A stretch of DNA of 32,000 nucleotides from Cupriavidus necator (GTDB taxonomy: Bacteria; Pseudomonadota; Gammaproteobacteria; Burkholderiales; Burkholderiaceae): contig NZ_CP066019.1 of assembly GCF_016127575.1 (NCBI RefSeq), positions 2,820,001 through 2,852,000 on the forward strand, in the 5' to 3' direction. The position numbers and the translations under genes are program-made. Within the stretch, counting starts at the first letter, position 1; every line of letters begins with the position of its first letter. Of the stretch, positions 1 to 32,000 are shown in pieces. The notes beneath the pieces were generated by a model, which made no database searches, was not told the DNA's origin, and saw only the letters and a list, made by a program, of their open reading frames with translations.

Positions 1-1173
<1,173 letters not shown>

Positions 1174-1310
1174 GCTCACCCTGGACTCCTTTAGCGATTT
1201 GAGGACCCGCCATGGAAGGCGCGCGGTGTGGCCAGTTTACGTGACTCGCCAGCGCTTGGCGAGGCGCAGGCCGCGGCACTTGCTTGGCAAAGGCATGACC
1301 GGAGCGCGAA

Positions 1311-1327
1311 GCGTACCCGTTTCTGCG
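1311..1327 (-). repeat. dispersed copy of the origin 17-mer (GCGTACCCGTTTCTGCG, reverse complement of CGCAGAAACGGGTACGC)
   Basis: Exact match to the iteron consensus. Lies in the zwf-edd divergent intergenic region. Confidence 0.85.
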
Positions 1328-1399
1328 TGTGCTGCGCAGTGGATCGTGCGGTACGCGGCAAAGTGCGCTAGGCTGAAAGCTCCCCCGCAGGAGAACCCC

Positions 1400-3252
<1,853 letters not shown>

Positions 3253-3256
<4 letters not shown>

Positions 3257-4191
3257 CCCAGGTGCTGCACCGGCCGGCGCGACGCCGCGCCGGCCGGGTG
3301 CGGCGCGCTCGCCGATGGCGCGCTGTCGGCCACCTTCACCGCACCCGGCACCGAGGCGGCGCCCGGCACGTGCAATTCCTGGATCGGCACCGCCAGCTTG
3401 CTGCCGGCTTGTTCCAGCACATGCTTGATGCGCTCGTAGAACGCGAAACGCACGTTCCAGTAGTCGTCATTCGAGGTCCAGTAGCGCACGTTCAGCGTGA
3501 TGCCCTGCTGCGTGTAGTTGACCACCATGGTCTCGGGCCTGGGTTCGGCCAGCAGGCGCGGCTCGCGCGCGAGCATCGCGCGCAGCGCTTCCAGGCTGCG
3601 CTGCACATCGCTGTCGAAGGTCACCGTGGCCTCGATGTCTGCGCGCCGCGTGGCGTTCTCGCTGTAGTTGGTGATGGCGCTTCCCCACAGCTTGCCGTTT
3701 GGCACGCGCAGGCAGACGCCATCGAAGGTGGTCAGCTCGGTCATGAAGAGGCCGGTCTCGCGCACGGTGCCGGCCACCCCCTGCGCATCGATGTACTGGC
3801 CGACGCGGAACGGCCGCAGCAGCACCAGCATGATGCCGGCGGCAATGTTCTGCAGCGTGCCCTGCAGTGCCAGCCCGATGGCCAGTCCCGCGGCGCCCAG
3901 CATGGCGATGATGCTGGCGGTCTGCACCCCGAACTGCGACAGCACCAGCACGATGGTCAGCACGCGCACCATCCATTGCAGCGCGTTGGCCAGCAGCGGG
4001 CGCATGGTCTCGTCCACGTGCGTGCCGCTGAGCGCGCGCCGGGCGCCCCGGGCCACGCGGGCCGACAGCCACCAGCCGGCCATCAGGATCAGGATGGCTG
4101 CCAGGCAGTTCATTCCCTGGTTGATGGCGAACTGGACCAGGTAAGTCCAGCCCGCCTCCAGCTTGTTCGCATCGATGAAGTTCAGGTCCAT
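3253..4191 (-). CDS. MscS-family mechanosensitive ion channel
   Basis: Track ORF 3253..4314, trimmed to [10 protein letters not shown]. It has TM helices followed by [24 protein letters not shown] and [18 protein letters not shown], which are characteristic of MscS-like channels. It converges on edd with overlapping stop codons. Confidence 0.85.
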
Positions 4192-4237
4192 GGGAGCGGC
4201 TCCGTTTGCGGTTGTTATGGAGGAGACAGGCGGTGCT

Positions 4238-4254
4238 GCGTACCCGTTTCTGCG
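4238..4254 (-). repeat. dispersed copy of the origin 17-mer
   Basis: GCGTACCCGTTTCTGCG, an exact consensus match. Lies 47 bp upstream of the MscS-family start. Confidence 0.85.
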
Positions 4255-4551
4255 TGCGGCAGCGGGCTGCCAGATCGCCCCCAGGCGCCTGGCGGGGAAT
4301 TTCCCGCTTGACAACTTGCCGCACGTTGCCAGCGCGATGTCGGACGATCACCGACAATGCCGGCACGGCAATACAGTGAAGGGGACAAGCAAGGCGGGAT
4401 TTGGTTTCCGGCGATTGCGTCACGCGGTTGCGTGCAGGCGCGCCAGCCCTTGTGCAATCAAGGCTGGCGGCGGATCAGAAAAATCCGAGCGAGGGAGGAA
4501 CCAGGGGCAGCCAGGCCAGGCTCGGCGCGGCGGGCCGGCTGTGCGGCACAA

Positions 4552-4567
4552 CTTTCAGCGACGAAAG
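4552..4567. promoter_or_regulatory. degenerate copy of the parS-like palindrome (CTTTCAGCGACGAAAG)
   Basis: 14 of 16 positions match CTTTCAGCGCTGAAAG at 21084-21099. It sits inside a longer inverted repeat, CAACTTTC-N6-GAAAGTTG. Confidence 0.3.
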
Positions 4568-4614
4568 TTGGCGAATAGGGGTCGGCGATACCGCCATCCG
4601 GGCATCGACAGGGA

Positions 4615-4631
4615 CGCAGAAACGGGTACGC
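4615..4631 (+). repeat. dispersed copy of the origin 17-mer
   Basis: CGCAGAAACGGGTACGC, exact. Flanked directly by CAGGGA and TCCCTG. Lies 3' of the MFS gene. Confidence 0.85.
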
Positions 4632-4650
4632 TCCCTGCCCCGGCAATGGG

Positions 4651-5898
4651 TCAGGCCGGATGATCGTGCAGCCGGTCGCGCGCGGCCAGCGCAGGAAAGA
4701 GCCGCATCCACAGCGCCACCACCAGCAGCGTGCCGACGCCGCCCAGGATCACCGCGCCCACCGGGCCCAGCAATGCCGCGGTGACGCCGGACTCGAACTC
4801 GCCCAACTGGTTCGAGGCGCCGATAAACACCGAATTGACCGCGCCCACGCGCCCGCGCATGTCGTCCGGGGTCTCGAGCTGGACCAGCGTGGAGCGCACC
4901 ACCACGCTGATCATGTCCGAGGCGCCCAGCACCACCAGCGCCACCATCGACAACGGCAGCCAGGTCGATACGCCGAACACCACGGTAGCCACCCCGAACA
5001 GCGCCACCGCGCCGAACATGATGCGCCCGGCGCGCCGGTTCAGCGGATGGCGCGCCAGCCACAGCGCCATTACCAGCGCGCCGACTGCCGGCGACGAACG
5101 CAGCAGCCCCAGGCCCCACGGCCCGGTGTGCAGGATGTCGCGCGCGTAGATCGGCAGCAGCGCCACGGCGCCGCCCAGCAGCACCGCGAACAGGTCCAGC
5201 GAAATCGCGCCCAGCAGCACCGGGCGGCTGCGGATATAGGCAAACCCGGCAAACACGGTGCGCACGCTGACCGGCGCGGTCAGGCGCTGCGCGGCCTGGC
5301 GCAGCGTGATGCCGCTGACCAGCACGGCGGCAATGGCAAAGAGCGTGGCACTCAGCCCGTAGACCACGCCCGGCCCGGCCACGTAGGCAAAGCCACCAAT
5401 TGCCGGGCCGATGATGATGGCGGCCTGCCCGGCGGAGCTGGCCAGCGCCACCGCGCGCGGCAGCTGGCGCGGCGTCACCACGCTGGGCAGCAGCGCCTGC
5501 AGCGTGGGGGTCTCGAACGCGCGCGTGGCGCCGATCAGCGCGACGAAGACAAAGATGTGATGGCTGTCGATCCAGCCGCTCAGGCTGGCCACGGCCATGC
5601 CGGCGGCCAGCAGCGCCTCGATCGCCTGACAGGTGCGCACGATGCGGCGCCGGTCGAAGCGGTCGGCCACGTGCCCCGACATCAGGATCAGCACCACCGA
5701 CGGCAGGAACTGCACCAGCCCGACCATGCCGAGCATCAGCGGGTCGCGGGTCAGGTCGTACATCTGCCAGCCGACCGCCACCGTAAAGATCTGGTAGCCA
5801 ATCGTGGTGCACAGGCGCGCGAACCAGTAACGGCGGAAAACGGCGTCGCGGAAGACGCTGTCCGGCGCGGCGGCCTGGACGGTGGCTGGGGAAGACAT
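4651..5898 (-). CDS. MFS transporter (EntS/MFS_3-like, possible siderophore exporter)
   Basis: Track ORF 4651..6033. A 12-TM-like hydrophobic pattern with FRRYWFARLCTTIGYQ and HVADRFDRRRI motifs recalls the enterobactin-exporter-type MFS family. The start was placed at MSSPATVQ (5898). No clear SD is present, so the start is uncertain. Confidence 0.78.
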   Translation of the reverse strand: MSSPATVQAAAPDSVFRDAVFRRYWFARLCTTIGYQIFTVAVGWQMYDLTRDPLMLGMVGLVQFLPSVVLILMSGHVADRFDRRRIVRTCQAIEALLAAGMAVASLSGWIDSHHIFVFVALIGATRAFETPTLQALLPSVVTPRQLPRAVALASSAGQAAIIIGPAIGGFAYVAGPGVVYGLSATLFAIAAVLVSGITLRQAAQRLTAPVSVRTVFAGFAYIRSRPVLLGAISLDLFAVLLGGAVALLPIYARDILHTGPWGLGLLRSSPAVGALVMALWLARHPLNRRAGRIMFGAVALFGVATVVFGVSTWLPLSMVALVVLGASDMISVVVRSTLVQLETPDDMRGRVGAVNSVFIGASNQLGEFESGVTAALLGPVGAVILGGVGTLLVVALWMRLFPALAARDRLHDHPA

Positions 5899-6150
5899 GG
5901 ATGCGGGAGGGAGGCGGAGATGGCTGCGCACCGCCCAGCGCCGCCGTGCCGTTGAGGACGCCACGACAGCCATTGCAGTGCACAAAGGCAAGATTCTAAA
6001 GCGCCTGCTGAATACCTGCATACAGATGCCCACACGCGCACACCTATCGAAAAAAATATTAGTAGTTCACCTCTTTTAGGTGTCCGGACGTCTGCACATT
6101 GATGCACATAAACCACAATCCCGGGCGGCGGGTGCTGGCCGTTTCGCTTC

Positions 6151-6175
6151 TGAGAATCACTCGCATTTATAATCT
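6151..6175. promoter_or_regulatory. candidate Fur box
   Basis: TGAGAATCACTCGCATTTATAATCT lies in the AT-richer gap between the MFS gene and the TonB-dependent receptor. It matches about 10/19 positions of the GATAATGATAATCATTATC consensus. Confidence 0.3.
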
Positions 6176-6249
6176 CGGCCCATTGGCGCGGCCGCCCACG
6201 ACGTCCCTCCCCTTGGCTTGCGGAACGCGCTGCTTCTCAGGAATCCATC

Positions 6250-8406
6250 TTGCAGCCCGCTTTCCGCCTTTCCGGGGGTGCCATCGGCGCCGCCCTGCTG
6301 TTCGCCCAGCTTGCCGCCCTGCCGGCCCACGCCGCTGATCCCGCGCCTGCCGCCAACCCCGAAGCCACGCTGAACGCCGTCACCGTGGTCGGCAACTGGC
6401 TGGAGAACGCCAACGAGGCCAAGGTGCTGGAGCATCCCGGCGCGCGTACCATCGTCGACCGCGAGACCTTCCAGGAAGCCGGCGCCAACAACGTGCGCGA
6501 GGTGCTGCGTCGCATCCCCGGCGTGCAGGTGCAGGAGAACAACGGCACCGGCGGCAGCGATGTCTCGCTCAACGTGGGCGTGCGCGGGCTGACCTCGCGC
6601 CTGTCGCCGCGCTCGACCATCCTGATGGACGGCGTGCCGCTGGCAGTGGCGCCCTACGGCCAGCCGCAGCTGTCGATGGCGCCGTTGTCGCTGGGCAACC
6701 TGGAAACCATCGACGTGGTGCGCGGCGCCGGCTCGGTGCGCTACGGCCCGCAGAACGTGGGCGGCATCATCAACTTCGTGACGCGCCCGATACCGAAGAC
6801 CTTCGTGGCCGATGCGTCGGTGTCGACCGACATCTACAGCCACGGCGGCAGCGTCAAGACCAACCCGACCGCATTCATCGGCGGCACCAACGACAACGGC
6901 CTGGGCGGCGCGCTGCTGTACTCGGGCATCCATGGCAACGGCTATCGCGAGAGCAACGACCACGTCAATATCGACGACCTGATGCTCAAGGGCACGTACC
7001 GGATCTCGAAGACCGATGAACTGAGCGCGGCCTTCCACTACTACGAGGGCAGGGCCGGCATGCCCGGCGGCCTGACTTCGGCCCAGTATGCGGCCGACCC
7101 GTTCCAGTCGGTGCGGCCCTACGACAATTTCGACGGCCGCCGCAGCGACTTCAGCCTGAAGTACAGCCACAACGACAATAACCGCAAGTTCGAGGTGCTG
7201 ACGTACTACACCGACAGCTTCCGCGGCAGCAACATCGAGCAGCAAGGCACCGGCACGCAGGCCAACCTGCGCCGCCTGACCGCGGCCCCGCGCAATTACC
7301 ACACGTTCGCGATCGAGCCACGCTACTCGCAGCTGTTCCGCGGCGAGAGCATGAGCCACGAGGTCAGCGTCGGCTACCGCTTCCTGCGCGAAGCCAGCGA
7401 CGAAAAGGCATCGCGCACGCTGTTCTACACCCCGGGCACCATCGATCCGACCACGCTGCGCTCGCCGGTGTACCAGTCGCGCACGGGCGGCACCACCGCC
7501 AATGCGGTCTATATCGACGACACCATCAACGTCGGCAGCTGGACCATCACGCCGGGCCTGCGCTATGAGTTCATCCGATCGTATGTGACCGACAACTTCA
7601 CCGGCGCTCGCAACGACGTCTCGTCCAACGAGCCGTTGCCGTCGCTGGCGGTGATGTACCACGTCAGCGACCAGTGGAAGCTGTTCGCCAACGCCGGCGT
7701 TTCGTTCGGCCCGCTGCAGTACTTCCAGATCGCGCAGACCACCAACGGCCTGACGCCCGAGAAGGCCAAGACGTATGAGGTCGGCACGCACTTCAACGCC
7801 AACGGCTGGGGCGGCGAGCTGACGCTGTTCAATATCGATTTCGACGACGAGCTGCAACTGCGCGGCGGCACCGGCGGCGCGCCGGACGCGTGGACCAACC
7901 TCGGCGCCACCACCCACCGTGGCGTGGAATCGTCGCTGCGCTATGACTTCGGCGCGCTCGACAAGTCGCTGGCCGGCCTGTCGGCATACGCCACCTACAC
8001 CTTCACCGAAGCCACCTACAACCAGGGCAACTTCGCCGGGCGCGACCTGCCGTTCTATTCGCGCCACGTGGCCACCGTAGGCATGCGCTATGCGCGCAAC
8101 CGCTGGGCACTCAATGTCGATGGCTTCGCGCAGTCGAAACAGCGTTCGCCGGGCGATCCGAGCACGTCGACCAACTACCAGACGGCGGAAAGCGCAAACG
8201 GTGCGCTGGGCGATATCCCGGGTTATGCGCTGCTGAACATGCGGCTGGGCTATGACTTCGGCAAGTCGGCGCAGAATCTGAAGGTGGCGGTTGGGGTGAA
8301 GAACGTGTTCGACAAGCGCTATTTCACGCGCTCGACCGACAACAATGCGGGCAAGTATGTGGGGATGCCGCGGACGTTCTATATCCAGGCGTCACTGGCA
8401 TATTGA
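6250..8406 (+). CDS. TonB-dependent (siderophore-type) outer-membrane receptor
   Basis: TTG start as given in the track. The signal peptide ends LAALPAHA/AD. Plug-domain motifs include ETIDVVRGAGSVRYGPQNVGGIINFVTR. The product is a long beta-barrel ending in the aromatic terminus FYIQASLAY. Confidence 0.9.
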   Translation: MQPAFRLSGGAIGAALLFAQLAALPAHAADPAPAANPEATLNAVTVVGNWLENANEAKVLEHPGARTIVDRETFQEAGANNVREVLRRIPGVQVQENNGTGGSDVSLNVGVRGLTSRLSPRSTILMDGVPLAVAPYGQPQLSMAPLSLGNLETIDVVRGAGSVRYGPQNVGGIINFVTRPIPKTFVADASVSTDIYSHGGSVKTNPTAFIGGTNDNGLGGALLYSGIHGNGYRESNDHVNIDDLMLKGTYRISKTDELSAAFHYYEGRAGMPGGLTSAQYAADPFQSVRPYDNFDGRRSDFSLKYSHNDNNRKFEVLTYYTDSFRGSNIEQQGTGTQANLRRLTAAPRNYHTFAIEPRYSQLFRGESMSHEVSVGYRFLREASDEKASRTLFYTPGTIDPTTLRSPVYQSRTGGTTANAVYIDDTINVGSWTITPGLRYEFIRSYVTDNFTGARNDVSSNEPLPSLAVMYHVSDQWKLFANAGVSFGPLQYFQIAQTTNGLTPEKAKTYEVGTHFNANGWGGELTLFNIDFDDELQLRGGTGGAPDAWTNLGATTHRGVESSLRYDFGALDKSLAGLSAYATYTFTEATYNQGNFAGRDLPFYSRHVATVGMRYARNRWALNVDGFAQSKQRSPGDPSTSTNYQTAESANGALGDIPGYALLNMRLGYDFGKSAQNLKVAVGVKNVFDKRYFTRSTDNNAGKYVGMPRTFYIQASLAY

Positions 8407-8445
8407 GGCGAAATCAGGCTGAGGGGGTGCTCCCCTCAGGTAGCA

Positions 8446-8478
8446 AAACGGCTCGCAGTTGCGAGCCGTTTTTGCTTT
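8446..8478. terminator. bidirectional rho-independent terminator
   Basis: AAAACGGCTCGC-AGTT-GCGAGCCGTTTT, with an A-run before and a T-run after. Lies between the converging receptor and prfC genes. A second hairpin, CTGAGGGG..CCCCTCAG, is at 8419-8439. Confidence 0.65.
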
Positions 8479-8496
8479 TGCAGCTTTAGTACGCGA

Positions 8497-10098
<1,602 letters not shown>

Positions 10099-10271
10099 GG
10101 CAGCGGAGTTTGACTGGGAAATATTGGATGGCCCGGCGGGCGGCCGGGCCAGCGCCGGCAGCGCCCGCAGGCGATGGCGGGGCCGGGCTCTGCGGGCACG
10201 CGAAGGGAATGGGGCGCTATTTTACCGGTTTTGGGCACCGCTCCGGGTTTGTGGCGCCCAGGTGCGGCAAG

Positions 10272-11345
10272 TTATTCCGCCAGCTTCTCTGCCGGCTTGC
10301 CGCGCAGGCTGCCGAACTGCAGCGCGTACTGACGCGTCAGTTCCGCGCCGAAAAAGAAGATCTGTGCCGAGTAATACACCCATAGCATCAGCGCCACCAC
10401 CGAGCCCGCGGCCCCGTACGAGGAGGCCACGGCGCTGTTGCCCAGGTACAGGCCGATCAGCCGCTTGCCGATCGAGAATAGCAAGGCTGTGATGACCGCG
10501 CCCATGGTGACGTCGCGCCAGGCAATGCGCGCATTGGGCAGCATCTTGAAGATCACCGCGAACAGCGCCGTCACCACGGCAAAAGAAAAGGCGGTGGAAA
10601 GCACATCGGCCACCGGCGCGAACCACGATTGCGTCCACAACTGGCCCCACAGGCGCTCAACCACGGCCAGCGCCGCATTGACGATCAGAGACACCAGCAG
10701 CATGAAGGCCAGCACCAGCACCAGGCTGAATGACAGCAGGCGCGTGCGCAGCAATTGCTGCCAGCCCGCCGTCTCGGGCACCGGCACATGCCAGATGTCG
10801 TCCAGGCTGCTCTTGAGCTCGGCAAAGGCACTCGTGGCGCCCACGAGCAGGATGCCCGTCGCCACCAGCGCCGCCATGCCGCTGCCGCCTGCGCGGTGCG
10901 TAGCCGCCAGGATTTCCTGGATGGCCGTGGCGCCCTGCTCGCCCACCAGGCCTTCAAGCTGCGAGAAAATCTCGCCGCGTGCGGCCTCGGCGCCGAAGAA
11001 CAGGCCGGCGATCGAGATCACCAGCACCAGGATAGGCGCCAGCGAGAACAGCATGTAGAAGGAGAGCGCCGCCCCTTTGCTGGCCGCCCGATGCGCGAAC
11101 CAGGAGTTGATGGCGGCAGCGACCACGCGCAGGGTGCGTGCGCCGGTATGGCGGTCCGGCAGCCAGTGCGGGCGATGCCTGCGGTGATGTGGCGCCGCGC
11201 TGCCGGCGGAAGAGGACTGGTGTTCGGTATTGTCGGTCACGGCCAGGTGCTGGCGCGATGCGCCAGGCGGATCGCGTGTGCGTTGCGCATGCCTTCGGGG
11301 CGCGGTCTGTGCGGCGAAGGCCCGTGCGTTCATCATACTGCGCAT
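10272..11345 (-). CDS. YihY/BrkB family inner-membrane protein
   Basis: Track ORF 10272..11438. Motifs GAALSFYMLFSLAPILVL and YGAAGSVVALMLWVYYSAQIFFFGAE are typical of YihY/BrkB (formerly RNase BN). The start is uncertain: MRSMMN at 11345, or 11336/11333. Confidence 0.8.
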   Translation of the reverse strand: MRSMMNARAFAAQTAPRRHAQRTRDPPGASRQHLAVTDNTEHQSSSAGSAAPHHRRHRPHWLPDRHTGARTLRVVAAAINSWFAHRAASKGAALSFYMLFSLAPILVLVISIAGLFFGAEAARGEIFSQLEGLVGEQGATAIQEILAATHRAGGSGMAALVATGILLVGATSAFAELKSSLDDIWHVPVPETAGWQQLLRTRLLSFSLVLVLAFMLLVSLIVNAALAVVERLWGQLWTQSWFAPVADVLSTAFSFAVVTALFAVIFKMLPNARIAWRDVTMGAVITALLFSIGKRLIGLYLGNSAVASSYGAAGSVVALMLWVYYSAQIFFFGAELTRQYALQFGSLRGKPAEKLAE

Positions 11346-11447
11346 CGCGCGCTGCCCCAAGCCGGCGCAGGGAGGCAACCTGCTACAGTAGGACCAGGCA
11401 CACCTGCCGGCGCAACCCGTGCCTGCGCGCCGGCGCAAGGAGGCACC

Positions 11448-11642
11448 GTGACCTGCAACCTCCGCACGCGCCCTGCGGCCGTGCTACTGATCATCGGCAT
11501 GCTGGGCTGCGCCGGCTGCGAACGCAGCCAGCCGGGCCCCAAGCCCATTTCCGGCGCGGCGGCCAGCGCCACCCCGGCCGCGCCCGCCACGCTCAATCCT
11601 CCCGACACACCAGCCGCGCCGGCATCGGGGCAACCACGCTGA
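11448..11642 (+). CDS. small putative lipoprotein (64 aa)
   Basis: GTG start preceded by AAGGAGG 4 nt upstream. The N-terminus VTCNLRTRPAAVLLIIGMLGCAGC has a signal-peptide plus lipobox-like pattern, followed by a Pro/Ala-rich tail. Confidence 0.45.
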   Translation: MTCNLRTRPAAVLLIIGMLGCAGCERSQPGPKPISGAAASATPAAPATLNPPDTPAAPASGQPR

Positions 11643-11666
11643 CGGCACCGCAGGACACTGACCGGG

Positions 11667-11683
11667 GCGTACCTGTTTCTGCG
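11667..11683 (-). repeat. dispersed copy of the origin 17-mer (CAGG variant)
   Basis: GCGTACCTGTTTCTGCG, identical to the variant at 19162-19178. Lies 25 bp after the small lipoprotein stop. Confidence 0.85.
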
Positions 11684-11973
11684 TGACCTATCGGCGGCCG
11701 GTGCAGGTGTTGCCGGGCCGCGTCAACTGCAACGCCGGTTTCAGGCGTGCAACGCGTTGCAAGAGCGCGCCTGCGGGCCTAGCGCAGCGCGTTATCCCGC
11801 ACCCCGCGTACGCAACGGGCACCCGGCGCCGCACCAGCGCGGCCACCACGCGCGCCGCCGCGCGCATGGCGCGTTGCAGCGGCGAAACCGATTGGTCTGC
11901 CACCGCGCCCCAAGGCCTGCCCGCGCTCGTCCCTCATACCGCAAACCCGCGTGGCATAAGCCTTTGCGGCCCT

Positions 11974-11988
11974 TGGCACACTTGTCGC
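11974..11988 (+). promoter_or_regulatory. candidate sigma-54 promoter (TGGCAC-N5-TCGC)
   Basis: TGGCACACTTGTCGC has the correct GG-N10-GC spacing and one mismatch to TGGCAC-N5-TTGC. It lies in a ~745 bp ORF-poor gap next to a sigma-54 activator gene. Confidence 0.3.
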
Positions 11989-12429
11989 TCAGGCAAAACA
12001 GGGGCACATGGGCCCGTGCCCATGGAACCAGCCATTGCATGCAGGAGAAAACCCAGACATGCGTCATCCGCCATCACGCATGACGGCGCGCCGGCGCTCC
12101 TACCGGCTCGCGGGTCCGCCGCCGTCGGTGGTGGACCTGCTGTCGTCGCCACTGCTGCCCCATCCGCGGGCGCGTACGCCGCCCGCCACGCCGGCCGCGC
12201 AAGGCGCTGGCTGCGCAGCGACGGCCAGGCACGGAGTTGCCAGGGCTGCCTTCCGGCGCCACGCGGGCAAGCGGCGCGCGTGACCGCAGGCAGTATTGGC
12301 AACGCAGGATGTCGCGGCAGGCTGGCGCCGCGAACGGAATGATGGCGGGTACGCGAGCCAGCGTGCCCGCGCGGATTTGGTGCTCCGTCCCCCGGCGGGC
12401 ACCGTTTTTTCCACAGGGAGGCACCCGCC

Positions 12430-12819
12430 ATGACAGCCGGAATGCTTGCCGCCACGGTGCTGGCGGTGTTCTCAACCAGCGCCGCGGCGGCAAGCTATGC
12501 CTGGTTCGACCGCCCCGAAGCGGCCAGCGCCGACAGCCACGCGGCGGTCAGCAATGATGTTTACGTGCGCGGCTTTGGCTGGGCCTGGGGGGAACTGCAG
12601 CTTTCGCCGGACACGCCGTCCGGTGCCGCCACGTCAACGCCAGGGCGGCAAGCGCGCGACAAGCCGGAGCGCGGCGCGATCGTGCCGTGGCGCCAGCATG
12701 ACGAGAACGGGCCGCCGCGCCAGCCGCGCGGCAAGCTCAGCATGAACCTTGCCGCCGAGCTGATGGATGCGGCCAGCGGCGAGTCCGGGGCCAGGCGGCC
12801 CCTGGCAGTGGTGCGCTGA
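12430..12819 (+). CDS. hypothetical secreted protein (129 aa)
   Basis: GGGAGG lies 8 nt upstream of the ATG. The N-terminus MTAGMLAATVLAVFSTSAAAASY looks like a Sec signal peptide. I recognise no family. Confidence 0.45.
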   Translation: MTAGMLAATVLAVFSTSAAAASYAWFDRPEAASADSHAAVSNDVYVRGFGWAWGELQLSPDTPSGAATSTPGRQARDKPERGAIVPWRQHDENGPPRQPRGKLSMNLAAELMDAASGESGARRPLAVVR

Positions 12820-12932
12820 CGTGCCGACGGGCACGAGGAAAGGCGGAGCCGGCGGGCGGACGTCGCCTGTTCCCCTTTCCTGCGGCGCCTGGGATTGCGT
12901 CCGGCCTCCGGCAACCTGCGCCGGCTTGCCGC

Positions 12933-14300
<1,368 letters not shown>

Positions 14301-14425
14301 CACGATCTCCCGGACGTTAGGCTTGTTCTTGGTTCGGGCACCCGTGTCCGCCGTCGCGGCCTGCAGCCGCGGCGGACGGTGGGGCTGAACTGGCTGCGGG
14401 CACGCACCCGCGCGCGACGTCGGTA

Positions 14426-14896
14426 TCACGAGCTGGACAGACTGCGGAGTTGCTCATCGGGCGCGGCAAGATCGTCCGCACCCACCTGGAGCTGAGCGCG
14501 GATACGCCGCCGCACAGCCTCCTTTTCACGCATCAACTCCAGGCGCGGCGCCTGCTGCGACTGGCCGGAGTATTGGTAGTAGAGCGTCTTGTAGGTCTGT
14601 TGGCTCAGGATCCATTCCTGCAACAGCGTGCGCTGGCGTGTCAGTTCGCCTTCGAGCAGGCGATGGCGGCGCAGCAGGTTGGCCACGGCCGCGCGTGCGC
14701 TGTCGCTGAGTTCGCTGTCGTCGGCAAGCAGGGCGGCCACCTCGGCCGTCGCGCCATCTTGGACGGTCCGCTTGCTGGGTGCTTCGCCTGCGGCTTCCCC
14801 CACGGCAGCCCAGGCATGATGGATGGCTCGGATGGAGCGGTTATTAGTCTCCCTGACAGGCCCGATAGCGGGTCGCCGGATCTCTCCTGCGGTCAT
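14426..14896 (-). CDS. hypothetical coiled-coil protein (156 aa)
   Basis: Track ORF with GGGGA 5 nt upstream of the ATG. It is co-oriented with and immediately upstream of the bEBP gene. No recognised family. Confidence 0.45.
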   Translation of the reverse strand: MTAGEIRRPAIGPVRETNNRSIRAIHHAWAAVGEAAGEAPSKRTVQDGATAEVAALLADDSELSDSARAAVANLLRRHRLLEGELTRQRTLLQEWILSQQTYKTLYYQYSGQSQQAPRLELMREKEAVRRRIRAQLQVGADDLAAPDEQLRSLSSS

Positions 14897-15317
14897 GATA
14901 ATCCCCGTTGAACAACATCCCCCGGCACTACACGTCTGCGGTTACCACTTGTCAGTCTTTGAACTGGTTTTTTGTCTGCGTGGCGCGCGTGTTTCCCGCA
15001 CGCTCCCGGATGGTGGCTATGCCGCCTTGTTGACGGTCTGGACCGAAATGTCCACCGACCGGCGAACGGCGCTCAAGCGCTCTCGGTTGGCTCCGGCATC
15101 CTGCCGCATGCACCGGAGTCAAGAAGGGGCGCCTTGCCGCGCCCCTCTTTGCCACGTCTATAGTTCAGTGCATTTGGGGCACTTTGTCCAGCCCCGAGTG
15201 GGTGACTTACAGCCAATCTCATACTTTGGTATGAGGCCGCGCGCACACTGGCCCCCGGCCTGCCACCGCCACCTTTTCGGACACATTACGAGCAGTCGAT
15301 GTCTGCATCCATGCTAC

Positions 15318-15334
15318 GCAGAAACGGGTACGCT
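15318..15334 (+). repeat. dispersed copy of the origin 17-mer
   Basis: CGCAGAAACGGGTACGC, exact. Intergenic. Confidence 0.85.
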
Positions 15335-15417
15335 TTGACCCCCGAACGGGTGATGGCAGCACCGTCGCCGCGGGTGCCGCAAGCCGTGCCGCATGCCCGA
15401 GGGGTGGCGGACTGTCA

Positions 15418-15434
15418 CGCAGAAACAGGTACGC
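15418..15434 (+). repeat. dispersed copy of the origin 17-mer (CAGG variant)
   Basis: CGCAGAAACAGGTACGC. Intergenic. Confidence 0.85.
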
Positions 15435-15461
15435 CCGGCCGGTGGACCCGCTCGCGCGGCA

Positions 15462-15478
15462 CGCAGAAACGGGTACGG
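15462..15478 (+). repeat. dispersed copy of the origin 17-mer
   Basis: CGCAGAAACGGGTACGG. Intergenic, 44 bp after the previous copy. Confidence 0.85.
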
Positions 15479-15552
15479 CTGGCGGGTGTCGGACGGCGCT
15501 ACGGCGCCCGCCCGGCATCACGATGTCAATATCATGACAGCAGCGCACCATG

Positions 15553-15582
15553 GAAAAAGGGCGGCCCTGGCCGCCCTTCCTT
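15553..15582 (-). terminator. rho-independent terminator of the permease gene
   Basis: On the minus strand it reads GGGCGGCC-AGG-GCCGCCC followed by TTTTTCC, about 23 bp after the stop at 15605. Confidence 0.6.
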
Positions 15583-15604
15583 CATCCCATGCCGGCTGGC
15601 GCGC

Positions 15605-16981
15605 TCAATGCCCTGGCAGGTAGTAGAACTTGAAGATGAACACCGCCGCGATGATCCACACCATCACGGGCACGCTGCGTGCGCGGCCGGTCAGCAGCTT
15701 GAGCGCCGCGTAGCTGATAAAGCCGAACGCAACGCCGTTGGCGACCGAGTACGTGAACGGCATGCCAAGCGCGGTCATCACCGCGGGCACGACTTCGGTG
15801 ACGTCATTCCAGTCGATCTCCAGCAGCTCGCGCAACATCAGGCAGGACACATACAGCAACGCCGGCGCGGTGGCATAGGCCGGCACCGTGCCGGCCAGCG
15901 GCGCGATGAACAACGCCGCGAGGAACAGCACGGCCACCGTCACCGCCGTCAGTCCGGTGCGCCCGCCCGCCTGCACGCCGGATGCGCTTTCAATATACGC
16001 CGTGGTGGAAGACGTACCGAGGAACGAGCCCGCCATGATCGCGGTGCTGTCGGACATCAGCGCCTTGTTCAGCCGGTCCATTTTCCCGGCCTTGAGCAGG
16101 CCCGCGCGGTTGGCCACGCCCATCAGCGTGCCGGTGGCGTCGAACAACTCCACCAGGAAGAACACCAGCACCACGTTGATGACGCCGATCGACAGCGCGG
16201 CGGATATATCTAGCTTGAACAGCGTCGGGCCGAGCGACGGCGGCGCGGAGAACACGCCGTGGAAGGTATTGCCGGCAAACGCAAAGCTCAGCAGCGTGGT
16301 GAGCAGGATGCCGATCAGGATCGCGCCCTTCACCCGCAGATGATCCAGTGCCACGATCACGAAGAAACCGATGATCGCCAGCACGGCCGAAGGCTGGTGC
16401 AGGTCGCCGATGGTCACCAGCGTGGCCGGGCTGGCGGTGACGATGCCGGCGTTCTTCAGGGCGACAATCGCCAGGAACAGGCCGATGCCCGCGGTGATCG
16501 CCACCCGGATCGAATGCGGAATGCCATTGACGATCATCTCGCGCACGCGGAACAGCGTGACCAGCAGGAACAGGCAGCCGGAGATAAAGACCGCGCCGAG
16601 TGCCGCCTCCCATGCAAAGCCCATGCCCTTCACCACCGTATAGGCAAAGTACGCGTTCAGGCCCATGCCCGGCGCCATCGCGATCGGGTAGTTCGCGTAG
16701 AAACCCATGATCAGCGTGCCGATCGCCGCGGCCAGGCAGGTGGCGACGAACACCGCGTCTTTCGGCATGCCCGCATCGCCCAGGATCGACGGGTTGACGA
16801 AGATGATGTACGCCATCGTCAGGAACGTGGTGACGCCGGCGAGGATCTCGGTGCGTACATCGGTCTGGTGTTCGCGCAGCCTGAACAGGCGCTCGATCAG
16901 CGAAGGCGCGGCCTGTGGCTTGCCGTGCGGCGGATTGGCGGTTGACGTGCCCGGCTTGGAAGCGGGTTCCGGCATCGACAT
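15605..16981 (-). CDS. NCS2-family purine (adenine/guanine/hypoxanthine, AzgA-like) permease
   Basis: Track ORF trimmed to MSMPEPAS, with GGAGA 6 nt upstream. Motifs EILAGVTTFLTMAYIIFVNP, MAPGMGLNAYFAY and SSTTAYIESASGV are typical of COG2252 permeases. Confidence 0.9.
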   Translation of the reverse strand: MSMPEPASKPGTSTANPPHGKPQAAPSLIERLFRLREHQTDVRTEILAGVTTFLTMAYIIFVNPSILGDAGMPKDAVFVATCLAAAIGTLIMGFYANYPIAMAPGMGLNAYFAYTVVKGMGFAWEAALGAVFISGCLFLLVTLFRVREMIVNGIPHSIRVAITAGIGLFLAIVALKNAGIVTASPATLVTIGDLHQPSAVLAIIGFFVIVALDHLRVKGAILIGILLTTLLSFAFAGNTFHGVFSAPPSLGPTLFKLDISAALSIGVINVVLVFFLVELFDATGTLMGVANRAGLLKAGKMDRLNKALMSDSTAIMAGSFLGTSSTTAYIESASGVQAGGRTGLTAVTVAVLFLAALFIAPLAGTVPAYATAPALLYVSCLMLRELLEIDWNDVTEVVPAVMTALGMPFTYSVANGVAFGFISYAALKLLTGRARSVPVMVWIIAAVFIFKFYYLPGH

Positions 16982-17220
16982 GACTGGTCTCCTGATATCG
17001 TTATCGTGTGCGCGGCGACAACAACGGCGCGGCCGCAGGTGGCTGGCTTCGGCCTGAAGCATCCCGCGACGCCCCGCTGGGCGGCGAGCGTACTCTGGTG
17101 CAGGCCGGCCCGCTTCGCCATGGCACAGGCGAATAAGCGATATGCAAAAGGCGTGATGATCCCACAGCGCGAACCGCTGAATCCAGCGCCGCCACGGGGG
17201 TGCTCCGGGGCGTCCCCGGC

Positions 17221-17249
17221 TTGACGCTTGCGGCAATCCCCCGTATAAA
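17221..17249 (+). promoter_or_regulatory. sigma-70 promoter of the cold-shock gene (TTGACG-17-TATAAA)
   Basis: Near-consensus hexamers with 17-nt spacing. It predicts a ~145 nt leader before the ATG at 17400, as is known for cspA-type genes. Confidence 0.5.
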
Positions 17250-17399
17250 GCCGCCTAGATTCAAGCGACGAGGCAACAGTTCATTCGTTAGCCACCGTCT
17301 GGTACTTCGGTTGTCCATGGTGTCCTTTCCTTGAGTTCCCCGTGTCGGATGACGTTTTCGTCATGCGATGTTTTTTGTCCTTTTTCTGGAAAGCAAATC

Positions 17400-17603
17400 A
17401 TGCAAACCGGTATCGTCAAGTGGTTCAACGACGCCAAGGGCTTCGGCTTCATCAAGCCGGACGCGGGTGGTGACGACCTCTTCGCCCATTTCTCGGAAAT
17501 CCGCGCCGACGGCTTCAAGTCGCTGCAGGAAAACCAGCGCGTGCAGTTCGAAGTCAAGAATGGCCCGAAGGGCCTGCAGGCCGCGAACATCACCCCGCTG
17601 TAA
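17400..17603 (+). CDS. CspA-family cold-shock protein (67 aa)
   Basis: [34 protein letters not shown]... carries the RNP1 (KGFGFI) and RNP2-like (LFAHF) motifs. Confidence 0.93.
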
Positions 17604-17645
17604 GCATTGACTGCCGGCGCGCCCCGCGCGCGCCGAACAGCGTAG

Positions 17646-17675
17646 AACCCCGCCCATGGCGGGGTTTTTTGTTTT
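17646..17675 (+). terminator. rho-independent terminator
   Basis: AACCCCGCC-CAT-GGCGGGGTT followed by TTTTGTTTT. Confidence 0.75.
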
Positions 17676-18120
17676 CAGGCGCGGATAGCGCGATTGGCGG
17701 TGCTGTCTGCGCCACCTTCATCACATCCCGGCCCCCGCCGCTCCCCGCCTGCCCCGGTCATGCAGACCGCCAGGCGCTCCGCTCCAGCCCCCGCATGCCC
17801 ATGCCGCCGCCAGCCGGCACGCCTGGCCTTGCGCGGCGCACTTTCCCGCTCACCATCCAGCCTTGCGCTCCACGCAGAATCGGGTACGCCTGCTGCACCG
17901 CACGAGGTCAGGCACGGCCCGTGAGCCTCGCAGAAATGGGTACGGTCTGTCCTGGCAGGCCTGCTTGCGCTGGGCAGCGGGTACGCAGAAACAGGTACGC
18001 CCTGCGGCACTTTGGTCTTTCCAGGAGCCTTCTGGCACGCAGAAGCGGGTACGCCCAAAAATTTTTTTTCGAATTCGATTCGGCCGATGGCAGCGGTTCT
18101 CCGGCCCGCATTCCTCCTAC

Positions 18121-18129
18121 ATATCCACA
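18121..18129 (+). promoter_or_regulatory. DnaA-box-like site ATATCCACA
   Basis: Matches 8/9 positions of TTATCCACA. Confidence 0.35.
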
Positions 18130-18685
18130 AAGCCGGGCCAGGCCGACGACGCAGAAACGGGTACGGCTAATGTTGCAACGCAATAACCATCGGAAGCCCT
18201 GAGGCTGCCGGCACCCCACGCAGAAACAGGTACGCCCACGGGCACAGGCGCACCACTCGACGCCACGCAGAAACGGGTACGCCAACGACATGCAAGGCGG
18301 TTGGCTACCCGGCTGAGCTTTGGCATCCATGATCTGTCTGCGCAGAAACAGGTACGGCGCGTAGCGCCGCGAGTTTCCCGCGTATACGTTGAGTGTGAGT
18401 GCTAGCTTTTTCTGCAACTCTCATGTAGAATGGAAACTTGGTGAAAGTTCCGTCAGAACAGCACCATAGGTCTGCGCAGAAACGGGTACGCATGACCCGG
18501 AAGAGCCCGGCAGGAGGTACGCAGAAACGGGTACGCTTCGCGGCGCACCAGGGTGCCAGGGTCGGCACGCAGAAATGGGTACGCCGCAGAAACAGGTACG
18601 CTGGGGCAGCACGGCAGCGGCCTTTCAGGCCAGCGCAGAAACGGGTACGCCTGACGTGCAAAGCGCCCGTCAGCAGCCCGGCAAG

Positions 18686-18735
18686 TGAACCAGTTTCTGC
18701 GGGGATAACCGGGCTCTGGCCGTACTTTCTGCGGG
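18686..18735 (-). repeat. two degenerate inverted iteron copies
   Basis: GAACCAGTTTCTGCGG (18687-18702) and CCGTACTTTCTGCGGG (18720-18735) are reverse-orientation relatives of the 17-mer. They flank a DnaA-box-like GGGGATAA. Confidence 0.5.
18700..18708 (-). promoter_or_regulatory. DnaA-box-like site TTATCCCCG (minus strand)
   Basis: Matches 7/9 positions of TTATCCACA. The same 9-mer occurs in the opposite orientation at 18843-18851. Confidence 0.3.
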
Positions 18736-18815
18736 AAAGAGGCACTGGAACCCTCGCAAGCCGCGTATACCCGGCGCTCGCTCGCAGAAACGGGTACGGT
18801 TTGAGGAGTGGCCGC

Positions 18816-18824
18816 TGTGGAAAA
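18816..18824 (-). promoter_or_regulatory. DnaA-box-like site TTTTCCACA (minus strand)
   Basis: Matches 8/9 positions of TTATCCACA. A weaker GGTTCCACA follows at 18828-18836. Confidence 0.35.
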
Positions 18825-18842
18825 GGCTGTGGAACCTGCAAG

Positions 18843-18851
18843 TTATCCCCG
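18843..18851 (+). promoter_or_regulatory. DnaA-box-like site TTATCCCCG
   Basis: Matches 7/9 positions. It overlaps the first class II iteron by 2 bp. Confidence 0.3.
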
Positions 18852-18955
18852 CAGAAACCAGTTCGCCCCACCCGCAGATACAGGTTCGGCTTGCCGCAGA
18901 TACGGGTTCGGCCCTTCGCAGAATCGAGTACGGTTGCCCGCAGAATCGGGTTCGG
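18850..18955 (+). repeat. class II iterons: 5 direct copies phased at 22-23 bp (CGCAGA(A/T)A(C/T)..G(G/A)(G/T)T(T/A)CG(G/C))
   Basis: Starts at 18850, 18873, 18895, 18917 and 18939. This variant carries GTTCGG where class I has GTACGC. The ~2 helical-turn phasing is typical of plasmid ori iterons. Confidence 0.85.
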
Positions 18956-19060
18956 TGGGGTTGGTTTTTCCCTTACGAATCAAGGCGCTGAACTTCACGT
19001 ATACGGTTTACAAGTAGTTAACCCGTATCGGTATCGTTTACTGGTAGTGGATGGCTGGCG
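18956..19060. other. AT-richer candidate DNA-unwinding element
   Basis: A visibly lower-GC stretch directly after the phased iterons. It holds two GTTTACNNGTAGT 13-mers (19006-19018 and 19036-19048) and CGTATAC/CGTATCG repeats. Confidence 0.4.
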
Positions 19061-19161
19061 AACCGTGGACAACCCTGACGGGTTGCCCACCGTCCACCAC
19101 CATGCGACCAGTCGTGAGATTCCCAGCCGGCAGAAAACAGGGCGAGCAAGGCAAGGGCTTT

Positions 19162-19178
19162 GCGTACCTGTTTCTGCG
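19162..19178 (-). promoter_or_regulatory. inverted iteron copy, candidate repA operator
   Basis: GCGTACCTGTTTCTGCG is the only full-length copy in reverse orientation near the array. It abuts a possible repA promoter: GTGACA at 19178-19183, 17 nt, TACAAA at 19201-19206. Confidence 0.55.
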
Positions 19179-19231
19179 TGACAACCTTTGCGGCTTCGAG
19201 TACAAAGGCGGGTAATCCGAAGCACGCCAAT

Positions 19232-20326
19232 ATGCCCATCAAACGCTCCCCGGCCACCACGGGGGATCGAAGCGTCCTCGACCTGGACGCCGAACCCTCC
19301 CGCATCATTGTTCCCGGCAACGAGAACAACCTGGTTCCGTCCGAGAAATTCCAGCGTCTGTTCGACGAAGCGCAGGCCATGGAGCGTGAAGACGCCTGGC
19401 AAAGCGGTGAAGTCGGCTTCCTGAGCCGCGCCAGCGTCCAGGTAACGCTGCCCTACCGCGCGCCCAAGGGCGCGCCGCCGGTATGGACCCGCACCAGCGG
19501 CAATATCTCGCTGATGATCCAGCCTGGCTACTTCACGCAGCAACGTTCCGAACGTGCCACCAACGGCCGCCAGAAGCTGGTGTCCGAGACCGTCTCGCTG
19601 GGTTACCCCTATGGCTCCTATCCGCGGCTGATGCTGGCCTGGATCGGCAAGGAGATCATGGCGAAGAAAAAGCGCGGTGAATTCACCGGCACGGTAGAGG
19701 ACCGGCGCATTTCGCTGGGCAATTCGCTGTCCGAGTTCATGTACAACCTCGGCATTCCGATGGCCACCGGCGGCAAGCGCGGCACGATGACGCTGGTACG
19801 CCAGCAGATGATCCGCCTGTTCTCGGCGACCATCGCCATCGTGCAAAACAAGTCGACGCCGAGCCAGAACCAGAACCCCAACCACGAGCCACTGTCGATC
19901 GATCGGGTGGGCTACCTGCTGGCCGATCAACTGTCGACCTGGTGGGACCCCATGCAGCCTGGTCAGGGGTCCATGTTCGAGAGCTTCGTGGTGCTGTCCG
20001 AGCCGTTCTTCAACGAACTGGTCAACCGCCCCGTACCGGTCGACATGCGCGCGCTCAAGGCGCTGAAACAGTCGCCGTTCGCGCTGGACGTGTATTCGTG
20101 GCTGACCTACCGCTTCTTCACCATCCAGCGCCGCACGGAAATCCCGTGGGAAGCGCTGCAGATGCAGTTCGGCACCGAGACCGAAAGCGAGCGCAAGTTC
20201 CGTGCGCTGTTCCGCAAGGCCCTGAAGGATGTGCTGGTGGTGTATCCCGGTGCCAAGGTCGATGCGGATTCGTCCAAGGCGCTGATCCTGCAGCCTTCCC
20301 GGACCAGCGTGCGCAAGCTGGGCTGA
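19232..20326 (+). CDS. repA: plasmid-type replication initiator RepA (RepA_C-like)
   Basis: Track ORF 19160..20326, trimmed to MPIKRSPATT; upstream of that ATG the ORF merely translates the iteron. LGYPYGSYPRLMLAWIGKEI, ISLGNSLSEFMYNLGI and PFALDVYSWLTYR match my recollection of Burkholderiaceae secondary-replicon/megaplasmid RepA proteins. The position next to iterons and parAB supports the call. Confidence 0.88.
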   Translation: MPIKRSPATTGDRSVLDLDAEPSRIIVPGNENNLVPSEKFQRLFDEAQAMEREDAWQSGEVGFLSRASVQVTLPYRAPKGAPPVWTRTSGNISLMIQPGYFTQQRSERATNGRQKLVSETVSLGYPYGSYPRLMLAWIGKEIMAKKKRGEFTGTVEDRRISLGNSLSEFMYNLGIPMATGGKRGTMTLVRQQMIRLFSATIAIVQNKSTPSQNQNPNHEPLSIDRVGYLLADQLSTWWDPMQPGQGSMFESFVVLSEPFFNELVNRPVPVDMRALKALKQSPFALDVYSWLTYRFFTIQRRTEIPWEALQMQFGTETESERKFRALFRKALKDVLVVYPGAKVDADSSKALILQPSRTSVRKLG

Positions 20327-20444
20327 TTTGCCAGCTTCCCGCCCGGGGAGATCCGCGCACGCCGTTGCACGTGCTCTCGGGACGGCATCAGCAGGTCCGG
20401 GCGGGCCGGAACTGAGGCCGGACACCATGTCCGGCCCCCGAATG

Positions 20445-20480
20445 CAAAAAAGGCAAGCGTTGAACGCTTGCCTTTTTTGT
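20445..20480. terminator. bidirectional rho-independent terminator
   Basis: AAAAAAGGCAAGCG-TTGAA-CGCTTGCCTTTTTT lies between the converging repA and csp genes. An extra hairpin, GGCCGGACA-CCA-TGTCCGGCC, is at 20417-20437. Confidence 0.7.
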
Positions 20481-20528
20481 TTGCCCGCCGCGGACGGATC
20501 CGCAACGGGCGGGGTCAGCCGAGGCTGG

Positions 20529-20732
20529 TCAGGCCGGCTTGATTGCCGAAGCCTGCAGGCCCTTCGGGCCTTGCTTGACTTCAAACGTCACGCGCTGCCC
20601 ATCCTTCAGGGTCTTGAAGCCCGAGCCCTGGATTTCCGAGAAGTGCGCGAACAGGTCTGCACCACCGTCGTCCGGGGTAATGAAGCCAAAGCCCTTGGTC
20701 TCGTTGAACCACTTGACCGTACCGGTTGCCAT
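20529..20732 (-). CDS. CspA-family cold-shock protein (67 aa), second paralogue
   Basis: Track ORF trimmed to [34 protein letters not shown]... By eye it is about 70 percent identical to the 17400 product. Confidence 0.93.
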
Positions 20733-20857
20733 AGGAATTTCCTTTTCGAAGCAAGTTCTTGTACACAACGCAAACAACCGTTCAAGCACGTTGAGTTCTC
20801 GTAGATACCGAACGGAAGCCGACGAGGTTGACACGACTTGACTCGACTGTAGCGCGC

Positions 20858-20886
20858 ATCATAACCACTTTGGATTGCGGTGTCAT
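20858..20886 (-). promoter_or_regulatory. sigma-70 promoter of the second csp gene (ATGACA-17-TATGAT on the minus strand)
   Basis: The plus strand shows ATCATA (20858-20863) and TGTCAT (20881-20886) separated by 17 nt. This predicts a ~120 nt leader. Confidence 0.45.
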
Positions 20887-21032
20887 GTGCGGCGTAATGC
20901 GCACTATAGATACTTTAGGCACATCCCGGGCTGTTTTTCAAGCAATTTTACGGTACGGCTCGTTTCCGGCTGCCAAATGGCGGCCTCTGCTCTCTGCGTT
21001 GGCAACATATATTTTGTAAATTTGGAAAACGG

Positions 21033-21061
21033 TTGAAGCATCACGTGCTTTTGGCTACAGT
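21033..21061 (+). promoter_or_regulatory. candidate parAB promoter (TTGAAG-17-TACAGT)
   Basis: The hexamers have 17-nt spacing and lie ~50 bp upstream of the parA start. The palindrome at 21084-21099 lies just downstream. Confidence 0.35.
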
Positions 21062-21083
21062 TGCGCCTTAAGAATCAACCGCG

Positions 21084-21099
21084 CTTTCAGCGCTGAAAG
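21084..21099. promoter_or_regulatory. perfect 16-bp palindrome CTTTCAGCGCTGAAAG, candidate parS/par operator
   Basis: A perfect inverted repeat lying between the putative promoter and the parA RBS. Confidence 0.55.
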
Positions 21100-21109
21100 A
21101 GAGGTCGCA

Positions 21110-21769
21110 GTGCCAGCCAAAATCATCACAGTCTTTAACCAGAAAGGCGGTTGCGGCAAGACTACGGTCAGCATGCACCTTGCTGGCACGCTTGGCCTGC
21201 GCGGCGCGCGCTCGATGCTGGTCGACATGGACGAGCAAGGCACCGCCACTCGCTGGGCGGCGCAGGCCAGCGACGAGCGGCCGTTCCCGGCTTCCGTGAT
21301 TGGCCTGGCGCCCTCGGGCGGCGCCATGCACCGCGAAGTCCGCAAATTCGTCCAGGATTATGACTACATCGTCGTGGATTGCCCGCCGGCGGTGCATTCG
21401 GCAGCGCCCTCGAGCGCGCTGCTGATTTCGGACCTTGCCATTATTCCGGTGGTGCCTTCTCCGCCGGATCTGTGGGCGGCGGTAGCGGCCAAGACGCTGG
21501 CGCAGCACGCCCAAGTCCAGAATGAGTCCTTGCTGATCCGTGTGATGGCCAATATGGTCCAGCGCCGCGTCTCGATCGCGCGCCAGGCCATTGAAATCCT
21601 TGGCGACGACGGCGACGTACCGCTTTTGAATTCGATGATCGGGTCGCGCTCGGCATTCCGGGAATGCCAGGCGATCGGCTGCACCGTGCACGGCGTTGCC
21701 GGCGCACGCGAGGCGGTGCAGGAGGTCGACATGATGGTCGACGAAATACTGTCTTTGATTGAGCACTAG
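21110..21769 (+). CDS. parA: ParA partition ATPase
   Basis: GTG start with GAAAGAGAGG upstream. The product carries the deviant Walker A in VFNQKGGCGKTT and the motif IVVDCPP. Length is 219 aa. Confidence 0.93.
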   Translation: MPAKIITVFNQKGGCGKTTVSMHLAGTLGLRGARSMLVDMDEQGTATRWAAQASDERPFPASVIGLAPSGGAMHREVRKFVQDYDYIVVDCPPAVHSAAPSSALLISDLAIIPVVPSPPDLWAAVAAKTLAQHAQVQNESLLIRVMANMVQRRVSIARQAIEILGDDGDVPLLNSMIGSRSAFRECQAIGCTVHGVAGAREAVQEVDMMVDEILSLIEH

Positions 21770-21771
21770 GT

Positions 21772-22785
21772 ATGGCTACCAAACTGAAGAGCCTCAAGGC
21801 TGGCATGCTGGCCGGCATGGCGGCCGAAAAGACCCGCAACGATACGCTGGACCGCTTCGCTCGCGCGGAAGCGGCCATTTCCCAGCATCCGAATGGATTG
21901 CTGCAGGGCAGGGGAGCCGATGGCGCGCCCGTTTTCAGCGCTGAAAGTCTTGGCGAAGCCGCCGCGGGCCGGCAGCTGATCAGGATTCCGCTGGAGCAAC
22001 TGCACGACAATCCTCTCAACGCGCGGCGCCTCTACGATCCCGCCGTGGTGCAGGAGCGGGCGGCATCCATTGCCACGCACGGCCAGAAGACCCCCGGCCT
22101 GGCCGCGCCCGATCCGGCGCGCCCCGGCCATTACATCCTGATCGACGGTCATTACCGCAAGCGAGCTCTGGCGTCTGCCGGCAAGCTCGAGATGGAATGT
22201 TTTGTCGAAAACGACCTGAGCGACCTGGACTTCTACCGGCTGTCGTTCATGCTCAACGAGCAGCGCTCGGACCAGTCAGCGCTGGACAATGCGATCGCCT
22301 GGCGCCAGTTGCTGGACGAAGGCAAGGTCCAGAAGGAAGAGGAAATCTGCGAGCTGACCGGCATGTCGGCCGGCACCGTGAACAAGACGCTGGCGCTGCT
22401 GCGCCTGCCCGAGTCCGTGCTGGGCGTGATGCGCGAGCGCCCGAGCGCGATCGGCATCGCCGCGGGCTATGAGCTGACGCTGTACTGCAAGCTGGCGGGC
22501 GAGGAGCGCACGCGCGAACTGGCGGCGCGCATCATCAATGACGGCCTGTCGAGCCGCGAGGTTGAAGCCATCCGCAAGCACGCGCAGGAAGGCAAGGCGC
22601 GCAAGGTCAAGGAAATCAGCCGGCAATACAAGATCCGGACCGACAGCGGCCAGTTGCTGGGCACCATCAAGGAATGGGACTCGGGACGCGTGATGCTGGA
22701 CGTGCAGCTGAGCGACCGCAGTGCCCGCGAGGCGCTGGTCGAGGCCCTGAAGGCCCGCTTCGGGCTGGACAACACGCTGCTCTGA
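21772..22785 (+). CDS. parB: ParB partition protein
   Basis: Starts 2 nt after the parA stop. It carries the ParB-box region IPLEQLHDNPLNARR and GHYILIDGHYRKRA, and an HTH reading EEICELTGMSAGTVNKTLALLRLP. Confidence 0.93.
   Translation: MATKLKSLKAGMLAGMAAEKTRNDTLDRFARAEAAISQHPNGLLQGRGADGAPVFSAESLGEAAAGRQLIRIPLEQLHDNPLNARRLYDPAVVQERAASIATHGQKTPGLAAPDPARPGHYILIDGHYRKRALASAGKLEMECFVENDLSDLDFYRLSFMLNEQRSDQSALDNAIAWRQLLDEGKVQKEEEICELTGMSAGTVNKTLALLRLPESVLGVMRERPSAIGIAAGYELTLYCKLAGEERTRELAARIINDGLSSREVEAIRKHAQEGKARKVKEISRQYKIRTDSGQLLGTIKEWDSGRVMLDVQLSDRSAREALVEALKARFGLDNTLL
21933..21946. promoter_or_regulatory. second copy of the palindrome core TTTCAGCGCTGAAA, candidate parS
   Basis: A perfect 14-bp palindrome inside the 5' part of parB (codons PVFSAES). 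Confidence 0.5.
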
Positions 22786-22836
22786 GCCGGGCAGGCAAGC
22801 CATGGCGCCGCTGCGGCAGCATTGCCGCCGCAGCGC

Positions 22837-24420
22837 TCAAGCCAGCAGGTCGCGCGGCGAGCGCGCGCCAAACTCCGGATCACAGGTCTTGCGGTAGCGC
22901 TCAAGCATGCTGGACAGCAGGGCATGCAGGCCACGCACCGAGTAGCCGGCCAGCGGCAATGCCGCCAGCTTGCGCTGCGCGCGCCGGGTCGGCGGCGCGG
23001 CCGGTGGACCGATCAGCGAGGCGTCTTCTGTGCCCGCACCGTCCCACTGGAGGTTGCGGTCACGCCAATGCCGGGCCAGCGCGTGCTGCGTGGCCAGGCC
23101 AAAGCCGGGCGTTCCGTCTGGCACAATGCTTTCCACACCGTCTTCCGGAACCCGCGCAGGCTGCTGCATCGGCGCCAGCGAACGCCGCGTGACCGAGGTC
23201 AGCCGGTCCAGGCTGAGCCGGTGTTCCCGCAACAGCAGGATTGCCGCATGGGCGGTCCGGTAGCGCTGGCCATCGTCGTCGCCGCCCCGGTGTTCCAGCC
23301 ATGACAGGAAGGGAGCCAGGCTGGCCTCGGGAACCTGCAAGGTGTCCGGCCGCGCCGCCTCCGTTGCCGCCGAGGCATCGGTGCCGTCCGGGATCCGGGC
23401 TGGCCAGAGCGCTGTGACCGGGTAGCCGTTGGCATGCATCCAGCGGAACAGGGCGGCCAGCACCCGCATGCTATGCCGCACGCTTGCCGGACTGAGCGGG
23501 CCGGTGAACGGACGCCAGCCGGCCAGGTGGCGCGGTGCCCGCGGTCCGCACCAGCGGCTGCCCGGTTCGGGCTGCGCCAGGAAGCCCAGGTAGGCCCGGC
23601 GGTCGTCCAGATCGAGCTGCGACAGGCCCTTGCGCCGCTCCAGTGCTGCCCATAGCAGCAAGCGCTCCGCCTCCTTGCGGTAGGCCGAGAACGTGCTGCC
23701 GCTGTCGCCGGCGGCATCGCGCAGCCAGGCCTGGACGACGTCGAGGCCCTGACTGTACGGGCAGCTGGCGTCAGCGGCTAACGCGGGCGACGCGGTCATC
23801 CATTCCAGCGGCAACGGCTGGCGCATCCCTGGTCCCAGCCTGCCTCGCTCGAGCAGAGTCCGGTTGCCGACGTGCGCGCCCAGCAGCGGCTTGCCGTCCG
23901 GGTCCCGGAAGGCAGCACGGTTCTCGCTGAGCCAGCGGTTGACGGCCGCGCCGGCAAGCGCGCCAATGCGCGGGACGGCCCGCCACCAGGCGCTGCCGCG
24001 TCGGTTTGCAAGCTCAAAAAGAGAATTAAGGGTCACAATTTCAGCCTTGCGCAAGCGTCGCGCCAAGGCTGGTGCAAACCACAACTCCACGCCGTGCTGG
24101 GGGCGCGGCGCCGCCGTACCCAACCGTTCGAGCTCAGCCAGCGCGTCGACGCGGCGATCCATGCCGCGGTTGGAGCGGCCAGGGCCGGCCAGCAGCAGTT
24201 CGGCCAGGTCCGCCCGTCCGTGCAGGTGCGCGAGCTGGACCATCCGGTCGCGCAGGGCAAGCAGGATCCGCAGCGCAGACTCGGCCCCGGCTTCGTCGTC
24301 ATCGGCTTCGTCGGCCAGGTAGCGGGGCACCACCATGGCCGCCGGCATGCCCTGCACATAGGCGCGTACCGCCGCAAATTCGCTGCGGGTGAGGCTGACC
24401 ATCATCATTCCAGGAATCAT
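22837..24420 (-). CDS. large integrase/tyrosine-recombinase-like protein (527 aa)
   Basis: Single long ORF with good coding appearance. The N-terminal half (TRSEFAAVRAYVQG...VTLNSLFELANRRGSAWWRAVPRIG) and the central FSAYRKEAERLLLWAALERRKGLSQL (SAM-like core-binding flavour) recall the putative phage integrase family that often sits next to parAB on Burkholderiaceae secondary replicons. I could not identify the catalytic R-H-R-Y residues confidently. Confidence 0.6.
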   Translation of the reverse strand: MIPGMMMVSLTRSEFAAVRAYVQGMPAAMVVPRYLADEADDDEAGAESALRILLALRDRMVQLAHLHGRADLAELLLAGPGRSNRGMDRRVDALAELERLGTAAPRPQHGVELWFAPALARRLRKAEIVTLNSLFELANRRGSAWWRAVPRIGALAGAAVNRWLSENRAAFRDPDGKPLLGAHVGNRTLLERGRLGPGMRQPLPLEWMTASPALAADASCPYSQGLDVVQAWLRDAAGDSGSTFSAYRKEAERLLLWAALERRKGLSQLDLDDRRAYLGFLAQPEPGSRWCGPRAPRHLAGWRPFTGPLSPASVRHSMRVLAALFRWMHANGYPVTALWPARIPDGTDASAATEAARPDTLQVPEASLAPFLSWLEHRGGDDDGQRYRTAHAAILLLREHRLSLDRLTSVTRRSLAPMQQPARVPEDGVESIVPDGTPGFGLATQHALARHWRDRNLQWDGAGTEDASLIGPPAAPPTRRAQRKLAALPLAGYSVRGLHALLSSMLERYRKTCDPEFGARSPRDLLA

Positions 24421-24919
24421 CGGCAGGTATGCGCTGAATGGCTAACTTCTTGATTTATAAGGCACTTGAAGCGAGCGAGAATTCATCCGGCCCGAAATGC
24501 ATAGATAAATACAATGCCGATAATTTTATGCGCGTTTTCACTGGAAAGTCATCCCCGCTGCCCTTGTGGCATCCGTATGCTGGTGTCAGGCAGTGCTCGG
24601 GGAAAACCCGCCGCAGCGCACCATCACCTTGCATTCGACCTACGCGTTTCATATGCTGCAGGTCAGGAGTTATAAATACTTAGATCAGACTTCAGTCGCA
24701 TCTAAGACTCTTTCTACATAAGCGTCTTAACACGCAAAACGGGGCGATCCGGTATCTCCACGGGAAGGACGGACCTGCAGCCTGACGGGAAGGCTGCCGG
24801 GCGGTCTGGAGCGATGGCGGATCGTATGGAAGTGCAACCGCAAGATAGCGGAGCATTTCCGACAAGCAAGCGCGGATTGTCGCAGGGTCCGAACTTGCCG
24901 CAATAATAAGAGAGCGGCC

Positions 24920-25780
24920 ATGGCCACCATCCTCTTGATCGAGCCTCACCCCCTCCTGCGCCTGGGTCTGCGCCATCTGCTGGCCCAAGCACATATTCCT
25001 GGTGACCTGATCGATATCGATCCCCTCGCCCCAGTCGATTCAGATTTGTGGCTGTACGATGCCGACCTGCTGATCTATGGCCTGCCAGCCGATCACGCCG
25101 GCGGCTGGGCCATGCTGGAGGAACTGTGCCAGCGGCTACGCCCGCAGCGCGTGCTGGTCCTCAGCGATCAGGCGGCCCCATCGCTGCCGGATGCAGGCTT
25201 GCCTGACCCGGTGCGCGGCTGCGTGGCCAAGAGCTGCAGTGCGGATGCGCTCGATGCCGCGGTGCGCCTGGTGCTGGCCGGCGGCGAGTGCTTCCCGGCG
25301 CGTGCCCAAGGCAGCCACCATGCCTGGCAATCGGAACTCGATGCCGGCCATACCCCGGTGGCAAGCAGCGCAGGGCAGGGCGAGGCCCGGGTCGTGGCGC
25401 TGCGCGCAGGCATCGGCGAGGCCGTGCTCGAGCATGCGGTGCCCGCGCCCCAGCGCCATTTCCAGGCGCACGCGACGTACCACGAAACCCCGTCGGCCGG
25501 CGCGCACCTGCTGAACATCACCGAACGCCAGTACGAAGTGCTGGCGCTGCTGGCTCGGGGCTATCCCATCAAGACGGTCAGCCGCATGCTGAATATCTCG
25601 GTGGCCACCGCGAAGACGCATGCCTGCACGCTGTACCAGCGCCTGCACGTACGCAACAAGGGCGAAGCCGTCTACGTTGCCCTGCAGAAGGGTGCCACGC
25701 TCAACTGGGCCGGGCCCGCCACGCCCGTCAATCCGGTGACCCGGGTGCCGGCACCTGATCCCACCTGCCAGGCTGCGTGA
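24920..25780 (+). CDS. LuxR/FixJ-family regulator with a degenerate (pseudo) receiver domain
   Basis: AAGAGAG RBS. The C-terminal GerE-type HTH reads ITERQYEVLALLARGYPIKTVSRMLNISVATAKTHACTLYQRL. The N-terminal receiver fold keeps the Ser (VLVLSD) and Lys (GCVAKS). The DD pair is replaced (LLIEPHP), and the phospho-acceptor position reads LLIYGLP. Confidence 0.85.
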   Translation: MATILLIEPHPLLRLGLRHLLAQAHIPGDLIDIDPLAPVDSDLWLYDADLLIYGLPADHAGGWAMLEELCQRLRPQRVLVLSDQAAPSLPDAGLPDPVRGCVAKSCSADALDAAVRLVLAGGECFPARAQGSHHAWQSELDAGHTPVASSAGQGEARVVALRAGIGEAVLEHAVPAPQRHFQAHATYHETPSAGAHLLNITERQYEVLALLARGYPIKTVSRMLNISVATAKTHACTLYQRLHVRNKGEAVYVALQKGATLNWAGPATPVNPVTRVPAPDPTCQAA

Positions 25781-26017
25781 CGGGTGGCGGCGCGGCGTTC
25801 ACGGGTCGCGCCTCATCCTTCTGGCGTGCGGCTCTCGGCCAAAAGCATGAGGCAATGGCAGCGGCGGCTTGCTACCTTGTGATGAAAGGCATCTGCAGAC
25901 ACTTTTTCCGGCGGCTGGCGCTGCCCTGATGCCCTGCAAGGCGGGCCGCCCCGCGGCCCGGATCCCGACCCGGTGGCAAGCGCATCTGCGGCCCGGGCCA
26001 GCTGCCAGACCGAGTCA

Positions 26018-26476
26018 ATGCCGACCTATCTCATCGCCAGCAATGAAATGATGTGCCGTGTCCTGGCGCGTCGCCTGAACGCACTGGACGTGCCGCAGCC
26101 GATCACGTGGCGCACGCCGCAGTGGCTGCATGAATCGGCGCGCGCATCGACGCAGGCTTCGTCATCGGAGCCATCGCCGGACCCGGCCGATATCGCGCTG
26201 ATCGATTGCAGCGCACTGGAGGGCGACCCGCGTGCGTTGCTGGACCAGCTGCAGGCACGCCTGGCGCCACGGCGCTGGCTGGTGCTGTCCGATCGCCTCG
26301 ATGCCTCGCTGATGCTGCATGCCGCGCTGCTCGGTGCCAGCGGGTGTCTCGCGCTGCCGGCACCGGTTGAACTGGTCTGCGCCGCCACCGCGCTGGTGTG
26401 GGCCGGCGGCCAGTGCTTTCCGCGCATGGCGCTGTCACTGACGGGCGCCAACGGGGCCACCTCCTCCCTCCTTTGA
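26018..26476 (+). CDS. stand-alone receiver-like protein (pseudo-receiver), paralogous to the N-domain of the preceding gene
   Basis: Within track ORF 25973..26476. It shares RWLVLSD and ALVWAGGQCFP with the LuxR protein (RVLVLSD, RLVLAGGECFP). The acidic pair is replaced (LIASNE) and the conserved Lys is absent (GCLALP). The start is either ATG 26018 or GTG 25973. Confidence 0.55.
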   Translation: MPTYLIASNEMMCRVLARRLNALDVPQPITWRTPQWLHESARASTQASSSEPSPDPADIALIDCSALEGDPRALLDQLQARLAPRRWLVLSDRLDASLMLHAALLGASGCLALPAPVELVCAATALVWAGGQCFPRMALSLTGANGATSSLL

Positions 26477-26599
26477 GCGAGCAGACCTACATCCACCGTA
26501 GGAGTGCGCATCGCACCTGATTGCCTATGCTTGATTCGCCCGGAGGCAGAAGCCAGCCCAGTTTGCAGGCAGGCCGCCCTGGGGAAGTAAGGGGGTCAT

Positions 26600-26914
26600 A
26601 TGGAGGCCGGACTGGAATTCCTCGTCGTTCGCGGCTTTGCTGTGCGCGAAGGCAGAGGCAAGTGGGCGTGCTGCTTCGAGATCAGGCTGGCTGCCAGCCT
26701 TGACCATGGTTGCCACGCGGGTGCCAACGAGGGCAGCGATGAGCCGCTGCTCTATCGCGGTGAACTGCACGGGCGTCAGTTTGACTGCGAGCTGGCCGCC
26801 GCCGACGCGGCCCGCGCGGCCGGCGAGCGCGAAGCGCGGCTGCGTGTGGAAAGCCTGAGGGCGCTGATCATTTCTCAGCATCGGCATCGCGTGCCGCCAC
26901 CACTCGTGGCCTGA
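26600..26914 (+). CDS. hypothetical protein (104 aa)
   Basis: AAGGGGG lies 5 nt upstream of the ATG. Third-position GC is high, and a strong hairpin follows. No recognised family. Confidence 0.45.
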   Translation: MEAGLEFLVVRGFAVREGRGKWACCFEIRLAASLDHGCHAGANEGSDEPLLYRGELHGRQFDCELAAADAARAAGEREARLRVESLRALIISQHRHRVPPPLVA

Positions 26915-26939
26915 ACCAGCAGGCATCCAGCGAGAATCA

Positions 26940-26990
26940 GGCACAGTGGCACCCGGCGGCCTCGCCGGGTGCCACTGTGCCTTTGTCATT
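26940..26990 (+). terminator. long perfect hairpin (19-bp stem), probable terminator
   Basis: GGCACAGTGGCACCCGGCG-GCCT-CGCCGGGTGCCACTGTGCC followed by TTTGTCATT, 26 bp after the stop at 26914. Confidence 0.55.
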
Positions 26991-27481
26991 CTCTTCGTCG
27001 TCGCGCAGCTTGCCAAAATGAAAATCGCCCAGTTGGGGCGATTTCATGGCAAGGTATTTGCGGAACAGGACACCAGCCGGCGAGCCAAAAAAGAAGCCCG
27101 CCGACCGGGGGACCATGCGGGCTTTGAAGGCGTGCGGGCCATACTGCCCGCCCACACGTCTCCTTGACGATAACCAATCAGTTCGCAGTCCTCCATCAAC
27201 CAGAAGCACCATGCGCGCATATTTGCGGCTGAGTGCCCCCCTGAACCGCCTGAACCCTTTGCGGGTTTGTGCGCCGTCCAACAGACTGGCCAGAACCGCG
27301 CGCGCCAAGATCGCCATCATGGCCAATGGCAGCAAGTATCTGGCTCGGGTTCAGGGGGAGACGGAAAAATGACTGGTGTCAGCGCTCGGCCTGCCGTATC
27401 GCTCGTCAGGCACGCGCGCGGGCCCGGCATGGGCCGTCCGTACCCGCTCATGAAGCGGCATGGCAGGCGCGGAGGTCACTA

Positions 27482-28465
27482 GTGCACGGCGACACCAGGA
27501 TGCGTGGACGGGGCGGACCAGGATTGCGCGGCGGCAATCCGGTGTGGTCGCACGTCAACTGCCATATCGACCTTTGGATCGAGCTGCTGCACGGGCTGGA
27601 CCTGCCGCCGGTCGCGGCACTGGCCTGCGCGGTGCGGCAGGACTTCGAGGCCGACCACTTCACGCAGTGCCGCTTTCCGGATGCCGACCTGGAGCGGCTG
27701 TACGGCCTCACCGTGCACGCCCTGACGTTCTACGACTCGCTCGAGTCGCACGTTGCGGCACAGACCTCGCGCGGCCATATCGTCGTGATGGAGCTGGACA
27801 GCAGCCAGCTGCCGCCACCCCGCGGCGCCGGCTACCTGCGCCATTGCATGCCCACCTGCATTGCCATCGATGTGTTGATCCCCGAAGCCGGCGCTGTCGG
27901 CTACTACCACTCCGACGGCTACCACACCGCGACCGGCGAGGACTACGCCGCCATCATTCGCCTGGCACCGGGCGTGCGCAGTGCCGACGCGCTGCCCTTC
28001 ATGCACGCCGATGTGGTCCGCCGCAACGGGCATCCGCACGCTGCCGAGACGCTGCTCGAGGCCTCGCTGGCATTGCTGCGCTTTCACCTGGGCAACCGTC
28101 CGCGCGAGAACCCCGTCACAATGTTTCGCGCGGTATTTCCCCAGCATCTCGAGCGGCTGATGGCGCGCGGGGAACCGGGCTTTCACCACTACGCGTCGGG
28201 CGTGCTGCGCCAGCTCGGCGCCAATTTCGAGCTGCTGGCGCGCTACCTGCGCTGGCTGGTGATGCACGGGCAGGAGGTGCCCGAGAAGGCGGCACAAGCC
28301 TGCTACACCATGGCCTCGGAGGCGATGGTGATGCAGTTCCGCCTGATGCGCGCGGTCATCAGCCGCAAGCCGGACCGTTGCGAAGACTGCCTGGACCAGC
28401 TCGAAGCCTCATACCTGGCCAGCGTGCCGTTGCTGGCCGCGCATTTCGGCGAGTTCAAGCCATGA
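27482..28465 (+). CDS. DUF1839-like protein (327 aa)
   Basis: GTG start with GGAGG 6 nt upstream. WSHVNCHIDLWIELLHGLDLPP...DFEADHFTQCRFPDADLERLYGL matches my recollection of the DUF1839 N-terminal signature (W.ETNCYVDLWIE.LH). The length fits the ~320 aa family. HMM confirmation is needed. Confidence 0.65.
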   Translation: MHGDTRMRGRGGPGLRGGNPVWSHVNCHIDLWIELLHGLDLPPVAALACAVRQDFEADHFTQCRFPDADLERLYGLTVHALTFYDSLESHVAAQTSRGHIVVMELDSSQLPPPRGAGYLRHCMPTCIAIDVLIPEAGAVGYYHSDGYHTATGEDYAAIIRLAPGVRSADALPFMHADVVRRNGHPHAAETLLEASLALLRFHLGNRPRENPVTMFRAVFPQHLERLMARGEPGFHHYASGVLRQLGANFELLARYLRWLVMHGQEVPEKAAQACYTMASEAMVMQFRLMRAVISRKPDRCEDCLDQLEASYLASVPLLAAHFGEFKP

Positions 28466-28656
28466 GTCGGCAGATCCTGCCTGCAGCGGGCAACACTTGG
28501 CTGGTGTGCCGCCTCCGGCGTCTGGCACAGAACCGGTTCGATCCGGCGCCGGGGGCAACCCGGTGCATCCGCCTTTTGCACGATATCCCGGGTCTCATGC
28601 CGACAGCGGAGGGCATGCCATGCATCCAGCCTTGCGTGCCTGCCGTGACTGACTAG
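28462..28656 (+). CDS. possible translationally coupled small ORF (64 aa)
   Basis: Its ATG overlaps the DUF1839 stop (ATGA). The product is Cys/Arg/Pro-rich with no recognised motif. It could be a gene remnant or non-coding. Confidence 0.25.
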   Translation: MSRQILPAAGNTWLVCRLRRLAQNRFDPAPGATRCIRLLHDIPGLMPTAEGMPCIQPCVPAVTD

Positions 28657-28974
28657 CCCGTAACAGCTTCCATCTGCCGTGCCGCCTCGCCTCGTATGGC
28701 GGCGGCGGACATCGCAGCCGCCGCGGCGCATGGAGCCCTTGTCAGCGCCCGCTTCACTCTCGCCTTTCCGTCCAACCTCCCGATGGATGACCGTTCCCCA
28801 GCCGTTCGCCTACTGTCGGAGCGCGCTGCCATGACGCTAAATAGAGGCACTGGCTTGCAAAGAGCGCCGCACCTGGGTCGGCGGCGCAGCCAGCCGGTTC
28901 TCGGAAAGCAGTCGTGCCGAGCCAGGCCGGCAGAGCGTTGTTCCCGGACTCGGGATTGGACAGGGGGTACGAAA

Positions 28975-29697
28975 ATGATTACGCATCGATCGGATCTGCA
29001 TGTCAATCACCTGCTCAGCGCGCTGCCGCGCGGCGAGTGGGAGACGCTGGCGCAGCACTTCGAGCTGGTCCGTCTGCGCGCCGGCGAACTCCTGACTGAT
29101 TCCGGCCAGCGCATCGTCCATGTCTATTTCCCGACCACCGCGGTGGTATCGCTGCTGTCGCTGCTGGAGGACGGCGCGACGGTCGAGATCGCCGCGGTCG
29201 GAAACGAAGGGCTGGTCGGCATCCCGGTGGTCACCGGCGGCGACACCATGCCCAGCCGGGTGGAAGTGCGCAGCCCCGGAATGGCCTATCGCATTCCCGC
29301 GCGCCTGCTGCGCGGCGACCTGCCGCGCCTGCCCACGCTGCAGCGCGTGACGCTGCTGTACGTGCAGGCCATGCTCACGCAGATCGCACAGACCGCGGCC
29401 TGCAACCGCCACCACTCCCTGAACAAGCAACTGTGCCGCTGGCTGCTGCTGGCCATCGACCGGCTCAGCTCCAACGAGCTGGTGATTACCCAGCAGGTCA
29501 TCGCCAACATGCTCGGCGTGCGCCGCGAAGGCGTGACCGAAGCGGCCGGCAAGCTGGAAGACCTGGGCCTGATCCACCACAGCCGCGGCCATATCACCGT
29601 GCTTGACCGCTGCGGGCTGGAGAAGCATTCGTGCGAGTGCTACAAGCTGGTCAAGCGCGAGTATGACCGCCTGCTGCCCGCGCTGGCCAGCGCCTGA
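28975..29697 (+). CDS. Crp/Fnr-family transcriptional regulator
   Basis: Track ORF trimmed to MITHRSDLH, with AGGGGG upstream. It has a cNMP-binding-like N-domain and a C-terminal HTH reading ITQQVIANMLGVRREGVTEAAGKLEDLGLI. Length is 240 aa. Confidence 0.88.
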   Translation: MITHRSDLHVNHLLSALPRGEWETLAQHFELVRLRAGELLTDSGQRIVHVYFPTTAVVSLLSLLEDGATVEIAAVGNEGLVGIPVVTGGDTMPSRVEVRSPGMAYRIPARLLRGDLPRLPTLQRVTLLYVQAMLTQIAQTAACNRHHSLNKQLCRWLLLAIDRLSSNELVITQQVIANMLGVRREGVTEAAGKLEDLGLIHHSRGHITVLDRCGLEKHSCECYKLVKREYDRLLPALASA

Positions 29698-29775
29698 GCG
29701 GCACGCTTCGGCGCGTGTGGCCTGCGAAGCGCGGCGTGTATACGCCGCGCCGATCCCATTTGAGGAGCTGTAGTC

Positions 29776-32000
29776 GTGAGCAGACTGTCATATGCCGGTG
29801 GCCCGGCTGAGAGCGCCACCCCGCGCCGTGAGGCCCAGCCGGGCGTCACGCAGGCGCGCGCGCTGATGGACCACCTCGGCTGGATTGCCGCGGCTGGCGT
29901 GGCCGGTGCGGCCGCAGGCTTGCTGGTGGCGCTGTCGGCGCCGCCGCAGTATCGCGCGCAGGCGCTGGTGCAGGTTGAGGGGCGCGATGGCGGCATGCGC
30001 AGCGTCGCCCAGATGCAGGGCCCGGCGGCCTTCGACGCAGGCCTGCTCAAGAGCCGCGCCGTGGTCGGTCCGGTGGTGGAGCGGCTGCGGCTCGATATCA
30101 CCGCGCAGCCGCTGCGTGCGCCGCTGCTGGGCGCGCTGGTCCAGCGCTTTTCCACACCCGGCCAGCCGCGCGGCACCTGGCCTGCCAGCCTGGGCTATGC
30201 CTGGGGCGGCGAGCGTCTGGTAATCGCCAGCATGACCGTGCCCGAGGCGCTGGTAGACCAGCCACTCACCTTCGAGGTGCGCAGCGACGGCCGCTACCGC
30301 CTGATGCAGCAGGACACCTTGCTGCTGGAAGGGCGGGCCGGCGAGACTGCGATGGCCAACGGCATTGTGCTGCGCGTGGACAAGATCGAGGCCGGGCCCG
30401 GTACGCGCTTCCAGCTCACGCGGCACGACCTGGCCCGCACCGCCGAGTCCGTGCGCCGCGGGCTCACGGTGGAAAGCGAACGCAGTGAAACCCCGGCGAG
30501 CCTGGGCGGCGCGGCCGACCCCCTGACCGCGCCGGGCGGCACCGTGCGCGTGAGCTGGCAATACCCGGACCGCCAGCTTGCCGCCCAACTCGTCAACGGG
30601 GTCACGCGCGCCTATATCGACGGCCAGACCGACAAGCGCCGCCAGGACGCGGCCGGCACGCTCGCGTTCCTCTCGGGCGAGCTGCCGCGCGTGCAGAGCG
30701 AACTCACGCGCGCCGAAGAGGCGCTCACGCGCTACCGCGCGCGCACGGGTTCGCTGCAGCCCAGCCGCGACGCGCAGTCGTTCCTCAGCAACAGCATGGA
30801 GTACCAGCGCCAGATCGCAGCGCTCAAGCTTGAGCGCACGCGGCTGCTCCAGCGCTTCACGCCCGAGGCCAACGAGGTCCGCACCGTCGACAGCCAGATC
30901 CAGCAGATGACTCGCGAGCGCGCGGAGATCGACGCGCGTATGCAGACCCTGTCGGCCTCCGAGCGCGAATCGGTGGCGCTCACGCGTGACGTCAAGGTGG
31001 CCGAGGACATGTACATGTCCTTGCGCAGCAAGGTCGAGCAGCTGTCGCTGATGCTGTCCGACAGCTCTACCCAGATGCGCGTGGTCGATGCCGCGATCGC
31101 GCCGGTCACACCGGTCGGTCTCGGCGCGTGGCCGTTCGCCTCCGCCGGCGCCTTGCTCGGCCTGTGCCTGGGCGTGGCCGCGATCAACCTGCGCCAGCGC
31201 ATGCGCCCGTCGGTGGCCAGCGCCGCCGATGCGGAACAGCGCCTGGGCATGGCCATGCTGGGCGATATCGCCTTCAGCAACGAGCAGACCGAGCTGGAAC
31301 GGCTGGTCGAAGCCAAGCGCCGCCTGGGCATCGCTTCCGGCTTTGTGCTGCCGCCCAATGTGCGCCTCGGCCGGCCGGAGTCTGTCACCAGCGTGATCGA
31401 CGCCGCCACGGCCGCCGCGCCCGAGGACGAACGCGCGCGCGCCGAACGGCTGCTGCGCCAGGGCCTGCACGACCAGTTCCTGCTGGCGCGGCGCGCCCCG
31501 CATTCGCTTGCCGTGGAAGGCCTGCGCACGCTGCGGGCGGCGCTGCATTTCGCGTTGCGCGATGCACCCAACTGCGTGGTTGCGGTGACCAGCCCCGCCG
31601 CCAGCGCCGGCAAGACCTTCGCCGCGGTTAACCTCGCGGTGCTGTTCGCCGAAGCCGGCCAGCGCGTGCTGCTGGTCGACGCCGACCTGCGCCGCGGCCG
31701 CGTGGCGGACTGGTTCGACCTGCCTGCCGAGCCCGGGCTGGCAGAAGTGCTCGCTGGCCGCAGCGCGATCGCCGAAGCGGTCAAGCCGAGCGTGGTCAAT
31801 GGCCTGTTCCTGCTCAGCCGCGGCGCGGTGCCGGCCAATCCGTCCGAGCTGCTGATGCTGCCCGCGCTGGCGGAATCCCTGCGGCTGTGCGCGGGGCGCT
31901 TCGACCTGGTGCTGGTGGACACGCCGCCGGTGATGGCGGTGGCCGATGCCACGCTGGTGGCCAACTTGGCGGGTTCCACGCTGGTGGTGGTGCGCGCCGA
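29776..32000 (+). CDS. polysaccharide co-polymerase / tyrosine autokinase (Wzc/EpsB-like), 3' end outside the window
   Basis: Not in the track because it is edge-truncated. GTG start with GAGGAG 8 nt upstream, and the frame appears open to 32000 (translated by eye). It has an N-terminal TM segment, a long coiled-coil periplasmic region (EALTRYRARTGSL..., DVKVAEDMYMSLRSKVEQL) and a second TM segment. The BY-kinase motifs are VTSPAASAGKTF (Walker A), LLVDADLRRG (Walker A') and LVLVDTPP (Walker B). Confidence 0.88.
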   Translation, partial: MSRLSYAGGPAESATPRREAQPGVTQARALMDHLGWIAAAGVAGAAAGLLVALSAPPQYRAQALVQVEGRDGGMRSVAQMQGPAAFDAGLLKSRAVVGPVVERLRLDITAQPLRAPLLGALVQRFSTPGQPRGTWPASLGYAWGGERLVIASMTVPEALVDQPLTFEVRSDGRYRLMQQDTLLLEGRAGETAMANGIVLRVDKIEAGPGTRFQLTRHDLARTAESVRRGLTVESERSETPASLGGAADPLTAPGGTVRVSWQYPDRQLAAQLVNGVTRAYIDGQTDKRRQDAAGTLAFLSGELPRVQSELTRAEEALTRYRARTGSLQPSRDAQSFLSNSMEYQRQIAALKLERTRLLQRFTPEANEVRTVDSQIQQMTRERAEIDARMQTLSASERESVALTRDVKVAEDMYMSLRSKVEQLSLMLSDSSTQMRVVDAAIAPVTPVGLGAWPFASAGALLGLCLGVAAINLRQRMRPSVASAADAEQRLGMAMLGDIAFSNEQTELERLVEAKRRLGIASGFVLPPNVRLGRPESVTSVIDAATAAAPEDERARAERLLRQGLHDQFLLARRAPHSLAVEGLRTLRAALHFALRDAPNCVVAVTSPAASAGKTFAAVNLAVLFAEAGQRVLLVDADLRRGRVADWFDLPAEPGLAEVLAGRSAIAEAVKPSVVNGLFLLSRGAVPANPSELLMLPALAESLRLCAGRFDLVLVDTPPVMAVADATLVANLAGSTLVVVRA

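Follow-up and report, generated by a model that had tools for sequence, protein, structure and literature searches.

The stretch of DNA analysed here (32,000 nucleotides in length, referred to as the window) corresponds to C2:2820001-2852000 on the 2.91-Mb replicon of a Cupriavidus genome that consists of three replicons (4.05, 2.91, and 0.45 Mb; about 66% GC). Within it lies the origin from which the second chromosome (chromid) of this bacterium, 2.9 Mb in size, is replicated. As named relatives show, this module is the one for replication of the second chromosome in Cupriavidus and Ralstonia, and in Imbroritus primus it resides on a 318-kb plasmid. An intergenic region of 1.63 kb is followed by repA (19232-20326, plus strand), a csp gene, parA (21110-21769, plus strand) and, directly after it, parB (21772-22785, plus strand), with the two partition genes together covering 21110..22785. 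The 1.4 kb upstream of repA carries 14 plus 5 direct copies of an iteron. Five long open reading frames present in the 1.6-kb intergenic region upstream of repA have no Pfam family, and Rfam gave matches only to elements resembling the cspA leader, at the csp genes on either side. Given this lack of Pfam and Rfam support and a conservation pattern that is one of binding sites rather than codons, a hidden gene or a known RNA in this region can be ruled out. A scan for sigma-70 promoters across 17300-19400 yielded zero matches, and the terminator-like matches inside the iteron field are artefacts, as the apparent T-run is the iteron's own TTTCTG.

The repA gene product belongs to the Pfam family RepA_C (PF04796, E 1.9e-32), with a score of 113.4 bits that lies above the gathering threshold (cutoff 26). 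The Pfam scan gave RepA_C alone, with no match to the Rep_3 profile (PF01051) of RepE, pi, and the pPS10 RepA; likewise, NCBIfam has no model for this protein and a phmmer search against the PDB chain sequences found nothing. An AlphaFold2 model was built on 50 homologues (pLDDT 80.7, pTM 0.79). When this model was searched with Foldseek, domains 2-3 of the Vibrio cholerae RctB protein emerged as the top match (E 4.6e-4), followed by many RepE54-iteron complexes (probability 0.97-1.00, TM about 0.6 on the target); a Rep-DUE complex was matched as well. On the basis of these structural matches, we predict that RepA is an initiator with tandem winged helices, akin to RepE and RctB, and its likeness to the Rep_3 initiators, as judged from the model, is one at the level of the fold only. 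Such a tandem fold fits the bipartite structure of the iteron, the two arms of which (CGCAG and GGTACG) have their centres about 10.5 bp, that is one helical turn, apart. Most likely, RepA binds each of the 16-17-bp iterons through these two arms.

The larger of the two sets of iterons occupies positions 17873..18798, where 14 direct copies of consensus quality (CGCAGAAAYRGGTACG[C/G]) are arranged on the plus strand without helical phasing. They start at positions 17873, 17929, 17984, 18038, 18150, 18219, 18266, 18341, 18475, 18520, 18568, 18585, 18634, and 18783. Exact CGCAGAAAYRGGTACG is found in 12 of the 14, and the remaining two carry one mismatch each (AAT at 17873, AAG at 18038). The start-to-start spacings (56, 55, 54, 112, 69, 47, 75, 134, 45, 48, 17, 49, and 149 bp) range from 17 to 149 bp and do not restrict the copies to one face of the helix. 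When up to two mismatches are allowed, the window contains 26 matches to the iteron, with 0.04 expected from 100 shuffles, and an unbiased k-mer enrichment likewise returned the iteron as the dominant origin-specific word. An earlier note on this DNA, made from the letters alone, had described 14 direct copies in the same orientation, with a tight consensus and spacings of 17-149 bp, and these statements were borne out by our analysis. Its description of the spacing as irregular holds for the field overall, but part of the spacing (75, 134, 45, 48, 17, 49) is conserved within the genus. The single orientation is true for the 14 copies themselves; however, the same interval also holds two inverted copies, one degenerate (18686-18701) and one partial (about 18720-18735), and the trait is specific to Cupriavidus.

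The field contains additional conserved elements. The degenerate inverted iteron just mentioned abuts GGGGATAAC, and the resulting minus-strand element (18686..18709; conservation 0.80, from the alignment) forms, together with 18842-18864, an inverted repeat of 23 nt that is 91% complementary. A DnaA-box-like ATATCCACA with one mismatch, read from the sequence on the plus strand at 18121..18129, is the counterpart of the DnaA box reported at roughly -1080 for C. metallidurans CH34 (PMC2864759). The 134-bp gap, the length of which is conserved in Cupriavidus as are the spacings listed above, holds a block (18382..18437, plus strand) that was recognised by conservation and alignment and contains GTATAC, GAGTGTGAGYRCTAGCTTTT, and a -10-like TAGAAT. 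The latter reads TATAAT in close relatives and was not called by the sigma-70 promoter scan.

The last field iteron is positioned 67 bp from a second, differently organised array at 18850..18954 on the plus strand. It consists of five iterons of lower consensus (CGCAGAWWCNRGTWCG; conservation 0.909) that start at 18850, 18873, 18895, 18917, and 18939 and represent the likely core of the origin. The phased set that the earlier note had placed at 18850-18955 is hence real, with five copies that are 22-23 bp apart. These core iterons deviate from the consensus (CGCAGATACRGGTTCG and similar), to which the field iterons are nearer. A DnaA box, TTTTCCACA, that fits TTWTNCACA was read from the minus strand at 18816..18824 within a block with a conservation of 0.83, and a conserved DnaA-box-like TTATCCCCG (18843..18851, plus strand, also read from the sequence) overlaps the first core iteron at its start. 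Beyond the array follows a strongly conserved AT-richer block (18972..19110; conservation 0.72-0.96), a candidate unwinding element in which there are two GTTTACWRGTAGT repeats and, within 38 bp (18999-19041), four GTWWAC sites; this GTWWAC cluster is one of three in the whole genome. Finally, an inverted iteron of consensus type on the minus strand (19163..19178) ends 54 bp before the repA start codon. It is kept in each of the 76 loci surveyed and is a candidate operator for the autorepression of repA. As is typical of iteron replicons, an array phased at about 22 bp is thus found beside DnaA boxes (18816, 18843) and an AT-richer region, and judged by this arrangement of sequence elements, the origin is of the classical iteron type at its repA-proximal end.

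Phylogenetic footprinting of 23 genomes from the genus, the upstream regions of which are just 53-66% identical overall, gave a conservation of 0.915 for the field iteron columns versus 0.369 for the spacers within the field, with the core iterons at 0.909. We extended this view by a survey of the architecture of 76 uniformly oriented loci from Cupriavidus, Ralstonia, and Imbroritus. All 53 loci of the Cupriavidus type possess the five core slots and the operator, and their fields comprise a median of 15 direct copies (range 13-16) and 0-1 inverted ones. Among the 21 Ralstonia loci, 17 have five core slots and 4 have four, the operator is present in all, and the field is composed of 6-8 direct and 4-9 inverted copies; in a typical case there are 7 direct and 6 inverted copies, so that six of about 13 are inverted. 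The two loci of the Imbroritus type have four core slots, the operator, 11 direct field copies, and an inverted one. A comparison of copy number and spacing across related replicons had been proposed in the earlier note as a check, and it reveals a core and an operator that are fixed, next to a field that has been rebuilt in number, spacing, and orientation by each genus. The note's separation of a control region from the core of the origin fits this constancy of core and operator as opposed to the plasticity of the field across the 76 loci. Phase and orientation should be fixed in an array that opens the DNA but need not be in a set of sites that serves as a sink or for pairing, and the plasticity of the field accordingly supports the split. 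The invariance of the core and the plasticity of the field suggest that the field, although it uses the same word as the core, may lie outside the minimal origin. In small replicons whose RepA_C proteins are distant, the total is 6-12 iterons, divided into a phased set and an irregular or inverted second set; this shared layout indicates that the two-tier plan is a trait of the family that has been scaled up in the chromid. The iteron co-occurs with this RepA across three genera.

Iterons are also present outside the repA upstream region. At up to two mismatches, the 2.91-Mb replicon contains 38 copies, and 37 of these are located within -38 to +130 kb of the origin. About 18 additional conserved intergenic iterons are spread over this part of the chromid (-38 to +130 kb). 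The main chromosome has zero copies at up to one mismatch, and the 0.45-Mb replicon has two exact ones; there are no rep or par genes near the copies on this 453-kb replicon, which had been considered as a possible replication locus. Beyond the field, exact copies in the window start at 1312, 4239, 4615, 11668, 15317, 15418, 15462, and 19163, the last of which is the operator iteron. Three direct iterons on the plus strand form an intergenic satellite group 3.8 kb upstream of repA (15317..15477) that is found as a trio or quartet in relatives too. Single intergenic iterons are situated upstream of an IlvD-like gene (1312..1327, minus strand), with syntenic copies in relatives, upstream of an MscS-like gene (4239..4254, minus strand), at 4615..4630 (plus strand), and upstream of a BrkB-like gene (11668..11683, minus strand), and the latter three recur in relatives as well. 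All seven dispersed copies in the window are intergenic, as are most of the others on the chromid. Other Cupriavidus species carry dispersed copies at matching offsets and on matching strands, and Ralstonia possesses a comparable cloud of copies, mainly on the other side of repA.

The partition genes appear to have a site of their own. A census of palindromes was uninformative as it was swamped by GC-rich ones, but the k-mer enrichment revealed a 16-bp palindrome, CTTTCAGCGCTGAAAG, just upstream of parA (21084..21099) that is unrelated to the iteron and a candidate parS. A sequence search detected a second exact copy of its core in the 5' part of parB (21933..21946). This palindrome is likely the parS site of the parAB system. 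The iteron, in turn, is non-palindromic, and with a separate palindrome at parA and parB, a centromere reading of the iteron can be discarded.

Matches to the iteron with three mismatches on the main chromosome were not randomly distributed, and this led us to notice a cluster of a half-matching motif. CGCAG-N5-GGTACG occurs 22 times on the main chromosome, and 21 of these 22 copies fall into the interval 1.513-1.830 Mb; the chance that at least 21 of 22 copies fall into 8.6% of this chromosome is 9e-22. When written as CGCWG-N5-GGTACG, and hence with both arms of the iteron, the motif is represented by 28 copies confined to 320 kb at dnaA/oriC. Controls in which the spacing between the arms was set to N0-N11, with N5 excepted, gave 0-7 matches without clustering, the reversed order of the arms was likewise unclustered, and so were variants with single-base changes, except for CGCTG, of which 7 of 11 copies lie in the domain. 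With clustering found for the N5 spacing alone and not for the single-base variants (bar CGCTG), an artefact of base composition or of a single arm can be ruled out. The sites are mostly intragenic, with each of the three codon phases and either gene strand represented; as the peptides encoded are unrelated as well, the motif is not a peptide-coding word.

Several sequence features connect these 28 sites with the iteron. The tolerance of A or T at position 4 (counted from 1; position 3 when counted from 0) is common to the chromid iterons of the relatives, and the iteron consensus of C. necator NH9 tolerates the same A/T substitution (PMC6379261). The 28 sites also share base preferences with the iteron, namely for Y at position 8 (p = 9e-5), against C at position 9 (p = 1.7e-4), and for S at position 16 (p = 1.3e-5; these positions being numbered from 0). 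They are devoid of the AAA centre of the iteron. The first site is located in dnaA, which is found at 1.512-1.514 Mb; the fine GC-skew minimum of the main chromosome lies at 1.582 Mb, and clusters of DnaA boxes at 1.5927-1.5942 Mb coincide with the only GTWWAC cluster of this chromosome. Because of the GC-skew minimum, the DnaA boxes, and the GTWWAC cluster, oriC1 is probably situated near 1.593 Mb, and the sites would then span -80 to +237 kb around it. The cluster is kept in two further Cupriavidus genomes, with 19 sites over 360 kb that end in dnaA in one (G003) and 16 sites over about 370 kb in the other (G019). It is looser on the main chromosome of Ralstonia and nearly absent in Imbroritus, where 3 of 6 main-chromosome copies are near the origin end of the record. 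In six relatives without this RepA, the motif has 1-4 matches, a number that does not exceed that of the reversed-pattern control, and the cluster is absent.

We found no earlier report of this main-chromosome cluster in the literature. The 28 sites may be low-affinity RepA sites that couple the initiation of chromid replication, or the positioning of its origin, to the replication of the main chromosome in the manner of a distributed, crtS-like timer. We put this idea forward tentatively and would give it somewhat less than an even chance, as the link to RepA draws on a shared sequence logic and on a co-occurrence that is phylogenetically confounded. A Hi-C study from 2026 reported for C. necator that the origin of Chr2 contacts a large portion of Chr1 and that termination is synchronous, and it describes the timers that couple the chromosomes outside Vibrio and Agrobacterium as unknown (PMC13342612). 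If true, RepA sites on the main chromosome would explain this broad contact of ori2 with Chr1. The cluster provides a specific set of sites for the open question of how secondary chromosomes are timed outside Vibrio and Agrobacterium, and although it is a by-product of our analysis, we regard it as weightier than the field itself.

What purpose might so large a field serve? We consider it reasonably probable that its repeats are conserved RepA-binding sites that act as an auxiliary regulatory brake through titration and handcuffing. Both the binding of RepA to the iterons and the identity of the module that opens are predictions, and initiation most likely occurs at the proximal module formed by the DnaA boxes, the five phased iterons, and the AT-rich block. 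According to this model, RepA monomers would bind to the iterons, and filling of the weak phased core (18850-18954), together with DnaA, would lead to the opening of the AT-rich block (18972-19050). Through the inverted iteron at 19163, RepA would repress its own promoter. The 14 strong and unphased iterons of the field would soak up RepA, and they would, via contacts between RepA molecules, pair with the core iterons of the same or of the sister origin. Titration and handcuffing together would raise the RepA threshold for firing and preclude re-initiation once the region has been duplicated. The about 18 dispersed intergenic iterons would extend titration in a datA-like fashion, and the resulting brake on RepA would ensure that replication occurs once per cell cycle. 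That the field sites match the consensus better than those of the core fits high-affinity sinks as opposed to a low-affinity trigger, and independence from orientation and phase is expected of sites for titration and handcuffing, not of an opening array. The role of the field in copy-number control, and the negative sign of its effect through RepA titration and handcuffing, are suggested by analogy with P1 incA, F incC, and ori2-inc of V. cholerae.

Some observations point to a more intricate picture of the field. A pure sink would have no need for the conserved spacings (75, 134, 45, 48, 17, 49), and a defined higher-order complex, which perhaps might even be stimulatory, is possible. Located 67 bp away, the last field iteron could nucleate the loading of RepA onto the core. 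The ori2-inc iterons of V. cholerae both restrain replication and relieve inhibition, and the term brake is possibly too simple.

At oriC, high-affinity DnaA boxes nucleate the filling of low-affinity sites. By the same logic, the field could contribute positively to the origin and might even be essential to it: as a high-affinity platform, it would recruit RepA and pass it on to the weak phased iterons cooperatively or by looping. The greater strength of the field sites in comparison with the core sites would suit such a role, as would the short distance of 67 bp to the core, the length conservation of part of the spacing and of the 134-bp gap with its conserved block, and the DnaA-box-like sites inside the field and at its edge. 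We nevertheless view it as unlikely: the Ralstonia field has been re-spaced, with half of it inverted, while the core is unchanged, which fits a fixed loading geometry poorly, the plasmid relatives manage with 6-12 sites, and the net effect of the known analogues, P1 incA, F incC, and V. cholerae ori2-inc, is negative. A still smaller chance, in our estimate, attaches to the view that the field and the dispersed sites mainly organise the chromosome, in which case RepA bound there would build a hub in the origin domain that positions or pairs the chromid origin, also through contacts with the main chromosome, and the dosing of initiation would be secondary. The spread of sites over about 170 kb around the origin, the presence of an arm-sharing motif in the origin-proximal domain of the main chromosome, and the contacts of ori2 with a large part of Chr1 seen by Hi-C in C. 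necator N-1 (PMC13342612) are in line with this proposal. However, the contacted part of Chr1 is unspecified in the text of that report, next to repA there is a distinct ParAB system for which a palindromic parS candidate exists, and the iteron motif is linked to initiation by its use in both the phased core and the operator of the promoter. Finally, we consider it very improbable that some other protein, such as ParB or a host nucleoid protein, takes the place of RepA at the repeats or that they stem from a neutral repeat expansion. The binding of RepA is a prediction from sequence and the dispersed, origin-proximal distribution is superficially parS-like, but the iteron is non-palindromic and parAB is flanked by a different palindrome. 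The array phased at 22 bp beside the AT-rich block is built from the iteron word, as is the inverted copy that lies in the promoter of repA, and the word co-occurs with this RepA in three genera. The conservation of 92% versus 37% rules out neutrality, and the overlapping reading frames lack a Pfam family just as the region lacks a match to an RNA family.

The field itself is already known from publications on C. metallidurans CH34 and C. necator NH9. In the former, at least 12 repeats of 17 nt, CGCAGAA(A/T)(C/T)(A/G)GGTACG(C/T), were described upstream of repA along with three DnaA boxes (Janssen et al. 2010, PMC2864759); in the latter, 20 iteron-like repeats were found and the system was stated to be identical in strain H16 (Moriuchi et al. 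2019, PMC6379261). These putative RepA-binding repeats are the same element as the field studied here. The two papers list them without a separation of core and field, a comparison across the clade, or a functional test, and they report neither the dispersed copies nor the motif on the main chromosome. We found no functional study of the iterons of Cupriavidus second chromosomes in the literature. The claim of the earlier note that the field is unusually large is correct with respect to the plasmid relatives of the same Rep family, with their 6-12 iterons, but such a field is published and genus-wide in the second chromosomes of Cupriavidus (PMC2864759, PMC6379261). The field presents a clean natural example of a plasmid-type iteron origin that has been scaled up for a 2.9-Mb replicon at one copy, and the invariant five-slot core and operator next to a plastic field provide a testable map for the engineering of C. 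necator replicons and vectors.

In plasmid P1 (incC and incA) and in mini-F (ori2 with incB and incC), phased iterons at the origin are accompanied by a second, irregular cluster that controls copy number via titration and handcuffing, and the initiator (RepA or RepE) represses its own gene through inverted repeats. The locus described here resembles these plasmids in its phased origin set and second irregular cluster, and the RepE54-iteron complex is a strong structural match to RepA. It differs from P1 in that the control cluster, which is downstream of rep in P1, lies upstream and on the origin-distal side, and from both plasmids in the number of sites (14-17 here, 9 in P1, and 5 in F), in the size of the replicon (2.9 Mb, at a chromosome-like copy number), and in the Pfam family of its initiator, which is RepA_C and not Rep_3. 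A functional parallel can be drawn to datA of Escherichia coli, since initiator-binding sites near the origin, which double early, would lower the amount of free initiator (reviewed in PMC6090056). However, datA is a single cluster that acts together with IHF and promotes the hydrolysis of DnaA-ATP, whereas about 18 separate intergenic sites and no known nucleotide switch are found here.

Chr2 of V. cholerae is the best-studied analogue and, among dissected systems, the nearest one. Its elements are the 12-mers of ori2-min, the iterons and 39-mers of ori2-inc, an operator of the 29-mer type, five iterons at a remote 74-kb titration locus, and crtS on Chr1 (PMC6090056). Both systems share four tiers, namely an initiating array with phased repeats, a regulatory set next to it, an operator at the promoter of the initiator gene, and extra sites tens of kb away, and domains 2-3 of RctB are the top structural match to RepA. 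The V. cholerae origin has a cluster of the GATC methylation motif, and a GTWWAC cluster is found at the origin described here. The differences are nonetheless considerable. RctB and RepA share about 10% sequence identity and RepA is without the extra domains of RctB, no counterpart of the 39-mer was recognised at our locus, and there are 14 regulatory iterons instead of 5, along with more dispersed ones. Finally, one crtS of 150 bp in V. cholerae stands against 28 short candidate sites that are scattered on the main chromosome of this Cupriavidus strain.

The iteron field of the chromid origin, a series of 14 direct repeats and putative RepA sites, differs from that of most Cupriavidus relatives at window positions 18634-18660, where one 32-bp iteron-bearing unit is missing directly after the copy at 18634. 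The spacings at this point read 49 and 149 in the source genome (G000) versus 49, 32 and 150 in the relatives. The field also contains a 134-bp gap of conserved length, and within it lies a conserved block (window 18382-18437) that comprises GTATAC, GAGTGTGAGYRCTAGCTTTT and a -10-like TATAAT element; the latter reads TAGAAT in G000 and is directed towards the origin. This block may act as a promoter for transcription into the control iterons.

The entire ori-repA module is bracketed by two CspA-like genes that both face inward (window 17400-17603, plus strand, and about 20518-20733, minus strand). Each is preceded by a leader similar to the cspA thermoregulator RNA (Rfam RF01766), with matches of 56 bits (E about 1e-12) that fall below the gathering score of 78. 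Directly downstream of parB, the minus strand carries an ORF of 527 amino acids (window 22837-24420) whose product contains a 'phage integrase' domain (DUF3701).

Seven distal dispersed iterons lie left of the origin (-24.6 to -7.5 kb; window 1312-11683 and C2:2814615-2818306 on the chromid); six of these share the minus orientation, and the strand pattern of the left-side dispersed iterons is repeated in other Cupriavidus species. A degenerate version of the parS-candidate palindrome, CTTTCAGCGACGAAAG, with two mismatches (window 4553-4566), is found about 60 bp away from the dispersed iteron at window 4615. The sole iteron-like copy of the chromid far from its origin (G000:C2:1398090) carries one mismatch, resides inside an ORF and is situated about 15 kb off the origin's antipode, close to the terminus indicated by GC skew (about 1.36 Mb). 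This copy could be a chance match. Three further copies, two exact and one with two mismatches, are present on the 453-kb megaplasmid (G000:C3:227687, 229235 and 361356), one of them intergenic and upstream of an H-NS-like gene, and another within a helicase/methylase ORF. The surroundings of these megaplasmid iterons contain neither rep nor par genes. Exact iterons likewise occur on other replicons of other Cupriavidus genomes, in one to five copies.

GTWWAC, the conserved methylated motif of R. solanacearum (PMC5390034), is rare in G000 (0.074 per kb), and four-site clusters exist at only three places in the whole genome: window 18999-19041, G000:C1:1593982-1594081 on the main chromosome and G000:C2:108505-108576. 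Two of these three are the inferred unwinding regions of both chromosomes' origins. Six of the ten GTWWAC sites in the window fall into 18382-19041.

Outside the window, the main chromosome possesses 28 copies of CGCWG-N5-GGTACG, which combine both iteron arms with a GC-rich centre, all within 320 kb (G000:C1:1513452-1830377). This span starts inside dnaA and includes the inferred main-chromosome origin, and most of the sites are located in coding sequence. The cluster is kept in Cupriavidus, is looser in Ralstonia and is missing from six relatives that do not have this RepA. At G000:C1:1635566-1635596, a perfect DnaA box on the minus strand, TTATCCACA, is positioned 6 bp from a CGCAG-N5-GGTACG site, an arrangement resembling the DnaA-box/iteron junction of the chromid core (window 18843-18865).
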